Assembly: GCA_964631415.1 (NCBI GenBank) | Contig: CAZVZC010000001.1 | Span: 36,638 to 100,637, forward strand | Source: an uncultured archaeon | GTDB taxonomy: Archaea; Asgardarchaeota; Thorarchaeia; Thorarchaeales; Thorarchaeaceae | Length of the DNA stretch: 64,000 nucleotides | Direction of reading: 5' to 3' | Shown here: positions 1 to 64,000 of the stretch, piece after piece | Position numbering within the stretch: position 1 is the stretch's first letter | How the letters are laid out: every line of letters starts with the position of its first letter | The notes under the pieces: generated by a model | Databases searched by the model: none | What the model was told of the DNA's origin: nothing | Seen by the model: only the letters and a program-made list of their open reading frames with translations | Translations under genes and position numbers: made by a program

Positions 1-9
1 CCGGACTCA

Positions 10-564
10 GTGACAATCGATATCATGGTCCGGCTTCTCGAAATCTATAATCCCGCATGTATCGTCATCGGTGTCGATCCTGGTATGCGATTCGGACTGG
101 CATTAGTGATTGACGGGAAGTCCGTACACACGAGAAGCTCCTCCTCACCAATCGATGCTGTTCAACGCACTCTGAGCTGGATTGACCATGTGAAGCGACT
201 ATACCACGACAGTGTGATCATAGTCAGGGTCGGAACTGGCTCTCCTCTCTACTCTGCACTCTATCTGCGCGGAATCTTCAGTAGAGGCAACGTGGCTATG
301 GTGGAACTCGTGAATGAACAACACACGACATTCGCTGGTTCGCTACATTCCGACCAGTCTTCTGCATCCATGATTGCAGCTCGTCACGGACGTACTCCCA
401 GTGAATCGGATGTCACGCTTGAGCCAAAGGATGGTCATGTGAGGTCCTTGAAGCGGCTTGTCGCCCGAATCACTGATGGCAGACGGTCATTGACAACAGA
501 AGAGGCGCAGTCTGTCCTTGTCGGGACGTCGTCACTTGAGAGCATCATAAACGGAGTCGCCTAG
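10..564 (+). CDS. Hypothetical archaeal protein with RNase H-like (YqgF/RuvC-type) N-terminal motif; probably 5'-truncated by the window edge
   Basis: IVIGVDPG...GLA beta-strand motif, later VNEQHTT and SDQSSA acidic motifs; frame is open to position 1. Confidence 0.5.
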   Translation: MTIDIMVRLLEIYNPACIVIGVDPGMRFGLALVIDGKSVHTRSSSSPIDAVQRTLSWIDHVKRLYHDSVIIVRVGTGSPLYSALYLRGIFSRGNVAMVELVNEQHTTFAGSLHSDQSSASMIAARHGRTPSESDVTLEPKDGHVRSLKRLVARITDGRRSLTTEEAQSVLVGTSSLESIINGVA

Positions 565-2489
565 TTTGAGAAGAAGGCTGCCACTTGCTCCCCTACCGCA
601 GAGGGGTCGTCCGGCATTGTTCTTGTCACTTCGTCCAACCATGACGGCATGAACCTGCGAAGGTAGGGTGTCGCAAAGCGCTTGTCCAAGAACACAATCG
701 CACCTCGGTCAGACGGTCTTCGAACAGGTCTACCGGCCGCTTGGATAGCCCTTGTCATTGAGGGCAGGACGTAAGCGTACTGTCTCCCTCTGCCGTTGAA
801 GCGTCTGTCAAAGTACTCTATCAGTGCTTCAGTGCGGGGCGTCGGTTTTGCATAGGGGACTCCAACAACCACGACACTCTCCATGGCAGGACCGGGGAAA
901 TCCCCCCCTTCAGAGTTGCGGCCACCCTGTACACCGAGAAGGACAGCTCCCCCTTTGTCACCTCTGCTCTTGAAATCCTCAATCATTGTGTCGTTCTCAC
1001 TAGTCTTCATTCCCTGCTTCTCAACAAACAGTCTTCTCTTCAGCTTCTTCTCAAGACCCGCTTTGAGCAGTGACTCGGCCACGGAGTAGCTCGATGCAAA
1101 AACCCCCGTGTTGCCTGGTGTAGCATTTACGACGGCTACACAATGCTCTACCATGTGCTCAAACAGTGTTTCATTCCTGCCTTCATAGGAGGTGTCCAGC
1201 CCCTCGACAATGATTCCAATCCTACTCTCGGCTCCAAAGGGGCTTTGAAAAGCGACCTTTACAGTTTCGGGTCCAAGACCTAGCATGTCAGTGTATGCAT
1301 CGAGGGGCGACAATGTGCCTGAAACCGCAACAGAGCTATGAACAAGCTTCAGTATAGGAGTAGTGACACTGGTTGGGTCAAGAGCCAAGAGGTCAAGCGA
1401 AACTCTCCTGCTATCCCCTGTGCCCCGTTCTGAAGCCATTATGAAGGCATAGTCGTCACGTTCAGCATACCGCACCCATTTGCCGAGGAACTCTGCCACC
1501 CGGTGAATTGCTGAACGAGGGAGCTTCCCGGCTCTCAACAGCCCCTTCTTGATCTTCAATCCGGTTTCAGCCATATGAGAGATGATTTGAGTTTCACCAG
1601 TCAGCTCCGATGCCTCTACTGCGGCACTGTAGATGTCTAGAGGTTTGATGATTCTCTCCTCGTTCTCTTCCATCCCGCTGGATATCTCAAGAATGACCTT
1701 TGCCAGCCCGCGACAGAAAACTCTTGAAACAGAGTCGCTGTACGTTTCGGCCTCCTTCATTGCCTGTCTTGCTGTACCGACAGGAAGTGAGTCACTTGCC
1801 GAGTCGAGTGCCGTGAAAGGCACATTGTGCGCTTCATCTTCAACCAAGACAACTTTCGACATCGGCACCCCAAGATCAGGCATGAACGACTCAAATATGA
1901 ATGGATCAAAGACATAGAGATATGACAGGGCCACGACATCGGCGCCCTTTGCAAGTGACTTGGCCATTTCGTATGGGCAGACTGACCATCCCTTTGCGAT
2001 CCCAATTACATCGGATGCTGTGAGAATCCTCTTGGGCATGTCCTCGAAGGGGTCGTCTGACGCAACCAGTTTCTTCATGTGTTCGTGATAGGAGCACTTC
2101 CCAGTCGCTTTGAGCTGCCCGCAGATTTCGCTCAACGGTGCCACGAAGTCCGCATTCTCAAGCACAAACTGGTTCAGGCACATGTGCTGTCGTCCTCTGA
2201 AGGAGATACCGGTCACATCTTGGCGACCGGATATTACATCGAGCTCTTCCATCACCCGGTCTAGTTGCCTGTGTGTACGAGCACAGTACAGCACTTTGGC
2301 CCTGTTCTCTTTGACCCAAGGCAGAACGCCACATAGTGTCACACATGTTTTTCCGAAGCCATTGGGCGCTTCGCAGCATATGTTCTTTCCAGCGCTGACA
2401 GAGCTCTCTATCACCTGCATCATCTCCTCCTGTCCTCTCCGTTTCTCTGGGTATGGAAAGAAACTCGTGTGGGAGAGCCTGTCGCTCAT
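561..2489 (-). CDS. xpd: XPD/Rad3/DinG-family Fe-S DNA helicase
   Basis: Q motif (RRGQ), Walker A APNGFGKT, four Fe-S cysteines (HMCL, EICG, GKCS, VCPYE), DEAH box, SEGGDF, QAAGRPVR; likely start ATG 2489. Confidence 0.93.
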   Translation of the reverse strand: MSDRLSHTSFFPYPEKRRGQEEMMQVIESSVSAGKNICCEAPNGFGKTCVTLCGVLPWVKENRAKVLYCARTHRQLDRVMEELDVISGRQDVTGISFRGRQHMCLNQFVLENADFVAPLSEICGQLKATGKCSYHEHMKKLVASDDPFEDMPKRILTASDVIGIAKGWSVCPYEMAKSLAKGADVVALSYLYVFDPFIFESFMPDLGVPMSKVVLVEDEAHNVPFTALDSASDSLPVGTARQAMKEAETYSDSVSRVFCRGLAKVILEISSGMEENEERIIKPLDIYSAAVEASELTGETQIISHMAETGLKIKKGLLRAGKLPRSAIHRVAEFLGKWVRYAERDDYAFIMASERGTGDSRRVSLDLLALDPTSVTTPILKLVHSSVAVSGTLSPLDAYTDMLGLGPETVKVAFQSPFGAESRIGIIVEGLDTSYEGRNETLFEHMVEHCVAVVNATPGNTGVFASSYSVAESLLKAGLEKKLKRRLFVEKQGMKTSENDTMIEDFKSRGDKGGAVLLGVQGGRNSEGGDFPGPAMESVVVVGVPYAKPTPRTEALIEYFDRRFNGRGRQYAYVLPSMTRAIQAAGRPVRRPSDRGAIVFLDKRFATPYLRRFMPSWLDEVTRTMPDDPSAVGEQVAAFFSN

Positions 2490-2630
2490 GGGAATCGGGT
2501 TCCAGTGATTGGCCGACGACTGATAATGATGTTGTTTTGCTGTTGCCAGAAGCCCGGCAGAGGAGCTGTATTGGGAGCCATTCGGCATTGATTTATCGTT
2601 GACAGGCCGTCCATCTAGTCGGGACTACGA

Positions 2631-2975
2631 ATGGAATCAGGTGAGATTCAGGACTTTGAGAGCGAAACAGAGCGAGTTCGATTGAGATTACGCGTCATGC
2701 GTCTTGAGAATGGGCTCCTCATTCTGATCTCAGACTCAGAGAGGTTTCGCTTGGGTCTCTCGGCTGTGGCAATTCCGGCAGGGTCCGGTCGACAGGAACC
2801 TAGTTCCACAGGGTTCTTGTCCGTCGGAGAAGACGTAGTACAGGTGCGCATCCTAGCTGAGACTGTTGCAAAACGTACAGGCCAAATGTGCATGGTGGTA
2901 GCCGCAGTCAAGGAGCTAAACCGTACACTCATGATGGACATCACTAGGACTCTGAGGGAGCATGTCCCGAAGTGA
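2631..2975 (+). CDS. Proteasome assembly chaperone 4 (PAC4/PSMG4)-like protein
   Basis: 114 aa; VMRLENGLLILIS, AVAIP...PSST and LAETVAKRTG resemble PSMG4 motifs recalled from memory (VMRLTDSLFLWVG, LAVAM...PVST, LAQRLARKTN). Confidence 0.65.
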   Translation: MESGEIQDFESETERVRLRLRVMRLENGLLILISDSERFRLGLSAVAIPAGSGRQEPSSTGFLSVGEDVVQVRILAETVAKRTGQMCMVVAAVKELNRTLMMDITRTLREHVPK

Positions 2976-3174
2976 CATAGTCAATCACATCTTGAACCCA
3001 CGTCCCGAGTCCTTCGACACGGCGTAGTGAGGCGAGGTAGTCGGCCCAATCGATTTCAAGCGCTTTCTTCCACTTGTCAAATGCAGAATATAGTCCGTCA
3101 AGGGCTTTTCGGTGATATCTACATAGCTCACTGCCATTTGCTGATTCACGACCGCAGAGCGGGCAGTCTGTCAG
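2944..3174 (-). CDS. Small Zn-finger protein (CxxC-x10-CxxH), 76 aa, apparent CTG start; absent from the ORF track
   Basis: Reads (M)TDCPLCGRESANGSELCRYHRKALDGLYSAFDKWKKALEIDWADYLASLRRVEGLGTWVQDVIDYVTSGHAPSES*; GGAGGTGA Shine-Dalgarno at 3188-3181, 6 nt before CTG; CTG overlaps the topA stop (CTGA). Confidence 0.8.
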   Translation of the reverse strand: MTDCPLCGRESANGSELCRYHRKALDGLYSAFDKWKKALEIDWADYLASLRRVEGLGTWVQDVIDYVTSGHAPSES

Positions 3175-5306
3175 ACGTCCTCACCTCCATTGGGCTGGTT
3201 CTTGGTTCTTCTCCTCGTCCTCCTCTTCTCAAGCAACTCAATGTCTTGTTGGCGGCCTGGGCATTTTGTCCAGTTCAGACAGGTTTCCCATCCTCTCTTT
3301 CCTGACAGGATCTTAATCATATGGTGACCACAATGAGGACAGGTCCTACCCAGCGGTACGAGCTTGCCTTTCTGCGGTAAAGGAAACGCGATATCACAGG
3401 TTCCCTTCTGATGGTTTGAACACCCTACAAACCTCTTTCCTGTCTTGGGTGAGTAGATTACAACTAGGACTCCGTCGGCACAACTGGGACACGGTCCTAT
3501 CTCCTGCTCTTCCCTCCAATACCTTCGCAGCCCCTTCGCCAGGGCTTGGCCTATGCTTTGCTCCTGCAATCTGAAGTTCTCTAGTAGTTTCACAAGTTCG
3601 TTCTTTGCATCCAAGAGGACTGCCCTTCTTTGTCCAATGCCTTGTTGGATTTCCTCCATCTTCAGCTCGAGTCTGCGTGTCATGTCAGCGGACAACATAT
3701 CGGGCACGTGTATTTGGAGAGCCTCGAAGGCCGCATAGCCCAATGCAGACAGTTCGAAGTGACTGCCGAGCGTATACCCCCTAGAGTTGATGGAGTCGAT
3801 GATTCCAGCACGGGTGGCTTTTGTACCTAAGTTCTCCTTCTCCAGCAGTTTCAGTAGACTGGATGGATTGAAACGAGGCGGCGGCGGTGTGTACTTCTCA
3901 TCAGCACGCACTGATGTTAGGTCGATCATGTTTCCCTCGCTAAGTGGAGGCATTGCTTTCTCATTCATAGTGGCATAGGGACTGTAGAGGCTGGTCCATC
4001 CTGCCTCAAGGACTGTCAAACCTCTCAGATAGAAGAGGTGTTCACCACATCTGATGTCGGCTATCACAACTTGCTTCACTGCAGGCTCCCCGAACAAAGC
4101 CAAGAACCTGCGCACCACCAAGTCATACACCCTTTCCTCGTTCGCTGCCAGCTTCTTTGTTGGCCGATTTCCCGTTGGGAGTATCGCAGGATGGGCTTTG
4201 TCTTCTTTCTCGCCCTGCATGGGTACTAAGCTCTTGTGCTGAAGAAGGCGCCTAACGAGGGGGGCGTATTTGCTCATCTTTCCGATGCCTTCGAGTGTTT
4301 GTCTAACGTCCAGACTCGGCGGCACTTTCTGGCTGTCAGTTCTAGGATATGTGATGAGTGCATCAAGATACAGTCCCTGTGCAATCTGCAGGGTTCGGCT
4401 TGGTCTGAGTTCGAAATGCCTGTATGCTTCTGTTTGGAGGTCACTAAGATTGAAGGGGGGCGGAGGCCTCTGTGAGGAGATTCTGCTACTGATTGAGCTC
4501 ACGCGAGCAGTTCTACCAAGGAGATCCTTCACCAAGGCATCTGCCTGTGCCTTTGTTTCAATCCTTCTATCACTGTACTCCAAGCTCACTTGCTGGCCAT
4601 CTACAACTCCGGTAGTAGACAAGGTCCAGAACGGTATCGGTACAAAGAGATTGATTTGCTGATCACGTTCCGCCACATATGCCAGAGCGGGACCTTGGAC
4701 CCTTCCTGTTGAAACTATTCTGAACAGTCCTGTCGTGTTCTTCATGGCGAGCGTCAGGGCGCGTGTGAGATTGATTCCATACAGCCAGTCCACTTCATGC
4801 CTAACACAGCCTGACTCGACCATAGGAAAGTCGAGAGTTGGCATCAGGGTCCCATAGGCTTTCTGCAATTCTGGTTTAGTCAAAGACGAAAAAACCATCC
4901 TCCGTGCTCTTGAGGGGTCGATGCCACAGACGTGTTTGACAATCAAATAGCCAATCAGACTTCCCTCGATATCATAGTCCGTGGCCACGACAAACCTGTC
5001 CGCATTCACAGAGAGACGCCTAATCAGTTCAATGACTGGTTTGGTACCTCCCGCGCTCTTTTCAACCTCGTATTTGGGTGCCCATTCCGTATCGAGTCGT
5101 GGGTATGTCCATCCTTTCTCTGTCTGCCGAAGCTCATACAGGTGTCCAAGAGCATAGACAACGGTGAGAGAATCGCCTTGGCATTTGCACTCGTAGTATG
5201 AGGCTCTTCCACTCTTGACTTCATGGAAACCATCCTGATCATCGAGAGCCTCGGCTATTCTCTTAGCCGCACTTGGTTTTTCCGAGATCACAAGGACCCG
5301 GGACAG
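3171..5306 (-). CDS. topA: DNA topoisomerase IA (archaeal TopA/Topo III) with C-terminal Zn ribbons
   Basis: Toprim SEKP and ATDYDIEG, GRVQGP, active-site ITYPRTDS, C-terminal CxxC pairs; start extended from GTG 5291 to CTG 5306 to complete the first Toprim strand. Confidence 0.95.
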   Translation of the reverse strand: MSRVLVISEKPSAAKRIAEALDDQDGFHEVKSGRASYYECKCQGDSLTVVYALGHLYELRQTEKGWTYPRLDTEWAPKYEVEKSAGGTKPVIELIRRLSVNADRFVVATDYDIEGSLIGYLIVKHVCGIDPSRARRMVFSSLTKPELQKAYGTLMPTLDFPMVESGCVRHEVDWLYGINLTRALTLAMKNTTGLFRIVSTGRVQGPALAYVAERDQQINLFVPIPFWTLSTTGVVDGQQVSLEYSDRRIETKAQADALVKDLLGRTARVSSISSRISSQRPPPPFNLSDLQTEAYRHFELRPSRTLQIAQGLYLDALITYPRTDSQKVPPSLDVRQTLEGIGKMSKYAPLVRRLLQHKSLVPMQGEKEDKAHPAILPTGNRPTKKLAANEERVYDLVVRRFLALFGEPAVKQVVIADIRCGEHLFYLRGLTVLEAGWTSLYSPYATMNEKAMPPLSEGNMIDLTSVRADEKYTPPPPRFNPSSLLKLLEKENLGTKATRAGIIDSINSRGYTLGSHFELSALGYAAFEALQIHVPDMLSADMTRRLELKMEEIQQGIGQRRAVLLDAKNELVKLLENFRLQEQSIGQALAKGLRRYWREEQEIGPCPSCADGVLVVIYSPKTGKRFVGCSNHQKGTCDIAFPLPQKGKLVPLGRTCPHCGHHMIKILSGKRGWETCLNWTKCPGRQQDIELLEKRRTRRRTKNQPNGGEDV

Positions 5307-5454
5307 TTCTGTTCGCCTCTGGTTCTCTCATTGCCATCGGTGTTCGTATGTTTTTAACAATGACTCCATGCCAAGACTACGCCATAGTACAGGCCTCCAT
5401 CTCACGATATTTTTAAAAGCGGACCTCCCGACCTCGCTCGTTGAGGTTTGCCTT

Positions 5455-5868
5455 TTGCCTGTATGGTGGCCGCGATTCATAATTAAGCCCCAAGTACGAC
5501 TCACGAGGCCCCGGTTTGGAATGCCCGCGCGTCCTCCTGACATAGTCCTCTTTGGAGGACTGTTGCTGGCCATCCTGTTTATTATGGGTGGCAACATATA
5601 CACGTTAGTCAAGACTCCGCCTGCGATTGCTGGTGACTCATCAGGAAACCCAATCCTTATTGCACCAGGCATTGATATTCAGCTTGGACTAGAAGGAATT
5701 GTGGCCTCGGTTGTCATTTTCATTGGAACCATTGGTATTGGTCTCGTCTATCTGTCCTCAAAGTATGTCTTCCAGCCTGGCTATGCAACACGCCTGATGG
5801 TTCTCGGTGCAATACTTGCAGGTGGCGCATTCTTAGTCATAAGCTACCTCTATGGTCTTAAGACATAG
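5455..5868 (+). CDS. OST3/OST6-family, DC2 (OSTC)-like oligosaccharyltransferase accessory subunit, 3 TM
   Basis: FIMGGNIYTLVKTPP...QLGLEGIVAS...GTIGIG matches the DC2 pattern FLITGGIIYDVIVEPP...QYIMEGLASS...GGLGF; TTG start after a GAGGT SD. Confidence 0.75.
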   Translation: MPVWWPRFIIKPQVRLTRPRFGMPARPPDIVLFGGLLLAILFIMGGNIYTLVKTPPAIAGDSSGNPILIAPGIDIQLGLEGIVASVVIFIGTIGIGLVYLSSKYVFQPGYATRLMVLGAILAGGAFLVISYLYGLKT

Positions 5869-5955
5869 GGCACAAGACTTGTTTGTAGAACGTGCCATCG
5901 GTGCTCCGGTCTGACATAATACAATGAACAAGAGGAATTACCCCTCCCAAGTCAC

Positions 5956-6669
5956 TCATCTGAGCTGGGCATAGGGTACATCAGTTGCTGCAAGCAGAGC
6001 CGAAACGAGTTCTCTGGCTATCTCAAGTTTGATTCTCTTTCTTTCGTCAGCCTGATAATGAAACGCCTTGTCTGGTTTTGACCAGCGTCCAACCATGGTT
6101 CCGAAGTCCATTCCGGCCAGGACAATGCGTCTTGGCACGTAGTGCAATGCGATGTGGCATGCCCTATCTCCGTCAGTGAACCCACCCCATAGAAACGCTC
6201 TGTCAGTAGGCTCTACTTGAGTGCTCCCGAGTGCTTCCCTCAGCGTGGGAACGAACTGCTTGACTCTGTCCATGTTGTCGCCGTGGGCGTGTACTATTGG
6301 CAATGCTCCGTTCTCCACGATACGTTTCAGATCCCCACTGTTTCCGTCGAGGTCTGTCACAAGCACATCACAGTTCTGGTCCTGTTCCAAGAATGCAGTG
6401 GCTGCACCATCAGCAGCGACATAGACGGCATCCTGGAGCTCTGGCATCCGCATGGTTTCTCTAAGATGTCGTTCGAGAGAGGGCCCCGCCCCACACACAA
6501 CAACTGCGTGGTCATGGATTCGGCTTCTGAGCCGTGATAGAATCGGAGCGGGGTCTATGTTTCTGAGTAATGACGTGAGCAGGGCAGTTGCATTTCTGTC
6601 AGCTTCAACATTCAGCGCCAGCCTTCTGACTATGTCAAGATAGACTGGCTGCCAAACATGCCACTCCAT
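5956..6669 (-). CDS. mptE: 6-hydroxymethyl-7,8-dihydropterin pyrophosphokinase (archaeal, DUF115)
   Basis: GAGPSL, AADGA, VTDLDG, VHAHGDN, GGFTDGDRA motifs. Confidence 0.92.
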   Translation of the reverse strand: MEWHVWQPVYLDIVRRLALNVEADRNATALLTSLLRNIDPAPILSRLRSRIHDHAVVVCGAGPSLERHLRETMRMPELQDAVYVAADGAATAFLEQDQNCDVLVTDLDGNSGDLKRIVENGALPIVHAHGDNMDRVKQFVPTLREALGSTQVEPTDRAFLWGGFTDGDRACHIALHYVPRRIVLAGMDFGTMVGRWSKPDKAFHYQADERKRIKLEIARELVSALLAATDVPYAQLR

Positions 6670-6675
6670 GACGAA

Positions 6676-7890
6676 TCACCCGACTTGGAGATTGCGGTCG
6701 GCCATTAGCGACTGTATTGCATTGCCGATGTCTATGAGCCCGAAGTACTGCATCGTAGAGAGCCTCTTTGTCATTCTTCCAAGCTGAAGAGGTGTCCCCA
6801 TTATTAGGACGTCTGTGCTATCAATGCGATGATCTATAACATCGTGATGATAGGCCGCATCTCCTCCGACTGCAAGCATCTCCTGCTTGATTATGAGTGC
6901 TGCAGGGGTCGAAACTTCTCTGATTCGGAAGTTGAGCATCACTGCTTTCCCGGCCAACGGTTGGATGATCTCAGCACCTGCACCCAATTGCTCGATCACG
7001 AGTGCGGCCTCTCTCTCGTTGGACAGACTCACCAGCTCAACATTGTCCTTTGTCACCACAGGGGGGTGTTTCAGGGCCTGTCCAACTATCGCTGCCATAC
7101 GAGCCTCCTGCACATCGTGTGCACGGATTATGTCTGCACCGTTTACGACTGCCACCGATGTGGCAGCAATCGTGCCAGTGATACGCATGGACGGATCGGG
7201 CTGGTCAAGCAGCTGACCTATGAACGCCTTTCTCGATATTCCCACAAGGAGTGGACGTCCCAACAATGTGAATCGTCTGAGGTTTCTGACAATCGACAGG
7301 TCCACAGCAGCAGGCTTTCCGAAGCCAATACCTGGGTCTACGACAATCTGCTCTTGCCCAACACCCACATCGATTGCAGTCTTCATGCTCGTTCTGAGCG
7401 CATCCATTGTCGCATTCAGATCTGAGCACGGTTGTCCACAGTCCGCCATCAATATGATTGGCACATCTGCGTCTGCAATCAGCTTTCCCATTTTGCTGTC
7501 CATACGAAGTCCCGAAACATCATTGACGAGGGAAGCGCCAAGATTCAGTGCCGTACGTGCAACAGCAGCAGATGTGGTATCGATGGATACCGGAAGATGT
7601 GTGTTTTCGACGACAGTTGCGAATGCTTCCGAAACTCTTGTCAGCTCCTGATTTGCATCGACCTTGGTCGTACCATAGATGCTCTTTGGCGCCGTGGAAG
7701 CGCCACCCACGTCGATGATGTCTGCGCCTTCTCGTTCCATCTTTTGGACTAACTTTATCACATCATCCCTTGTGGTCGCCACGGATCCGCCATAGAACGA
7801 CTCAGGAGAGAGATTAATCACACCCATGACTCTGGTTGGATTGTCGCGTCCGACCCTGAGTCCACGGATGTCGGTTTCGTAAAGGCCCAT
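6676..7890 (-). CDS. folP: Dihydropteroate synthase with C-terminal dihydropteroate-reductase-like domain
   Basis: MGVINLSPESFY, DVGGAST, SIDT, NDVSG, DPGIGFGK, GISRKAF, RAHDV; extra ~120 aa containing ALIIKQEMLAVGGDAA and QYFGL. Confidence 0.92.
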   Translation of the reverse strand: MGLYETDIRGLRVGRDNPTRVMGVINLSPESFYGGSVATTRDDVIKLVQKMEREGADIIDVGGASTAPKSIYGTTKVDANQELTRVSEAFATVVENTHLPVSIDTTSAAVARTALNLGASLVNDVSGLRMDSKMGKLIADADVPIILMADCGQPCSDLNATMDALRTSMKTAIDVGVGQEQIVVDPGIGFGKPAAVDLSIVRNLRRFTLLGRPLLVGISRKAFIGQLLDQPDPSMRITGTIAATSVAVVNGADIIRAHDVQEARMAAIVGQALKHPPVVTKDNVELVSLSNEREAALVIEQLGAGAEIIQPLAGKAVMLNFRIREVSTPAALIIKQEMLAVGGDAAYHHDVIDHRIDSTDVLIMGTPLQLGRMTKRLSTMQYFGLIDIGNAIQSLMADRNLQVG

Positions 7891-7975
7891 GACTGGCTTT
7901 CCTCGGCTAGCCGATAGTATGGAAGAAGATAAAACCTAGAGGATGCGACAACCCGAACACCTGACGCGGTGAACG

Positions 7976-9124
7976 GTGATGAGCGAAAGTCTAGGTAGAA
8001 CACACCTCTACGAATGGCACAAGTTGCACGGTGATGTTATCCCCTTCGCAGGTTGGGAGATGCCCGTTCGATACACGGACATCCGTGAGGAGCATATGGC
8101 TGTGAGAAGGGCGGTTGGGATATTCGATACTACACACATGTTTCGCTTTCTCATAAGCGGTCCTCAAGCAGCTGAATTCCTGCAGACACTCACTACAAAC
8201 AGCGTTTCCAAACTGGAAATCAATGAAGGGCATTACTCAACGTGTCTCAATGATAAGGCCGGGATTCATGACGATCTCATGATTTACAGAATTGGTGAGC
8301 AGAAGTACATCTGGATAACTAATGCCTCCAATGGTCCCAAAATCAAGGCTCACCTTACAACACATGCTAAGCGGTTCAAGGTTAGCGTTGAGGATAAGTC
8401 AAAGGACATTGTCATGATAGCAGTACAGGGACCAAAGGCCTTGGCTTTGCTGTCAAAGATGGCTGGCGAAGGCCTCAGGAAGTTCGCCCGGTTCAGCTGC
8501 AATCCTGTGAAGTTTGCAGGGCGCGACTGCTACCTATGTCGTACGGGTTACACCGGAGAAGAAGGCGGAGAAATCCTACTACTAGATACGCCGTTCAACG
8601 AGGCTGGAAAGAAGAAGGCCATCTCCTTCTGGGACGAGATACTCAAACAGGGGAAGGACCTAGATGTAAAGCCTTGTGGGCTCGGTGCTAGAGACTCGAC
8701 AAGACTTGAGGCTGGATTCGTACTATACGGGCACGAGCTAAATGAGGAAACTACTCCACTTGAGGCTCGGATTTCGTATGCAGTCAAGTTCAAGGTCGAA
8801 CCGCATTACATAGGCTATGATGCACTGCTGAAACAGAAGCAGGAAGGTGTCACTAGGGCACGCATTGGACTGTTGATGATAGACAAAGGTGTCCCCCGCG
8901 AGCAATACCCCGTCATGCTTGGCAACCGGCAGATAGGGGCCGTGACAAGTGGCGGTATGTCGCCCGTGCTCGACTGTGGCATCGCATTGGCCTACGTCAA
9001 ACCCGATGCCGTGAAGGAAGGTGACACCGTTGAAGTGGACATAAAGGGACGACTACGAAAGGCCCGAGTGACTGGCTGGCCGTTCTACAATCCTGACGAG
9101 TACGGCGAGAACAGGACCCGTTGA
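7976..9124 (+). CDS. gcvT: Glycine cleavage system aminomethyltransferase T
   Basis: FAGWEMPVRY, RTGYTGEEGGE, GLGARDSTRLEAG. Confidence 0.96.
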   Translation: MMSESLGRTHLYEWHKLHGDVIPFAGWEMPVRYTDIREEHMAVRRAVGIFDTTHMFRFLISGPQAAEFLQTLTTNSVSKLEINEGHYSTCLNDKAGIHDDLMIYRIGEQKYIWITNASNGPKIKAHLTTHAKRFKVSVEDKSKDIVMIAVQGPKALALLSKMAGEGLRKFARFSCNPVKFAGRDCYLCRTGYTGEEGGEILLLDTPFNEAGKKKAISFWDEILKQGKDLDVKPCGLGARDSTRLEAGFVLYGHELNEETTPLEARISYAVKFKVEPHYIGYDALLKQKQEGVTRARIGLLMIDKGVPREQYPVMLGNRQIGAVTSGGMSPVLDCGIALAYVKPDAVKEGDTVEVDIKGRLRKARVTGWPFYNPDEYGENRTR

Positions 9125-9182
9125 TACACAAATTGATTTAAAGGGGCCTCGTTCCCACAGCAGAAACAGAAGGTGTGCGTAG

Positions 9183-9593
9183 ATGTCGAAAGGCACTTCC
9201 AAGGGTACCAAAGTTGTCGATGGTCTATACTACACGAAGGAACACGAATGGGCTAAGGTTGAGGGCGACCTAGTAGTCGTTGGAATCACCGACTATGCTC
9301 AGCACGCTCTTCACGAGATCACCTTTGTTGAGATCATGCAGTCCGGCACGACTCTGAAGGCCGGTGAGGAATGTGGTCTCGTCGAGTCGATGAAGGCTTC
9401 ATCCGATGTCTTCTCGCCAGTTTCTGGTCAGATAGTTGAGGTCAACACATCGCTAGAAGATGCCCCCGAAACTGTGAACGAGGACCCGTACGGAAAGGGT
9501 TGGATGTACAAAATACGCCCCTCGAATCTCAAGGTGGATTTGAAGAAGCTCATGGACAGCAAGACCTATGCCTCCTTTGCCGCCTCCAAGTGA
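9183..9593 (+). CDS. gcvH: Glycine cleavage system H protein
   Basis: YTKEHEW, GITDYAQ, lipoyl-Lys motif VESMKAS, NEDPYGKGW. Confidence 0.97.
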   Translation: MSKGTSKGTKVVDGLYYTKEHEWAKVEGDLVVVGITDYAQHALHEITFVEIMQSGTTLKAGEECGLVESMKASSDVFSPVSGQIVEVNTSLEDAPETVNEDPYGKGWMYKIRPSNLKVDLKKLMDSKTYASFAASK

Positions 9594-9819
9594 AACCTGA
9601 TGTGGAAGTTGGCGCGGCATCAGCGGAGAGAGTCTGCTTTCCGAGGTTCAAGACTCGGTGGCTCATTGGATTTTTGAGTGTTGAGTGAAGAGTCTTACAG
9701 TCGTTTCCAAGTTGTTGTGCACGTGACCAAGACGGTACAATCGATTTACGAACAGCAACCTTTTTAGCGCATCCAAGAATCGCTCGGCCGGATGCGACCT
9801 TAATCGGAGACATCACTCT

Positions 9820-12612
9820 ATGCCGAGCCTGAGTCACTTCAAGAGATCCGCTAGCAGGTTTCTTCGTCAAGTCTTTCACAAACCAAAAGCAAAGATATCT
9901 CGAGGGTCGGTCCTTCTGGTCGTTGCTCTTTGTATCACAGTTATTGCTGCTATAGCGGTTCGTCTAGAGCCGCTGCTCGACTCACAACCGATTGTCCATG
10001 AGTTTGACTCGTGGTATCAGCTAAGAGTGACTCAGTATGTTGCTGCAAATGGTTATGCTGCATTCTTCAGCTGGTATGACCACATGAGTTGGGTGCCCTT
10101 CGGTCGTGACATAGCACTCTCAACCTACATTGGTGTGCCGTTCACAGCCGCCACATTCTACTTCCTTCTTAATGGAATAGGTATCAGTGTAGATTTGCTT
10201 GTTGTCTGCATCATGATGGCTGGGTTCATGGGCGGCTTCGCGACACTGGCCACATTCTTCTTGGGCAAGGAGTTGTCGAACAAGACAGTTGGACTCCTGA
10301 GTGCTCTCTTCGTGGCATTCATGCCTGCATATATCCAGAGGACAACAGCCGGCTTTTTTGACAACGAGTCTGTAGGTGTCTTTGCCATTGTGCTTGCTCT
10401 CTTGTTTTTCATGCGTTCTCTAAAGACCGGTTCTCTGCCTTCTGCAGTCGCTGCAGGCTTATCCTTGGGCTATTTACAACTGTCTTGGGGAGCAGCAGAC
10501 TTTCTTACGGACCTGCTTGCTCTCTATGCGCTCTTCATGTTAGTCGCAGGTCGTTATAGCCGTCGTCTTCTTTCAAGCTACCTGATCACAGTGAGTCTCG
10601 GCTTCTTCATTGCTAATCTGCTTCCTCGTAACAGTCTCCTAAGCTCAGGAGCGCTCACTTCTCTCACATTCCTTGCTCCGGTAGGGATGGGTGTCTTGCT
10701 TGCAGCTTATGAGGTCTGGCTGCGAGTTTCAAAGTATCGCGAGGCGACAGCAGGTGCACTGGCTCCTCACATGAAGCCAATCTTGCTTGGGATGATTGCT
10801 CCAGTCGTTGGCGTGACTGCCTACTTCGTGTATGCAGCCAGTCAAGGCCTGCAAATCATAACAACGAGTTCTAACCCCATAACTTTCGTTGGCGGCAAAT
10901 TCCTTGCTGTCATCAATCCCTTCTACCGACTTGACCAGCGTATCTTTGCATCCGTTGCTGAACATCTCCCTGCTCCTTGGGCGAGTTTCTATCAGACACT
11001 GATTGTGCTGATATTCTTCTTCCCGGTAGGTATGTACTTCCTGTTCAAGAGGGGTCGCGATGAAGACTGGTTGGTCGTCCTGTTCGGAGCCACTGCTGTA
11101 TACTTCACGGGCAGCATGATTCGACTGGGTCTGATTCTGGCACCAGCAGTTGCACTGCTTGCTGCTGTCGCCGTGAATGGTGTCCTGACACCATTCGCAA
11201 AGGTTGTTTCTCAGAAGTCGGTCTTCGAACGTCGCAGGTTTCGAATCAGCTCGTCCCTTACTTCAGAACACACAATTGCTGTGTTCGCATTCATAGGACT
11301 GCTGCTCTCGGTCAATGTCTATCTGGGTGTCCAGTACGCCGTCAGCGTAGGTGCTCCCGAGTTCGCGCCCTCAAAGCTCACCGACACGACGCAGTTCCTT
11401 GACTGGCAGACCGCAATGACATACGTCCGCAATGTTGTTCCTAAGTCGGCAACAATAGCCAGCTGGTGGGACTATGGATACTGGATAACGTGTGCCGGAG
11501 GGGGACGGTCGGTTGTGGACAATGCTACCTTCAATGCCACACAAATAGCTCTTGTGGGCTATGCCCTGATGGCTCTCAATCTCACTGAGTCGCTCAGAAC
11601 CTTCAGGCTGTGGAATGCAACACATGTGCTGGTCTACTGGGGGCACGAGATTTCGTCATTTGGCGGGGACGAGGGGAAGTGGCCTTGGATGGTCCGCATA
11701 GCTGAAGACTATCTCGGATCGTCAGTCATAGACGACGCCACATATCTGGGGGACAATCCCACGACCACGACAACAATCGAAACCGATTACACCCTGGCTG
11801 GTTTCTATTCCTCGACCCTGTACAAACTGTTATCATATGGTGAGCCACTGACCGAAACCGAAGCTGACGAGTTGGGTCTACCTAGTTTAAGGAAAGGGAT
11901 TGACTTCTACACGCCTTCAGGATACTCTTATCCAATCAGTTATGCGGGTGACACGGCATGGACTTCTCATATGCCCACCGACCTACATGGGGCATTCAAG
12001 GGTCCCTACTACAGCTCAGATTATGGTTTGGTCAAGATCTACGAAATTGACTACACCATGTATGAGCAGTACCTCAATAGGACCGCATCTCAGTGGGCCC
12101 CCAAGGTGGGCTCCTTGACAGGTGTCAAAGCTAACGGCAATCTCTCTGCCAGTGAGAAGGCCTTCCAGAGCTTCGATGGTATTCTTGGAGGCGGCTATGA
12201 TGCCAAAGTCTATGTACAAGCCAACTCCACACACATGTACTTTGGTCTTGAGATGGACGATTACCAAGTCGGCAGTGACGCCTTTGGCATACAGATTGCG
12301 CCACTCGGCCCGGTCACGACATCAGACCTCCGCATAGTGAACTACGCAGGCCATCAGTTCTATGACGGTCACATTGACTACAACGGTGATTGGACCTTCG
12401 ACTCAAGCGGAGCTAATGCAACGTTGTTTGGAACAGCGGAGAATGTCACAGAGCTGATATTTCCGCTCAACTCTCTCGATTCTCAGGATTTGGACCTGAA
12501 ACCGGGAATGAACTATCAGATACGATTGCTGTTCTGGGACAACGTTGATTCAGGGGAACCAACACTTGTGACCGAGTGGCAGACCATCTGGGTACCGGTG
12601 AGCTTGTACTGA
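9820..12612 (+). CDS. aglB: Oligosaccharyltransferase catalytic subunit STT3/AglB with C-terminal beta-rich extension
   Basis: HEFD, FDNE, SVAEH, WWDYG and DEGKWPWMVRIA (DK motif); many TM helices. Confidence 0.95.
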   Translation: MPSLSHFKRSASRFLRQVFHKPKAKISRGSVLLVVALCITVIAAIAVRLEPLLDSQPIVHEFDSWYQLRVTQYVAANGYAAFFSWYDHMSWVPFGRDIALSTYIGVPFTAATFYFLLNGIGISVDLLVVCIMMAGFMGGFATLATFFLGKELSNKTVGLLSALFVAFMPAYIQRTTAGFFDNESVGVFAIVLALLFFMRSLKTGSLPSAVAAGLSLGYLQLSWGAADFLTDLLALYALFMLVAGRYSRRLLSSYLITVSLGFFIANLLPRNSLLSSGALTSLTFLAPVGMGVLLAAYEVWLRVSKYREATAGALAPHMKPILLGMIAPVVGVTAYFVYAASQGLQIITTSSNPITFVGGKFLAVINPFYRLDQRIFASVAEHLPAPWASFYQTLIVLIFFFPVGMYFLFKRGRDEDWLVVLFGATAVYFTGSMIRLGLILAPAVALLAAVAVNGVLTPFAKVVSQKSVFERRRFRISSSLTSEHTIAVFAFIGLLLSVNVYLGVQYAVSVGAPEFAPSKLTDTTQFLDWQTAMTYVRNVVPKSATIASWWDYGYWITCAGGGRSVVDNATFNATQIALVGYALMALNLTESLRTFRLWNATHVLVYWGHEISSFGGDEGKWPWMVRIAEDYLGSSVIDDATYLGDNPTTTTTIETDYTLAGFYSSTLYKLLSYGEPLTETEADELGLPSLRKGIDFYTPSGYSYPISYAGDTAWTSHMPTDLHGAFKGPYYSSDYGLVKIYEIDYTMYEQYLNRTASQWAPKVGSLTGVKANGNLSASEKAFQSFDGILGGGYDAKVYVQANSTHMYFGLEMDDYQVGSDAFGIQIAPLGPVTTSDLRIVNYAGHQFYDGHIDYNGDWTFDSSGANATLFGTAENVTELIFPLNSLDSQDLDLKPGMNYQIRLLFWDNVDSGEPTLVTEWQTIWVPVSLY

Positions 12613-12656
12613 AAGGCATGCATGCGGTAGTCGGTCGAACAATCAGTCGTCCACGT

Positions 12657-12857
12657 TCAGGACTCTCTGGTTTCTATACCTGCCTCAGTTGTCACTCTAC
12701 GCGAGCTTCTCTTCGCTCTTCGACGATAGTCCCCATATTTGTCTTCGATAGAGAACCTCGCAGGCTGAGGGTCCTTGACTCGTCCTCCGCAGCTCGGACA
12801 GGTTTTGTCATGAAGAGTGTATCTGCCGCACACAATACACTTGAAGAGATGGGTCAT
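12657..12857 (-). CDS. nop10: H/ACA RNP protein Nop10
   Basis: CIVCGRYTL...CPSCGG...PARFSIEDKYGDYRR; follows aIF2alpha. Confidence 0.95.
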   Translation of the reverse strand: MTHLFKCIVCGRYTLHDKTCPSCGGRVKDPQPARFSIEDKYGDYRRRAKRSSRRVTTEAGIETRES

Positions 12858-12870
12858 GTCGGAAGAGCTC

Positions 12871-13665
12871 CTACTTCCGGCTGAGGCTCACCGATCCCCC
12901 GTTGTTCTCGACGCTCTTCTTGACGACATTCATGATGTTCTGAAGCAGATCTTCTGCATCCTTGTATGTCGGGCCAACGATATGGAGTTTGTAGCGAGGG
13001 GCGCCCAAGGCATAGATCTCAACTGAGAGTCTCTTGTCGTCCTTTCCCTGTTCAAGCGCATCCGACAGAGCTTTCCTTATCACTTCTATTCCTGCTGGCC
13101 CGGGCACAACAACAGACAACTCGCCGTCTATGTCTACTGAAGGTATCTCGATGCGCACCTTTGCCAGGTCCGCTATCTGTTTCTTCAGCTTCTTGTCGGC
13201 CGTCACTTCTTCCAAGGCTTCCGCGCCGCCCTCTGCCGCGCGTTCAAGTCCTTTGTAGATCTCTCCGTATGTGTCCTCAAGAGGCCATCCCAGCTGCTCA
13301 TAGATCTGGTCAAGTGTCATCCCGTTCTCGTTGGCCACGCTCTCGAGGAGTTTCTCAGCTTTCTGGGCACGTTTCCATTCGTTGTTCTTTGCTCTCTTTG
13401 CCTCTGCAGACACTCTTCTGAGAGAGCAGTCGATGTGTTTCTTCTGTGTGTCTACCTGAAGCACCTTTACGACAGTCCTCATGTTCTCATGTATGTGGTT
13501 TCGAATGTTTCGCACCCACGTGCTGCTGATCTCAGAGATATGGATGAAACCCTCCTTGTCACCATACTCTGGCAGTGTCACATAGGCCCCATAAGATGCC
13601 ACCTTTGTGGCAACAGCCACTGCGTAGTCATCAGGCTGCGGCCACTCAGCACGCTTCTTGACCAT
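12871..13665 (-). CDS. eif2a: Translation initiation factor aIF2 alpha subunit
   Basis: S1 domain YGAYVTL, EGFIHISEISS, HIDCSLRRV, GAPRY. Confidence 0.96.
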   Translation of the reverse strand: MVKKRAEWPQPDDYAVAVATKVASYGAYVTLPEYGDKEGFIHISEISSTWVRNIRNHIHENMRTVVKVLQVDTQKKHIDCSLRRVSAEAKRAKNNEWKRAQKAEKLLESVANENGMTLDQIYEQLGWPLEDTYGEIYKGLERAAEGGAEALEEVTADKKLKKQIADLAKVRIEIPSVDIDGELSVVVPGPAGIEVIRKALSDALEQGKDDKRLSVEIYALGAPRYKLHIVGPTYKDAEDLLQNIMNVVKKSVENNGGSVSLSRK

Positions 13666-13705
13666 GTATCACTGCCCTCCCAATCAAGTCATGACGTAAT
13701 GGCAT

Positions 13706-13906
13706 CTACTGAAGGGACTCGACTTCCCTAGCGTTAGTTTCAAGTCTGGCTTTTCCGCCGCTTGGCCTAGTCAAGACTTTTCCACACTTCAGGCACTTGA
13801 CTTCGGTCGTTGCATACGCGAAGATGATCTGCTCGTTCTCGCAGTCCAGACACTTCACTTTCAGGAACCGTGACTTGGGTTGCTGAACAATCTCTCGTCT
13901 GGCCAA
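13706..13906 (-). CDS. rps27e: 30S ribosomal protein S27e
   Basis: PKSRFLKVKCLDCENEQIIF...CLKCG...GGKA; TTG start after GGTGA. Confidence 0.96.
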   Translation of the reverse strand: MARREIVQQPKSRFLKVKCLDCENEQIIFAYATTEVKCLKCGKVLTRPSGGKARLETNAREVESLQ

Positions 13907-14099
13907 TACTATCACCGCTGTAGTTCAAACATAATTGTCGCCGCAGTTGGGAAAACGATGCCCCACTTTGGGACTTGCTACGGCCGGGTCGAGCCATCAT
14001 TATAACTCTATCGACATAACGTCGAGCTTTGGCTTCAAGAGGACATGAGCGTCCGCCGAGCGGAGCGTACATCGCAATGAGATTTTGCTGTTGGCCGGG

Positions 14100-14381
14100 C
14101 TACGCACGAACAACCTCAAGTTTCTTCAGTCTCATTCCCTTGGTCATGAAGATGAATCCACAGACCTTGCACTTGTAATTGAGTGCAGTCTTCTTGGTTG
14201 TCTTGGCAAACTTGTGTTGGATTGGCTTTGGGAAAGAACCGTAGCCTTTCGTCTTTCTGTCCAGTCTTCGCTTGCCCTGCGCCCTCGAACGGTCCTGTCC
14301 TTTCTTGTAGGCAGATATGGTGTGTTCTGTGTACTTGTGGCATTTGGGACAGTATTTGTTCATCGACCCCTTGATGTTCAT
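14100..14381 (-). CDS. rpl44e: 50S ribosomal protein L44e
   Basis: YCPKCHKYTEH, KGYG, AKTTKK, CKVCG. Confidence 0.96.
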   Translation of the reverse strand: MNIKGSMNKYCPKCHKYTEHTISAYKKGQDRSRAQGKRRLDRKTKGYGSFPKPIQHKFAKTTKKTALNYKCKVCGFIFMTKGMRLKKLEVVRA

Positions 14382-14470
14382 CTCAGAATCACCGGCGTTG
14401 GGCCGTCGGAAACGGCCATGAGTTGTTTATAACCATTGGGGCACGTCGCGCCCGGCTCTGAGCGGCGCGA

Positions 14471-14650
14471 CTACAGAATATGAGCTAAGATGGTAGCAAC
14501 CACAAGGATGGATGCGAATACGACGACGACAGTCGGGCCTATCTTCACACCTGGTGTTTCGTCTTCAAAGAACCTGATCAGCCCTGCACCACCAGAGGGC
14601 ATCGGTCCCTCGCCCTTCTTGCTCTTGCGCTTCTTGGCGGTCTTCGGCAT
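14471..14650 (-). CDS. secG: Preprotein translocase subunit Sec61beta, 59 aa; absent from the ORF track
   Basis: MPKTAKKRKSKKGEGPMPSGGAGLIRFFEDETPGVKIGPTVVVVFASILVVATILAHIL*; AGLIRFF...G.KI.P signature plus C-terminal TM. Confidence 0.93.
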   Translation of the reverse strand: MPKTAKKRKSKKGEGPMPSGGAGLIRFFEDETPGVKIGPTVVVVFASILVVATILAHIL

Positions 14651-14737
14651 CCTTTTGCCTCCTCGGTTGAGGGTCCAGCTGGTCCTGACCTTTTAATTCT
14701 TTTGACGCATCAAGGTAGAACGTGTGGGCCGGAGCCG

Positions 14738-15034
14738 CTACGGCTCTTGCGCACATTCACAAGGAGCCTTATGGCACCGAGAGCAGACGCCATTGTACTT
14801 CTTGCGTAGGGCAGTTGCGAGGTCGATATCAAGAAGATTGGCCAGTGAACACAGCCAAGCCAAGACGTCTGCCATCTCGTCAGAAATCTCGCTCCGATCT
14901 TTGTGTTTCAGAACCGCGTCACTGAGCTCGGCAAGTTCCTGCATTGCCCTCAACAGGGTTCTGTCGACTCCTCTCGCTTTATCCCTCTGGTAGTAGATAA
15001 GGCGCATTAGTTCTTGTGCTTCTCTAATCTCCAT
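14738..15034 (-). CDS. MazG-like nucleotide pyrophosphohydrolase
   Basis: QELAEL, DEMADVLAWLCSLAN, C-terminal CSRC..PCEC. Confidence 0.88.
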   Translation of the reverse strand: MEIREAQELMRLIYYQRDKARGVDRTLLRAMQELAELSDAVLKHKDRSEISDEMADVLAWLCSLANLLDIDLATALRKKYNGVCSRCHKAPCECAQEP

Positions 15035-15062
15035 CGAAATCCCACTCGGGAGTCAATGTGTG

Positions 15063-16385
15063 CTACTTGAATCTCAGATGGGCATAAGCAGGGGTTTCAG
15101 TGTCGAAGGCAAAGTGGACCTTCTGGTAGCTCTTTCTGAAGGTTTCAACCTCGGCAGCTATCTTCTTGACATTCTCACCCTTCACAACGACACGGTGCAT
15201 GAATTCTGAAATGGCGTCCATTTCGGGTTCCTTCATGCCTAGCCTAGTCATCTCACTGGTGCCCAGCCGAATCCCACCCGGTTTCTTGTAGTCGCGTCCC
15301 ATCTTCTTGTCCCAAGGCAGGAGGTTGCGATTGATGATTATGTTCGCTTTTTCAAGTTCTTCTTCAACAGTCCGCCCATTCTTCATTGGAGTGTCTGACA
15401 CATCGATGAGTATCGTATGCGACTCTGTGAAGCCCTTGTGGGCTGCCGCGACCTTCCACCCCTTGTCGTAGAGTGCCTGTGCAAGCGCCTTTGCATTCTT
15501 TATGATCTGGTCTGCATACTGTTCTCCGAACTCCATCATCTCGGCTAGTGCAACGGCAAGTCCGGCCACATTATGCAGATGGTGGTTGCTCATCATGGCA
15601 GGGAATGCGGCCTGCTTGATCTTCTCAGCGTATTCGGCCTTTGAGAGGACCAAGCCATGCTGTGGCCCCGGCATTGTCTTGTGGGTTGATGCAGTCACAA
15701 TGTCTGCACCCTCTCTCAGGGGGTCTTGGAACCGCCCTGCTGCGATGAGACCAGAAACATGTGCAGAGTCGTAACCGATGTGCATGCCATACTCATCTGC
15801 AACCTCACGGAACTCTTTCACTGGATGAGGAAACGGGAAGACACTTCCTCCGAAGAGCAGCAACTCCGTGTGCTTTCCCTCGGCTTCTAGGCTTCTGATC
15901 TCCTTGATGCTGGCATCGACGTCTATGTTGAACTCCTTCTCGTCAAAGGCGTAGTTGCGAACCTTGTGTCCTCTTACCGCTCCTGCGGTACCGCCGAGGT
16001 CTCCCCTGGCATGTGAGATATGGCCACCATGCGCAATCGACAGGGCGAACATCCTCGCGCCCGGCTCCATCATTGCAGTGTACATCATCAGGTTGGCGAC
16101 CACCCCCGACACTGGACGCACATCAGCAAACTCGGCTCTAAACAGCTTTTTCGCCAAGTCGATGCAGATCAACTCAACTTGGTCGATGTAGACACATCCA
16201 GCATACACGCGTTCACCCGGCCATCCTTCTGCATAGCGGTCTCTGAAGTCACACACTATTGCTGATCTTACAGCAGGTGAAGACACATTCTCCGATGCGA
16301 TCAGATTGATGGTCTTGGTCATCCAGTTATCGTGTTGCTCTATGAGACTGAACACCTTATCATACAGTTTTTTGTGCTCACTCAA
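15063..16385 (-). CDS. glyA: Serine hydroxymethyltransferase (archaeal type)
   Basis: INLIASEN, RYAEG, HGGHISH, STHKT (PLP Lys), GIRLGT; start probably TTG 16385 or GTG 16394. Confidence 0.96.
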   Translation of the reverse strand: MSEHKKLYDKVFSLIEQHDNWMTKTINLIASENVSSPAVRSAIVCDFRDRYAEGWPGERVYAGCVYIDQVELICIDLAKKLFRAEFADVRPVSGVVANLMMYTAMMEPGARMFALSIAHGGHISHARGDLGGTAGAVRGHKVRNYAFDEKEFNIDVDASIKEIRSLEAEGKHTELLLFGGSVFPFPHPVKEFREVADEYGMHIGYDSAHVSGLIAAGRFQDPLREGADIVTASTHKTMPGPQHGLVLSKAEYAEKIKQAAFPAMMSNHHLHNVAGLAVALAEMMEFGEQYADQIIKNAKALAQALYDKGWKVAAAHKGFTESHTILIDVSDTPMKNGRTVEEELEKANIIINRNLLPWDKKMGRDYKKPGGIRLGTSEMTRLGMKEPEMDAISEFMHRVVVKGENVKKIAAEVETFRKSYQKVHFAFDTETPAYAHLRFK

Positions 16386-16483
16386 TTCCTGCACTTCCAG
16401 TCTGGAGTGGTGGTCCTGAAGTCGGAGAGCCACTCTTCGTTATATGACTTGCGTCAACACAGATTGGCATAGTACCGCAATCT

Positions 16484-16491
16484 CTATAAAC
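16484..16491 (+). promoter_or_regulatory. Probable TATA box of tRNA-Lys
   Basis: CTATAAAC about 26-33 nt upstream of the tRNA 5' end. Confidence 0.5.
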
Positions 16492-16516
16492 TGAAACTAG
16501 GCTCCGGGCGTTTTGT

Positions 16517-16657
16517 GGGCCAGTGGCTAAGCCAGGTATAGCGACAGGCTCTTACGTTTCTCAGCGACGCCGCTGGGAGATGGAGATACCTGTTGGTCGG
16601 GGGTTCGAAAACCCCCCATATTCCATGGGGCGATCGACTGTCCCCCCTGGCCCGCCA
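16517..16657 (+). tRNA. tRNA-Lys(CTT) with two introns (37/38 at 16555-16587; 59/60 at 16610-16640), encoded CCA
   Basis: Acceptor GGGCCAG/CTGGCCC, anticodon stem ACAGG/CCTGT with CTT at 16551-16553, T-stem GGGGG/CCCCC, BHB-like motifs at both junctions. Confidence 0.92.
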
Positions 16658-16681
16658 TCTACTTCTCACCTAAGTTGGGAG

Positions 16682-17908
16682 TCAGTTTCGGTCAGAGGAT
16701 GAAACCACGGCCCGCAGATCTTGATACAGCCGAAGCAGTGACCTTGAGTGTTCTTGTAGGTCAAAGCGCTTCTCGACAGTCTTGCGAGCGTTTTTTCCTA
16801 GCCTCACCTGCAGTGCGGTGTCTGACATAATCTGACGGACCGCCTTCGCGAGTTCATCGACATCTCCAGGCGATACAGTGAAACCGTCATAGCCATCGGT
16901 GACTATCTCGCTGGGGCCCTGAACGTTCGAGGTGATGACGGGGATTCCACAGGCCATTGCTTCAATCACAGAAAGCCCGAATGGCTCCTCTCTGGATGGA
17001 TAGAGGAAGATTCGGATGCTGTTCATAAGACTCGGAATCTTGTCGATTGGTACAACACCCAAGTAGTCTACTTGCTCCATCACGTTCATTCTCTCGAACT
17101 CATCAAAGACCTTCCTACGAGATGAGCCATCGCCAGTAATCACAAGACGAATCCCCGGGAAGTGGGGCTTCAGAGCTGACAGCATCTCGGGAAAGAGGTC
17201 CACTGCCTTCATTCGTTCCAGTCTGCCAAAGAACCCTAGGTCCCACTTTCTCCTGAGCCCTGTCTGTGGCTGGAATGCGGAGAGATCCACTCCGAGGTAG
17301 AGCACATCTACTCTCATCCTCAGGCGTTTCGGGAGATGAGCTTGTAGTGCAACCCCCACAGCTCTGCTCACTGCAATGATTCTGTCAAATGGGCACGATT
17401 CTACGAGCTGCCTGTAGTCGGTGGTCGCCTCTCCGTTGGGAAGGATTAGAGCCTTTGGGAGACCGTGGATGGTCGCAAGGACTGGCACATTGATAAGTCC
17501 GTTCTTACGCAGCCTCTCAATCACCCTATTGAAGACCACGTACGTGCTGTGTGCGTGGATTATATCAGGGGAAACATTATGGACTAGGTTGCCGAGCTGA
17601 CCCGCGAGTATCTCAACGTCAGCGGCAACATCATCCTGCCTGAACATGCGTACAGCTGCTGCCACCCGCTCTTCTTCGAGTAGCGAGAGAAAGCCCCACT
17701 TCCGAGCTTCCAAGAGATTCCCTGGAAGGTGGAAGAGCGTGTAGGACGGCCGCTTCACCGACTCCGGGGAGTCCATACTTGGTGATTGAGTCACAACGAA
17801 CGACTCGTGCTCCTCCGATGCAAGCGCTCTTGAGAGATAGTGCAGGTAGGACTCGTAGCCTCCAACGCCCGAAGGGTTGAGGCTGTCACAGACGTGGAGG
17901 ATCCTCAT
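16682..17908 (-). CDS. Glycosyltransferase family 4
   Basis: MRILHV...GGYE, IIHAHS, GRLERMK, EPFGLSVIEAMACG; start ATG 17908. Confidence 0.93.
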   Translation of the reverse strand: MRILHVCDSLNPSGVGGYESYLHYLSRALASEEHESFVVTQSPSMDSPESVKRPSYTLFHLPGNLLEARKWGFLSLLEEERVAAAVRMFRQDDVAADVEILAGQLGNLVHNVSPDIIHAHSTYVVFNRVIERLRKNGLINVPVLATIHGLPKALILPNGEATTDYRQLVESCPFDRIIAVSRAVGVALQAHLPKRLRMRVDVLYLGVDLSAFQPQTGLRRKWDLGFFGRLERMKAVDLFPEMLSALKPHFPGIRLVITGDGSSRRKVFDEFERMNVMEQVDYLGVVPIDKIPSLMNSIRIFLYPSREEPFGLSVIEAMACGIPVITSNVQGPSEIVTDGYDGFTVSPGDVDELAKAVRQIMSDTALQVRLGKNARKTVEKRFDLQEHSRSLLRLYQDLRAVVSSSDRN

Positions 17909-17995
17909 CTGGCAGGCTCCTTTGGTTCGATTTCCAGACATCAGCTTAATCTGTCTAGCTCTCAGCATGTTTGAATCACCAAGAGGGCGCATGGC

Positions 17996-19078
17996 TTGAC
18001 ACCAAGTGCTCATATCGGTCTACCCAAGTATGTCAGGGACCGCGACATAGTCCATGACAGGGATGGACGTGTCTTTGTTGCTCTCGGCCATATTCAACCA
18101 AGTGACCGCATACTATCCTATCTCAAATACATCCCAGACCCGGGGGGCGAATGGCGCAGCGGCAACAACAGGTACCGACGTGTGTTCTGGGGTGGGGTAG
18201 ACTCCGTCACGAAGGGCATGGCTATGGTGCCCCCTGACTATGTAGTGGATGATGCTCACTTTGGTACCAGCCTATTGGAGCCGCCGAGAGATATCATCTC
18301 CAAGTACTTCAGCCCCGAGCTGCGACTAGGTGAAATCCTTCGCGAAGGCCCAAGTGATGAACTCGAGTCAGCTGCCAAGCATCTGGCTGAGGTGCTTCAT
18401 GATGCGCTTGGTATCCCTCTGGAACGCATTGGAGTCACAGGGAGCATTTGTTGGAAGGCACATGATCCAGCACATTCAGACATCAACATGAACATCTATG
18501 GTTTTGGAGAGGCGTGGCGTCTTCAATACGGTTACGAAGAACTCATAGAGCAGAACAGACATGTGACTCTGAGAAGCTACTCGGACTGGGGCTCTACTCT
18601 CTCCCGAATGACGGAGCGCTTTCCTCAGATGCCAGCTGGTGTAGTCGAGAATTTGTTCCTTCGACGTAGTGAACTGTGCATCGACGGTAGGTGCATTGGG
18701 GTCATGCCTGTGCTCTTGTCGAGCGAGGTGCCGATACGACATGGTAGCGAACACTACGTTTCAATGACTGATGACCCCGTGAGTATCACAATGGACATCA
18801 GTGATGTGAGATACGGTATCTTCATGCCTGCAGTGTACGAGGGCATATCGGAGCCGGTAGACGCAATACGTGGTGCCCGGGTCAGTCGCATAATGGTCTA
18901 CGATGGTGTGTTCAGAGGACTACTGCGTACTGGTGACCGTGTCGAAATGGTGGGAACTCTTCAGAGGGTCAGATCTGGCTCAGAAGCAGATGACGGGAAT
19001 GAGTTCTATCAGATTATGGTGGGTACGAAGAATGGTTACGGACGGGAGTTCATTCGTGTGATGAAGGCCAGCGTCTAG
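17996..19078 (+). CDS. Predicted archaeal nucleotidyltransferase (COG1665-like)
   Basis: RDRD...LKYIP N-terminus, IGVTGS...SDIN motif, C-terminal beta-rich region (GDRVEMVGTLQ). Confidence 0.75.
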   Translation: MTPSAHIGLPKYVRDRDIVHDRDGRVFVALGHIQPSDRILSYLKYIPDPGGEWRSGNNRYRRVFWGGVDSVTKGMAMVPPDYVVDDAHFGTSLLEPPRDIISKYFSPELRLGEILREGPSDELESAAKHLAEVLHDALGIPLERIGVTGSICWKAHDPAHSDINMNIYGFGEAWRLQYGYEELIEQNRHVTLRSYSDWGSTLSRMTERFPQMPAGVVENLFLRRSELCIDGRCIGVMPVLLSSEVPIRHGSEHYVSMTDDPVSITMDISDVRYGIFMPAVYEGISEPVDAIRGARVSRIMVYDGVFRGLLRTGDRVEMVGTLQRVRSGSEADDGNEFYQIMVGTKNGYGREFIRVMKASV

Positions 19079-19146
19079 TGCTTGCATGAATCGGACAATA
19101 CAGGTTCATCGGAAGTGTCTTAGGCACTGAATCGTAGCGCCAGTCG

Positions 19147-20208
19147 ATGTACTCTCCCAGACCCTTTCTCAGAATACCTGCAGGTGAAGGAAACTGGGTA
19201 AAGAAAGCTCTCTTGGCTGCGAATCTGCTTGACAAGGCATTCAGGATTGAATCTAGAGATGGTGTGCTGTTCATTCCTCTGAAGCATGAGATAGAACATG
19301 AGAAGATTCGAGAGATCATTGGAGCTGTAGCCTTCGAAACCGGTTTGAAGCGCTTCAATCCACTCTCCAAGCCCCCAAGAACACTCAGAGATGCATTAGC
19401 TGGCAGGATGAGCGCCGAGCATATGGAGTTGCTCCCCAGAGCGTATGATATGGTTGGTGACATCGCGGTGCTCGAACTGCCAGACGAGATAGCATCGCAT
19501 GGAAAACAGATTGGCGAGGCCTTCTTGGCAGTCCACAACAGTTTCTCGACGGTCCTAGCTAAGAGAGGTGCCGTGTCAGGTATCTCCAGAACACGACAGT
19601 ACGAGTTCCTTGCAGGCCAAGACAAGACAAAGACTGTTCACATAGAATACGGTTGCAGGATAGTCGTGGACTTGGCAAAGGCCTACTTCAGCCCCAGATT
19701 GCTTGAAGAGCACAGCAGGATTGCCAAGAAGGTGAAGGATGGCGAACTCATCATAGACATGTTCACCGGCGTCGGTTGCTTCCCTCTTCATATCACAAAA
19801 GCACACAATTCGCGCGTGGTGGCTATAGACATCAATCCAGGCGCAATCCGCTTGCTGGAAGAAAGCATGGGCATGAACCGGCTCAGAGGTGAGATAGTCC
19901 CGGTAGTGGCGGACTCAGGAGTCTATGTCCGGACCAACTTCTTCAGGAATGCCGATCGCATCATAATGAATCATCCCTCAGGGGCTCTGGAATTTGTTCC
20001 AGAGGCTTGTCATGCCATCAAAGACAATGGGACAATTCACTACCACACGTTTACAGGAGCAGACAATCCAGACGAAGAGATGATTGAGAAGGTCACCCAA
20101 CTGATTAAGAACAGCGGCCGGGATCTTGTTGAGATAACAGAACTGAAGCGTGTCCGCGAAAGTGCTCCTTATGAATATCAGATGGTTGCAGACTTGATCA
20201 TCCGCTGA
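19147..20208 (+). CDS. trm5: tRNA (guanine37-N1)-methyltransferase Trm5/Taw22 family
   Basis: YDMVGDIA, YFSPRL, DMFTGVG, AIDINP, RIIMNHP. Confidence 0.9.
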   Translation: MYSPRPFLRIPAGEGNWVKKALLAANLLDKAFRIESRDGVLFIPLKHEIEHEKIREIIGAVAFETGLKRFNPLSKPPRTLRDALAGRMSAEHMELLPRAYDMVGDIAVLELPDEIASHGKQIGEAFLAVHNSFSTVLAKRGAVSGISRTRQYEFLAGQDKTKTVHIEYGCRIVVDLAKAYFSPRLLEEHSRIAKKVKDGELIIDMFTGVGCFPLHITKAHNSRVVAIDINPGAIRLLEESMGMNRLRGEIVPVVADSGVYVRTNFFRNADRIIMNHPSGALEFVPEACHAIKDNGTIHYHTFTGADNPDEEMIEKVTQLIKNSGRDLVEITELKRVRESAPYEYQMVADLIIR

Positions 20209-20623
20209 TGTAGATGAGTTCACAATCTAGTACAGCATCAGGCTGCTTGAGCCTATCTACAAAACCACGGTCCAAGCCCGATGCCGCCTTGTTTGCTTGT
20301 ATGAGCACAGTTCGTCCGCACTCAAATGAACCGGTCCGTGCCACCATGCTTGTGGTATCAGTATACGTGAGACCTATACTGCCTCGGCCCACCACTTCCT
20401 CGGCCATGTCGTCTACCGCCATTCTGAGGACTATCTTGGTGTTCCTGTTTCTGGCCATGGCCTTTATCTCGTCATCCAAGTTTCGCAGAGTCTGGTTGGC
20501 GCACACGCCAACAATGCAGGTGCCACGCCTTGTGACATTCCTCTCTGTTGTTATCTCAAGCGTGGTATCATGTCTGCCCACTATCTCGCTGTGGCCTGCT
20601 GCCCGAAACCGGACGCTACGCAT
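20198..20623 (-). CDS. DUF371 family protein
   Basis: GH...H.TTLEIT...T.RGTCIVGV.A, MVAR, RT, ANKAA motifs. Confidence 0.85.
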   Translation of the reverse strand: MRSVRFRAAGHSEIVGRHDTTLEITTERNVTRRGTCIVGVCANQTLRNLDDEIKAMARNRNTKIVLRMAVDDMAEEVVGRGSIGLTYTDTTSMVARTGSFECGRTVLIQANKAASGLDRGFVDRLKQPDAVLDCELIYISG

Positions 20624-20682
20624 GTCCTACTGAGTGCTCTCAAGGCTTTTATCATTGCACGTATCTCCGCTTTACGATTGGT

Positions 20683-21360
20683 ATGCCTGAGAGCCGCTTG
20701 GAAACTGAAAAGGAGGGACTGGTTCAGCGGTTGAAGGCCAGCGGTTATCTCGCAAGCGAACAAGTGGAACGAGCATTCAGAAGAGTACCACGCGAAGAGT
20801 TCGTATTGCCTGAGCTTCGGAGCGAGGCATATCGCGACACGCCCCTCCCGATATGTTGTGGACAGACGATATCTGCGCCCCATATGTGTGTAATCATGTG
20901 TGAGGTGCTGGAGCTCAGGGAAGGGCTCAAGGTGTTGGAGGTGGGTGCAGGATCTGGATATCACGCTGCACTCTGTGCTGAGATGATTGCACCTGCGAAC
21001 GCGCAAAAGCTTGGCCATGTATATACAATCGAGATCATGGATGGGCTCATCGACTTCGCACGAAGGAATCTCGAGCGGACCGCTTATGGCAGTAGGGTGA
21101 CGTTGATTCATGGTGACGGCGGCAAAGGTCTTCCCCAGTACGCGCCTTTCGACAGAGTAATTGTCACAGCGGCTGCTCCATCTGTGCCTCCACCCCTAGT
21201 CGACCAGCTTGTTCCTGGAGGCACAATGCTGATACCAGTAGGTGGGCGTGGTTTCTTCCAAGAACTGCTGGTCCTGAGAAAGGACTCAAAAGGCAGAATC
21301 AGCACAAAGAACTGGGGTGGTGTCGCATTTGTGCCTCTCACAGGTGAGTATGGACACTGA
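20683..21360 (+). CDS. pcm: Protein-L-isoaspartate O-methyltransferase
   Basis: AYRDTPLPI, GQTISAPHM, VLEVGAGSGY, APFDRVIVTAAA, VAFVPL; start ATG 20683. Confidence 0.96.
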   Translation: MPESRLETEKEGLVQRLKASGYLASEQVERAFRRVPREEFVLPELRSEAYRDTPLPICCGQTISAPHMCVIMCEVLELREGLKVLEVGAGSGYHAALCAEMIAPANAQKLGHVYTIEIMDGLIDFARRNLERTAYGSRVTLIHGDGGKGLPQYAPFDRVIVTAAAPSVPPPLVDQLVPGGTMLIPVGGRGFFQELLVLRKDSKGRISTKNWGGVAFVPLTGEYGH

Positions 21361-21362
21361 GC

Positions 21363-22046
21363 TCACATAACAAGGTGAAGTGGCACCACCCTGAGGGTTA
21401 GGGCTTCATCGACCCCTAGACCAAGCTTCTTCCTCAGGTTCACAGGCGCAATCACCTCGAGAATGTCCTGACTGTGATGTGTTCTCTGAGCAATGACGAC
21501 TGCGCCCTCAATCTTGTCGTTGACTCTCACTCTGTAGCAAATCACGTCACCGAATGTTCTTCCTTCCCTTGTGAAGCCAGTGACAACCAGTGGTGGGGTA
21601 TGTTTCATCCTGCTGACTGCTCTCTGCGACTCCTCGTCAGCGACTTTCACATTCAGAGTACCAGAGAAAGGAGTGAAACCAAGTGCGTTCTTGAATCGCG
21701 AGGAGTAGGCGTCCACATAGTATGCTCCTTCACCAAGACCGTCCACAATACGGCCGCGAATCAGAATCTCGTTTCCAGCCGGCGCCAAGGCGGTTTCTAG
21801 GCCACCGAGAACCTGCACCAACTCGTTGTGGCCCATCTCCGTAAGTTCGACCCCCATACCATTGGCCGTGTGTGTGCGGCTTATGTATCCATTTTCAACA
21901 CAATAAGTCATGCGACGTGATGCGGTCTGCTGGCTCACTCCCATGAGATTGCCGAGTTGACGAGTGGTCAAGGTCACCCGTCCATGTACTGCTCCCAGTT
22001 GGGCCAATGAGTAGAGGGTGAACCACGTTTCGGGTTCAATCAACAC
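21363..22046 (-). CDS. ribK: CTP-dependent riboflavin kinase with N-terminal HTH (RbkR type)
   Basis: SQQTASR HTH, GLGEGAYYV, PFSGTLN, LEVIAP.NLR. Confidence 0.93.
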   Translation of the reverse strand: MLIEPETWFTLYSLAQLGAVHGRVTLTTRQLGNLMGVSQQTASRRMTYCVENGYISRTHTANGMGVELTEMGHNELVQVLGGLETALAPAGNEILIRGRIVDGLGEGAYYVDAYSSRFKNALGFTPFSGTLNVKVADEESQRAVSRMKHTPPLVVTGFTREGRTFGDVICYRVRVNDKIEGAVVIAQRTHHSQDILEVIAPVNLRKKLGLGVDEALTLRVVPLHLVM

Positions 22047-22708
22047 GCGCCGCCTCCATGAAGTGTTTCCGCCATCGACTTCGCGATGCTATGAGCTCTG
22101 CGGAGTGGCTCGGGGAAGCCATGAACGGAAGTCGCCCTGACGACCTCAAGGGCGGTTTCAAGACTGATTCTATGTCCAACTGACACGTAGACCGGCCTTT
22201 TCCTATCATTGAGCCACAGTGCCGAGCCGACGGCCTGCCCGGCGTCCACGATTCCAGCTGTGTCACCAGAACGAGTCTGAATCTTCCCCTGTAGAAGAGT
22301 CTTAGTAATGCCAATGGTCTGCTTATCCATTGTAACTCCCAAGTATGAGGCGAGACCAAGTCTGCGGGGATGAAGAACGCCGTTGCCATTGATCAAGATG
22401 GGCCCAGTTGGCTCCAATTCACCGAGAATCGCAGCAACTACTGGGCCCTCACGCAACTGAAAGAATCCCGGCAGGTAGGGTGTCCTACACTCACATGTTC
22501 TCTTCCTAATCTGCACCACAATCTGACTGTGGAGGTCCATCACTACAGCACAGCCCAATGCATCAGTATCTGTGTAAGCAACGTCTATGCCAGTGACAAG
22601 TAGGCCATCGAACGGTGGCTCGTCGCGGACGATGACTCTATTCGCGAGTTCCATCTGCTGAGTTTCAGCCTGTGCTACTGCCTGAATGAGCTCAGCATTT
22701 GCGGTCAT
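22040..22708 (-). CDS. nfi: Endonuclease V family protein (catalytic DGxG changed to NGNG)
   Basis: GIDVAY, PYLPGF..RE, NGNGVLHPRRLGLASYLG, PVYVSVGH, PEPLRRAH. Confidence 0.9.
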   Translation of the reverse strand: MTANAELIQAVAQAETQQMELANRVIVRDEPPFDGLLVTGIDVAYTDTDALGCAVVMDLHSQIVVQIRKRTCECRTPYLPGFFQLREGPVVAAILGELEPTGPILINGNGVLHPRRLGLASYLGVTMDKQTIGITKTLLQGKIQTRSGDTAGIVDAGQAVGSALWLNDRKRPVYVSVGHRISLETALEVVRATSVHGFPEPLRRAHSIAKSMAETLHGGGAC

Positions 22709-23348
22709 CTCTGGTGCGCTCCTCGAAGCCCCTGAGCTCTCCTATGAGCTTGGACTGCTGTACCCCTGCGGTGAGGTCTCCGCGGGTCCGCTCCACGAGC
22801 GACCTAGCGACATCACACTTCCTGCGAAGGTCCGGGACCAAGGCATTTGGGAAATCGAATGATAATAGTCCATCCAGTGTTTCTTCCATGAGTCCCAAGA
22901 GTTGCTCAGCCCGCTCGACATCGTCTGCACGTAGAGAGTCGAGTACTGCTCTTCTGAGTTCTCCAACCGCATCTGCGAGGCCTGTAAGGAACGGCCTAGA
23001 AGGTATGCCATGCTGCTGAGGTGGAGTAAACGTGCCTTCACTAAGCAGAGAAACCACATTGGCCGCCTCAGCTATCTCTTGGTACGCGTTATCCAACAGC
23101 CTGGAGGAAAGCATGAACTCGCTCTGTGAAATCTCTCGGCTCGCCTCGGTCAGGATGTCTTGGGCTTCGTAGATCAGTCCAGACGCATCAGCATACTCTC
23201 TCCTGTGTGCACACTTCACTGACTCTGCACATTTTCTTACAGCCTCTCTTGCCAGAGGTAGGACTTTCTCACGAATGCTGTCGTCGTTCTCAATCTCCGT
23301 TTTGAGGGGCTCTAGGATTCTTTCAAGCTCCACATAGTCCACCTTCAT
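22692..23348 (-). CDS. Translin/Trax family ribonuclease
   Basis: RE...LAREAVR, AYQEIAEA, GLADAVGELRR, LRRKCD. Confidence 0.9.
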   Translation of the reverse strand: MKVDYVELERILEPLKTEIENDDSIREKVLPLAREAVRKCAESVKCAHRREYADASGLIYEAQDILTEASREISQSEFMLSSRLLDNAYQEIAEAANVVSLLSEGTFTPPQQHGIPSRPFLTGLADAVGELRRAVLDSLRADDVERAEQLLGLMEETLDGLLSFDFPNALVPDLRRKCDVARSLVERTRGDLTAGVQQSKLIGELRGFEERTRDDRKC

Positions 23349-24367
23349 AGTGTCTGTATACTCTCTGGGTGCCGCTCTCGAGATAGAAGCACAACACGGC
23401 TTTCAACTTGTTCATCAAGAGGGGTATATCCAGTGATTGCCGATATCCTCTCTGCAAATGCACGTATGTCCCGGTGAGAGGGAACATTCTGGAGGCCCAG
23501 TCTTCCTCTTGACGAGCCCAAGGGCATATACCCCTTCACCTCCACGAAGTCTGGTTCTCCCTTCAGAATCATGTTGCCATAGGCCCTTGCATTATGCATG
23601 TTGCGGCCTGAAACCATTGTGAGCCTATTGACGCACCTGCAGTTGAGTGACCTGAGCAATTCCTGCGTTTCGTTAATCAGCTCCCATGAGTGGAGATATG
23701 CTGGTCGGCATAGAAGCCTGTAAGTCTGTTCATCGGGTGCGGCAAGCGTGACATACAACTGAGTTGGGAGTGAGATCTCTCTTAGGACTTCGGGACGCGT
23801 GCCATTAGTGACAAGGAATGATGTCATCTTTCGATGACGGATCTCATCAATCAATGGCCCAATCATAGGATACAGGGTAGGTTCTCCGGACAGTGAAATA
23901 GCCACATGTTTCGGGTCGCGTGCCTCCCGATACTTCTCCTCCGGAACCCTCGCTCCCGCTTCTGGATTGTAGCCTCCTAGTGCCCGCTGATTTGCCATCA
24001 ATGCGGCGTCCAAGAGATCTCGTGGAGGTAGTACATCTTCTTCCGACACGTCTGTCTGATTCCAGTCGATGCTGATGTCAGATGGCGTCACGCGCCAACA
24101 GAATCCACATTGCTGAGTACACTTGTCCACCAGTGGAGTCATCTGGATGCATCTATGTGACTCAATCCCATAGAATCGCTGCTTGTAGCAGACATCACCA
24201 AAAAGGAGGCTCTTTCTCTGCCATTGACAGGCCTTGAATGCTCCTCTCTCCCCAAGAATGTCATACCCCTGATGCTCAAGCTTCTCCCTGAGCTGGGTCG
24301 GCATCTCTGCGTTCAAGTTCGGCTCTCTTGGCTTGAGAGAGGACGACGTCTTATGAGCGTTTGGCAA
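23345..24367 (-). CDS. taw1: 4-demethylwyosine synthase Taw1 (radical SAM)
   Basis: CYKQRFYGIESHRCIQMTP, CTQQCGFCWR, ISLSGEPTLYP, EVKGYM; start may be ATG 24304. Confidence 0.95.
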   Translation of the reverse strand: MPNAHKTSSSLKPREPNLNAEMPTQLREKLEHQGYDILGERGAFKACQWQRKSLLFGDVCYKQRFYGIESHRCIQMTPLVDKCTQQCGFCWRVTPSDISIDWNQTDVSEEDVLPPRDLLDAALMANQRALGGYNPEAGARVPEEKYREARDPKHVAISLSGEPTLYPMIGPLIDEIRHRKMTSFLVTNGTRPEVLREISLPTQLYVTLAAPDEQTYRLLCRPAYLHSWELINETQELLRSLNCRCVNRLTMVSGRNMHNARAYGNMILKGEPDFVEVKGYMPLGSSRGRLGLQNVPSHRDIRAFAERISAITGYTPLDEQVESRVVLLSRERHPESIQTL

Positions 24368-24414
24368 TAGTCACCGACGAACAAGTCTGTGTTAAGACAC
24401 AAGCCAAGTCGCAC

Positions 24415-25680
24415 TCATGTGCACCGAGAGGACAGCTTCTCGGCCAAGTGCTCCTGTGTAGTCCATGACCCAGTGAGGTTCCCACGTTTCGCAAGTCTAC
24501 CCAATGTCTTTCTTGTTTCTTCATTGAGATGGCCCGGCGGCATGTTCTCGTAAGCACTTCCGGGTAATGGCAAGAACACATGAGCGTGAATCTTTGCGCC
24601 CATCTCTATCAGAGTCAGGCATGTTTCTATATTGGTCCTCACATCATCGTCATTCTCGCCAGGTAGACCGAAGATCATATCTACCTGAGGCACGAAACCG
24701 CTGTCCAGAGTTGTCCTGACAGCCATCATTCCATCTTCGACAGTATGCTTTCTGTTGATGGCTTCTAGAATACGGTCACTGCCTGACTGTAGCCCTATCT
24801 GGAGGGTTTCGTTGGAAACATATTGTCGCAGTATGCCCAGAGTGTCGCGGGTTACAAAGTCAGGTCTCACTTCTGACGGGAAGGAACCGAAGAACACTTC
24901 CTCAAGCCCTTCTATCGAGGTCGTTTCGCTTAGGAGTTGTTCCAGTTTCTCCGGTGCCACGCGTCTACCTGAACCCCCGAAACAGAGGGCGTTCGGAGAC
25001 AGGAACCAGGTTCGCTTGAAGTTCCTCTTCTGTACTGCAAGACGAAGCCAACTAACTATGGACTCCACTGACCTGTGTCTCACTGCTCCTCCCGTGAGGA
25101 AGGGAGTGCAACAGAACTTACATGCAAAAGGACAGCCACGGGTGACCTCGATGGGACCGACAATGTTCAGATCCAGTGCGAATGGTGGATAGTCATCGAG
25201 AGTCACTCTCGGTAGATCGCGGGGCTTTGGGTATGTTTCCATATGCTCAGACACAACACCCTCCACCCCTCCCACGTCCCCTCCACTCATTAATCGCCAT
25301 ACCATCTCTGGAAAAGCCTTTTCGCCCTCACCGACCAAGACATAATCGAATCCGGCATCCAACAACTCCCAAGGTCTTGCACTCGCATGTGGTCCCCCCG
25401 CAAGCAGCGTCACGGTATCCCCAAACTGACCACGGACTCTCCTGACCTCATCAGATACTCGATTCACCTGTGTCGACATGACTGAGTATGCGACTGTGAC
25501 ATGCCCTTGTCTGAGATACTCCGTGATGGCTTCATTTGGAGATCTGGAAGGTGCAAGGACTCTCAGACTGCTCAGTTTCGGCTCCGATTCGATTGCCCCG
25601 AGCAGGGCCGCTACACTATAGCGCGATTGCTGGTAGAAGCGGAAGATCAATGTGTGGTCAATCACGTGTCGCACGCGCAC
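24415..25680 (-). CDS. B12-binding domain / radical SAM protein (MJ1487-like)
   Basis: AGGPHAS, VGEGE, IEVTRGCPFACKFC, FGSFPSEVRP, QSGSDR. Confidence 0.88.
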   Translation of the reverse strand: MRVRHVIDHTLIFRFYQQSRYSVAALLGAIESEPKLSSLRVLAPSRSPNEAITEYLRQGHVTVAYSVMSTQVNRVSDEVRRVRGQFGDTVTLLAGGPHASARPWELLDAGFDYVLVGEGEKAFPEMVWRLMSGGDVGGVEGVVSEHMETYPKPRDLPRVTLDDYPPFALDLNIVGPIEVTRGCPFACKFCCTPFLTGGAVRHRSVESIVSWLRLAVQKRNFKRTWFLSPNALCFGGSGRRVAPEKLEQLLSETTSIEGLEEVFFGSFPSEVRPDFVTRDTLGILRQYVSNETLQIGLQSGSDRILEAINRKHTVEDGMMAVRTTLDSGFVPQVDMIFGLPGENDDDVRTNIETCLTLIEMGAKIHAHVFLPLPGSAYENMPPGHLNEETRKTLGRLAKRGNLTGSWTTQEHLAEKLSSRCT

Positions 25681-26276
25681 TAATTGAGTACTTTCTCCTG
25701 TACTCCCTCTTTGGTGACAGACATGACACGGATGTCACCACCGGACTGGACATCACGCGCAATTCCTGCCTTGACTGCCTTCACTGCGACATCCTCTGCC
25801 TCTTTCACTGTGAGCCCCTGTTTGAACTCTCTCTCGAGAACACCGTAGGCCATCTGCATTCCTGATCCTGCGGCAGTGTACTCGTCAGGAATCAATGAGC
25901 CACCCATGTCTAGAGTATACAGTGCAGGACCATTCTTGTCGACACCCACAATCACTGTTTGGACGTAGAGCGGGTCGACTCTTCTCGCGTAGAGCGTGTT
26001 TGCCACAATCTTGGAGAGCGTCTTCACTGTGATTGGCTTCTTCTCACTGAGTTCGTACAGTTTGATTTGAACATGAAGACGGTTGACAAGCATCTGATAG
26101 TCAGAGGTCAGCCCGGCGGAAGCCAAGACAATAGTGTCTGTCAGCTTGAATGCCTTGATGCCTTTCTCGCTCAAGACGAATGTACCCCAGCTCACCAATG
26201 AATCTGTTGCCACTATTGCTCCATCGCTACACTTGATGCCGACAACGGTCGCGCCTGTTGGTATTGACATGGTCAA
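25680..26276 (-). CDS. psmB: Proteasome beta subunit, non-catalytic type (Thr1 to Ala)
   Basis: TGATVVGIK, GSG..AYGVLE, RDVQSG. Confidence 0.93.
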   Translation of the reverse strand: MTMSIPTGATVVGIKCSDGAIVATDSLVSWGTFVLSEKGIKAFKLTDTIVLASAGLTSDYQMLVNRLHVQIKLYELSEKKPITVKTLSKIVANTLYARRVDPLYVQTVIVGVDKNGPALYTLDMGGSLIPDEYTAAGSGMQMAYGVLEREFKQGLTVKEAEDVAVKAVKAGIARDVQSGGDIRVMSVTKEGVQEKVLN

Positions 26277-26387
26277 GATGCCTCCGTCCGAAGAACTCTG
26301 GTACAGCTATGGTCAGTTGCGGTCCTTTTAAAACGCTTTTGAACTGTCCCTATCATCACCAGATATGCCGTAGGAGTAGTCTCTCAA

Positions 26388-27464
26388 GTGCCATCTCTGA
26401 ATCCATTCACAGACATTCCAGTATTGATGACCTCGGAGGAGATAATCGAGTATGCGCACAACAGGTCAGTCAGAAAGAGTGCAAAAAGTCCCGTACGGAT
26501 GTCGAAAATTGAGAAGACTCGCATAAGGGAGATAGCTAGGACCCAGGAGTTCACCAGACAAGTGAGGACCAAGCTGAAGGCGACCGTTGAGGCCTTTCCG
26601 TCTCTGGACCGACTTCATCCGTTCTATATGGAGTTGACCGAGATACTCATCGGCGTGGACAAGCTGAAACAGGCACTAGGAGCCATCTTCAACTGTATCG
26701 GTCCGATAGACAGGATAGCAGACTCGCAGATTGCAGCCATGAAGCGTGCAGACGTACTTGGTCAGATCAAGACGTTGCGGAGTGCTACAAAAGGACGCAT
26801 CTCCTCAATCGTACGTCAAACAGCCAAGAACCTCGACACGGTCATTCAGGCAAAAAAGGTCTTGAGTGGCCTGCCGGGAGTGAATCCGGGTTCACCCACA
26901 ATCGTGTGTGCAGGTTTTCCTAATGTAGGAAAGTCTACTCTCGTAAAGGCGGTTTCGACGGCTGAGCCTGAGATTGCCTACTATCCATTCACAACTCGTG
27001 AGGTGATAATTGGGCATATGACTGTGGACAACCAAGTCATTCAGGTGGTCGACACACCGGGCATCCTAGACCGGCCGATGAGTCAGAGAAATCAGATTGA
27101 GAGGCAGGCCATTGCCGCCCTGAAGTATCTGGCGAATGTCATCATATTCATGATGGACCCATCAGAGGCCTGTGGGTGGAGTTTCGACGAACAGATTCAT
27201 CTGCACGACGAGGTACGTAGAATGTTTCCAGTGAACCCCGTCATCGTTGTATTCAACAAGGTGGACATAACCCCTCAGGATCGTCTTGAGGCAGCAAGGG
27301 CGAGGATTCCAGGGGCCCGCGAGATTGTGGCTTCACAAGGGACAGGCCTCCAAGAACTCATGAAAGAGGTTATTGAAGCCGTAGATTTGTCGTCACTGCA
27401 GGAAGTCATAGATGCGTACCTTTCAGCGCTGCCCAAGGGTGAATCCCATTCCTCGGATGCGTAA
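26388..27464 (+). CDS. NOG1-family GTP-binding protein
   Basis: FPSLDRLHPFY, GFPNVGKS, YPFTT, DTPGILDRP, NKVD. Confidence 0.94.
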   Translation: MPSLNPFTDIPVLMTSEEIIEYAHNRSVRKSAKSPVRMSKIEKTRIREIARTQEFTRQVRTKLKATVEAFPSLDRLHPFYMELTEILIGVDKLKQALGAIFNCIGPIDRIADSQIAAMKRADVLGQIKTLRSATKGRISSIVRQTAKNLDTVIQAKKVLSGLPGVNPGSPTIVCAGFPNVGKSTLVKAVSTAEPEIAYYPFTTREVIIGHMTVDNQVIQVVDTPGILDRPMSQRNQIERQAIAALKYLANVIIFMMDPSEACGWSFDEQIHLHDEVRRMFPVNPVIVVFNKVDITPQDRLEAARARIPGAREIVASQGTGLQELMKEVIEAVDLSSLQEVIDAYLSALPKGESHSSDA

Positions 27465-28493
27465 CACTCCCGGCCCTCCAACCTCTCCTTCGATCTCGGC
27501 CTTCACACCGAGAATAAGATGAGCGACCCAGACGTTCGTTTCTAGGTGCGACGTGACTTCGGTCACCCCAATCCGACTATCTCCTGATGCCACAGCCATG
27601 TATGGCACCAACATGTCACTTAGGTGTGAATCAACAGCCTTTCCTGTGGAGAGCTCATGAATGAGCTGATGAGCTGCTTCCGAACCAACGTTCTCAGCAG
27701 TCTTGCCTCTCTCTCCCAAGTTATCAGAACCTAGCCTGACACCGTTCTCTGACTCTGCCCAGAGCACAATACCACTACCCGGCCCGAGATGCGGATCCTT
27801 GGCCTTGGGATATGCTTCTCGTGAGATATGGACTCTCTGAATGCTATGATCGCGTAGCACCTGTTCTGCAGATGCAGCCTGTCTCTCGGCCACATGGGAC
27901 GGAAGTTTCACACAGTGCGACACTCCGCCTATCTCCCTAAGGCTTCCGAACTCAATCAGGTCAAGTGGCGAAACCTCACTGACTGAGCTTGTCGTACACG
28001 AAACCCTGCCTCCTCCTGCAGGATAGTGACCACGCTGTTCCTGCACCAAGTTCACGACCGGCCCCATACGGCGAAGCGTGTACAGGAACACTTCACGTAG
28101 ATAATCGACAGGAGGGCTCCAGGCGACATCAGTGCCGCCGACTAAGTGAAAGCTGATAGGTTCGCCAGACAGGATTGCAGGCGGCAGAATCGCCTGAAGA
28201 ACAAGCGATATTGACCCTGCAGTTCCAACATCGAAGGTGAAATCGCCGCCGCCTCTCCGGACGGGTTCAAACCGGACTTCAGTGCTACCCACTTTCAGAC
28301 CGCTGACTCTTGCCTTAACGATTCTTGCAGCCAGTTCTACCCCTGCGATATGCTGGCTCTTCAGGCCGGGATCGGGCCTGTTTGCGCGTATGTTGAATAT
28401 TCTCACCGGTTGCATAGCAAGTGCTGACAGCGAAACTGCTGTGCGCAGTATTTGCCCACCACCCTCACCATGGGAACCATCAATGTCAATCAT
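27423..28493 (-). CDS. rtcA: RNA 3'-terminal phosphate cyclase
   Basis: IDGSHGEGGGQILR, GGTDV, RGHYPAGGG, DSHLSD catalytic His. Confidence 0.96.
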   Translation of the reverse strand: MIDIDGSHGEGGGQILRTAVSLSALAMQPVRIFNIRANRPDPGLKSQHIAGVELAARIVKARVSGLKVGSTEVRFEPVRRGGGDFTFDVGTAGSISLVLQAILPPAILSGEPISFHLVGGTDVAWSPPVDYLREVFLYTLRRMGPVVNLVQEQRGHYPAGGGRVSCTTSSVSEVSPLDLIEFGSLREIGGVSHCVKLPSHVAERQAASAEQVLRDHSIQRVHISREAYPKAKDPHLGPGSGIVLWAESENGVRLGSDNLGERGKTAENVGSEAAHQLIHELSTGKAVDSHLSDMLVPYMAVASGDSRIGVTEVTSHLETNVWVAHLILGVKAEIEGEVGGPGVLRIRGMGFTLGQR

Positions 28494-28649
28494 ACTGGCT
28501 CACTTGTAGGCGAAAGGATGTGTCGGTGGTTAAGGCCTTTGGTGCTGAAACTGCAGCAAACGAGAAGTAGAGTTGTTTGACGTTCGCTGACTTGTGCACG
28601 AGGTCCCAACGCTTATTTGCCATTTGAGTCACAAGTCGAACGGATTGAG

Positions 28650-29171
28650 ATGCGGTCACTGTTTGTAGGGCGTTTTCAGCCGTTACACAAGGGTCACATA
28701 TACACTGTCAAACAGATAATCGACAGGGGCGAAGACCTAGTCATTGCCATAGGCAGTGCTCAGTACTCCCATACTCCTGACAACCCCTTCACAGGAGGTG
28801 AGAGGCTGATGTTCTGGAAACGCGCCATCATAGATGAAGGCCTCCCGCTTGAGCGTATTGACATTGTACCAGTGCCTGACATCGGTATCCATCCACTGTG
28901 GGTTTCGCACCTCCGGTCATTAGTACCGCATTTCGACATGGCATACAGTCACAACCCCCTTGTCAGGAGGCTTCTGAAAGATGCTGGGTTCGAAGTGGCC
29001 GAAACCGGGCTTCTTGAGCGAGGAACGTACAGTGGCAGGCACATCCGGGATCTGATGAGATGGGGCGGCGAATGGGAACCCCTCGTACCTGAGGGAGTAG
29101 TAGAGATAATCAAGCGGCTCCAGCTTGACGAGCGTGTCAGGGAGATTGGTGAGGCCACAATCACGCGATGA
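28650..29171 (+). CDS. nadM: Nicotinamide-nucleotide adenylyltransferase
   Basis: GRFQPLHKGH, IGSAQ, NPFTGGER, SGRHIR; start ATG 28650. Confidence 0.94.
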   Translation: MRSLFVGRFQPLHKGHIYTVKQIIDRGEDLVIAIGSAQYSHTPDNPFTGGERLMFWKRAIIDEGLPLERIDIVPVPDIGIHPLWVSHLRSLVPHFDMAYSHNPLVRRLLKDAGFEVAETGLLERGTYSGRHIRDLMRWGGEWEPLVPEGVVEIIKRLQLDERVREIGEATITR

Positions 29172-29183
29172 AGGCCACAATCA
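29152..29183 (+). repeat. 12-bp direct repeat AGGCCACAATCA x2
   Basis: Copies at 29152-29163 and 29172-29183, straddling the nadM stop. Confidence 0.7.
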
Positions 29184-29322
29184 GTATGACTTAAATACTG
29201 AAAGCAGAGGACTCTCCATTGGTGAACGAGCAATGCTAGGTGAGCGCGTTCCGCACTATCAATAGAGCGCTTCTGAGTCCTAGCCAGTTTCTCGCACTTC
29301 AGTCAAATCAGAGGATACCAAA

Positions 29323-30807
29323 ATGAGCGACAGTGAAACCCGTGGGGCTGAGGCTGAGGTAATATTCCACATCAGCAAGAAGAACCGGTTTCCAGACTGG
29401 TATGGAGAAATATGCAGAGTTGCAGAATTGGCTGACATAAGGTATGGTGTGAAGGGCTTCACTCCGTTCCTGCCATGGAGCGTCATGACCATGGAGGTCA
29501 TGTTCGACATTCTTGAGAGGGTCCTGCAACGCAAGGGGCACCTGCCAATGTTGTTTCCGAGTGTCATTCCAGAGAGCAGTCTGACAAAAGAAACCGAGCA
29601 TGTGCAGGGCTTCACTCCGCAAGTGTTCTGGATAAGCGAGTTCGGTGAGGGTGTGAAGCTGGAAGAGCGGCTTGCTCTGAGACCGACAAGCGAGACCGCG
29701 ATATACCCTATGTACTCCTTGTGGATTCGGAGCTGGCGTGACCTGCCTCTCAAGAGATACCAGCGGTGTACAGTGTTCAGGTCGGAGGTCAAGAGTACTA
29801 GGCCATTCCTCAGGGGCCGTGAGTTCCTGTGGATTGAGAGTCATAATGTATTTGCTACGCACGAAGAGGCTCTGGCACAAGTCAGGGAAGACCTTGAAAC
29901 CACTAAGGAGGTCATCACGGAGGAGTACGGCATCCCGGTGATGGTGTTCAAGCGCACTCAATGGGACAAGTTCCCAGGAGGGGTGAACACATACGCCGCA
30001 GATACACTCATGCCAGATGGAAAGGTGCTGCAGCTGCCTTCCACGCACGATCTGGGGGACAACTTCGCCAGGTCGTTTGATGTGAAGTACGTGAACAAAG
30101 ACAATGAAACAGTATACGCGTTTCAGACCTGCTACGGTCCTGCCATCTCCCGAATCTACGGCGGTATGATATCAGTCCACGGGGATGATAACGGTCTCAG
30201 GTTGCCCTTCAAACTGGCGCCATATCAAGTGGTAATCGTGCCAATATTCAAGGGCAAGAACATTGACGAGGTGCTGCAATACTGCCGCGGTATTGAGTCC
30301 TCGTTCAGAGATGCTGGTATCAGGGTCTATCTCGATGACCGCGACTCCACGCCCGGTTGGAAGTACAACTACTGGGAGATGAAAGGAGTCCCAATCAGAG
30401 TTGAGGCCGGACAGCGTGAAGTAAAGCAGCGGAAGGTCGCAGTCTTTCGCAGAGACAGAATGAGTAGGGAAACAGTCGGTCTTGAAGGGCTGACAAAGAG
30501 AGTGACGGCCCTTGGCTCCGAGATAGATCGTGCGCTTAGATCCGAGGCTGAGGCGAGGTTCGAGGGTCTAGTAGTCGACGCAGAGTCGCTAGGCCAAGTT
30601 GAGGACGCCCTAGACAAGGGAAAGATTGCACGAGTCCCATTCTGTACGAGCCAGATTGATGGGATGAGCTGTGGCGAGGAAATCAAGAACAAGACTGGTG
30701 GCGAGGTCCGTGGCACAAGAATCGACGTCGAGGAGAAACCCACAGGTGTCTGCGTCGTTTGCGGCAAGGTCGCACAGGAGTTTGTCTATGTGGCACGCTC
30801 ATACTGA
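29323..30807 (+). CDS. proS: Proline-tRNA ligase (archaeal/eukaryotic type)
   Basis: RPTSET, FLRGREFLWIESH, PGWKYNYWEMKGVPIRVE, C-terminal Zn site and ARSY. Confidence 0.97.
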   Translation: MSDSETRGAEAEVIFHISKKNRFPDWYGEICRVAELADIRYGVKGFTPFLPWSVMTMEVMFDILERVLQRKGHLPMLFPSVIPESSLTKETEHVQGFTPQVFWISEFGEGVKLEERLALRPTSETAIYPMYSLWIRSWRDLPLKRYQRCTVFRSEVKSTRPFLRGREFLWIESHNVFATHEEALAQVREDLETTKEVITEEYGIPVMVFKRTQWDKFPGGVNTYAADTLMPDGKVLQLPSTHDLGDNFARSFDVKYVNKDNETVYAFQTCYGPAISRIYGGMISVHGDDNGLRLPFKLAPYQVVIVPIFKGKNIDEVLQYCRGIESSFRDAGIRVYLDDRDSTPGWKYNYWEMKGVPIRVEAGQREVKQRKVAVFRRDRMSRETVGLEGLTKRVTALGSEIDRALRSEAEARFEGLVVDAESLGQVEDALDKGKIARVPFCTSQIDGMSCGEEIKNKTGGEVRGTRIDVEEKPTGVCVVCGKVAQEFVYVARSY

Positions 30808-30905
30808 GTGTTGTTTCTCTCTGCAGAGTTGCTGTGACTTGGAGTAAGGCTTTAAGGAGGACCCTTCTGAGGGGAGAAGACAGTCTTGGCTCAGGGGTAT
30901 CGAGA

Positions 30906-33092
30906 GTGAGCGTTTCAAACATCTCGGACATTCCAGGCGTTGGCGACAAGATCAAGAAGGCACTGATAGACCACTTCGGGAGTGAAGCAGTTGCTCTGAA
31001 GGTGATACTGGACTCTCGTGTAGACTTGGTTTCAGCCGTACCAGGCATTGGGGACAAGCAAGCAGTCAACATCGTGAAGGCCGCTTTCGAAGCTCAGTTC
31101 GGGGCAAGTGCCAACATGATTCTTCGGAGCCCAGACCTGAGAAAGATTTTCGATTCAACTATGGACATAATCCGAAGCTATGCCAACACGGGCTATGCCA
31201 AGGACAAGCTTCTCCTTTACTTCCCTCTGCCTCCGGAGAAACTTGATGTGATACTCGAGCGGCAGAGGTACTTCAGTGATGCCGCAGACATGGCCCGGAA
31301 ACTGAGTCCTGAGCAACGCGAAACCCTGAGGAGTCTGCTTGGGCAAGTCCGTGGACTTCACAAGAAGGTCCAGCAACGAAGGTTGGAAGGACGGGTAATA
31401 ATCACAGACGACGACAAGGTGTTTGACACACTTGTCAAGGATGGTGTTGACAAGTGGTGTCCTGTGTATGTCCTCTCTCAGGGAGAGAGTGGTGCTGACT
31501 ATGCTCAGGGCTATGATCTCGTGATGTTCATCTCACCCACAGGCACCTATGACGAGTCCATTGACGCGCTTGACAATGTGGAGATTTTGGGCAAGGGATG
31601 GACAGCTGATGACGTTCTTCCCGAGAGGACTGTAGGCTTCTATGGCAAGAACTACAGAGTGATTGACGCCGCATGCAAGCTAGCGAAGGAGTTTGGCTCA
31701 TTCCCATCTAATGACTCGGTCAGGACCTTCTTGAAGGGGCTAGATTTTCAGAAGCTAGAACAAGCAGGCGAGGTACTGAAATGCTTGGACGAGGAGGGTG
31801 ATGTCGCAGAGGGCGTGGATCCCGAGCTTGACAGATACAGGAAGGCTGTCAAGGCGTTCCCGACTGCAATAGCAGAGATCGAATCTTGGCTCAATGAAGA
31901 AATCACTTCGAGAATCTCGAAGAGCCAAGTCACTCTCGGGGGTCAGCAGATAATAAGCATCCTGCAGTCTGCAGATGTCGAAGGAGCTGATGCCAGTGTA
32001 CTCAGAAACATGCTGCCCGCTGAGATAGTCGAAACATTCACTCACACTGTCCAAGAGGCCGAGGACAAGCTGGTTCAGACGCTAGGCTTGAACCCGAAGG
32101 AAGCAGACTGGGTGACAGGGGTAATCGGTGAGGAGATAACTCTGCCTGTCAAAATGGTGACGGTCAGCATAAACGAACTCGAGGACAGGTTGAGACGGAT
32201 TCTGGCCGAGCGCAAGTTCAAGCTGATGAAGAAGTTCGCTGGTCAGCTTGACAAGCTGAAGACCGTCGTGACTGACGCAGTTCAGACCCTTCTGGAGTTC
32301 GACCTTTTTCTTGCTGTCGGGTTGTTTGCATGTGACTACGAGCTTCAGACCCCTGACATATCCGGGGACTACAATGGAGTGGGAGTTCAGGGCGCGCGCA
32401 ATCTCTTCCTTGTCGAAAACATGTTGAAGGGAAGACATGGACCAGTCCAGCCGATTGACTATGCCATTGGAGAAACCCCGTTTAGACCAAAAGGCACCAA
32501 CGGCGAGAACTGCGCTGTTCTCTCCGGAGCCAATAGTGGTGGAAAGACAACGACAATACAGACTCTTGCTCAAGTAGCGACTTTGGCACAGACAGGTCTG
32601 CCTGTTCCTGCGAGGAAGGCATACGTCAAGGTGTTCGAAGAGATATACTTCTTCTACAAGAGCCGAGGTGTGGTCAGTGCAGGTGCGTTTGAAACCACTT
32701 TGAAGCAGTTTGCAGACATTGTGGTTTCTGACAAGTCTAAGCTGGCTCTGTTTGATGAAATCGAAGCAATCACAGAGCCCGGCAGCGCGGCGAATGTGAT
32801 AGCCGGGCTGATTGAGATCCTGCAGCGGGACCCCAAGAGTTGCACTGTTATCTGCAGCCATTTGGCCCGTGAGATAAAAGAGGTCACCAATGTGCCAGTG
32901 AGGATAGACGGCATAGAGGCCCGAGGTCTCGATGAGAGCCTCGAACTGATAGTGGACAGAACTCCCCGGTTCGGTGTGATTGCGCGGAGCACACCCGAGC
33001 TGATTGTCGAACGACTTGCCAAGCTCTCCAAGGGTGAGAGGAAGGACGTCTACCTGAAGATTCTCGACAAACTGGGTAGAGCACATTCATAG
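30906..33092 (+). CDS. Archaeal MutS5-like ATPase with N-terminal helix-hairpin-helix motifs
   Basis: IPGVG and VPGIG HhH, SGANSGGKTT, SAGAFETTL, LFDEIEAITEPG, CSHL; start probably GTG 30906. Confidence 0.88.
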   Translation: MSVSNISDIPGVGDKIKKALIDHFGSEAVALKVILDSRVDLVSAVPGIGDKQAVNIVKAAFEAQFGASANMILRSPDLRKIFDSTMDIIRSYANTGYAKDKLLLYFPLPPEKLDVILERQRYFSDAADMARKLSPEQRETLRSLLGQVRGLHKKVQQRRLEGRVIITDDDKVFDTLVKDGVDKWCPVYVLSQGESGADYAQGYDLVMFISPTGTYDESIDALDNVEILGKGWTADDVLPERTVGFYGKNYRVIDAACKLAKEFGSFPSNDSVRTFLKGLDFQKLEQAGEVLKCLDEEGDVAEGVDPELDRYRKAVKAFPTAIAEIESWLNEEITSRISKSQVTLGGQQIISILQSADVEGADASVLRNMLPAEIVETFTHTVQEAEDKLVQTLGLNPKEADWVTGVIGEEITLPVKMVTVSINELEDRLRRILAERKFKLMKKFAGQLDKLKTVVTDAVQTLLEFDLFLAVGLFACDYELQTPDISGDYNGVGVQGARNLFLVENMLKGRHGPVQPIDYAIGETPFRPKGTNGENCAVLSGANSGGKTTTIQTLAQVATLAQTGLPVPARKAYVKVFEEIYFFYKSRGVVSAGAFETTLKQFADIVVSDKSKLALFDEIEAITEPGSAANVIAGLIEILQRDPKSCTVICSHLAREIKEVTNVPVRIDGIEARGLDESLELIVDRTPRFGVIARSTPELIVERLAKLSKGERKDVYLKILDKLGRAHS

Positions 33093-33139
33093 TGTTTCTG
33101 TGGCGTATGCTCATCTTTACCTAGCAGGGAGGATATACA

Positions 33140-33712
33140 TTGAAGCATGTCTTGGTGTTCGGTGACACTCATATTCCGAAGCGCCGGGACTCCATACCCC
33201 CAGCTTTCTTTGAACACATTCGTACGAGCAATTACGACTTGGCCCTCATCACAGGTGATCTCGTGCGGGAGAGTGACATGAGAAAGGCGATGCCTCTGTT
33301 GCCCCACTGCGTCATAGTTCGTGGCAACATGGACCTAGAAATGAAATACAATCTGCAGGAATTGGTCCAGATTGACGACTTCCGCATTCTTCTGCTCCAC
33401 GGCACTGAAGTAGACCCACGCGGGGATCTTGCCCAGCTTGGGGAGATTGCTCGTGAGGGCAATGCCGATGTTACTGTCCACGGTCATACACATGAAGAAG
33501 CGATAGACCTGCTTGAGGGAAGGCTGTTCCTGAATCCGGGAACGATCTCAGGCTCTACAGGCGGCTGGGCGGGACGAGTAGATGCGAGTTTCATGGAGCT
33601 TGTCGTATCACCCGGTCACATGGGGGTTACTCTCTATCACACAGACTGGATCGAAACTAGAGAATCGGAAACTGCCTATCTCAAGACCAGCAAAGGAGTA
33701 TCCAAGGCATGA
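33140..33712 (+). CDS. Vps29/MJ0936-family metallophosphoesterase
   Basis: GDTHIP.R, TGDL, VRGNMD, LLHG..V.PRGD, GHTH, NPG. Confidence 0.88.
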   Translation: MKHVLVFGDTHIPKRRDSIPPAFFEHIRTSNYDLALITGDLVRESDMRKAMPLLPHCVIVRGNMDLEMKYNLQELVQIDDFRILLLHGTEVDPRGDLAQLGEIAREGNADVTVHGHTHEEAIDLLEGRLFLNPGTISGSTGGWAGRVDASFMELVVSPGHMGVTLYHTDWIETRESETAYLKTSKGVSKA

Positions 33713-33723
33713 ATGAAACTCGG

Positions 33724-34371
33724 CTACTCTTCATCGCTCTTCTCGGTATTCAATCCCCAAGGATCAGGACTCAACAGACCCGTGAATAGCCGTTTGAGCA
33801 CGTTCACACTCTCAGCCAGTGCTGCACTAATGACTTTTTCATTGAGCACACCTGTTTCAGCTGTTCCGGAACCCAAGTTCTGTGTAAGAGGCGCGTCATA
33901 TCGTGCACGTGAGGAGGAACCGGCAGTCTTTGTCACTGGACTTAGTGACTTGGCCGCCTGCTCTATCTCCTCCACTGGGGAAACGTCACGGCTGAATCTG
34001 AGCCGCTTGAAGAAGTACATGAGGGTCTGTTTGACCGCTGACCCTGTCAAGGACTCATCTCCAAGCTTCGATACTAGGTTCAATGCCCCGTGTTTCAGTT
34101 GTTCCCCTACGATGGTCTGTATCCTTTCCGCAAACGTCCGGTCCCTACCGCAGGCTATACCAATGGCAATCAGGAGCATTCGTATTCTGTCAAGAAAGAC
34201 ACCCGAATCAGGGGCTGTGTTCGTGTGTCCCCTCATGGATGCGCGCCAGTCATCGTATGCCTGACTTATTCTCTCAAGCTGGTTTCTGTATCCAGTAAGC
34301 TTCTGGAGGTCCTCGAATGGTATCAACGGACACCATACCGGAGCGGAGTCGCGATTAGGTTCGGGGGCCAT
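33724..34371 (-). CDS. Hypothetical protein
   Basis: 215-aa ATG-started ORF filling the gap, helical amphipathic pattern; no recognised motif. Confidence 0.6.
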   Translation of the reverse strand: MAPEPNRDSAPVWCPLIPFEDLQKLTGYRNQLERISQAYDDWRASMRGHTNTAPDSGVFLDRIRMLLIAIGIACGRDRTFAERIQTIVGEQLKHGALNLVSKLGDESLTGSAVKQTLMYFFKRLRFSRDVSPVEEIEQAAKSLSPVTKTAGSSSRARYDAPLTQNLGSGTAETGVLNEKVISAALAESVNVLKRLFTGLLSPDPWGLNTEKSDEE

Positions 34372-34602
34372 AGGGATGTTCGGTATGGTCGAGCATTATG
34401 AGTCTTTGGCGTACGTTGCTCCTTTCTGTTCATGAGCGTAGTTCCTTGGTGCATGAATCAGTTTGCGTTAGCTGAATCTTTTCTAATCATGTGGATACTC
34501 AACTGGCACCGATGAACATGAGAAAGGAAACCATGACAAAGGAGGTCGTGAGCATCCTCGGCGAAGGTAAGTGTTCTCTTGGACAGAGAGAAGAGAGAAT
34601 AG

Positions 34603-34708
34603 TGGCGCCGCCGAGAGGGCTCGAACCTCTGACCAACAACTGTCTGGCGTTCGCTTTGATTAGCAGAACGGTAACAGGCTGTCGCTCTGCCGACTGAGCC
34701 ACGGCGGC
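34603..34708 (-). tRNA. tRNA-Asn(GTT) with canonical 30-nt intron (34642-34671), encoded CCA
   Basis: Acceptor GCCGCCG/CGGCGGC, D-arm GCTC/GAGC, anticodon stem ACAGC/GTTGT, T-arm AGAGG TTCGAGC CCTCT. Confidence 0.93.
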
Positions 34709-34814
34709 CTTCTTGCGAGGTCCTGACCACGGTCACACAATATTAAGATTGCTGTCTAGTTCGATAGGCTGGGTCCAGCTTTGAGCTGGCAACCGGTTAC
34801 TCCTCTGCGTGAAC

Positions 34815-35570
34815 TCAAGCGAACAGGTTATCGAGCAGCATCATCACGACAAAGCCGATCATCAGACCCACAGTGGCGGCTCTCTCAAAGCCTCCAGCGT
34901 GACTCTCAGGAATCATCTCATCACTCACGACAAAGACCATTGCTCCAGCCGCAAACGCCAGTCCGTACGGGAGCAGAAATGCAGAGAGTGTGACAACTGA
35001 CACTCCAATCAAGCCTCCAATGGGCTCGACAAGGCCCGTAAGCAGTGCATAGGTCGCTGCTCTCCACTTGGAGTACCCCTCTCTCACGAGTGGCATGGCT
35101 ACTGCAAGACCCTCAGGCACGTTTTGCAGACCGATAGCAGTCGCGAGTGACATGGCAGTCCCAATGTTCTGTGAGCCGAAGGCCACACCGACAGCAAGCC
35201 CCTCTGGGAAATTGTGGATAGTTATTGCAAGAACTAGCAGCCATGTACGAGACATGGTTGAGGAAGGCCCCTCAAGTCGTCTGTTCGGGTGTTCATGCGG
35301 GACGTACATATCGGCCAAGTGCACGAACAGTCCTCCCAGCAAGAAACCTGTTGCAGCAACGTAGACTCCCCCGGTGTCCATTGCTGGAATGAGAAGACTG
35401 AACGATGAAGCGGCGAGCATAACCCCTGCTGCGAGTCCCAGCATGAGATCAAGTGTCCTTCTGCTGAAACTCCTGCCAAGCAGAATGGGGATGGCACCTA
35501 ATCCTGTCGCCGCACCTGCGAGAAGGCTGCCTAGGAAGCCATTTGATATCACATCGGACAAGAACTGCAT
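34815..35570 (-). CDS. zupT: ZIP-family metal transporter (ZupT/GufA)
   Basis: AAGVMLAAS, IHNFPEGLAVG, QNVPEG, AFAAGAM, EMIPESH; real start ATG 35570 because the upstream frame runs through a tRNA. Confidence 0.93.
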   Translation of the reverse strand: MQFLSDVISNGFLGSLLAGAATGLGAIPILLGRSFSRRTLDLMLGLAAGVMLAASSFSLLIPAMDTGGVYVAATGFLLGGLFVHLADMYVPHEHPNRRLEGPSSTMSRTWLLVLAITIHNFPEGLAVGVAFGSQNIGTAMSLATAIGLQNVPEGLAVAMPLVREGYSKWRAATYALLTGLVEPIGGLIGVSVVTLSAFLLPYGLAFAAGAMVFVVSDEMIPESHAGGFERAATVGLMIGFVVMMLLDNLFA

Positions 35571-35641
35571 GGCTGTTCTCCGCTCGTCGCTGCAAACCGT
35601 CAAGGAGTATAAGACAGTTGTCCAACTGTCATAGTGGGTTG

Positions 35642-35747
35642 TGGTGGGCCCGGGGGGACTTGAACCCTCGGCGGGCAGGTTATGAGCCTGCTGCTTACGG
35701 CGCTCGCTCAAAGGCGAGTGAACTCTACCAAGCTGAGCTACGGGCCC
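35642..35747 (-). tRNA. tRNA with CAT anticodon, most likely tRNA-Ile2 (agmatidine type), with 29-nt D-arm intron (35696-35724, position 22/23)
   Basis: Acceptor GGGCCCG/CGGGCCC-A-CCA typical of archaeal Ile, anticodon stem GCAGG/CCTGC with loop CTCATAA; removing the intron restores the GCTC/GAGC D-stem. Confidence 0.88.
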
Positions 35748-35985
35748 CTGTCGCTAGCGGTTCGGCAGACAATTGCCGCTGCAATCGTGATATTAACGTT
35801 ACGAAAGTGGGCGCCTGGCTGACCGGTCTGGATGCTGCTTCAGTCTGCCCTGTGCCGTGTCTTGCGTGCGGTGCAGGCCATACGCAATGAGGATTGCATA
35901 ATCTCTGGCGCGAACTCCGCCTGTCTTGTTCCGACTTTATATGAATGAGTCAACACTATGAGAAAAGCCGACTCTGGTAACTCGA

Positions 35986-36447
35986 ATGATTCTCCTATTC
36001 ACCTCCGAACATTGCACCATGTGTGACATGGTCAAAGACATGCTGGAAGAAGAGAAGGGTACTCTGTGCGATGGCACCACTATATACGAGGTGAACGTGG
36101 AGAAGCACCATCACATTGCAGAGGTCTATGGTGTTGTGATGGTGCCCACGCTTGTAGCGGGCTCTAGTGTGCTTTCAGGTATACCGTGTCCGAACGAACT
36201 GAGGTCGTTTCTTCTCCAAGCTGCCATTGGCAGTCATTTCTACGATGAAGACGAAGAGGTGGGATCTGTCTTGATTCCAGTGATTCATCTGCAACAGGTG
36301 AAGCCCTCTTCGAAGGCTGGCAACGCTCGCAAGATACCGAAGCCAAGACGCACGCCGGCCGCAGACCAACACGGAAGTCTAGCAGAAACTACAATTCTCG
36401 AAGAGTCCGAAGAGCAGGAGCCGCCAGAGCCTACGCTCCGCCACTGA
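35986..36447 (+). CDS. Thioredoxin-like protein with low-complexity C-terminal tail
   Basis: FTSEHCTMC (CxxC), cis-Pro motif VPTLV, acidic and Pro-rich tail. Confidence 0.8.
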   Translation: MILLFTSEHCTMCDMVKDMLEEEKGTLCDGTTIYEVNVEKHHHIAEVYGVVMVPTLVAGSSVLSGIPCPNELRSFLLQAAIGSHFYDEDEEVGSVLIPVIHLQQVKPSSKAGNARKIPKPRRTPAADQHGSLAETTILEESEEQEPPEPTLRH

Positions 36448-36509
36448 GTGGTACTGCTGTCATTTCTGCATAACCTTAATAACCGCTTCAAGAAGTCCGG
36501 TGCGTCTGG

Positions 36510-36618
36510 GCCCCGGTGGTGTAGTCCGGTCCAGCATCGCGGACTTTCGATCCGCAAACCCGGGTTCAAAAGAGGTTATGATTCTCCATCTCTCCTGAGA
36601 TTCCCGGCCGGGGCACCA
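36510..36618 (+). tRNA. tRNA-Glu(TTC) with 31-nt T-loop intron (36571-36601, position 59/60), encoded CCA
   Basis: Acceptor GCCCCGG/CCGGGGC, anticodon stem GCGGA/TCCGC with TTC at 36546-36548, T-stem CCGGG/CCCGG, BHB helix TTCA/TGAG. Confidence 0.93.
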
Positions 36619-36650
36619 ATGTCTTCTGGGAAACGACGTGGTGCTCTGTA

Positions 36651-37508
36651 TCAAGCAAGTGTCAGACTCATACTGAAGTCGGACGATGTATATGAGTGCG
36701 TTAGCGCACCTGATGATATCACGTCGGCTCCGCTCTTCGCAAACGTTCTTGCGTTGCTTTCATCGATTCCTCCGGACGCCTCCAGAATCACTCTCGTGCG
36801 TAGTCCTCTCTGAGTGAGGACACTGTGTACGTTCTCAATGTCCTTAGGAGTGAAATTGTCAAGAAGGACTATGTCCGCACCTGTTTCAACGGCTTGAATC
36901 GCCTCTTGTAGGTTCCTGACTTCGCAGGAAATCTTCTTCGTGAATGACACGCGTTCTCTTGCTGCACGTACCGCTTGGGCGACACCCCCTACAACCGCGA
37001 CATGGTTGTTCTTGATGATTACCATATCGTCGAGCGCGTAGCGGTGTGGGTCTCCGCCTCCCACTTCAACGGCACGCTTCTCGAAGTACCTGAAGCCCGG
37101 CGTGGTCTTTCGAGTTGCTGCCACAATGATCTTTGGATTCTCCTTCCTTGCAGACTGTACCATGTTGTACGTTGCTGTGGCAATGCCGCTCATACGCATG
37201 ACTATGTTGAGCACTACTCTCTCCACGGCCAACAAGGTCTTTGCAGGTCCTTTGAAACGAATCACAGGTTCCCTTGGTCCAACCCAGTTTCCCTCGAAGG
37301 CCAAGACTTCACAGGTGATTCCGTATAGGTCTGCGATTGCAGCAGCCTCTTCGACACCAGCAAGAATAGTCCTGCTCTTGGCGATGATTGTAGCGATGCC
37401 TGTCGCACTCAAAGGCCCCAATGCTTCAGTGGTTATGTCCCCGGACCTGATGTCCTCCTCCAAGAACGTCTTCAGCTTCTCAATGATGGCAGGAGGAAGT
37501 CCTTTCAT
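36651..37508 (-). CDS. nadC: Nicotinate-nucleotide pyrophosphorylase (carboxylating)
   Basis: EDIRSGDITT, ERVVLN..MSGIAT, TRKTTPG, HRYAL, LLDNF, EASGGI. Confidence 0.96.
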   Translation of the reverse strand: MKGLPPAIIEKLKTFLEEDIRSGDITTEALGPLSATGIATIIAKSRTILAGVEEAAAIADLYGITCEVLAFEGNWVGPREPVIRFKGPAKTLLAVERVVLNIVMRMSGIATATYNMVQSARKENPKIIVAATRKTTPGFRYFEKRAVEVGGGDPHRYALDDMVIIKNNHVAVVGGVAQAVRAARERVSFTKKISCEVRNLQEAIQAVETGADIVLLDNFTPKDIENVHSVLTQRGLRTRVILEASGGIDESNARTFAKSGADVISSGALTHSYTSSDFSMSLTLA

Positions 37509-37524
37509 TCTTAGTCCTCCATTG

Positions 37525-38154
37525 TCATACTCTTGGGTGCTGCGGATTCCTCACCACATTGCCACGCGGCTTTTCTTCTCCGAAGATCTCAGCTTGGAAC
37601 GACATGAATTCAGTCTTGGGGTCCAACCACATGTTGGCGGGAAGACCTGCCTTGTTGCACGTCTGCTCTAGGAACTCCTTGACGCCCCATCCCCACTCCA
37701 CTGGCACTTGAGGTAGGAGCAGCCCTTTTCTTCCTCCTCTGCTCACTATGAGACCGTCACGGCCGATTTCAACAAGATCTAGGAGGCCTGTTGGGTCTGA
37801 GTACTTCATCTTCTGTGGAGGGGTCAGGATGCTCAGTTCGACCAGTATTGAGTTGAACTCTTTCACAGAAACCGGACTGAAGCGGAAGTCATTGGACGCA
37901 GCATCCACCGCCGAATCAATCGTGGCCTCGACAAGTGGTTGAGATGGGTACGGGCGGCCGATGCATCCTCTCAGCGTTACACTGTCGCCCCGAGTCGCAT
38001 TCAGAGTCACAAAGACACCCGATTCCTTCCTTAGGTGACTTGGGGTGTCAGCAGGCATATCAACCTTCTTTCGAAGCCGCACGTAGTCTTCAACAGCCTG
38101 TCTGGCGAGCTTGACAAGGAATACCCCGTCAGCGTCCGAGTACACGTGTGACAT
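37525..38154 (-). CDS. AMMECR1 domain protein
   Basis: GVFVTL, LRGCIG, DFRF, GLLLPQV, KAGL. Confidence 0.93.
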   Translation of the reverse strand: MSHVYSDADGVFLVKLARQAVEDYVRLRKKVDMPADTPSHLRKESGVFVTLNATRGDSVTLRGCIGRPYPSQPLVEATIDSAVDAASNDFRFSPVSVKEFNSILVELSILTPPQKMKYSDPTGLLDLVEIGRDGLIVSRGGRKGLLLPQVPVEWGWGVKEFLEQTCNKAGLPANMWLDPKTEFMSFQAEIFGEEKPRGNVVRNPQHPRV

Positions 38155-38212
38155 GTGGCATCAACTCGATGTGTCACTGGTAGCTTGGTATGCCGTTATC
38201 CTTTTCGCATTC

Positions 38213-39529
38213 TCATCTCGTAGCTTTGACGGGGACTCTTCCAGCCGTCCCTTGACCCACCATGAATTTCCCGTAGCTATACACGAGTTCGCCACCCACG
38301 AAGGTCATGACAGGGCGGGCCAGCACCCGTCGTCCTTCGAATGGGGTGATCTTGGCCTTTGACTGGAAGTCTGCACCGCGAATGACAGTATCCTCTCTCT
38401 GGACTACCGTAATGTCGGCGTCATAGTCCTTTGTGAGCACTCCCTTGTTACCGATTCGTAGTACCCATGCAGGAGCAGAGCAACAGCATCTCAAGTAGTC
38501 CACCCAAGACAACCGACCATCAAACACCTCTGTCAACATGAGTGGCACGAGTGTTTCCAGCCCTGGTATGCCTGAGGCAGCCTTCAGAAACGGTGCAAGC
38601 TTCTCCTGCTCGGTGTGGGGCGCATGGTCGGACACTACACAGTCAATCGAGCATTGACCACAGAGAGCATGTCTAAGCCACTCATTGTCCTGACGTGTAC
38701 GAAGTGGGGGGAGCACTTTCGCAGTGCCGTCTGAATCTATGAAGTCACTACCCGCCAAGAGCAGATGGTGGGGGGTCACCTCCGCTGTCAAGCTCTTCTC
38801 AGCCCTGTGCTCTCCTATCAGTCGGGCCGAGCTTTCACAGCTAACGTGACAGACATGCAGACGTCCTCCAATCTCAGAATGAGCACTTAGGAACTGCTTT
38901 ATTGACTTGACCTCACTATCGCAACTGTGAAGGGCGAGAAAGTCATTCAGGTCTTCGGATGCAGCACCAGGCTTGGAGGAGTCAGGATGGAATAGCAGTG
39001 GTAAATCCAGTTCGAAGCAGATTCTCATACAGTCGAGGGCTCGCTGGTGGCCAGTTCGCGTTCCCTGTACGAGTGGGGAATGAGGGTATTCCTTTACACC
39101 GAGTATGTTTGGGGTAATGGACGCATCGAAGTCCGCAGCCTTCTTTGGCACACCTGCATAGAAGCCGACATTGACAAAGCGTTTCTCTTGTGCGCTAGTG
39201 ATTTTCTCCTCAAGCACTCTCAATGTGAGGACTGGTGGATCAGAGTTTGGCATGTCGACGACAGTCGTTACGCCGCCTGCAGCGGCGGCCCTAGTCCCAG
39301 TCATATAGTCCTCCTTATTGGACTGCCCCAAGTCACGTAGATGCACGTGGATGTCGATTGCTCCGGGGAGGACGTATAGACCGCTGCAGTCGACTGTCTC
39401 ATGAGCGTCGGGCTCACTGCCGACCACATATAGCCCGTCGATTTTGCCTGCCTTGACGCCAAGCGAACGTGTCGTTTCCTTTCCGTCAACTATGACAGTC
39501 CCATTTTTCAGGAGAAGGTCTACAGACAT
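38213..39529 (-). CDS. pyrC: Dihydroorotase (type I amidohydrolase)
   Basis: IDIHVHLR, AAAAGGVTTVVDMPN, HVCHVS, EVTPHHL, SDHAPH. Confidence 0.88.
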   Translation of the reverse strand: MSVDLLLKNGTVIVDGKETTRSLGVKAGKIDGLYVVGSEPDAHETVDCSGLYVLPGAIDIHVHLRDLGQSNKEDYMTGTRAAAAGGVTTVVDMPNSDPPVLTLRVLEEKITSAQEKRFVNVGFYAGVPKKAADFDASITPNILGVKEYPHSPLVQGTRTGHQRALDCMRICFELDLPLLFHPDSSKPGAASEDLNDFLALHSCDSEVKSIKQFLSAHSEIGGRLHVCHVSCESSARLIGEHRAEKSLTAEVTPHHLLLAGSDFIDSDGTAKVLPPLRTRQDNEWLRHALCGQCSIDCVVSDHAPHTEQEKLAPFLKAASGIPGLETLVPLMLTEVFDGRLSWVDYLRCCCSAPAWVLRIGNKGVLTKDYDADITVVQREDTVIRGADFQSKAKITPFEGRRVLARPVMTFVGGELVYSYGKFMVGQGTAGRVPVKATR

Positions 39530-39571
39530 CTGCGGTGGACGCCACCCCTGTATTGTACGGAATGAACCACG

Positions 39572-40396
39572 TTAAGTCCGCTTCGGCGGCGCCGGGACTT
39601 TGAACTTGTTCGCCACAAACCGCGTGAAATCCGTCGCACCGACTATACCGACGAGCTTGTTGCCCTTAGTGACGACTGGCAGCGTGTTCAGGTAAGCCTC
39701 AAGCATCCTCGTGGCCGCTTTGCCAATTGGCTCCTCAGGGTCTGCCACGGGCGGCTGCTGCATCATAGCATCTACCACTCGAATCATTCTGACTTGGTTC
39801 GCACGGTATTTGTCTGGCACTTCCACACTGAATCTGGCCAGCGCCTGTGCCACTGTCTTCTCAGTGAGGAGACCAAGGACACGGTCCTTCTCTGTGACAG
39901 GCATCCCAGAATAGCCAGCTGTAAGCATGTCCGAGCGAGCTCTTATGAGTCGTTCCACTGGTCCGACAGTCAAAAGCCCCTCCTTTGTCATGAGCTCCTT
40001 GACCTTCACATTCTCAATCTTCTTGACAAGTGCAGAAATCTCAGCCTTTGTTATCACACCGACCAGCTTGCCCTCCTTGTCAATCACTGGACATCCACTC
40101 ATGCCCCTATCTACCATCAGTTGCGCCACATCTGTGATATCGTCTGTCGGCGATACAGTGATCACAGTTTCAGTCATTGCGCTTGACACATGGAGTCTTC
40201 CGATGGAAACAGCTACGACCTTGCTCACTCCGAGTCGATCGGCAATGTCTGCATAGGTGAGAATCCCCCTCAGTTCGTTGCCTTCAGTCACAATCAACCT
40301 GTCAACGCGTTTCTTCTCAAGGAGATCGAGGGCATTAGACAGTCTCTGGTCTTTTGCAATAGTCACTGGTTCAGTCATTATCTGAGATACTTCCAC
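39572..40396 (-). CDS. Protein with four CBS domains
   Basis: Repeated CBS motifs (MTE.V.T, PV....LVGI/V). Confidence 0.9.
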   Translation of the reverse strand: MEVSQIMTEPVTIAKDQRLSNALDLLEKKRVDRLIVTEGNELRGILTYADIADRLGVSKVVAVSIGRLHVSSAMTETVITVSPTDDITDVAQLMVDRGMSGCPVIDKEGKLVGVITKAEISALVKKIENVKVKELMTKEGLLTVGPVERLIRARSDMLTAGYSGMPVTEKDRVLGLLTEKTVAQALARFSVEVPDKYRANQVRMIRVVDAMMQQPPVADPEEPIGKAATRMLEAYLNTLPVVTKGNKLVGIVGATDFTRFVANKFKVPAPPKRT

Positions 40397-40455
40397 TACA
40401 TGGGCCTCCTACGTAATGCTTGGGTGCGCACGTTACGTGGCACTGTTAAACCAAC

Positions 40456-41022
40456 TCAGCTACGGCATGCTTCGCAGAGGTATCGACCATCCTCCATGAC
40501 CAAGTCCGTTGAGTACTCGCCACAGTTGTCGCACATGCCTCCATAGGCCACCAGTTCGTCCTCCTCTTCATCGAACGGTCTTTGCATGCCGTCTGCCTTC
40601 ATTCTGAGCGACTCAACTAGGATGTCAATCAGCTCTGGTGACCACCGGAGGATGTCTCGCGAAGTCACAATGCCTACGAGGGAGTCGTTCTTGAGTACAG
40701 CGACTCGGCGAATCCCGCTTCTTGCCATGACACGCATGGCCTCGGTCAGAGAAGTGTCCATTGTGACATGAATGAGTGGCGAACTCATGATCTGACTCGA
40801 CTTAGTCGTTCGGGGGTCCAGCTCCCTTGCTATCACCCTGCGCACAAGATCTTCTTCAGTAATGATGCCTACTGGTCGTTCCCTGCTCACCACAATGACT
40901 GAGCTGATATCTGCCTTGTTCATTGCCTTGGCAACATCAAGGGCAGTCGCGTCAGGTGCTATCGTGACTACTTGAGAAGTCATGATGTCCCTCACGGACA
41001 TATCGTGCGAGGATCCAGCCAT
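40456..41022 (-). CDS. CBS-pair protein with C-terminal Zn ribbon
   Basis: Two CBS domains, then GMCDNCG...YLCEAC. Confidence 0.9.
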   Translation of the reverse strand: MAGSSHDMSVRDIMTSQVVTIAPDATALDVAKAMNKADISSVIVVSRERPVGIITEEDLVRRVIARELDPRTTKSSQIMSSPLIHVTMDTSLTEAMRVMARSGIRRVAVLKNDSLVGIVTSRDILRWSPELIDILVESLRMKADGMQRPFDEEEDELVAYGGMCDNCGEYSTDLVMEDGRYLCEACRS

Positions 41023-41180
41023 AGAAGCGACCTCAGTTCATCAGGAAGTTGGTCCGACACTCTGGGTCAGAGAGCTTCTCTGAGCTACCCTCCGGCCCAA
41101 CTTATTAAATCTGTCTGTATAAATGACCTGCAACAGGGCTGAGCCTTCAACACCACTCAGCACTCGCAGTCTTGCCTGTT

Positions 41181-43196
41181 TCATGATAGTAGGTCGCCAT
41201 CTCCGGGAGGAAGCATGCGCATCAAGTCCTCTTCAGGCATTCGTGAAATGAGGTGGGTCTGGTCTTCGTCCAACATTCGCCCAACGCGGCTCAAGATCTC
41301 CTTGACCAGCTGTCCCTTGCTCGTTCTTCCTGGGACTACTCTGACATGATATGGAGTGGAAACAGACACGGCAGAAGTCGGACCTGAAACAGGCACCACG
41401 TAGTCCTCCTCGAACACGACTCCAACCGCGATCTCAACAGGAACGCCCCTGACGTAGTTCTTCGTCCCATAGATCATGACGGCTCCTTGGGGCAAGTACT
41501 CACCCGTGGGTGGAGTGAAGCTCACCTGCTCAGGGTTCACCCAGTAGGCGTCACCAGTAGACAAGCCGTCATTCCAAGCACTTGAAAAAGCCACTGCAAA
41601 CTGAGCGGCCTCCAACAAGGTCTGCTGTCCCGGTGGTTGGTCTGGGACCTTGATGACAACATACGGGGCCCCGTGTAATGATGCGTGAAGAAAGACATCA
41701 TTTGCAGCCATTTGCCGCTTGGCCAACTGTTCATTGTTCTTTGCGTCGCGGCCCCCAAGTACAAGAAAGCCCTCTGACGAGAAGAACCAACGAAACCTCT
41801 CGTACCATCTCTGTTTTCTGATCCTGAGTGGGCCCTTCGCTTCTGGAGCCTTCTCCACAGGTTCCTGCATCTCTGCAAGCTGGGCCTGTGTCTTCTCAAT
41901 CTGGCTCTCAGCTCCCTCTACTTTCGCTTCTGCTCTCTTTGCCTGCTCATAGGCGGCTGCAGCATTGTCCTGAGCACTCAGTCGCAAATCGAGTGTCACG
42001 CTCGTGCCACCTAGGTCCATGAGAATCTGAGCCTCCGAGGGTATTACCTTCTCAATCATGGTCGCTGACTTGAGGTTCTTCTTCTTTCCCTTCTCGATTC
42101 TCTGGACTATCTCTTCCCATGAGATTCCACCTGCACGAGCCCTTGTGATGGTTTCGAGCACCTCTTGGACTGTCTGAAGATGAGCATAGATGAGTTCGCC
42201 AGACACTCTCAGTTCCTCCGCCTTCGTCCTGAGAGTCGAAACGCTCTCCTGCTGCTTGTCAATTATCGTCTGTAATCGTTCTTTCTCCTTCGCCAGAGCA
42301 CCACTGGTTTCCTCCTCCGGTTTCTCCGACTCTGTGACACCGAAGAATCTGTCAATAGCTTGGCTGAACGTATCGAACCCTCTGACTGGCTGCCCCCGGT
42401 AGAACTGGAATTCGAAAGGGAGGAAGGCTATGGGGCTTGGCTCCGTTTCTTCTTCATCGGGCCCTTCCAAGACCAAACAGGGCCCTTTCACACCTGCTTT
42501 CAGTCTGTCGGCATACTGTTGAAGCCCCGTTCTTAGATCCGCGAGCATTTTCTGATCGAGGTCAGAGGCCATTGCTTTCGAGGACACACCTGCCAAAGCG
42601 CAGATCTCTTCGCAGCTGAGAGCGTCCAAGTTGAGCCTGCTGGCGAGCGTGCGGACCACGTTCGCCTTTGAATCAGACATGACATCTTGGAGGGAGTAGT
42701 TGTCCAAGGCGAGCACATCAAGCCCTCGGGGTGGTGGGAGATCATACTTTGCCTTTGGGACGAGATCACGGTCTCGCATTCTCTTGTAGTGCTGTGCTAC
42801 AAAGATCCTGTCGTCGGGGTCTAGCAGTATCAGATTGCCATCACCAAAGAGCTCGGCTACGAGCTTGTGTGCCCCGGAATCGTCTCCCACTTCCAGCACC
42901 ACGATCCTGTCGAGGTCATGCTGCTTCAGACTGATGACTCTCTTGTCACGTAAGTACTTCCGGAGGACAGTCACGAACTTCGAAGGGGTCTTCGGGGCCA
43001 CTCTCTGAAACTCCGTGAGATGAATCCGGCGGCCTGGTTCAATGAGTAGTTGGCTGTTCCCAACAGAGGGCTGGTAGAGCTTCAACACGAATACCTGACC
43101 ATGGCTGTAGATGTTCTTGATGAAGGCCCCTTCAGACGCTTTTCGCACTTCTGGAAGTACCAACATGATATCTGTGTTGCTCATCGCATCTTTCAT
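41181..43196 (-). CDS. rqcH: Ribosome quality control factor RqcH/Rqc2 (NFACT family)
   Basis: DRIV, ELFGDGN, coiled coils, WYERFRWFFSSEG, GGRDA..NE, FLHA...GAP. Confidence 0.93.
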   Translation of the reverse strand: MKDAMSNTDIMLVLPEVRKASEGAFIKNIYSHGQVFVLKLYQPSVGNSQLLIEPGRRIHLTEFQRVAPKTPSKFVTVLRKYLRDKRVISLKQHDLDRIVVLEVGDDSGAHKLVAELFGDGNLILLDPDDRIFVAQHYKRMRDRDLVPKAKYDLPPPRGLDVLALDNYSLQDVMSDSKANVVRTLASRLNLDALSCEEICALAGVSSKAMASDLDQKMLADLRTGLQQYADRLKAGVKGPCLVLEGPDEEETEPSPIAFLPFEFQFYRGQPVRGFDTFSQAIDRFFGVTESEKPEEETSGALAKEKERLQTIIDKQQESVSTLRTKAEELRVSGELIYAHLQTVQEVLETITRARAGGISWEEIVQRIEKGKKKNLKSATMIEKVIPSEAQILMDLGGTSVTLDLRLSAQDNAAAAYEQAKRAEAKVEGAESQIEKTQAQLAEMQEPVEKAPEAKGPLRIRKQRWYERFRWFFSSEGFLVLGGRDAKNNEQLAKRQMAANDVFLHASLHGAPYVVIKVPDQPPGQQTLLEAAQFAVAFSSAWNDGLSTGDAYWVNPEQVSFTPPTGEYLPQGAVMIYGTKNYVRGVPVEIAVGVVFEEDYVVPVSGPTSAVSVSTPYHVRVVPGRTSKGQLVKEILSRVGRMLDEDQTHLISRMPEEDLMRMLPPGDGDLLS

Positions 43197-43367
43197 GAGA
43201 CTTTCACCTGCACACTGGGGCTTTCAGTCATGCTCCGATTTTCGTAACTCATCTCAGGCACCAAGCCGAAACGAGCTGAGGTCATCTATGCACAGTATTG
43301 CAGGTTTTGAACGATACGATTATAACTTGGTCGATTGCCGTGGCATTTGCCCGGCCGGTGGTCAAAC

Positions 43368-43715
43368 ATGAGTTTTCTCAAGATTCCTCTAAAGAACATC
43401 TTCCAGCGCATGTTTGGTCGATGGGACAAGAGCCCACAGGATCAGGTCTTCTATGTGAAGGTTTTCTTTGCCATCGTAAGCGCTCTGGTCTGCACGGCAG
43501 GGGGACAGGCATTTGCTGGCGTGAGAGGGCTGATGTTTGGCCTTCTGGCGTATGTCTTGACGCTCTTTGTCATCGTCTACTTGCTGGATGTGGATCCCGA
43601 CTCAATTGGTGGGCGGACGAAGTTGATTACCAATGCTCTTCCGTCGTACTTGCTGCTATGGGTGGTTCTGTGGACTCTGTTCTATGCATTTGTGGTTCCA
43701 GTCGGTCTTCTTTAG
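43368..43715 (+). CDS. EMC6/Rab5ip-like small membrane protein, 3 TM
   Basis: Three TM helices; C-terminal SYLLLWVVLWTLFY resembles the EMC6/RAB5IF ending (YVLFWTFLY); start ATG 43368. Confidence 0.65.
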   Translation: MSFLKIPLKNIFQRMFGRWDKSPQDQVFYVKVFFAIVSALVCTAGGQAFAGVRGLMFGLLAYVLTLFVIVYLLDVDPDSIGGRTKLITNALPSYLLLWVVLWTLFYAFVVPVGLL

Positions 43716-43750
43716 GGCCTGTGTCCTGTCAGTTCGCTGGCATGAGTGAT

Positions 43751-43854
43751 TTGTTGTGAGAGTATCACCGCCCCAGCGGAAAAGCCTTGTATGATTGATG
43801 AAGAGTGGGCCACTCTTCAAGGTCATTTCATTTCACTGGTGGTTGTCACAACAA
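43751..43854. other. Nested inverted-repeat element (structured RNA or operator) upstream of the Lrp-KaiC operon
   Basis: TTGTTGTGA (43751-59) / TCACAACAA (43846-54) enclosing TGAAGAGTGG-G-CCACTCTTCA (43799-819). Confidence 0.55.
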
Positions 43855-43934
43855 GTTTCATCTTCATTGCGAGCCTCACAAGCAGGAGAACGGTTGGAAC
43901 CTCATCAAATCGCAATAAGGGGTGACCCCTAGCC

Positions 43935-44420
43935 ATGGACCAGCTTGACCGGGAACTCATTCGGCTGTTGCAGAAGGACTCTCGTTTGTCCTTCACTAGC
44001 ATAGCGAAGGAGCTGAAGAAGCCAGACACCACGGTCCATTTCAGAATGCGCAAACTGATCAAAGAAGGAATCGTATCGAGGTTCAGCGCACTTGTGAAAC
44101 CGGAGGCCTTTGGCTATGGCTGTGCCGGTCTGTTCAGGATTGAGATTGGCGGACACATTCTCCCTGAGATAAGCAAGGAAAGGACCTCCACATTTGCCAG
44201 AGAGATAGCTGAAGATGAGTCATACCTTCTCATAGCGGTTGACGAGGGGCCGATGACGATACACGCTGTCGTCATGGGCGCCAACGATGAGGACATTGAG
44301 AAGCGGGCGAATGCGCTCAGGAAATCACCAGATGTAGTCAAGGTCACAGTGACCCGCCTCGATAAGGTAGTGAAGGGCTGGGAGGTCACCGGAAGCCCGT
44401 TGGCGGAGAGTAGAACATGA
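43935..44420 (+). CDS. Lrp/AsnC-family transcriptional regulator
   Basis: LDRELIRLLQKDSR.SF..IAKEL...TV..R..KL...GIV. Confidence 0.92.
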   Translation: MDQLDRELIRLLQKDSRLSFTSIAKELKKPDTTVHFRMRKLIKEGIVSRFSALVKPEAFGYGCAGLFRIEIGGHILPEISKERTSTFAREIAEDESYLLIAVDEGPMTIHAVVMGANDEDIEKRANALRKSPDVVKVTVTRLDKVVKGWEVTGSPLAESRT

Positions 44421-45175
44421 CGAGGACAAAGACAGGCATCCCGGGGCTGGATGATCTCATAGGTGGCGGATTTGTCGAGGGGAGTACAATCCTTCTGTCC
44501 GGCTGCACGGGCACGGGCAAGACAATCTTTGGCCTTCAGTTCCTGTACTGCGGGGCGAAACGTTTTGGGGAGCCGGGTATCTTCGTTACACTTGAAACTC
44601 GCGCAAGGGAGCTGAGAACCGAGGCACTCCAGTTTGGCTGGGACCTTCAGGATCTTGAGGATCAGAAGAAGGTCGTCATAATCGATGCTGCATCAAGCAA
44701 GGCCGGGCTGCCAACCTCGGAGAAGTACACTTTGCGGCGCGGGTTCGACATGAGCAGCCTTGCAGAGGAGGTATACCGTGCTGTAGAAGAGATAAAGGCA
44801 CGGCGGCTGGTGATTGACAGTCTGTCAGGACTTGGCATCCGGTTCAGCGAGCCTTCAGAGGTCAGGAATGAGCTGTTCAGGATTGGAGCGCTGTTTGGAG
44901 AACTCAATGTCACATCTCTGTTCATAGGGGAAGTGAATGACCCCTCCACCCTCAGCAGGGCGGGGGTTGAGCAATTCGTTTTCCAAGGTCTGATTGTCCT
45001 CAGTCTGTCTGAGGTGGAAGGGATCCTGCAGAGAGATCTTCTGATATGGAAGATGCGGCAGACCATTCATAGCATGAAGAAGCACCCGTTAGTCATCACA
45101 GACAAGGGCATTGAAATAGATGTTAGCAGATCGGAGCGAAAGAACCCCAGAGCTCATAGGACTGCAAGCAACTGA
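44417..45175 (+). CDS. KaiC-like RecA-superfamily ATPase
   Basis: TGIPGLD, GCTGTGKT, RLVIDSL, KMR; ATGA overlap with the Lrp gene. Confidence 0.9.
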   Translation: MTRTKTGIPGLDDLIGGGFVEGSTILLSGCTGTGKTIFGLQFLYCGAKRFGEPGIFVTLETRARELRTEALQFGWDLQDLEDQKKVVIIDAASSKAGLPTSEKYTLRRGFDMSSLAEEVYRAVEEIKARRLVIDSLSGLGIRFSEPSEVRNELFRIGALFGELNVTSLFIGEVNDPSTLSRAGVEQFVFQGLIVLSLSEVEGILQRDLLIWKMRQTIHSMKKHPLVITDKGIEIDVSRSERKNPRAHRTASN

Positions 45176-45657
45176 GCTGCCGAGTATCCCACAAGCAGGA
45201 ACGGGATCAAAGGCGGTCTGCTGCCGGTGGCTTTTCCATTCTTTTCTTGGTTTTTGGAGCGCTGCGAGCAGAGATACCCTCCCAACAACATGACTGACAT
45301 CTGAAAGCCTGCTGACAACACAGCCTCGTACAAGGGGCTCCCGATGACTGAGAGTTCTGTGCCCGGACTGATGAGCGCCACTGCGCACAGGAGCTTCACA
45401 TCCGCTCCTCCCAGTGCCCCGAGTCTAAAGAGGACATACGATAGCGAGGCAGCAAAGAGTACAGCAGACAGGTGCAGTACGGGCTCAATTAGGAGTCGGC
45501 CTGCGAGCAGCGCCACTGCCAGACCGGTTATGCAGCACATCACAACGATCCGGTTTGTGACTCTCCGGCTACGGATGTCCATTATACTGCAGAACACAAG
45601 AAGAAGCATCATCGTGAGGAACACGACCAGCGATCCAATTGACAGGTCGAGCACCAT
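45154..45657 (-). CDS. A24-family prepilin/prearchaellin peptidase
   Basis: DIRSRRV, GGADVK, PLIPFL; hydrophobic. Confidence 0.85.
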   Translation of the reverse strand: MVLDLSIGSLVVFLTMMLLLVFCSIMDIRSRRVTNRIVVMCCITGLAVALLAGRLLIEPVLHLSAVLFAASLSYVLFRLGALGGADVKLLCAVALISPGTELSVIGSPLYEAVLSAGFQMSVMLLGGYLCSQRSKNQEKNGKATGSRPPLIPFLLVGYSAAQLLAVL

Positions 45658-45854
45658 GTTTTGCTGAGATCTCCTTGTTTGTCTTCACATACAGGTCTTG
45701 CCAATATAATCATCCCCTAACTACAAGTCTTGCGCTTGTCAGTCTTGGAACGGCAGACAGCAACACAGATTAGGTGGGTATTGAACGCGACAGACCTCGT
45801 GTGGGGACATGGCACCCTGAGTCCTCGCAGACCGACAGAACGGATCTGATCATC

Positions 45855-46739
45855 ATGAAAGACCCATTCCAAGTGATCCATGACTGCGCTGTACGACTGC
45901 TCAAGATGGCAGTGACCAAGCTCCCAAAGGATGTTGAAGCGGCTCTGAGAACTGCTGAGAAAAATGAGGATGACCCGACGGCAAAGACTCAGCTCTCGGC
46001 AATCCTATCGAATCTGGAGATTGCTGGAACTGGCGTACCAATGTGTCAAGACACTGGTGTCATCATCTACTATGTCAAGGTTGGGGACAAGTTTCCCTAC
46101 TCAGGAATGATTCAAGACGCGCTCGTGAGAGCCACAAGAAAGGCCACGGAAGAGATACCTTTGCGGCCAAATGCGGTCCATCCAATCACCGGCACCAATT
46201 CGGGCGACAATACAGGTGAGAAGATTCCTTGGATCAACTGGGAGGTTGTGCCCGGCGACTCTGTTGAGATTACTGTGTTTCCGAAGGGTGGTGGCAGTGA
46301 GAACGTGTCAATCGTGGGGATGCTCAAACCTGGAGTTGGCCTGTCTGGAGTGAAGAAGCTGATAGTGGACAATGCGATGAAGTACATGGGTGAGGCCTGC
46401 TCGCCAAACATAATCGGTGTAGGAATAGGTGGGGGTGCCGATATAGCTATCAAGATTGCCAAGCAGCAGCTCCTCAGGCCTTTAGATGACACTCATCCCG
46501 AGCCCGCAGTCGCTAAGCTTGAGAAGGATCTGATGGAAGCTCTCAATATGACGGGGATTGGGCCTATGGGCCTAGGAGGCAAGACAACTGTGCTCGGCGT
46601 GAAGATTGGATATGCAATGCGTCACCCCGCAAGCCTCCCTGTTGGAATTGCAGTTCAATGTTGGGCTGCGCGAAGGAGCACAGCGGTCATCTCAAAAGAC
46701 TTGAAGATTGAGTATCTGACACACCCAGGAGGCAAGTGA
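45855..46739 (+). CDS. Fe-S fumarate hydratase (class I) alpha subunit
   Basis: PMCQDTG, LRPN, KGGGSEN, ACSP, GIGPMGLGG, QCWAAR; start ATG 45855. Confidence 0.93.
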   Translation: MKDPFQVIHDCAVRLLKMAVTKLPKDVEAALRTAEKNEDDPTAKTQLSAILSNLEIAGTGVPMCQDTGVIIYYVKVGDKFPYSGMIQDALVRATRKATEEIPLRPNAVHPITGTNSGDNTGEKIPWINWEVVPGDSVEITVFPKGGGSENVSIVGMLKPGVGLSGVKKLIVDNAMKYMGEACSPNIIGVGIGGGADIAIKIAKQQLLRPLDDTHPEPAVAKLEKDLMEALNMTGIGPMGLGGKTTVLGVKIGYAMRHPASLPVGIAVQCWAARRSTAVISKDLKIEYLTHPGGK

Positions 46740-46740
46740 A

Positions 46741-47349
46741 ATGGCCGAGTATCATCTCACCACACCCATCTCAGAGGCGGACGCCAGAAAACTGAAGGTC
46801 GGCGACATCGTATACGTCTCAGGTGAGCACGTCTACACTGCCCGTGACGCGGCACACGAGCGCGCCTTGGAACTTCTGAAGAAAGGCGAGAAGCCGCCTG
46901 TTGACTTCAATGGAAGCGTTGTATATCATGTAGGCCCGGTCGCATGGAAGAAGGCAGGCAAGTGGCAGATCGTGTCGGCAGGTCCAACGACAAGCACCCG
47001 GATGGAGCTGTTTGAGGACGAGTTCCTGCGCGGGTACAAGGCTAGGATAATAGTTGGCAAGGGTGGAATGGGTCCGAAGACGCTTGCGGCGCTGAAAGAG
47101 GTCGGCGCTGTATACTGCAGCTACACAGGTGGTTGTGGGGCACTTGCAGCCAAGGGTCTAAAGGAGGTCAGAGCTTACGAGTGGCAGGACCTAGGGATGC
47201 CCGAGGCTCTCTGGGTGATAACTGCTCAGGATTTCGGTCCGCTCCTTGTGACAATGGACTCACATGGCAACAGCCTGCACGATGTGGTTTCAAAGAAGGT
47301 CGAGGCGAGGAAGGCCGAGGTCTATGCGAAAATCGGCGTCAAGCCCTAG
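46741..47349 (+). CDS. Fe-S fumarate hydratase beta subunit
   Basis: TARDAAH, GPTTSTRM, GKGGM, DLGMPEA, MDSHGN. Confidence 0.93.
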   Translation: MAEYHLTTPISEADARKLKVGDIVYVSGEHVYTARDAAHERALELLKKGEKPPVDFNGSVVYHVGPVAWKKAGKWQIVSAGPTTSTRMELFEDEFLRGYKARIIVGKGGMGPKTLAALKEVGAVYCSYTGGCGALAAKGLKEVRAYEWQDLGMPEALWVITAQDFGPLLVTMDSHGNSLHDVVSKKVEARKAEVYAKIGVKP

Positions 47350-47446
47350 GCTGACTCTGCCTACAGTTCACGGTAACTAACTGGGTCGCCCTCATTCCCT
47401 CTGCAAGACGCAGAAGCCCTCTCAAACCCCATCTCAGACTAGTGAC

Positions 47447-47548
47447 TCAGGTCCGTAGCGCACCTATGATTGGCACGGTTATGCCATAAACCGTGACGAT
47501 GATCAAGACGAGTAGCGCTATGACCATGAGGACATCCTCGGTGTCCAT
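47447..47548 (-). CDS. Putative 33-aa single-TM microprotein
   Basis: MDTEDVLMVIALLVLIIVTVYGITVPIIGALRT*, preceded by a GGGGTG SD-like sequence. Confidence 0.45.
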   Translation of the reverse strand: MDTEDVLMVIALLVLIIVTVYGITVPIIGALRT

Positions 47549-47771
47549 GGTTGAGCACCCCAAATTCTGTTTTTGCTTTTCTTCGAAGCCATTTAGAGGT
47601 AAGGTGTCTGTAATTTTCTCACGAGAGTTTGGCGCCAAACGGCTAAAACCACGATGTTCTCCGCAATGGTGGGAGGCAGAGGACACCAAGTCACTGAACA
47701 GCAAGGTATAAACGGAGCCCAACGAGCGACCCGGCGCAAGGCGAGGAAACCTCTCTTCAGGAGGACTGTGC

Positions 47772-49460
47772 TTGGACTACAAGACAATTGTCTGCGATGT
47801 TCTGGTTGTTGGCGCCGGCGGGGCAGGTTGTCGTGCTGCAATAGAGGCAGCCAAGAACAACCTAGACGTTGTGATGCTAAGTAAGGAGCTTCTCGGTAAG
47901 GCTCACACCTCCATGGCTGAGGGTGGCTACAATGTTGCCATCGGGAATGTAGACCCGGCAGACAACATCGACACCCACTTCAAGGACACAATTGTAGGTG
48001 GCAACTACCTCAACAACCAGCGACTTGTTGAGGTTCTGGTGAGAGACGCGCCCGAGAGGATCTACGACCTCGAAGAGTTCGGTGCTGTCTTTGATAGGAC
48101 TCCTGAGGGAAAAATCGCTCAGAGAGCCTTCGGCAAGCAGACGTGGCGCAGGACGGCTTATGCCTCGGACAGGACTGGGTCAGAGATAATGGTCACTCTG
48201 ACTGAGGCAATCAGGAAAACCTCTGTGAGAGTGTTCGACGAGATTTTCGCCACAAGACTGCTCCTGACTGATGGCAGAGTTGCTGGTGTGGCTGCCATTG
48301 ACTTGAAGTATGGCGACTACCTCATATTTCGAGCGAATTCGGTAGTGCTGGCCACAGGTGGAGCAGGCCGCATCTACAAGGTCACGAGCAATGCTCAGCT
48401 CGATGTAGGTGACGGGTATGCGATGGCATACGAGGCAGGCTGTGAGATGGTGGACATGGAACATGTACAGTTCCACCCGACAGGCCAAGTCAAACCTGAG
48501 TCTGCCCGTGGGCGGCTTGTCACAGAGGCAGTACGTGGAGAGGGCGGAATCCTGCTCAACAACCGTGGCGAGCGCTTCATGCTCAAGTATTATCCTGAAG
48601 TGATTGAGCTCGCTGGTCGTGATCAGGTCACACGCTCCATCATGACCGAGATAATGCAAGGGAGAGGGACTCCTGACGGGGGTGTCTATCTGAGTCTTGC
48701 TCACCTCCCGCGGTCTATCATTGACTTCCGACTTGAGAGCATGGTCGAGCAGTTTGCAGACGCTGGTGTCGACATTCATGAGGAACCCATGGTGGTTTCT
48801 CCGACGGCCCACCATTTCATGGGTGGCATCAAGATTAACGAGGAGGCAGCAACGAACATCCCTGGCTTGTATGCAGCAGGTGAGTGTACTGGAGGCGTGC
48901 ATGGCGGCAACAGGCTCGGTGGAAATGCCCTGGCAGACACTCAGGTCTTCGGCGCGATTGCCGGAGCGAACGCAGCAAAGTTCGCCAAGAGCAAGAGTCT
49001 GCCCGGTTTCAATAGGGACGAGGCCATGAAGGAGTTCGATCGGCTTGAGGCAATGCTGCACAGGAAAGAGGGGACCTCGCCCGCAGATGCTAGAGCGAAG
49101 CTCACTGAGCTGATGTGGGAGAAGGTACAGATATTCAGGAATGAGAAAGACATGGCCTACGCAGTCCAAGAGCTCAGGCGCATGGAAAAGGAGATCGTGC
49201 CGAAGATCAAGGTGGATGTGCAGGTGAAGAGGTTCAATCCTGGCTGGCATCAGGCTATCGAGTTTGGGCACATGGTGACGACAGCTAGGATGGTCGCCGA
49301 GGCCGCTCTCCTAAGAAAGGGCAGCAGAGGGGCGCACTTCCGGACTGACGCTGACCCCAATGATAAGGGCTATTACAATATAGTCATTCGCAAGGGCGCT
49401 GACGGGCAGATGGAGTTGAGAAAGGACCCGCTTGTGATAACCAAGATCACGCCACCATGA
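47772..49460 (+). CDS. tfrA: Fumarate reductase flavoprotein subunit (TfrA type)
   Basis: VGAGGAG, AHTSMAEGG, QFHPT, TEAVRGEGG, HHFMGG, HGGNRLGGNAL, SRGAHFR. Confidence 0.9.
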   Translation: MDYKTIVCDVLVVGAGGAGCRAAIEAAKNNLDVVMLSKELLGKAHTSMAEGGYNVAIGNVDPADNIDTHFKDTIVGGNYLNNQRLVEVLVRDAPERIYDLEEFGAVFDRTPEGKIAQRAFGKQTWRRTAYASDRTGSEIMVTLTEAIRKTSVRVFDEIFATRLLLTDGRVAGVAAIDLKYGDYLIFRANSVVLATGGAGRIYKVTSNAQLDVGDGYAMAYEAGCEMVDMEHVQFHPTGQVKPESARGRLVTEAVRGEGGILLNNRGERFMLKYYPEVIELAGRDQVTRSIMTEIMQGRGTPDGGVYLSLAHLPRSIIDFRLESMVEQFADAGVDIHEEPMVVSPTAHHFMGGIKINEEAATNIPGLYAAGECTGGVHGGNRLGGNALADTQVFGAIAGANAAKFAKSKSLPGFNRDEAMKEFDRLEAMLHRKEGTSPADARAKLTELMWEKVQIFRNEKDMAYAVQELRRMEKEIVPKIKVDVQVKRFNPGWHQAIEFGHMVTTARMVAEAALLRKGSRGAHFRTDADPNDKGYYNIVIRKGADGQMELRKDPLVITKITPP

Positions 49461-51052
49461 AGGAGGACACAACAATGGCGACCAAGACTTTCAAGACAAG
49501 CGTCCAGAGATACAACCCAGACATTGACGATGCCCCACACTCCCAAGAGTTTGACGTGGAGTATGAACCGGGCATGACAGTCCTCGACGCGCTCCTATAC
49601 ATACAGGACAAGTATGACTCTAGCCTTGCTTTCCGCTGGGAATGCAGAGGTGGTCAGTGTGGCTCTTGTGCGGTAAAGGTCAACGGGACTGCAAGAATCG
49701 CCTGCAGGACGAAGGTCGACCCTGACCAAACACTGAGCCTTGGACCGATGGAGAAGATGCCCATCATCAAGGACCTTGTTGTTGATCTTGCACAGACATC
49801 AATCAGGATTCGGCGGATTCGACCCTATGTCGCTCGAGACAAGCCTGCGCCGAGACCGGAGATAATCCATGCAGAGGATATTGAGAAGCTCCGGGAAATC
49901 CGCAAGTGCATAGAGTGTTCGGCATGTCTGTCAAATTGCCCGATCGTCCACGAAACTTGGGATTATCCGGGTCCGATGATTATACGACAGATTGCCCGTC
50001 TGGAACTCGACCCACGTGATGTGGAAGACCGTGTCGCCATGGCGATGAACGAGTCTGTCTACAGCTGTACGACCTGCAAGATGTGCGAGGACATCTGTCC
50101 AAAGAAAATCAGAATCCCAAGTCTTGCTGTCGAGCTCCTTCGTGCAAAGGCTGTGGCAGCTGGTTATCCTCTGGCTGAGGGCCAGCAGGCGTTCATCGAC
50201 GCGATCAAGGCCACGGGTAGGTCGGTGCCTGAGAAGGAGGCACCTCTACTGAAGAGCATAGGCACAGAGGAATTCCTGGTCAAGAAGTCACGCGGCCGTG
50301 TCGCCTTCTTCACCGGCTGTCTGATTGACTACAGGATGCAAAACACTGGGAGGGCACTCATCGAGGTTCTGAACCGAAACAACGTCGATGTCATCGTTCC
50401 GAAGGAGCAGTGGTGCTGCGCAAGCCCCGCTTTCAGGACTGGGGACCTTTATACCGCCAAGGAGGCAGCCAAGAGGGTCACAGAGATCTTTGAGAAGGTC
50501 ATGGAAAAGTACAAGCTGGACACAGTCGTAGTCGCTTGTGCGGGGTGTGGCAAGACACTGCGCGAGGATCATCGCCCAATGGTCGAGGAGATGCGCGGTG
50601 AGCCACCGAAATTCAAGGTCTATGATCTCGCAGAGTACATGCTTGATGTGATTGGCAAGGACAGCATAGTCCGACCTAAGGGCGAACTGAGGATTAAGGT
50701 GACCTATCACGAGCCATGCCATTTGGGCCGCGGGCAGGGAGTCGTGTGGCAGCCCATCGAACTGCTCAAGATGATTCCCGGGCTTGAGTACATTGACGAC
50801 CCGTACAAGAACCGTTGCTGTGGTGCAGGCGGTGGCGTACGTGCCGGGAAGCGCGAATTGTCAATGAAGATTGCGACTACAAAGAGAGAGTACATCGAAG
50901 CGACGGGGGCCCAGATGGTTGCGACAGAGTGCCCGTTCTGTACTATTCAGATTACGGACATTCTGAAAGGTACACCTATAGAAACCAGATACATCCCCGA
51001 TCTGTTGGCGGAGTCGTACAGGAAGGGCGACTCAAAGAAAGTGAAGAAGTAG
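49457..51052 (+). CDS. tfrB: Fumarate reductase Fe-S subunit with two CCG domains (TfrB type)
   Basis: [2Fe-2S] CRGGQCGSC...C, two CxxCxxCxxxCP motifs, FTGC, WCCA, ACAGC, YHEPC, CCGAGGG, ECPFC. Confidence 0.9.
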   Translation: MKEDTTMATKTFKTSVQRYNPDIDDAPHSQEFDVEYEPGMTVLDALLYIQDKYDSSLAFRWECRGGQCGSCAVKVNGTARIACRTKVDPDQTLSLGPMEKMPIIKDLVVDLAQTSIRIRRIRPYVARDKPAPRPEIIHAEDIEKLREIRKCIECSACLSNCPIVHETWDYPGPMIIRQIARLELDPRDVEDRVAMAMNESVYSCTTCKMCEDICPKKIRIPSLAVELLRAKAVAAGYPLAEGQQAFIDAIKATGRSVPEKEAPLLKSIGTEEFLVKKSRGRVAFFTGCLIDYRMQNTGRALIEVLNRNNVDVIVPKEQWCCASPAFRTGDLYTAKEAAKRVTEIFEKVMEKYKLDTVVVACAGCGKTLREDHRPMVEEMRGEPPKFKVYDLAEYMLDVIGKDSIVRPKGELRIKVTYHEPCHLGRGQGVVWQPIELLKMIPGLEYIDDPYKNRCCGAGGGVRAGKRELSMKIATTKREYIEATGAQMVATECPFCTIQITDILKGTPIETRYIPDLLAESYRKGDSKKVKK

Positions 51053-51156
51053 CATCGTTTCCTTCCTGATTTGCTGACGACATCAGTCTGTGGCTTCCTG
51101 TGAGTCGCCAATCCTAGCTGGACAGTGTAGTACGGGTTTTCGGATATCCATTGTCA

Positions 51157-51191
51157 ATTAGATGGACTCATGGTTTCTCGAACCATCTAAT
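51157..51191. promoter_or_regulatory. Inverted repeats in AT-richer intergenic DNA (candidate operator)
   Basis: ATTAGATGG-N17-CCATCTAAT with nested ATGGTT-N5-AACCAT. Confidence 0.45.
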
Positions 51192-51359
51192 ACACAATCG
51201 GACCAAACCACCAACATATCGGTTTGACGCTTCAAAGAATCCATAAAACTTCAAACGGCCAAGAGAGGCCATGTAAAGGCAATTCACCATCATCAGGTTC
51301 CATCACAATCAAGTTTCATTATATACTCGCATTCCGCGAGCGGCAGTCGGCGATCTTCC

Positions 51360-52547
51360 TTGAAGACACGAACAACATTACTATTCGGAGCGTTTCTCCT
51401 TTCTGTGCTTTTGGGACCACTAACGATTGCAGCGAATGCCCAGAACCTTGACTCGGGTTACCAGCAGAATCAAGGTTCACAAATGGGGCCGGGTGGACCA
51501 CCAGAGCAGCACAGAGGTAGCGACGGAAGCGTCTGGATAAACACGGACATAATCACGATAATGGCCAATGATGAGTTCCCAATGCTCCACTTCTGGTACA
51601 CGTCTGATGACAATGGTACTCGTGCCAAGTTCATGATCTCCTATACCACAATTGTTGAGTTTCAAGACCTCAATGGCGATGGAGCCTTCCAGTCCGATGA
51701 GCGTCTTTACTTTGCTCCCCTCGCTGCATATGATTGGACTGTGACGACTGGTGCAGTCGAAGACAACGGTACTACAACTGAGGTCTGGCTGAAGTACACG
51801 AAGGGTGGCATACGCAGTGGAAACATGATACCAGGGGCACCCATGTATGGCATGCATGATAATGACTCAGTCCAGCGGTTCGAGGATGTCACGCTGCAGA
51901 TTTGGGCGCACATATACCTCACAGACTACACCGGTAATGTCACGGACGATCATGGTGTAAAGGCCAACTACACCGTGGCTGGCGGGTCGGAGCTGAAGAT
52001 GGACATTAAGATTGGCAATTTCCCATTCAGCACTGAAACCTCTGGTGTAGCGATTCAGACAATGCTGAGGGAAAACGAGGCTCCCGGCAACCACGACATG
52101 TACCATCACCGGTTCCAGACCCACGAGAGGCTTCGTAACGTCAACATGACCTCCGACATGAACTGGAACACCGGGGACGGGAACGAGTCCATGTTCGAGA
52201 GGATGAATGGCACTGATGTTCAGCGCATTCAGTTCATGGATGACATGTCGGACGTTGCGCAGGGTTTCTTCAGCTGGGTGGATCAGGCAGTGATAACTTG
52301 GCCCGGAGGAGCAACCGAGGCGGTCAACGTTACAGCCTCCTACATGCCCACGGGAATGGGTGTGGCTGTCTACTTGGCCTACCCCAACTTCGACAACGGC
52401 ACACTGACCCACGATCCATCGATAGGCCTGTATGAGAGCGGAGTTCCCACTAATACACTGTCCATCGACATGCCCGTTGTCCTTGGGATTGGGTTGCTGG
52501 CTGCAGTTGCCATTGCCGTAGTCGTTCTCCGGAGAAAACAGTGGTGA
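51360..52547 (+). CDS. Secreted, C-terminally membrane-anchored glycoprotein
   Basis: Signal peptide, DLNGDG Ca-loop-like motif, ten N-x-S/T sequons, YPNF...HDPSIG, C-terminal TM plus RRK. Confidence 0.8.
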   Translation: MKTRTTLLFGAFLLSVLLGPLTIAANAQNLDSGYQQNQGSQMGPGGPPEQHRGSDGSVWINTDIITIMANDEFPMLHFWYTSDDNGTRAKFMISYTTIVEFQDLNGDGAFQSDERLYFAPLAAYDWTVTTGAVEDNGTTTEVWLKYTKGGIRSGNMIPGAPMYGMHDNDSVQRFEDVTLQIWAHIYLTDYTGNVTDDHGVKANYTVAGGSELKMDIKIGNFPFSTETSGVAIQTMLRENEAPGNHDMYHHRFQTHERLRNVNMTSDMNWNTGDGNESMFERMNGTDVQRIQFMDDMSDVAQGFFSWVDQAVITWPGGATEAVNVTASYMPTGMGVAVYLAYPNFDNGTLTHDPSIGLYESGVPTNTLSIDMPVVLGIGLLAAVAIAVVVLRRKQW

Positions 52548-52552
52548 GTAGC

Positions 52553-52586
52553 GTAGTGGACACAGTCCACTACCATTTTTCTTCTT
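52553..52586 (+). terminator. Hairpin plus U-tract, terminator-like element
   Basis: GTAGTGGAC-ACA-GTCCACTAC followed by CATTTTTCTTCTT, right after the stop at 52547. Confidence 0.6.
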
Positions 52587-52658
52587 AACAGAACAATCTT
52601 ATGGACATAGCAAAATGGAAGGTACACCTCAGAACCAATAGACATGAAACGATGGTGA

Positions 52659-53660
52659 TTGACGGTGAAAGGTCTGCTGCTAGCTCTGGTAATCATATCA
52701 CTAGCAGTTCCGATTGCTCTGCCCTTTCAGGTTCAGGCCGCCGATACTGATACTGTTGTGCTCAATCCTGTAGAAATCCGAGCCATCATGCATGAGAATA
52801 CGACCAGTACACTGATAGTCGATGCACAGGTGAACAACGTAGGTTTGTCATCCATGTCCTCACTCAGTTTCGGTGTTGATTCACTTCAGGTGAATGTCAT
52901 TACCGCTCAGATTGGCAATGAAACAACCGGTGGAGCGACAATCCTGAGAGATGGTTACACCGAAGTCACAGTCACCCTTCCAGACGTTCTGGAAGCAAAT
53001 TCATCTGTCTGGCTCCATCTAGCACTCTTAGCCAGCGATCTTCAATCACCCCTCACTGTCGCGCAGGATGCCAGTCTTCTTCGTGGTGACTTCATCTTCT
53101 ATGTCAGGCCTCTCTCCGTCTTCGCCAACTTCACGTTCACTGCGGTTCTTCCACCCTTTGCATCTCTATCCCTCGATTCTGTAGTACCCCTCTTTCCTGA
53201 CTCTGAATCCAACTTCACTGATGGCCATTCACTCATATTTGTCTGGGAAGTCCCGCTGCTCCTCCCCGGCCAAGAGCGAGTATTCATAGTCAAGTATCAA
53301 CTTCCCAACACCTCTACGGTTCAAACACAGTCTTCACTTCTTGGAAGTCTCCTGTATGGAACACTGGGTGTCATAGCTGGGCTTGCCCTAGCATTCGGTG
53401 GGCCGAAGGTGATTGAACGATTGAGGCACCTCGGAGCCGTAAGATATGTTGGAGTCACAGCTGAAGAAGAGGAGGTCCTCGCGACCATCCGGGAGAAAGG
53501 CGGCTCATGTACTCAGAAAGAGCTCTACAGCCAGTTTGACATGTCGCAGTCGAAGATGAGCCTGATCCTTACTAACCTTGAACAGCGGGGTTTGATTCGA
53601 AGACTAAAGGAAGGACGGGAGAATGTGGTCCACCTGATGGAGCCCAAGCAACCTGACTAA
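52659..53660 (+). CDS. Membrane-spanning regulator: extracellular beta domain, TM and cytoplasmic winged HTH (COG2512-like)
   Basis: Signal peptide, TM (LLYGTLGVIAGLALAF), then GGSCTQKEL...SQSKMS..L..LEQRGLIRR...GREN. Confidence 0.85.
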   Translation: MTVKGLLLALVIISLAVPIALPFQVQAADTDTVVLNPVEIRAIMHENTTSTLIVDAQVNNVGLSSMSSLSFGVDSLQVNVITAQIGNETTGGATILRDGYTEVTVTLPDVLEANSSVWLHLALLASDLQSPLTVAQDASLLRGDFIFYVRPLSVFANFTFTAVLPPFASLSLDSVVPLFPDSESNFTDGHSLIFVWEVPLLLPGQERVFIVKYQLPNTSTVQTQSSLLGSLLYGTLGVIAGLALAFGGPKVIERLRHLGAVRYVGVTAEEEEVLATIREKGGSCTQKELYSQFDMSQSKMSLILTNLEQRGLIRRLKEGRENVVHLMEPKQPD

Positions 53661-53670
53661 GAGTCTGACT

Positions 53671-54273
53671 TCACTCCTCGCCTTCTGGACCAAGCCTCTT
53701 TCCCGGGGGCAAATCATCCATCAATAGTCTTTCAGACTCTGCCTTTCTTACAGCCGCTGTGGCCTTCTCACCGCCGATATTCTCCAGTGCGCCGGCTGCA
53801 GTCTGCCTGACGAACATTGATTCATCATGCAAGACACTTATCAGTGGCTCAACAGCAGCGGTGTTCCTCCTTTCACCGAGCTGGGCAGCAGCGAGAATGC
53901 GCACCATGTATCTAGGATCTCTCAGGCAGCTGATGAGTTGTGCTGTTGCACGTGGGTCGTCCATACCCCCAAGACGTTCAATGGCACCAAGCGAAACCTG
54001 TTCGTCATCGCTCCGCACCTCAGCCGCAAGGTCGTCGATGATGGAACTCTGATCTGCCAGACTTCGAGGGACTCTTTCAGATATTACTACTCTGTGTGCA
54101 ATCTCCTCTGGGGCCTTCTGCTTCTTGGCACGAGTCGGAGCAGTTCGGGGAGTCTTGGTCTTCTCTGCTTTCACCACTTTTCTAGCGGGACCTTTCTTCT
54201 TGCTTGCCGCAGGAGCCCTGCTTTTTGTTTCTCCTCTCTTCTCACCCTTATTGACGCTTGATGCCTTTGGCAA
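53671..54273 (-). CDS. HEAT-repeat (PBS-lyase-like) protein with Lys/Ala/Pro-rich N-terminus
   Basis: VRILAAAQLG, VEPLISVLHD, VRQTAAGALENIG; TTG start inferred. Confidence 0.75.
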   Translation of the reverse strand: MPKASSVNKGEKRGETKSRAPAASKKKGPARKVVKAEKTKTPRTAPTRAKKQKAPEEIAHRVVISERVPRSLADQSSIIDDLAAEVRSDDEQVSLGAIERLGGMDDPRATAQLISCLRDPRYMVRILAAAQLGERRNTAAVEPLISVLHDESMFVRQTAAGALENIGGEKATAAVRKAESERLLMDDLPPGKRLGPEGEE

Positions 54274-54403
54274 CTCTCTATCTCCGGGCCTTGATGAGGA
54301 CGCAATGCCGGTCCGCAGCTGCTCTAATAAAGAGTCTGAGTCCACTTCGTCACAGCAAAAACGCCTTAACACACTTCAGGATTTCGCTTCTCTGGTGACC
54401 TCC

Positions 54404-54823
54404 TTGCATGAGTTCTCTGCTGCCTGCTCCATCGTGGAAACTGTCCTAGAGGCAGCAAAGAGTTATGGCGTGACAAGGGTCAAGGCTGTGAACATTGAGG
54501 TCGGAGAGTTCACTTTCCTTCTGCCTGAACAGCTGCGTTTCAATTTTGAGATTGCAAGTCAGAAGACAATCGTTGAGGGTGCGGAGCTGAACATCAGGAT
54601 GGTGAAAGGAAGGTTGATCTGTCGTGACTGCGGGCACGAGGGCGAGGCACAGAGTCCTGATGAGGCTCTGGGTCCTGCCGCCATGTTTGCGCCAATGAAG
54701 TGTACCAAGTGCGGCAGTAGCGCTACGACAATCACTGGTGGCAAGGATTTTCTGATAGCAGATATCGAGGCAGAAGTTGCAGCCCCTGCCAAGAAACAGG
54801 GACCTAGATCAAAACCGCATTGA
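54404..54823 (+). CDS. hypA: Hydrogenase maturation nickel chaperone HypA
   Basis: TTG start giving MHE after GGTGA SD, VGEFT, CRDC, CTKCGS, GKDF. Confidence 0.93.
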   Translation: MHEFSAACSIVETVLEAAKSYGVTRVKAVNIEVGEFTFLLPEQLRFNFEIASQKTIVEGAELNIRMVKGRLICRDCGHEGEAQSPDEALGPAAMFAPMKCTKCGSSATTITGGKDFLIADIEAEVAAPAKKQGPRSKPH

Positions 54824-55184
54824 GGATGCCGTCCTGACCCGGACGACTGGTGACCTTCGCCCGACCCTTGGCTGTCTTGATGATTGTGCCCCGAGTTATC
54901 ACCTTGCGACGCTGGTAGTCTGTATTTGATGGGTTCTTCTCAACATCTTGAATCTCAACCCGGATTGTCTGGTTCTTCTTCGGGTCGGTGATGTTTGCCT
55001 CTTTCACACGCAATACTGGTCTCTTCTTGTTGTGGACGCCTTTGCTGTCGATTGTGCGTCTCTTCGGTTCACCGAGCAGTGTTTCTGTGGGGGAACGACC
55101 CATCTCCCACTTCCTCTTGCTCCTGAATTGCTTGACCTTTGCGCCAGTCGGCCTTCGACCAGACTTGCGATGCCATACGCCCAT
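54804..55184 (-). CDS. rps8e: 30S ribosomal protein S8e
   Basis: KRKWEMGR, NPSN..YQRR..ITRG, VTSRPGQDG..NAVL. Confidence 0.97.
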   Translation of the reverse strand: MGVWHRKSGRRPTGAKVKQFRSKRKWEMGRSPTETLLGEPKRRTIDSKGVHNKKRPVLRVKEANITDPKKNQTIRVEIQDVEKNPSNTDYQRRKVITRGTIIKTAKGRAKVTSRPGQDGILNAVLI

Positions 55185-55331
55185 ACTGACTACCTCTTGG
55201 CTTAGTCACTGACGCTCACTGTGAAGCAGTTTTAAGTCTTGCTCAGTGGCGGCGTTCAGGTCGTACGGAACATCTCCTTCAAATACGATGAACAGACAGA
55301 TGACCATTGCAGTCTGGATGGAGGCCGTCAC

Positions 55332-56345
55332 ATGGCAAAGATAGAATCCGCCCACGGTGCTGGTGGGAGAATGATGCAGAGTCTGCTGCAAGAAGTGATC
55401 ATCCCCTCCTTTGGGCTTAGGAAGATTGGGACCATAGGTCTAGACGAGATGGATGATGGAGCGACACTACAAGCGAATGGTGCAGGCCTCATAGTGACCG
55501 CAGATGCGCACACCGTCCAACCGCTCTTCTTTCCAGGTGGCAACATCGGAACTCTTGCTGCTTGTGGCACAGTCAATGACCTAGCTGTCATGGGCGCTAG
55601 ACCTGTCGCAATGACAAACACGATAGTGGTAGAGGAGGGCTTCGAGATTGAAACACTTCATGAGATCCTGAAGTCATTGAACGCCATCATAGAACCGCTT
55701 GAGGTCGCGATGATTGCAGGAGACACGAAGGTCATGCCGAGAGGGACTCTTGATGGCCTCGTGATGTCAACATCTGGCATCGGCACACTGTATCTGGACT
55801 CTCCTGTTCCAGACAGTGGCGTCAAGGCCAGCGATGACATAATTGTCACTGGGCCGATAGGGGATCATGGGACGGCATTGCTGGCTCACAGAGAGGGACT
55901 CAAGTTTGAAACTGATTTAACAAGTGACGTGGCTCCTCTCTGGGAGCCGATACGTGGCTGTCTCGACGTTGGGGGTGTACACGCAATGAAAGACCCGACT
56001 CGTGGTGGGACTGCAGTCGCCCTGAATGAGTTCGCATCGAAGTCGAGGGTCGAGATTGAGCTAGATGAGGCCCGCGTGCCTGTTCGTCCTGCCGTGCAGT
56101 CCCTGTGCGACATTCTGGGTCTGGAACCCCTCCACATAAGCTGCGAAGGTCGGGCAGTCATGGCAGTAGACCCCTCCATGACCAACGACATTCTACGAGC
56201 CCTATCAGAGCACAAGACAACCCGAGATGCATGTGTCATTGGCAAGGCGCACAAGGGCGTGGGACGGGTGCTACTGAAGACGGCGATAGGGGGCAGGAAA
56301 GTCCTGCAGGTGCCCTATGGAGAACCGGTGCCTAGGGTCTGCTAG
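55332..56345 (+). CDS. hypE: Hydrogenase maturation protein HypE
   Basis: HGAGG, FFPGGNIG, NDLAVMGA, GDTKV, DPTRGG, C-terminal PRVC; start ATG 55332. Confidence 0.96.
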   Translation: MAKIESAHGAGGRMMQSLLQEVIIPSFGLRKIGTIGLDEMDDGATLQANGAGLIVTADAHTVQPLFFPGGNIGTLAACGTVNDLAVMGARPVAMTNTIVVEEGFEIETLHEILKSLNAIIEPLEVAMIAGDTKVMPRGTLDGLVMSTSGIGTLYLDSPVPDSGVKASDDIIVTGPIGDHGTALLAHREGLKFETDLTSDVAPLWEPIRGCLDVGGVHAMKDPTRGGTAVALNEFASKSRVEIELDEARVPVRPAVQSLCDILGLEPLHISCEGRAVMAVDPSMTNDILRALSEHKTTRDACVIGKAHKGVGRVLLKTAIGGRKVLQVPYGEPVPRVC

Positions 56346-56460
56346 GTCGTGTCCGAATCAGCTTCGGGTGGTACACTCGCCGAGTACTCTGAGGATTGGC
56401 AACGGTGAACCAACACAAAGCGAGAGTCCGCCAGTTCCATCTAGAGCATCTCATCCGGTC

Positions 56461-57009
56461 CTAGAGTGCCTCGGGGGTTTCCTCTCCTTCTTGGTCCCCA
56501 GAAAGAATACGCTTCAGTTGGAATTTCAGCTGTGCCTTGAGTCTGACCTTGTCTGAATCAAGGCCAAAGTAGTCAGAGAAGAGCTGAGTTGTCGTGAGCA
56601 TCTTGCTCCGGCCCTCTGCCACAGCATCTACGAACTTCTTCTCCTCGAGTTCCTTCACATGATCATAGACATGAGTGCCCCTCTGGGCAACAAGGTCCGA
56701 CTGTAAGATAGGCTGTTTGAGGGCAATGTACACCAAGGTCTGAAGAGTGCCAAATGAGAGGAGTCCACCAGGTATCAGTCTTCCTACCCGAGTGGTCAGT
56801 TCGGGTTTGAGCTGCAACACATACCTGTCCCTCGGCAAGTCCACAACCTCCAATGCCCCACCGCGCTGGTGATACTCGAAGTTCAGGTCATCCAGAAGCT
56901 TCTTTGCGGTAGACTCTGCCTTTCCAATAATGTCTGCCAGCTCCTGCAGTGTCATTGGTCTGCCCGCTACATAGAGCGCCGCCTCGAGTGTCACTAGGTC
57001 GTCATTCAA
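56461..57009 (-). CDS. scpB: Segregation and condensation protein B
   Basis: LEAALY, TLVYIALKQPI, RG, GRS...TT..F.DYFGL; TTG start 57009 after GGTGA. Confidence 0.93.
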   Translation of the reverse strand: MNDDLVTLEAALYVAGRPMTLQELADIIGKAESTAKKLLDDLNFEYHQRGGALEVVDLPRDRYVLQLKPELTTRVGRLIPGGLLSFGTLQTLVYIALKQPILQSDLVAQRGTHVYDHVKELEEKKFVDAVAEGRSKMLTTTQLFSDYFGLDSDKVRLKAQLKFQLKRILSGDQEGEETPEAL

Positions 57010-57014
57010 GCATA

Positions 57015-57734
57015 TCACCTAGCCCTCACATGCGGCTTGACCCCTTCTGAGGGCTTCTCCGTTTCTTCGGGCGGAGGCACTAGCTTGACCCATATCACGC
57101 TCTTCTTGTCCATCCAGAGGTCAATGAATGCTCTAGCATAGAGATGCAGCAATGAGAAGAAGATGCGAACTATCTCTCTTCGCGTGTTATTGACCAGTAG
57201 GTCAGTGAACCTGACGACTTCGCCCACTTTGACAATCTTCCAGATGTCCGCATACACCTCAGCGATGGTTTCCTCGATGTTCACCCGGGACGTATCCATG
57301 CTGAAAGATAGGGGTTCTGCCTCTGACCTTCTGTATCGCGACTGAGGAATTGGCCGCTCTCTTATGCCCTTGCTCAGGACTCGGTCCATTGCCATGAGTA
57401 GTTCCTGCAGGGTCACTCTTCTGTTTGTAAGTCTGAAAGGCGGTAGTATCTGGGGGATTGCAAGTTCCTCTTCCTCCTCGTCTACTTCGGGAGGAATCAG
57501 GCCGAGTTCCACGAGGTCTCTGGTCTTCTTCATGAAGATGACTGATGCAGAGTAGAGAGCATTTCCTGAAACTCGGAAGTCAATGTCCCCCATTCTTCTC
57601 ATTTCTTGCAGAAAGCTTGCAACGAGCTTCCCGACATCCACGTTCCAAGGTTCGATGTTGTCCAGCTGAAGGACATCGGTCAGGAGGATGTAGGGTGGCG
57701 AGGCCCAGAAAGGCGTATCATCACTCGTGCTCAC
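57015..57734 (-). CDS. scpA: Segregation and condensation protein A (kleisin)
   Basis: IEPWNVDV, DFRVSGNAL, RRVTLQEL, FFSLLHL; lies between smc and scpB. Confidence 0.9.
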   Translation of the reverse strand: MSTSDDTPFWASPPYILLTDVLQLDNIEPWNVDVGKLVASFLQEMRRMGDIDFRVSGNALYSASVIFMKKTRDLVELGLIPPEVDEEEEELAIPQILPPFRLTNRRVTLQELLMAMDRVLSKGIRERPIPQSRYRRSEAEPLSFSMDTSRVNIEETIAEVYADIWKIVKVGEVVRFTDLLVNNTRREIVRIFFSLLHLYARAFIDLWMDKKSVIWVKLVPPPEETEKPSEGVKPHVRAR

Positions 57735-60700
57735 GCTGACTCAGCCACCTCCTGAAGGTCCACTGAAACTATTCTGGATATGCCATCTTGGTTTGACACA
57801 CCAATGAGCATGTCAGCTTTTCGTACTGTGGTATCCCTGAGCGACACAACTATGAACTGAGAGTTCTTGGACATCTCTGATATCAACAATGCAACGTTGT
57901 GCGCATTGACGTCGTCCAAGGCTGCATCTATCTCATCAAAGACATAGAAGCTTGCGGGGTTGTGCATCTGGATGGCGAAGATCAGTGCCAAGCCGGTGAG
58001 TGTCTTTTCCCCGCCGCTCATCGCATCAAGAGAAACCAGCTCTTTGCCTGCAGGCTTGGACCTGACAGTGATGCCTCCCATCAATGGATGTTCGGCGTTC
58101 TCTAGCATCAGGTTGGCCTCGCCGCCAGGTGATAGCTTGGTAAAAACCTTCGAGAAGTTGTCCGCTATGCTGTTGTATACCTGAAGGAACTTCTGAGTCT
58201 TCTCCTTCTCTAGCTCCTCCATGAAGGACAGTATCTCTTTGTGTTCCTTCTCAAGCTGTGTCTTCTTCTCGACAATTTCGTCGTATCTTCCCTTTTCAGT
58301 GTCATAGTCTGTGAGCGACTTCAAGTTGACTGGACCCATTGCCTCGAGTTCTCTCTCAATCTCTTTGATATTCTCTTCGAGGTCCTCAATTGCTTTGGCA
58401 GTCAGCTCACGTTGTCCTGCTCTCTTCTCAAGCTCTGTTTCCACGTCGGTCACTGCACCAAGCTGAGCAGTTAGTCCGACCAGATCGGTTTCCAGACGTG
58501 AGCGTTCTACTTGGAGCCTGTAGACCGCTTTCTCATTTCCGGTCTGCGACTCCTTGATCTCTTCCTGCTTCAGCCTAAGGTTTCTGATGGTTTCCTTCAG
58601 TTTCAGCTGCCGTACTCGCTTATCCTTGACTGCCGTGTCAATCTGTTCCCTCTCCGACTTCAGTTTGAGAAAATCGCTTTCTTTTGCCCTGAGGTCGGCC
58701 TCAATAGATGTAGCATCCTCTTCCAGACTCGGCAATACTGCCTCCAGTGACGCGATTCGGTGTTCCAGTTCTACTGACTTGGGCAAGTATCTCTCTTGAA
58801 TCGAAACTCTCAGTGCGGAGGTCTCGGTCCGAATCCTCTCGTGGTTTCGCTTGTGCTGTTCCAGGACCTCCTTCAGATCTCTCAGGTCCTGATTCAGCTT
58901 GGCCGTACCTGACTTTGCCAGTATTTCGTTGCACTGGTCTCTCTGTTCTCTGACTCTCTCTCTCTGAGCAGTGAGCTCCTCATCTCGAGTCCTGAGCTCA
59001 GATATCTGTCGCTCCAGTTCCTCAATCGTGACTCTTGCCTTGTCTATCTTCTCTTTCAGTTTCTGTGCTTTTTGCTCCCTGTCCCTGAGTTTCTCCTCCA
59101 AGCCCTTCAGTTCCAGCCCGTCCCTGTAATTCCGCTTAGAAATTTCTTCAATCTCACGGTCAAGTGCCTTTTTCCTGCCCAAGAACTCCTCCTGCTGTTC
59201 TTGCAGCTCAGACAGGATGTCCTCAAGGCCCTTGAGGCGTGAAATCACGTCTGGGCTCGTGTCCTCCTCTTGAAGTGAGAGACCCGTTGAATCTCTATGG
59301 AAGTGTCCTCCAGTGATCAGCCCCGAGCGTTCTACCAAGTCACCCTCCAACGAAACCGCTCTACAGTTGTCGAAACCCATGGCCTTTGCGGTATCGAAGT
59401 CCTTAGTCACAAGTGTGTCCGAGAATACGAATTCAAAGGCAGGACGCATCTTTGGGTCAAAGGTCACAAGGTCCAGTGCATAGCCTATCACACCCTCTTT
59501 CTGTGGCTTCCGACTCGGTCTTCGTGTCTTTATCCTGTTGAGTGGGATGAACGAGGCCCGTCCTACTCGCTCTTTCTTAAGCACATCAATACATCGAGTG
59601 GCCACATCCTCATTCTTTACGACTATGTGGGACAGCCTGTTACCCGCCGCCACTTGCATGGCTGTAGCATAGTCGGGGTCTATTACTCCCAGTTCTGCTA
59701 CTGTACCGTAGACCCCGTCAATCTCTCCCTTGTCACGTAGTTCAAGCACTCTGGCCAAGGCTCTCCGGCGTTTCAAGAACGCCTCTTCGGCCTCTCTCAA
59801 TGCATCCTGACGAGCCTGCAGCTTAATGAGTTCTTCCTTTGTCGAGGTAACGAGCTTGCTGCTCTCACTCACCTGCGCGTCCACTGTGGTAAGTTGCCTC
59901 TCAGTGTCCTCAAGTTCCTGCCGCCTTGCCACTTCGGACTCCTGTAGTCTTTGAAGGGCTGTAGTCTTTGCCGGAACGATGGAGCCGAGTTCTGACAGTT
60001 CCTCGTCTGTCTTCTTCAGGGAATCCTCAGCATCGCGTAACTCCTCATATGTGAGCCCCAGTTCCTTACTATCTGATTTGATGGTAGACCTGATTTCAGT
60101 CACACCCTCATCGAGGTGCGCCATCTGTGTGTTGAGGTCCTGAAGCCTTAGAGTGGCTTCATAGTATGCAGACTGCTCTCTTTCAAGAAGACCATCGAGT
60201 CGTGCGATGTCAGTTGAACATCCTAGGATCTCCTTGTCAAGACTCTCAAGACCGAGCTCCTTCTCCTTGATTGCATACTCCGCAGCGGTCATCTGGTCTT
60301 TCGTGGAACCTAGTTGCTTCTCAAGTGTGTCCCGTTCTTGTCTGGTTCTGTCATAATCACTCTTCGCACGATCCAGTTTGCTCCGGAAGTGTTCAACTTC
60401 TGCAGTCATGGTACCATACTGCTCAGAAACCCTTGAGGCGTTTCCACCGGTTATCAGGTCAATCTCCTGTTCTATCTCTTCAATCTCAGACTCGGTCTTG
60501 GCCATGTCTGCTTCGACCTTGGTCAGCTGCTTGGCAAACCTCTCAGCGTCTGCGGCTCGATCCGCAAGTGTTTCGTCTATCGTACTCGTCCGGTTCTTGG
60601 ACTTGATGACTGTCCAAGTCACGCTCTCGATCTTGGTCTGCTGTATCTGATCACGTAGACCCGTGTAGCGGAGGGCGTCCTTCCTTTCTGCTTCCAGCCG

Positions 60701-61321
60701 CTCCAGCTGGTGACGACGTTCTTGGAGCTGCGTTTCGACCTTGCCTAGGTTGGTTTCACTCTCTGCGAGCTTCTTGAGCGCCTTCTCTTTCTGCTCGTCA
60801 TAGGCTGATATGCCTGCAATCTCCTCAATGAGCTTCCGTCGTTCGATCGGGCTGACTTTGACCATCTGGGCAATCTCGCCTTGGAGTACAAGATTGTAGC
60901 CATTTGGGTCAACGCCTATGCCGCCGAGGATATCTATCACGGCCGCACGGGTGACCATCTTGCCGTTTATCCTGCAGACTGACTTACCAGACTCGTCCAG
61001 CTCTCTCTCAACAACGACTCTGTCGGCATCGATTTGCAGTTTTCTGTCCCTGTTGTTGAAGCAAAGCTCTACAACGGCCGACTTGGCCTTTGGAGGCATG
61101 TCTGGCTTGGGAGGACTATAGAGCAGCTCCGAGAAGACATTCGCACGCAATGTCTTGGCACTCAGCTGCCCAAGCACAAAGAGAATCGCATCAATGACAT
61201 TAGACTTGCCTGACCCGTTCGGCCCGACGATACAGGTGAAGCCAGGACTGAGGTTAATCGTGACGGTGTCCCGGCCAAATGACTTGAAGCCTTTGCATAC
61301 TAGCTTCTCGATGTGGACCAA
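57731..61321 (-). CDS. smc: Chromosome segregation protein SMC
   Basis: GFKSF, GPNGSGKSN, LQG Q-loop, hinge (GVYGTV, GRASFIPL, GLITGG), MSGGEK, FDEIDAALD. Confidence 0.97.
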   Translation of the reverse strand: MVHIEKLVCKGFKSFGRDTVTINLSPGFTCIVGPNGSGKSNVIDAILFVLGQLSAKTLRANVFSELLYSPPKPDMPPKAKSAVVELCFNNRDRKLQIDADRVVVERELDESGKSVCRINGKMVTRAAVIDILGGIGVDPNGYNLVLQGEIAQMVKVSPIERRKLIEEIAGISAYDEQKEKALKKLAESETNLGKVETQLQERRHQLERLEAERKDALRYTGLRDQIQQTKIESVTWTVIKSKNRTSTIDETLADRAADAERFAKQLTKVEADMAKTESEIEEIEQEIDLITGGNASRVSEQYGTMTAEVEHFRSKLDRAKSDYDRTRQERDTLEKQLGSTKDQMTAAEYAIKEKELGLESLDKEILGCSTDIARLDGLLEREQSAYYEATLRLQDLNTQMAHLDEGVTEIRSTIKSDSKELGLTYEELRDAEDSLKKTDEELSELGSIVPAKTTALQRLQESEVARRQELEDTERQLTTVDAQVSESSKLVTSTKEELIKLQARQDALREAEEAFLKRRRALARVLELRDKGEIDGVYGTVAELGVIDPDYATAMQVAAGNRLSHIVVKNEDVATRCIDVLKKERVGRASFIPLNRIKTRRPSRKPQKEGVIGYALDLVTFDPKMRPAFEFVFSDTLVTKDFDTAKAMGFDNCRAVSLEGDLVERSGLITGGHFHRDSTGLSLQEEDTSPDVISRLKGLEDILSELQEQQEEFLGRKKALDREIEEISKRNYRDGLELKGLEEKLRDREQKAQKLKEKIDKARVTIEELERQISELRTRDEELTAQRERVREQRDQCNEILAKSGTAKLNQDLRDLKEVLEQHKRNHERIRTETSALRVSIQERYLPKSVELEHRIASLEAVLPSLEEDATSIEADLRAKESDFLKLKSEREQIDTAVKDKRVRQLKLKETIRNLRLKQEEIKESQTGNEKAVYRLQVERSRLETDLVGLTAQLGAVTDVETELEKRAGQRELTAKAIEDLEENIKEIERELEAMGPVNLKSLTDYDTEKGRYDEIVEKKTQLEKEHKEILSFMEELEKEKTQKFLQVYNSIADNFSKVFTKLSPGGEANLMLENAEHPLMGGITVRSKPAGKELVSLDAMSGGEKTLTGLALIFAIQMHNPASFYVFDEIDAALDDVNAHNVALLISEMSKNSQFIVVSLRDTTVRKADMLIGVSNQDGISRIVSVDLQEVAESA

Positions 61322-61387
61322 GGCACCATCCCTTCCGGCTCCCTAGATGGCCAGTTCTCGACAGAGGCGTGTCTGACTATTATCTGG

Positions 61388-61455
61388 GGAATACAGGACC
61401 CTAAATACGGTTGGTATGACGGTGGTAATACCATGAGTAATACCCAGGTATTCCC
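61388..61455. repeat. Phased array of GTAWTAC-like heptamers upstream of smc
   Basis: GGAATAC 61388, TAAATAC 61402, GTATGAC 61414, GTAATAC 61425, GTAATAC 61437, GTATTCC 61448; palindrome TGGTA-A-TACCA at 61423-61433. Confidence 0.55.
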
Positions 61456-61515
61456 ATCTGGGCGAACGCGCTTGCATAAAGCTACAAAAAGATAGCTCTG
61501 AAACCTACCTTCGCA

Positions 61516-61884
61516 CTATGACTTGACCATCAACATGAGCGCGCGCTTGAGCGCGATTCTGAGAAGGCCCATTGACTCTTTCGCGCCTTCTCCGGCGATT
61601 GCAGCAAGGACGAGTTGGACATCACCCAAGACTATGACATATCCCTTGTCCGACGCTATACTAATCTCCTTTAGAATGCCCTTGTCAACCGCCGTGACTA
61701 GTTGCGACGAGTTCGCAGATATCTTGGCGATTAATGCTGCAACGTCTGTGTGTTTGATTCCAGCCGTAACGGTGTGACCGAACAACACCTTGCCCTTATC
61801 ATCACAAACCACAATGCCCTGTATGTCAGCATTTGCCGCCATGGTCTGTGCCACGACTGACTCTATCTTGGCCTTGTCCACCAT
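61516..61884 (-). CDS. Roadblock/LC7 domain protein
   Basis: IQGIVVCDDKGKVL, helix, LKEISIASDKGYVIV, MGLLRIAL pattern; start ATG 61884. Confidence 0.85.
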   Translation of the reverse strand: MVDKAKIESVVAQTMAANADIQGIVVCDDKGKVLFGHTVTAGIKHTDVAALIAKISANSSQLVTAVDKGILKEISIASDKGYVIVLGDVQLVLAAIAGEGAKESMGLLRIALKRALMLMVKS

Positions 61885-62201
61885 CGTGACAGTCCTCCGA
61901 AGATTTTCACCCGCTGTCATCATGTAGAGGTCTCTGAGATGTTTATATCTTCTGTGCTGACATCTCGCTATGACAGAGTTATCCTCACACTCCACTTATG
62001 ACGATGCTACGACCGTTCAGTGTGAGTTGGATGAAGTCGGACACAGGAGTTTTTCCATCCAGAGCCGGCACTTCGGCTGTACATCCTACTTGCCTGTTAA
62101 GTCCGTGGTTCCTCAGTGTACAGAAGCGGAAACATCAGCAATTGACTTAAAGCACAATGGGCCGCATCTGATTAGTGATAGTCTTCTGAGGGATAGTATC
62201 G

Positions 62202-63827
62202 ATGCCCATGCTTAGAACCAGTTCAGAGGCCTTTCCAGCCTCGAAAGACATGATCAGTGAAATTCCATATGTCCTGCGTGTTGAGTTTAGAGACCTCGCA
62301 CGCGACGTAACAAGAATCACAGGAATGCCAATCGCATGCCACAAATGTAACGGCTTTCTGATGAGCGTCGACCAGATTGTTGAGGACAGGAAGATCGGGA
62401 AGCACTTTGTCTGCCCCTTCTGTGGCACCTTGAATGTGATTGCAGGTGAAGTGGTCTTTGCCGGCTCAGACACGGATTTCGTCATCAAGCCAGCTCCCGA
62501 CAAGACCGAAACCACTACAGTCGCGTCTGCTGGCGGTAGGTCATTCTTGGCCGTGATTGATGTATCCGGCTCAATGGCTGGGGCCAATCTGGCAGCAGTG
62601 AAGAGGAGTCTGACCACCTCTGTTGAGAGCCTAGTCGCGAACACTCCCGATACGCTCTTCGGGTTGATCGAGTTTGAGAGTTCTGTTCTGTTTCGCAATA
62701 TGGAAACGGGCGAAGCCGTGCAGCTTCCAAGAGAGTCCTTTGCGAGCTTCGAGGCTATCACTGAAGCCGCACGAAAACTCATGGACAGAATCAAGCTTGT
62801 CAAGGTGGGTGGAAATGCTGGCACTCTAAAGCGTCACATCAATGCCCTGAGAGAGCAGGGTGGGACCGCTCTTGGCCCTGCGGTAGCCATGGCGTGTATG
62901 ATTGCCAAGCACCGAGGTGTAGGCAGGGTGATTCTTCTTACTGACGGACTTGCGAACGAAGGCATTGGCGCTCTTGAGGGCTACCAAGTCACTCCTGGAA
63001 ACAAGTACTATGAAGACCTAGGACGTCTGTTCAAAGACAATGGCACAGCGATCGATGTAGTTGGAATCGCCACTGGTGCAGGAATGGAGCTGAGAACACT
63101 GGGCCTGATGCCAGAGGCCACCGGTGGCCAGATGTACTATGTCACGCCAAATGAACTCGACAAGAGCCTGTCAGAGCTAGCGGGAGCATCGCTGCTCGGT
63201 CGCGATGTTCAAGTCCGACTTCTTACTCCGGTAGGCGTGAAGGTCAAGGACGCTTCAGGAATATCAAGGGCCGTTGTGGAAGAACTCAGGACGAAGAGCG
63301 AGAGCAAGATAGGGGTCGTGGGTGAGAATCACGAGCTCTATTTTGAGGTGGAGCCCGAGAGCAAGCTCAAAGCCAAGGAAGTCCCCATCCAAGTGCAGGT
63401 GGAGTACACTGACCAAGATGGGTCCAGACGGATGCGTACTTTCACCAAGAAGCTGCGGGTCACTTCAGATGAGAAGGAGCTCGTGAAGACAATGGACCCG
63501 ACCATCGGCGCCACTTTCGTTGTTCAGAAGGCTGGAGAGGAGGCCCTAGGCGGCGGTCGTGCCGCCGGCATGACTCGGATTGCCAGTTTCAGGGCTGCAA
63601 TGAAGGAGAAGGCCAAGGCCGCACCGGCGCCAGTACAGGCGAAGCTGCAGAGGGCCGATGATGCGCTTGCCTCCGAAGAGGAGAACATGGAACGCCAGGA
63701 AGCAGCAGTGGGCGGTGCGCGACCGGGGGCACCATCAGCCGCAGCCGATCAAGCAGTCACCGAGAACTTGGCCCAAATGAGAAAAGCGTCCAAGGCGCTC
63801 TTTCACGACGAAGAGGATGAGAAGTAG
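62202..63827 (+). CDS. Sec23/Sec24-like protein: Zn finger, vWA trunk and beta-sandwich
   Basis: PIACHKCNGFL...FVCPFCGTLN Zn finger; DVSGS MIDAS, GGTALGPA, LLTDGLANEG.G, TGG; IQVQVEYT..DGSRRMR. Confidence 0.8.
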   Translation: MPMLRTSSEAFPASKDMISEIPYVLRVEFRDLARDVTRITGMPIACHKCNGFLMSVDQIVEDRKIGKHFVCPFCGTLNVIAGEVVFAGSDTDFVIKPAPDKTETTTVASAGGRSFLAVIDVSGSMAGANLAAVKRSLTTSVESLVANTPDTLFGLIEFESSVLFRNMETGEAVQLPRESFASFEAITEAARKLMDRIKLVKVGGNAGTLKRHINALREQGGTALGPAVAMACMIAKHRGVGRVILLTDGLANEGIGALEGYQVTPGNKYYEDLGRLFKDNGTAIDVVGIATGAGMELRTLGLMPEATGGQMYYVTPNELDKSLSELAGASLLGRDVQVRLLTPVGVKVKDASGISRAVVEELRTKSESKIGVVGENHELYFEVEPESKLKAKEVPIQVQVEYTDQDGSRRMRTFTKKLRVTSDEKELVKTMDPTIGATFVVQKAGEEALGGGRAAGMTRIASFRAAMKEKAKAAPAPVQAKLQRADDALASEEENMERQEAAVGGARPGAPSAAADQAVTENLAQMRKASKALFHDEEDEK

Positions 63828-64000
63828 ATTCCGAATGAGTCCTCTCTTTCAGAGAACCGCGCACTTCATCGCGAGATGGGTTTGTCCGGATCCGTGAGGT
63901 GTGCGGCCCCTCTTGCCAGCCAGAACATTGGCGCGGTCCGTTATCAGAATGCGCAATTGGTCCGTTGAGAAGACCCTGTTGCCACAAGTCTCAAATACCC

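Follow-up and report, generated by a model that had tools for sequence, protein, structure and literature searches.

A putatively CTG-started small gene overlapping topA and its relation to domain V of topoisomerase III in an Asgard archaeon

The minus-strand open reading frame at 3174–2944 of the window (the whole stretch of 64,000 nucleotides that was analysed) is a real gene. By sequence and predicted fold, its product is a detached homologue of domain V of archaeal topoisomerase III, encoded directly after topA. We propose that this small protein is started at a CUG codon on the topA messenger and acts with TopA as a detached domain V subunit, an explanation to which, taken as a whole, we assign a probability of about 0.72. 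Most likely, the small protein would dock in trans on the domain I/II hinge of TopA, with the hydrophobic face by which domain V packs in cis in Sulfolobus, and would supply the enzyme with DNA-binding and decatenation support, as domain V does there. It would be translated from the topA mRNA, with ribosomes that end topA at UGA, or that are recruited by an eight-nucleotide Shine-Dalgarno motif, restarting at the overlapping CUG. The initiator tRNA would read this codon with a mismatch at its first position, just as it does GUG and UUG.

The small gene and its junction with topA

The features of the region are listed below by position in the window.

2944–3174, minus strand: small gene, 76 codons plus a TAG stop (2946–2944); free-standing homologue of topoisomerase III domain V, by sequence and predicted fold
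3172–3174, minus strand: CTG, proposed start codon, sharing bases with the topA stop as CTGA
3181–3188, minus strand: Shine-Dalgarno motif GGAGGTGA, within the 3' end of topA and 6 nt before the CTG
3112–3165, minus strand: Cys3His zinc knuckle (C4, C7, C18 and H21)
2971–3120, minus strand: three helices of the AF2 model (residues 19–39, 43–51 and 58–68), with the predicted interface residues
2631–2975, plus strand: convergent PAC4-like neighbour, whose 3' end overlaps the small gene by 32 nt
3171–5306, minus strand: topA, of the archaeal topoisomerase III type (Pfam Topoisom_bac, 1e-106), with the stop TGA at 3173–3171
4629–4661, minus strand: TopA hinge, residues 211–221 (QQINLFVPIPF), predicted docking site of the small protein
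5313–5319, minus strand: GAGGCGA, Shine-Dalgarno-like motif 6 nt before the CTG of topA

Read on the minus strand, the CTG at 3174–3172 and the topA stop TGA at 3173–3171 form the sequence CTGA (3174–3171). The two genes are co-directional and their stop and start share bases, as in coupled overlapping pairs; the downstream start is none of ATG, GTG or TTG in the window's own genome (G000) and in its congener G002. An in-frame TGA at 3183–3181, inside the GGAGGTGA motif, lies upstream of the CTG. Between this TGA and the first cysteine codon the frame contains no ATG, GTG or TTG, and the CTG is the sole near-cognate codon before Cys4. The frame offers no canonical codon before a GTG at about codon 63, and an internal start of this kind was rejected; the list of open reading frames with canonical starts contains none in this frame. 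The GGAGGTGA motif is the perfect complement of the 16S 3' end ...GGATCACCTCCT, as taken from congener G002, the 3' end of which reads TCACCTCC; G000 itself reads N there. The encoded protein starts with the putative zinc-binding motif C4-x2-C7-x10-C18-x2-H21, followed by helices carrying Trp35, Trp43 and Trp59. The overlap with the PAC4-like gene covers the last ten codons and the stop, and this tail is poorly conserved and has a low pLDDT. The sequence-only reading had described a 76-codon frame with a CxxC-x10-CxxH motif and Trp-rich helices, with no ATG, GTG or TTG before the zinc finger, and had placed an in-frame TGA above the CTG, a Shine-Dalgarno motif 6 nt before it and a CTGA overlap with the topA stop; all of this was confirmed on the minus strand, correct in every detail.

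The small protein is present in 24 of 24 genomes of the host family (the family of the window's archaeon) and, in a wider set, in 71 of 76; across the Asgard phylum, 144 of 301 genomes retain the frame. One genome has an additional, marginal match (E 8e-4); all other carriers have a single copy. Since the open frame is almost always short, it is never fused to topA. Of the 90-odd Asgard genomes examined, nearly all have the small gene directly after topA: topA is directly upstream on the same strand at all 20 loci looked at first and at 67 of the 69 later loci scored by script, six further loci with a divergent zinc motif having been left unscored. The two exceptions, loci L103 and L104, come from one other family; within 2.5 kb of the small gene, no same-strand topA was detected in either.

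Purifying selection is shown by the comparison of G000 with G002, its sister species, both of which carry the CTG. The two small genes differ at 42 of 228 sites and have a dS of 0.58; dN/dS is 0.22 in the proposed frame (Fisher p 9e-6 for synonymous versus non-synonymous changes), while the two remaining frames give 1.3 and 0.9. The 76-codon frame is intact in both, and all nine invariant residues are kept. Conservation of the frame in 144 genomes, together with this dN/dS, puts the open reading frame far beyond chance. In the protein databases, no match to the small protein is more than 48% identical and the protein itself is not listed; gene calls at its place are empty in four assemblies of 85–93% identical relatives. 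A conserved gene under selection has thus been missed by gene callers, as had been claimed from the sequence.

Homology to domain V and the predicted TopA interface

Domain V of Sulfolobus topoisomerase III is a Cys3His zinc-finger three-helix domain needed for decatenation (PDB 6K8N; bioRxiv 10.1101/706986). A profile of 20 orthologues of the small protein matches residues 601–667 of 6K8N with an E-value of 5e-10, and positions 605–670 of NCBIfam NF004438 are matched by 20 of the 20 orthologues. All 46 sequences compared have Cys4, Cys7, Cys18 and His21, which correspond in the alignment to Cys602, Cys605, Cys615 and His618 of 6K8N. A template-free AF2 model of the small protein (pLDDT 87) has helices at residues 19–39, 43–51 and 58–68, and Foldseek superimposes it on domain V of 6K8N with a TM-score of 0.76–0.79 and an rmsd of 1.7–1.9; the Foldseek E-values are weak for a 76-residue model (0.05–0.2), so this match relies on the TM-score, the rmsd and its being the sole coherent match in the PDB. 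The zinc-ligand pattern, the sequence similarity and three antiparallel helices, the latter from the predicted structure, are all those of domain V.

It was profile searches of the PDB and NCBIfam that gave the identity; Pfam alone stays below threshold. The families DUF7501 (PF24333) and AF_0924 (PF22185) are matched under their gathering thresholds, with best E-values of 3.7e-4 and 1.1e-3, each in 8 of 20 members, and the window's own small protein reaches 13.5 bits where 27 are required; a distant relationship to them may nevertheless exist. The match to DZR_2 is likewise sub-threshold. Zn_ribbon_Top1 (PF01396, of the C4 type) has no match in the small protein; this ribbon is found at residues 600–626 of TopA. 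A description as an unknown zinc finger was rejected in favour of a free-standing homologue of Sulfolobus topoisomerase III domain V. The detached-domain identity, which bioRxiv 10.1101/706986 had noted in Thorarchaeota, was missing from the sequence-only reading, as was the rarity and derived nature of the CTG (2 of 68 genomes).

TopA aligns only to residues 12–594 of 6K8N. It has around 115 extra C-terminal residues with two C4 zinc ribbons that are absent from the Sulfolobus solfataricus enzyme, so its dependence on a domain V could be unlike that of the latter. The hinge sequence NLFVPIPFW aligns with the Sulfolobus hinge NLFIPLPKF. In the small protein, Ala24, Leu28, Ala31, Trp35, Gly57, Trp59 and Val60 are invariant or near-invariant, and they align with Ala621, Leu625, Ala628, Trp632, Gly654, Tyr656 and Val657 of the Sulfolobus interface. 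Arg635, the only link of domain V to the domain II body in Sulfolobus, aligns with a near-invariant alanine in the small proteins. Co-folding of TopA with the small protein gave an ipSAE of 0.78 against 0.00 for the best control, above a pass mark that 58 of the 80 solved complexes and 2 of the 110 mismatched pairs also attain. 6K8N contains this contact within a single chain, and the model may owe the high score to having learned that structure. At least 96% of contacts recur between runs, the partner has a pLDDT of 83, and the predicted contacts are between the TopA hinge and the seven aligned interface residues named above. The conserved residues and the co-fold, with the proviso on 6K8N, both point to a hydrophobic face for the domain I/II hinge, as in domain V. 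A topoisomerase IA partner, suggested from the sequence and to be checked by co-folding, is thus supported by homology and by a model at the same interface; G000 has only one type IA topoisomerase.

CTG as a proposed start codon in the small gene and in topA

Among 68 host-family genomes, the small gene starts with ATG in 39, GTG in 24, TTG in three and CTG in two, the latter being G000 and G002; the other 66 have a canonical start. The CTG is at the aligned position of the ATG, GTG or TTG of the orthologues, and congeners G001 and G003 carry ATGA where G000 and G002 carry CTGA. The small gene overlaps the topA stop by 4 nt in 35 genomes and by 8 nt in 22, that is, in 57 of the 68. Its frame relative to topA varies by genome (-1, +1 or 0), which argues for independent initiation. 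The proposals that the CTG is the start and that the gene is coupled to topA, for which a search for homologues near topA and a survey of their start codons had been suggested, find support in these counts and in the loci described above.

From the genome comparison, the CTG is a rare derived state that arose in one evolutionary event, and an ancestral AUG would have changed to CUG in the common ancestor of the G000 species and one sister species. Canonical starts have a longest Shine-Dalgarno match of 5.1 nt on average, whereas both CTG genomes reach 8 nt, the longest among the 68 except one; because the CTG arose once, this association rests on a single event. The extended motif probably offsets the weaker CUG codon.

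topA itself, called from a GTG at 5291, probably starts at the CTG at 5306–5304, to judge from a survey of its N-terminus across the host family. The codon eight codons before the Toprim glutamate is NTG in 66 of 66 host-family genomes (CTG in 35, ATG in 17, TTG in ten and GTG in four), and in five genomes of the family the stretch from the upstream stop to this essential glutamate lacks any canonical start. The motif GAGG[CT]GA precedes topA in 23 of the 35 CTG-bearing genomes versus three of the 17 ATG-bearing ones. To our knowledge, current annotation pipelines accept only ATG, GTG and TTG starts; in these species the small gene is therefore missing from databases and topA is called five codons short.

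CUG is not a general start codon in G000, since CTG is not enriched behind Shine-Dalgarno motifs or in CTGA overlaps. When the 64 codons were ranked by association with a Shine-Dalgarno motif in the first 40 codons of long frames, ATG, TTG and GTG came out on top and CTG was outside the top 16. Among NTGA overlaps with long downstream frames, the CTGA fraction is 0.14, similar to that of TTGA, and most of the CTGA cases have a canonical start a few codons further on. A strong Shine-Dalgarno motif followed after 4–9 nt by CTG, with a close upstream stop, occurs in five cases, with no enrichment. The best genome-wide candidates for CTG starts were spurious and located inside longer real genes. 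A search with aragorn for an unusual initiator tRNA gave only 25 tRNAs in the 85% complete assembly, including one intron-containing tRNA-Met(CAT).

It may be that CUG is a working start codon in the host family, evolutionarily interchangeable with AUG, GUG and UUG, a view that we slightly favour. If so, an archaeal lineage near the eukaryotes would have full first-position wobble at the start codon (any NUG), and gene finders would systematically truncate or miss CUG-started genes. In eukaryotes, CUG is the best non-AUG start. topA has the CTG in over half of the host-family genomes, some without a canonical alternative, and the small gene has followed in one lineage.

Other explanations of the junction have to be weighed. 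A sequencing or assembly error of C for A at 3174, a single-base difference from the ATGA of G001 and G003, can be regarded as excluded because the independent assembly of G002, another species at a dS of 0.58, carries the same CTGA; the same gap in the gene calls of the four further assemblies agrees with this indirectly. It is also improbable that an ATG-to-CTG change before G000 and G002 diverged destroyed the start, leaving a silent, young and undecayed pseudogene. CTG is not an accepted archaeal start (PMC7531240), occurs here in only two of 68 genomes and was found at no other start in G000, all of which would fit such a loss; yet the differences accumulated between the two species have left the frame and the invariant residues intact at a low dN/dS, the Shine-Dalgarno motif has been lengthened rather than lost in both, and in 35 of 66 host-family genomes the topA start position is a CTG. 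Very improbable, in turn, is that a programmed -1 frameshift or other recoding at the end of topA appends the domain to the TopA C-terminus, giving a fused enzyme like that of Sulfolobus. Fusion of the domain in Crenarchaeota, the -1 position of the small frame relative to topA and its lack of a canonical start would fit this, but the in-frame TGA at 3183–3181 leaves only seven bases, GGACGTC, which are not slippery, orthologues in any of the three frames bring an ATG, GTG or TTG of their own where the two genes meet, and the topA stop is conserved.

The last alternative accepts a real protein started at the CTG and lets it act alone, for instance as a DNA-binding or regulatory zinc finger, instead of as a TopA subunit. 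The binding to TopA is a prediction, loci L103 and L104 lack a neighbouring topA and the weak similarity is to the unrelated-looking AF_0924 and DUF7501 families. We nevertheless consider solitary action unlikely: the most conserved residues are those of the intramolecular Sulfolobus interface, the TopA hinge is conserved too, linkage with a stop-start overlap is near-universal and the co-fold agrees with binding to TopA. A CUG-started, detached domain V subunit of TopA is the reading that we prefer.

Comparison with known systems

In archaea, the members of overlapping gene pairs are coupled through termination-reinitiation, and the products are often subunits of one complex (PMC6728339, PMC10666635). 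The junction described here resembles the ATGA and GTGA pairs in that the genes are co-directional with a 4-nt overlap, the upstream gene contains the Shine-Dalgarno motif and both products are probably subunits of one complex. Unlike in the pairs surveyed in those two studies, the overlapping start is CTG, which was not considered there; PMC6728339 has no occurrence of CTG or CUG.

The archaeal start codons are only AUG, GUG and UUG according to a review (PMC7531240), and near-cognate initiation sites were seen and set aside in ribosome profiling of Haloferax (PMC7261190). The small gene (two of 68 genomes) and topA (35 of 66) provide two clean comparative archaeal cases of CTG at an orthologous start. 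The small gene resembles the E. coli genes hda and yfjD, in which a rare NTG start behind a ribosome-binding site was also recognised via sequence conservation; these are bacterial, unlike the small gene, and their CTG starts have been verified by mutagenesis (EcoGene 3.0, PMC3531124).

Domain V is fused to the enzyme in Crenarchaeota, and free-standing domain V-like small proteins have been noted in Thaum-, Bathy-, Eury- and Thorarchaeota (bioRxiv 10.1101/706986, 2019/2021, text and Fig. S3). That preprint, which describes the Sulfolobus topoisomerase III structure, raises the question of whether they bind and work with the archaeal type IA enzyme; in its text the words adjacent, downstream and operon are not found, and the overlap with topA is not noted. 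In the Asgard genomes with the small gene, the gene overlap, the conserved interface and the supporting co-fold turn this question into a concrete, testable two-subunit enzyme. With domain V of Sulfolobus solfataricus (6K8N and 6K8O), the small protein shares the aligned zinc ligands, a three-helix bundle (predicted here) and the hinge-zipping residues; it differs in being a separate polypeptide after the topA stop instead of the enzyme C-terminus and in not conserving Arg635. It is of the same family as the free-standing proteins of the preprint, which include members from its own phylum, and to these the present analysis adds the near-universal stop-start overlap, the conserved interface, the supporting co-fold and the CTG that hides the gene in two species.

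The small open reading frame at the end of topA

The small open reading frame follows topA, identified by Pfam matches to Topoisom_bac (1e-106) and Toprim, and overlaps its end.

Features at the junction of topA and the small gene
3188-3181, minus strand: Shine-Dalgarno (SD) sequence GGAGGTGA, 6 nt before the CTG
3174-3172, minus strand: proposed start codon CTG, one base ahead of the topA stop
3173-3171, minus strand: topA stop codon TGA
2946-2944, minus strand: stop codon TAG, closing the 76-codon frame opened by the CTG

The last three bases of the SD sequence form a TGA in frame with the small gene, and between it and the first cysteine codon no codon but the CTG differs from ATG by a single change. 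The earliest canonical start codon in this frame is a GTG near codon 63, and the list of canonical-start frames of the window contains none in it. The peptide carries the motif C4-x2-C7-x10-C18-x2-H21, followed by helices with three tryptophans. The sequence-only reading had described the CTGA overlap, the SD sequence, the in-frame TGA, the zinc motif and the missing canonical start, accurately as judged by re-reading the minus strand. It had also expected gene callers to miss the frame, which is indeed uncalled; the closest database protein is at most 48% identical, and no gene is called in the 195 nt following topA in four assemblies from relatives (TopA 85-93% identical).

A six-frame search recovered the peptide from each of the 24 other genomes in the same family, as well as from several further families in the phylum, and a profile search found it in 144 of 301 phylum genomes and 71 of 76 family genomes. 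It is present once in all but one genome, where the second match is marginal, and its frame is short in nearly every genome with a profile match. Database relatives are Candidatus Thorarchaeota by name, with more distant matches in Bathyarchaeia. The homologue search proposed from the sequence across Asgard genomes found the gene conserved, with topA immediately upstream and co-directional at each of the first 20 loci and at 67 of 69 further scorable loci (both exceptions come from one other family; six more loci were left unscored for this linkage because of a divergent zinc motif). The overlap with the topA stop is 4 nt in 35 and 8 nt in 22 of 68 family genomes.

Compared with the closest species (G002, a congener with the same CTGA), the small protein is 78% identical and 42 of 228 bases differ, distributed 9, 10 and 23 over the three codon positions. 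The dS is 0.58 and the dN/dS 0.22 (Fisher p 9e-6); the two alternative frames have a dN/dS of 1.3 and 0.9, and topA has 0.12. The codon-position pattern and the dN/dS therefore indicate that the frame is coding and under purifying selection in both CTG species. Judged from these sequence comparisons, the small frame is a real gene missed by annotation.

Start codons of the small gene and of topA

Nearly all orthologues carry ATG, GTG or TTG at the aligned site: across 68 family genomes the codon is ATG in 39, GTG in 24, TTG in three and CTG in two, the latter being only the window's own genome and G002. The other two species of the genus have ATGA, so an A-to-C change took place within the genus. 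Depending on the genome, the small frame is the -1, +1 or 0 frame of topA, always with its own start at the junction, which favours independent initiation over a frameshift fusion of the two genes; in the window, the in-frame TGA would leave only the non-slippery GGACGTC for such a shift.

Measured against the anti-SD complement AGGAGGTGATCC (16S 3' end taken from G002, ...GGATCACCTCCT), the longest match has a mean length of 5.1 nt for canonical starts, of which only one in 66 reaches 8 nt; both CTG genomes reach 8 nt. That the long SD compensates for the CTG is suggestive and no more, because CTG and long SD represent a single evolutionary event. Most likely, the small protein is translated from the CUG overlapping the topA stop, helped by the full-length SD, and termination-reinitiation probably helps as well (compare PMC6728339, PMC10666635). 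In another genome, G022, the 16S rRNA 3' region (L117:1470-1515) continues with unrelated sequence after ...GTATCCGTAGCGG, in place of AAGCTGCGGATGGATCACCTCCT; an insert or intron close to the 3' end could explain this, as could a break in the assembly.

The start of topA itself was also surveyed.

Features at the start of topA
5313-5319, minus strand: SD-like GAGGCGA, 6 nt before the topA CTG
5306-5304, minus strand: probable topA start CTG, five codons upstream of the called GTG
5291, minus strand: called topA start GTG (peptide VISEKP)

The codon eight codons ahead of the Toprim glutamate is NTG in all 66 family genomes (CTG 35, ATG 17, TTG 10, GTG 4), adjoining positions showing no such restriction. 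Conservation covers the four residues that follow it (S-R/K-V/I-L/M) but not the sequence ahead of it. Five family genomes lack ATG, GTG and TTG anywhere from the upstream in-frame stop to the Toprim glutamate, the next canonical codon lying 12-82 codons past it, and in two of these that stop immediately precedes the CTG. GAGG[CT]GA stands ahead of 23 of 35 CTG, 6 of 10 TTG, 3 of 17 ATG and none of 4 GTG starts, given as counts without a test, the relatives not being independent. The topA of the window thus probably starts at the CTG at 5306, and the survey lends independent support to the idea that translation can begin at CUG in members of this family. At loci L024 and L025 (genomes G005 and G006), the topA frame runs without a stop for 82-96 codons upstream, and two genera share a similar peptide there (M-L/F-PPR...); the probable cause is a conserved gene in another frame or on the opposite strand, not an N-terminal extension.

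CTG is not a general start codon in the window's genome: three genome-wide screens found no enrichment of CTG starts, and the best other candidates were spurious frames inside longer genes. An archaeal review lists AUG, GUG and UUG only (PMC7531240). Near-cognate sites made up about 30% of the putative alternative initiation sites in Haloferax but were set aside (PMC7261190); E. coli hda and yfjD have verified CTG starts (PMC3531124).

Neighbouring genes

A convergent frame (2631-2975, plus strand) shares 32 nt at its 3' end with the small gene. Its Pfam matches, to the proteasome assembly chaperone PAC4 (E 4.9e-6; 26.9 bits, cut-off 31) and to PAC_bac, are sub-threshold. Downstream of it lies an XPD/Rad3-type helicase (561-2588, minus strand; DEAD_2, HBB, Helicase_C_2); both are shared with relatives whose TopA is 85-93% identical. 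Divergent from topA, the frame at 5368-5868 (plus strand) has a match to the eukaryote-type oligosaccharyltransferase accessory subunit OST3/OST6 (E 1.4e-8).

A detached domain V of topoisomerase III

Pfam gave sub-threshold matches only for the small protein. A profile of 20 orthologues matches residues 601-667 of Sulfolobus solfataricus topoisomerase III (PDB 6K8N/6K8O) with E 5e-10, and all 20 match positions 605-670 of the 677-position NCBIfam model NF004438. The TopA of the window aligns to residues 12-594 of 6K8N only, the four-domain core; beyond this, its own stretch of about 115 residues contains C4 zinc ribbons. A template-free AlphaFold2 model from 46 sequences (pLDDT 87) has a zinc knuckle and helices 19-39, 43-51 and 58-68; its sole coherent PDB match is domain V of 6K8N (TM 0.76-0.79, rmsd 1.7-1.9 Å, 69 columns). 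The small protein is a detached topoisomerase III domain V.

Residues 29-53 (helical motif F..WK.AL.I.WEEYL; window 3016-3090, minus strand) also match Archaeoglobus AF_0924 (PDB 3DT5, E 0.002) and, below threshold, Pfam DUF7501; this helical segment may be part of a more widespread family in archaea. In several other Asgard families (loci L100, L105-L107 and L109), the first zinc-knuckle spacing of the orthologue differs, for example C-x-x-x-x-C or CxxxC, and the sequence does not fit C..C.{7,16}C..H; the zinc site seems, from these sequences, to be variable outside the Thorarchaeota family.

The window's topA is the one type IA topoisomerase gene found in its genome (assembly 85% complete). 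Co-folding with TopA, proposed in the sequence-only reading, predicted an interface between TopA 1-600 and the small protein with an ipSAE of 0.78 (best control 0.00; solved complexes reached this mark in 58 of 80 cases, mismatched pairs in 2 of 110). Runs share at least 96% of contacts, with a partner pLDDT of 83, and join TopA residues 211 and 213-221 to residues 20-35 and 53-60 of the small protein. As a like contact is solved intramolecularly in 6K8N, this result shows likeness to that structure, perhaps from model memory, and is no proof of binding.

In the Sulfolobus enzyme, domain V (residues 594-668) is a new three-helix fold with a Cys3His zinc site (C602, C605, C615, H618); it packs against the domain I/II hinge, adds about five-fold to single-stranded DNA binding and is required for decatenation (bioRxiv 10.1101/706986). 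Its four zinc ligands align with four invariant residues of the small protein, and its interface residues A621, L625, A628, W632, G654, Y656 and V657 with A24, L28, A31, W35, G57, W59 and V60, all invariant or near-invariant among orthologues. The hinge reads NLFIPLPKF in Sulfolobus and NLFVPIPFW in the TopA of the window. Most likely, the small protein is a trans subunit of the TopA encoded upstream. The protein family was already noted in the same preprint and is of a known kind; the words adjacent, downstream and operon are absent from its text. What is new is the small gene's CTG start, its obligatory overlap with topA, and how often family members have CTG at the start position of topA.

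Follow-up and report, generated by a model that had tools for sequence, protein, structure and literature searches.

The topA gene of the Thorarchaeota (Asgard) archaeon studied here, which lies on the minus strand of the 64,000-nt stretch of DNA that was analyzed (the window), raises the question of where its translation begins. ORF finders call a GTG (nt. 5289-5291), yielding a 706 a.a product that begins MISEKP, and two database calls (P0001 and P0002) begin with the same residues. A preliminary description of the sequence instead placed the start at a CTG (nt. 5304-5306), from which the coding sequence spans nt. 3171-5306 and comprises 711 codons plus a TGA stop codon (nt. 3173-3171), with the called GTG as codon 6. 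A start at the GTG would make the CTG and the next four codons untranslated leader, and this reading has in its favor that GTG is a standard archaeal start codon.

All elements named in the preliminary description (the CTG, a Shine-Dalgarno (SD)-like motif, an upstream stop, and the GTG) are present on the minus strand. Read 5′ to 3′, an in-frame TGA (nt. 5330-5328), eight codons upstream of the CTG, closes the frame and is followed by GAG AAC CAG AGG CGA ACA GAA, within which the SD-like GAGGCGA (nt. 5313-5319) ends 6 nt before the CTG (nt. 5306-5304). Downstream come TCC CGG GTC CTT, the called GTG (nt. 5291-5289), and ATC TCG GAA AAA CCA (ISEKP). The stretch from the in-frame TGA to the CTG is free of ATG, GTG, and TTG. 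The in-frame ORF further upstream (nt. 5328-5672, 114 codons) was considered as a fusion or readthrough part of topA and rejected; it matches no Pfam family, runs antisense to an OST3-like gene, has the TGA between itself and topA, and is regarded as non-coding. Via Pfam, the neighbors of topA include this divergent OST3/OST6-like gene and a PAC4-like gene.

The topA Product and Its N-Terminus

Judged by sequence similarity, the topA product is a topo III-like type IA DNA topoisomerase. The CTG-started protein matches the Pfam Toprim domain over residues 4-141 (PF01751, E 5.3e-12) and Topoisom_bac over the full-length profile (PF01131, E 1.1e-106), along with a weak match to Zn_ribbon_Top1. 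The acidic Glu and DxD(xE) metal-binding motif (E9, D110, D112, and E114) is invariant across 30 orthologs, and the translation contains LITYPRTDSQ, the catalytic tyrosine motif of the Topoisom_bac core, the Tyr of which is the active-site residue by what is established for this family. Among solved structures, the closest is the Sulfolobus solfataricus topo III (PDB 6K8N, E 6.5e-101, residues 4-593 aligned), and the core alignment spans both 6K8N and the E. coli topo III. A search of 40 related genomes returned only one topo III-like match per genome.

The Toprim Glu of the (S/A/T)EKP motif (GAA, nt. 5280-5282) is residue 9 counted from the CTG and is invariant in the ortholog alignment. In an AlphaFold2 model covering residues 1-250, built on a 30-sequence alignment (mean pLDDT 85; 93 for the first ten residues), the Toprim strand β1 is formed by residues 3-8, and residue 4 is where the match to the Pfam Toprim profile sets in. 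The E. coli topo III, which starts M-R-L-F-I-A-E, aligns in agreement with this, its M1-E7 pairing with residues 3-9 (L3 with residue 5 and Glu7 with residue 9). Given that β1 occupies residues 3-8, a start at the GTG would delete half of the strand, leaving three of its six residues before the Glu, in line with the truncation of the first Toprim strand claimed in the preliminary description; this counts against the GTG, although that codon still lies upstream of the catalytic Glu. The product of a CUG start, by comparison, would read M-S-R-V-L-V-I-S-E-K-P with a complete first Toprim strand. The two starts predict different N-terminal peptides, namely VLVISEKPSAAK, SRVLVISEKPSAAK, and SRVLVISEK for the CUG, and (M)ISEKPSAAK for the GTG.

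Conservation of the Start Codon Among Orthologs

We tabulated the codon aligned with the CTG of the window in orthologs from the 40 related genomes and from public genome contigs, all genomes compared being MAGs. This alignment of TopA N-termini, which the preliminary description had suggested as a check, bore out its proposal. In 39 distinct Thorarchaeota orthologs, the start-equivalent codon was CTG (18), ATG (10), TTG (7), or GTG (4), and no Leu or Val codon other than NTG was found at this position in any of the 39. Since only ~43% of the Leu and ~32% of the Val codons of this genome are NTG, 39 NTG codons out of 39 is more than chance would give. Outside the Thorarchaeota, CTG was absent from the position in all ~58 archaeal orthologs (Odin-, Jord-, Heimdall-, Bathyarchaeia, and others), which carry ATG, TTG, or GTG at or adjoining it.

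Amino acid conservation begins directly after the CTG. Codon +1 encodes Ser in 15 of the 18 CTG genes (via TCC, TCT, TCG, and TCA) and codon +2 encodes Arg or Lys in 16 (via CGG, CGA, AGA, AGG, AAG, and AAA), so that the residues following the start, S-R/K-V/I-L/M, are kept through synonymous codons. Such protein-level conservation of codons +1 to +4 is unexpected for an untranslated leader and speaks against the GTG. Positions -1 to -5 of the same 18 genes, in contrast, show no amino acid conservation and include stops. In 12 of the 18 CTG genes, the frame is closed by a stop 1-14 codons upstream and no canonical start intervenes; in one ortholog (L013), a TAG lies immediately 5′ of the CTG.

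The codon equivalent to the called GTG fares differently. A GTG at +5 occurs in only 5 of the 18 CTG-bearing orthologs. In four orthologs (L003, L004, L005, and L024), a canonical counterpart upstream of the Glu is missing altogether, the next canonical codon downstream lying 20-27 codons in, past the catalytic residue. Canonical codons at +4/+5 are, moreover, equally frequent in ATG-started and CTG orthologs, and they therefore represent hydrophobic strand residues and not a relocated start.

The CTG state also has a history. Between CTG-bearing ortholog pairs, dN/dS is 0.07-0.14 at dS 0.27-1.9, indicating purifying selection on intact ORFs. On the protein tree, CTG makes up whole clades (e.g., L013/L039/L003/L033, L034/L031/L004/L005, and L049/L045/L048), with at least eight CTG-to-canonical changes needed. 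Given this clade clustering and the number of changes, the CTG has been inherited over long periods and is not a transient lesion or assembly error. The dismissal of a sequencing error in the preliminary description holds as well, the CTG recurring in 18 independently assembled species.

Shine-Dalgarno Motif, Putative Leader, and Promoter-Like Element

In this genome, the motifs GGAGG, GAGGT, AGGTG, and GGTGA cluster 9-16 nt before first ATGs, and GAGGT and GAGGC peak at -14 to -11 from ATG starts. The GAGG of topA begins at -13 from the CTG, inside this register, and at -28 from the GTG, outside it; no SD in register for the GTG (nt. 5291) was found. A SD-like site at the conserved place and spacing is present in all 39 Thorarchaeota orthologs, and the motif is conserved among orthologs as a GAGG(C/T)GA type. 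The topA GAGGCGA gives a duplex energy of -8.0 kcal/mol with an anti-SD sequence that was assumed because the 3′ end of the 16S rRNA was not found in the assembly, and carries a C where this assumed anti-SD would favor U. Against the same assumed archaeal anti-SD, mean duplex energies by start codon are -7.8 (CTG), -8.7 (TTG), -7.4 (GTG), and -6.5 kcal/mol (ATG), with no significant difference in SD strength between CTG and the other starts (Mann-Whitney P 0.34).

Further upstream, an alignment of nine orthologs revealed a near-invariant block before the SD, GCTTTTAA(A/G)A(A/C)TATCGTG, followed ~25 nt later by TGTAC and then by a spacer of variable length up to the SD. In the window, this promoter-like element (GCTTTTAAAAATATCGTG...TGTAC, nt. 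5387-5420, minus strand) is common to topA and the divergent OST3-like gene. By analogy with archaeal promoter geometry, the block looks like a TATA/BRE box with transcription starting near TGTAC, which would give a leader of ~25 to 85 nt. A transcription start at this point would also put the in-frame upstream GTG of some annotations outside the mRNA. On this reasoning, we tentatively rejected the upstream canonical starts used by database extensions, such as the GTG at -14 in L003, which belongs to the conserved TATA-proximal ATCGTG and would lie upstream of the transcription start.

The Probable topA Start and Its Proposed Mechanism

The topA start displays the features expected of SD-led non-AUG initiation: a SD at functional spacing, no canonical in-frame start that would supply the conserved N-terminus, and canonical starts in orthologs. 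Because the orthologs carry NTG at this position, the SD is correctly spaced, conservation sets in at this codon, stops lie upstream, and β1 occupies residues 3-8, the CTG is most likely the topA start codon, as judged from the comparative, structural (modelled), and SD evidence. There is, thus, strong support for the core claim of a CUG start in topA, as opposed to the called GUG, and we consider it very probable that this topo III-like gene is expressed from a leadered, SD-dependent mRNA on which translation starts at the CUG (nt. 5306-5304).

In the mechanism we propose, the SD GAGGCGA in the 5′ leader (6-nt spacer) would place the 30S such that the initiator Met-tRNA pairs with the CUG. 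The initiator tRNA would read this codon via a first-position mismatch, as at GUG and UUG, and we infer that the CUG is decoded as Met. An ARAGORN survey of this assembly recovered 25 tRNAs, including one tRNA-Met, from a set that is incomplete.

A start at the called GTG, favored by its standard codon and by the gene callers, is highly unlikely given its distance from the SD, the protein-level conservation it would leave untranslated, the orthologs that lack it, and the half strand it would cost. Some initiation at the GTG, five codons after the CTG, may nevertheless occur in this genome. There is a slim chance that such dual initiation at CUG and GUG is a feature in its own right, giving the full-length enzyme and a five-residue-shorter, probably impaired form in a ratio set by stringency (i.e., by the level of aIF1); two NUG codons do lie 15 nt apart, and the aIF1 of the lineage itself has CTG or GTG starts, suggesting that stringency is regulated, but the second site lacks a SD and the GTG at +5 is unconserved among the CTG-bearing orthologs. 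That the CTG reflects an assembly error, or an unexpressed gene that has lost its start, is scarcely credible, as although the assembly is a MAG of 85% completeness and the GcvT ortholog of a neighboring gene in G003 does have a 1-nt indel, the codon recurs across independent assemblies and within clades, the ORFs are intact and under purifying selection, and each genome has only one topo III-like match.

With initiation at the CUG preferred, the question becomes why the codon persists. On the evidence of the ortholog codons, CUG is an inherited and apparently tolerated start state of Thorarchaeota topA that interconverts with AUG, GUG, and UUG, and is found in about half of the species. Its abundance could reflect either a useful weak start or drift under a strong SD. 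In the former case, which is likely, the CUG persists because weak initiation suffices for, or benefits, this low-abundance enzyme and the Zn-finger partner split from it; equally viable is near-neutral drift, with the strong SD making the four NUG codons nearly equivalent. The CUG may lower or tune topA output, and the deliberate dampening of translation of the topoisomerase operon that was proposed in the preliminary description would be one form of this.

Near-Cognate Starts Elsewhere in the Genome and Lineage

The preliminary description had further suggested lineage-wide CUG initiation and recommended a genome scan for SD-led CTG starts. We ran SD-based start tests on ~1,900 long ORFs in the genome at hand (G000), a design that would miss topA itself (its SD has only four contiguous matches) and all genes of <100 codons. 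ATG, GTG, and TTG were strongly enriched, with first SD-led starts numbering 177, 67, and 66, respectively. For CTG, the scan gave no significant excess, with 88 SD-led codons observed against ~83 expected (3,469 codons, baseline 0.024), and neither did further SD-based counts (20 against 12.8 expected; 12 against 8 expected, P 0.11). A competition test requiring at least 6 of 8 SD matches also returned nothing for CTG in this genome. The top non-canonical SD-led codon was instead ACG (13 against 5.5 expected, P 0.004 uncorrected). As these genome-wide tests show no significant CTG excess, pervasive CTG initiation is rejected, and this genome does not, as a rule, initiate at CUG.

The neighborhood of topA leads to the same view. 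The synteny around the window is well preserved across the family, and we aligned the 5′ ends of ~40 neighboring genes, drawing on up to 21 genomes. With topA set aside, ~480 of the ~490 start sites were canonical (348 ATG, 78 TTG, and 53 GTG), with a sole CTG in a thioredoxin-like gene (G022). Set against this one CTG in ~490 sites, the 46% CTG in topA makes this gene an outlier by approximately two orders of magnitude. The only other convincing non-canonical neighbor besides the thioredoxin-like gene was FolP, which has an ATC start behind GAGGCGA or AGGTGA + 6 nt in G001 and G003. The GcvT of G003 was rejected as a start-codon case, its apparently lost start being the 1-nt indel noted above.

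A small number of other genes do carry near-cognate starts. Directly downstream of topA, a 76-codon Zn-finger gene (nt. 2944-3174, minus strand) starts at a CTG (nt. 3174-3172) that overlaps the topA stop codon TGA (nt. 3173-3171) and follows a perfect GGAGGTGA (nt. 3188-3181) with a 6-nt spacer. This is the second consecutive CTG-start gene put forward in the preliminary description, and we find it to be real; the CTG behind the perfect motif is present only here and in G002, the relatives having ATG or GTG. Of 16 family genomes, 9 have CTG and 6 have GTG as the start-equivalent codon of aIF1/SUI1, and none has ATG; stops often lie 1-2 codons upstream. ACG takes the start position of atpD in this genome and G002 (ATG or TTG in relatives) and of Cbf5 in this genome (canonical starts in relatives), the latter with an alternative CTG six codons upstream. 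Therefore, of the proposed lineage-wide CUG initiation, pervasive use falls, given the non-significant SD tests and the single CTG among neighboring sites, whereas use of CUG by the lineage in selected genes stands. Judging by the start-site alignments, the Thorarchaeota lineage clearly accepts near-cognate starts in a selection of genes, namely aIF1, the Zn-finger gene, the thioredoxin-like gene, FolP, atpD, and Cbf5.

More tentatively, and with a rather low probability, the lineage may operate a relaxed, eukaryote-like regime in which CUG and ACG, along with GUG and UUG, are functional behind a SD. By analogy with infC/eIF1, the CUG/GUG-started aIF1 would then set stringency in an autoregulatory loop, tuning topo III, its Zn-finger subunit, atpD, Cbf5, FolP, and the thioredoxin-like gene.

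Implications for Annotation

The CTG start leads gene finders to mis-call the N-terminus, as is evident from a database survey of the 120 closest protein clusters, in which we scored the position of the Toprim Glu (expected at 9). The Glu was at position 9, the correct N-terminus, in 46 of the 120 clusters and at positions 3-6, where the start is truncated into β1, in 48. Spurious extensions that read through ...(R/K)-L-S-(R/K)... accounted for ~22 clusters, and in 4 the start fell after the EKP motif, such that the catalytic Glu is missing. An Asgard enzyme expressed or modelled from such database entries may be the wrong protein.

Comparison with Known Systems

CUG as a common topA start is unusual for archaea. 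A review of archaeal start codons lists AUG, GUG, and UUG, with CUG absent (PMC4705826), and across 36 prokaryote groups, switches to CUG were seen for 2 of 61,358 AUG, 1 of 5,080 GUG, and 1 of 2,468 UUG starts (PMC5622118). The codon is, thus, regarded as essentially unused by archaea (PMC4705826, PMC5622118), yet throughout an Asgard class no start codon is more frequent in this conserved gene of an essential type, and CUG turns up again in aIF1, which guards the choice of start codon. We found no reports of CUG/CTG starts in archaea, Asgard or otherwise, in a literature coverage that was incomplete and is not proof of novelty. A ribosome-profiling study of Haloferax volcanii classed ~30% of its putative alternative initiation sites as near-cognate and left these out of the analysis (PMC7261190). 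The topA gene resembles the SD-led archaeal genes that start with GUG or UUG (PMC4705826) in its leader with usual SD spacing, in its first-position NUG mismatch, and in having orthologs that switch between AUG, GUG, and UUG. It differs from them in that the codon is CUG and that this is the commonest state, in 18 of 39 species.

At the protein level, topA shares the Toprim domain and topoisomerase core with the Sulfolobus solfataricus topo III (6K8N/6K8O), a likeness of the protein only that is silent on initiation. A point of difference is the C-terminal Zn-finger part, which in the Thorarchaeota lineage is encoded by a small gene of its own.

Bacteria make rare use of CUG, AUU, and AUC starts (NCBI table 11), and the AUU start of infC makes IF3 autoregulatory. 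In topA, as in infC, a good SD precedes a near-cognate start that is conserved in one particular gene; unlike infC, topA belongs to the domain Archaea, with the eukaryote-type factors aIF1, aIF1A, and aIF2. The infC type of loop, in which the product discriminates against its own weak start, does not apply to topA, for which no self-feedback is evident, given that it encodes a topoisomerase and not an initiation factor. In start-codon proofreading, aIF1 is the functional counterpart of IF3. The aIF1 of the Thorarchaeota lineage does, like infC, carry a weak start (CTG or GTG), and by analogy, infC-type autoregulation may be a feature of this separate gene.

Eukaryotes, for which CUG and ACG rank first among near-cognate starts, have no closer known relatives than Asgard archaea. 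The eukaryotic order is given as CUG > GUG > ACG, with c-Myc and PTEN-L as examples (PMC4705826). The present case is similar in that both CUG and ACG are seen and that Asgard archaea have eIF1- and eIF2-type factors. It is dissimilar in that SD pairing, and not scanning or Kozak context, selects the topA site, and in that the topA CUG is the only start for the full-length enzyme, whereas those of c-Myc and PTEN-L add an alternative N-terminal extension. Given the kinship of Asgard archaea and eukaryotes, the topA CUG offers a testable entry point to the evolution of start-codon stringency.

Candidate non-canonical start codons in the genome of the window

Among SD-led starts in the genome carrying the window (G000), the first such codon was ATG in 177 cases, GTG in 67, and TTG in 66, so that the overall non-AUG share is high. 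The non-canonical codon most enriched after strong SDs at the 5' ends of ORFs was ACG (13 observed vs. 5.5 expected), including six cases in which the preceding SD is 6 nt or longer, and several of the candidates look like genuine N-termini.

Two genes have ACG where their relatives have canonical starts. In the A-ATPase subunit D gene (atpD; locus L152:491-1114, corresponding to contig C5:26791-27414 of G000, minus strand), the ACG follows GGAGGTGA and a 6-nt gap, coincides with the ATG or TTG of relatives, and stands in a reading frame that is open from just two codons upstream; the related genome G002 likewise has ACG at the start-equivalent position. The conserved N-terminus of Cbf5 in G000 also lacks a canonical start, with an ACG (L153:1445-1447, contig C33, minus strand) aligned with the ATG, GTG, or TTG of relatives and a GGAGG beginning at position -15. 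The ACG alignment recurs in Cbf5 of G002, while a CTG six codons upstream of the ACG in G000 offers an alternative start.

Start codons of other genes in the window, and a probable promoter

The start-equivalent codon of FolP is ATC in two sister species (G003, locus L115; G001, locus L116), with GAGGCGA or AGGTGA upstream at a 6-nt gap and, in G001, an in-frame TGA within the SD; the window's own FolP (6676-7890, minus strand) starts with ATG. For the thioredoxin-like gene (35962-36444, plus strand), the ortholog in G022 (L138) has CTG nine codons downstream of a TAA, at a position occupied by ATG or TTG in other genomes. In GcvT (7976-9124), the G003 ortholog, also on L115, is shifted in frame by one additional base soon after its TTG start, which represents either an assembly error or a genuine frameshift.

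The OST3/OST6-like gene (5368-5868, plus strand) has a conserved N-terminus, L/M-(P/K)-x-W-W-P, whose start codon is TTG, ATG, or GTG depending on the species and lies well beyond the ORF's first ATG in the 3' direction. Between this gene and the divergent topA lies a TATA-like block, GCTTTTAAAAATAT, followed by TGTAC (5387-5420), which is near-palindromic, nearly invariant between genera, and probably serves as a bidirectional promoter for both genes. Insertions in the leader separating this block from the SD differ between species, amounting to roughly 0-60 nt.

Start codon of aIF1/SUI1

The start-codon proofreading factor aIF1/SUI1 (L151:548-871, corresponding to contig C16:30048-30371 of G000, plus strand) has CTG as its start-equivalent codon in nine and GTG in six of 16 Thorarchaeota family genomes, and ATG in none. 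This codon is preceded by AGGAG, and in many cases there is a stop only one or two codons upstream. The pattern suggests that aIF1/SUI1 is autoregulated via start-codon stringency.
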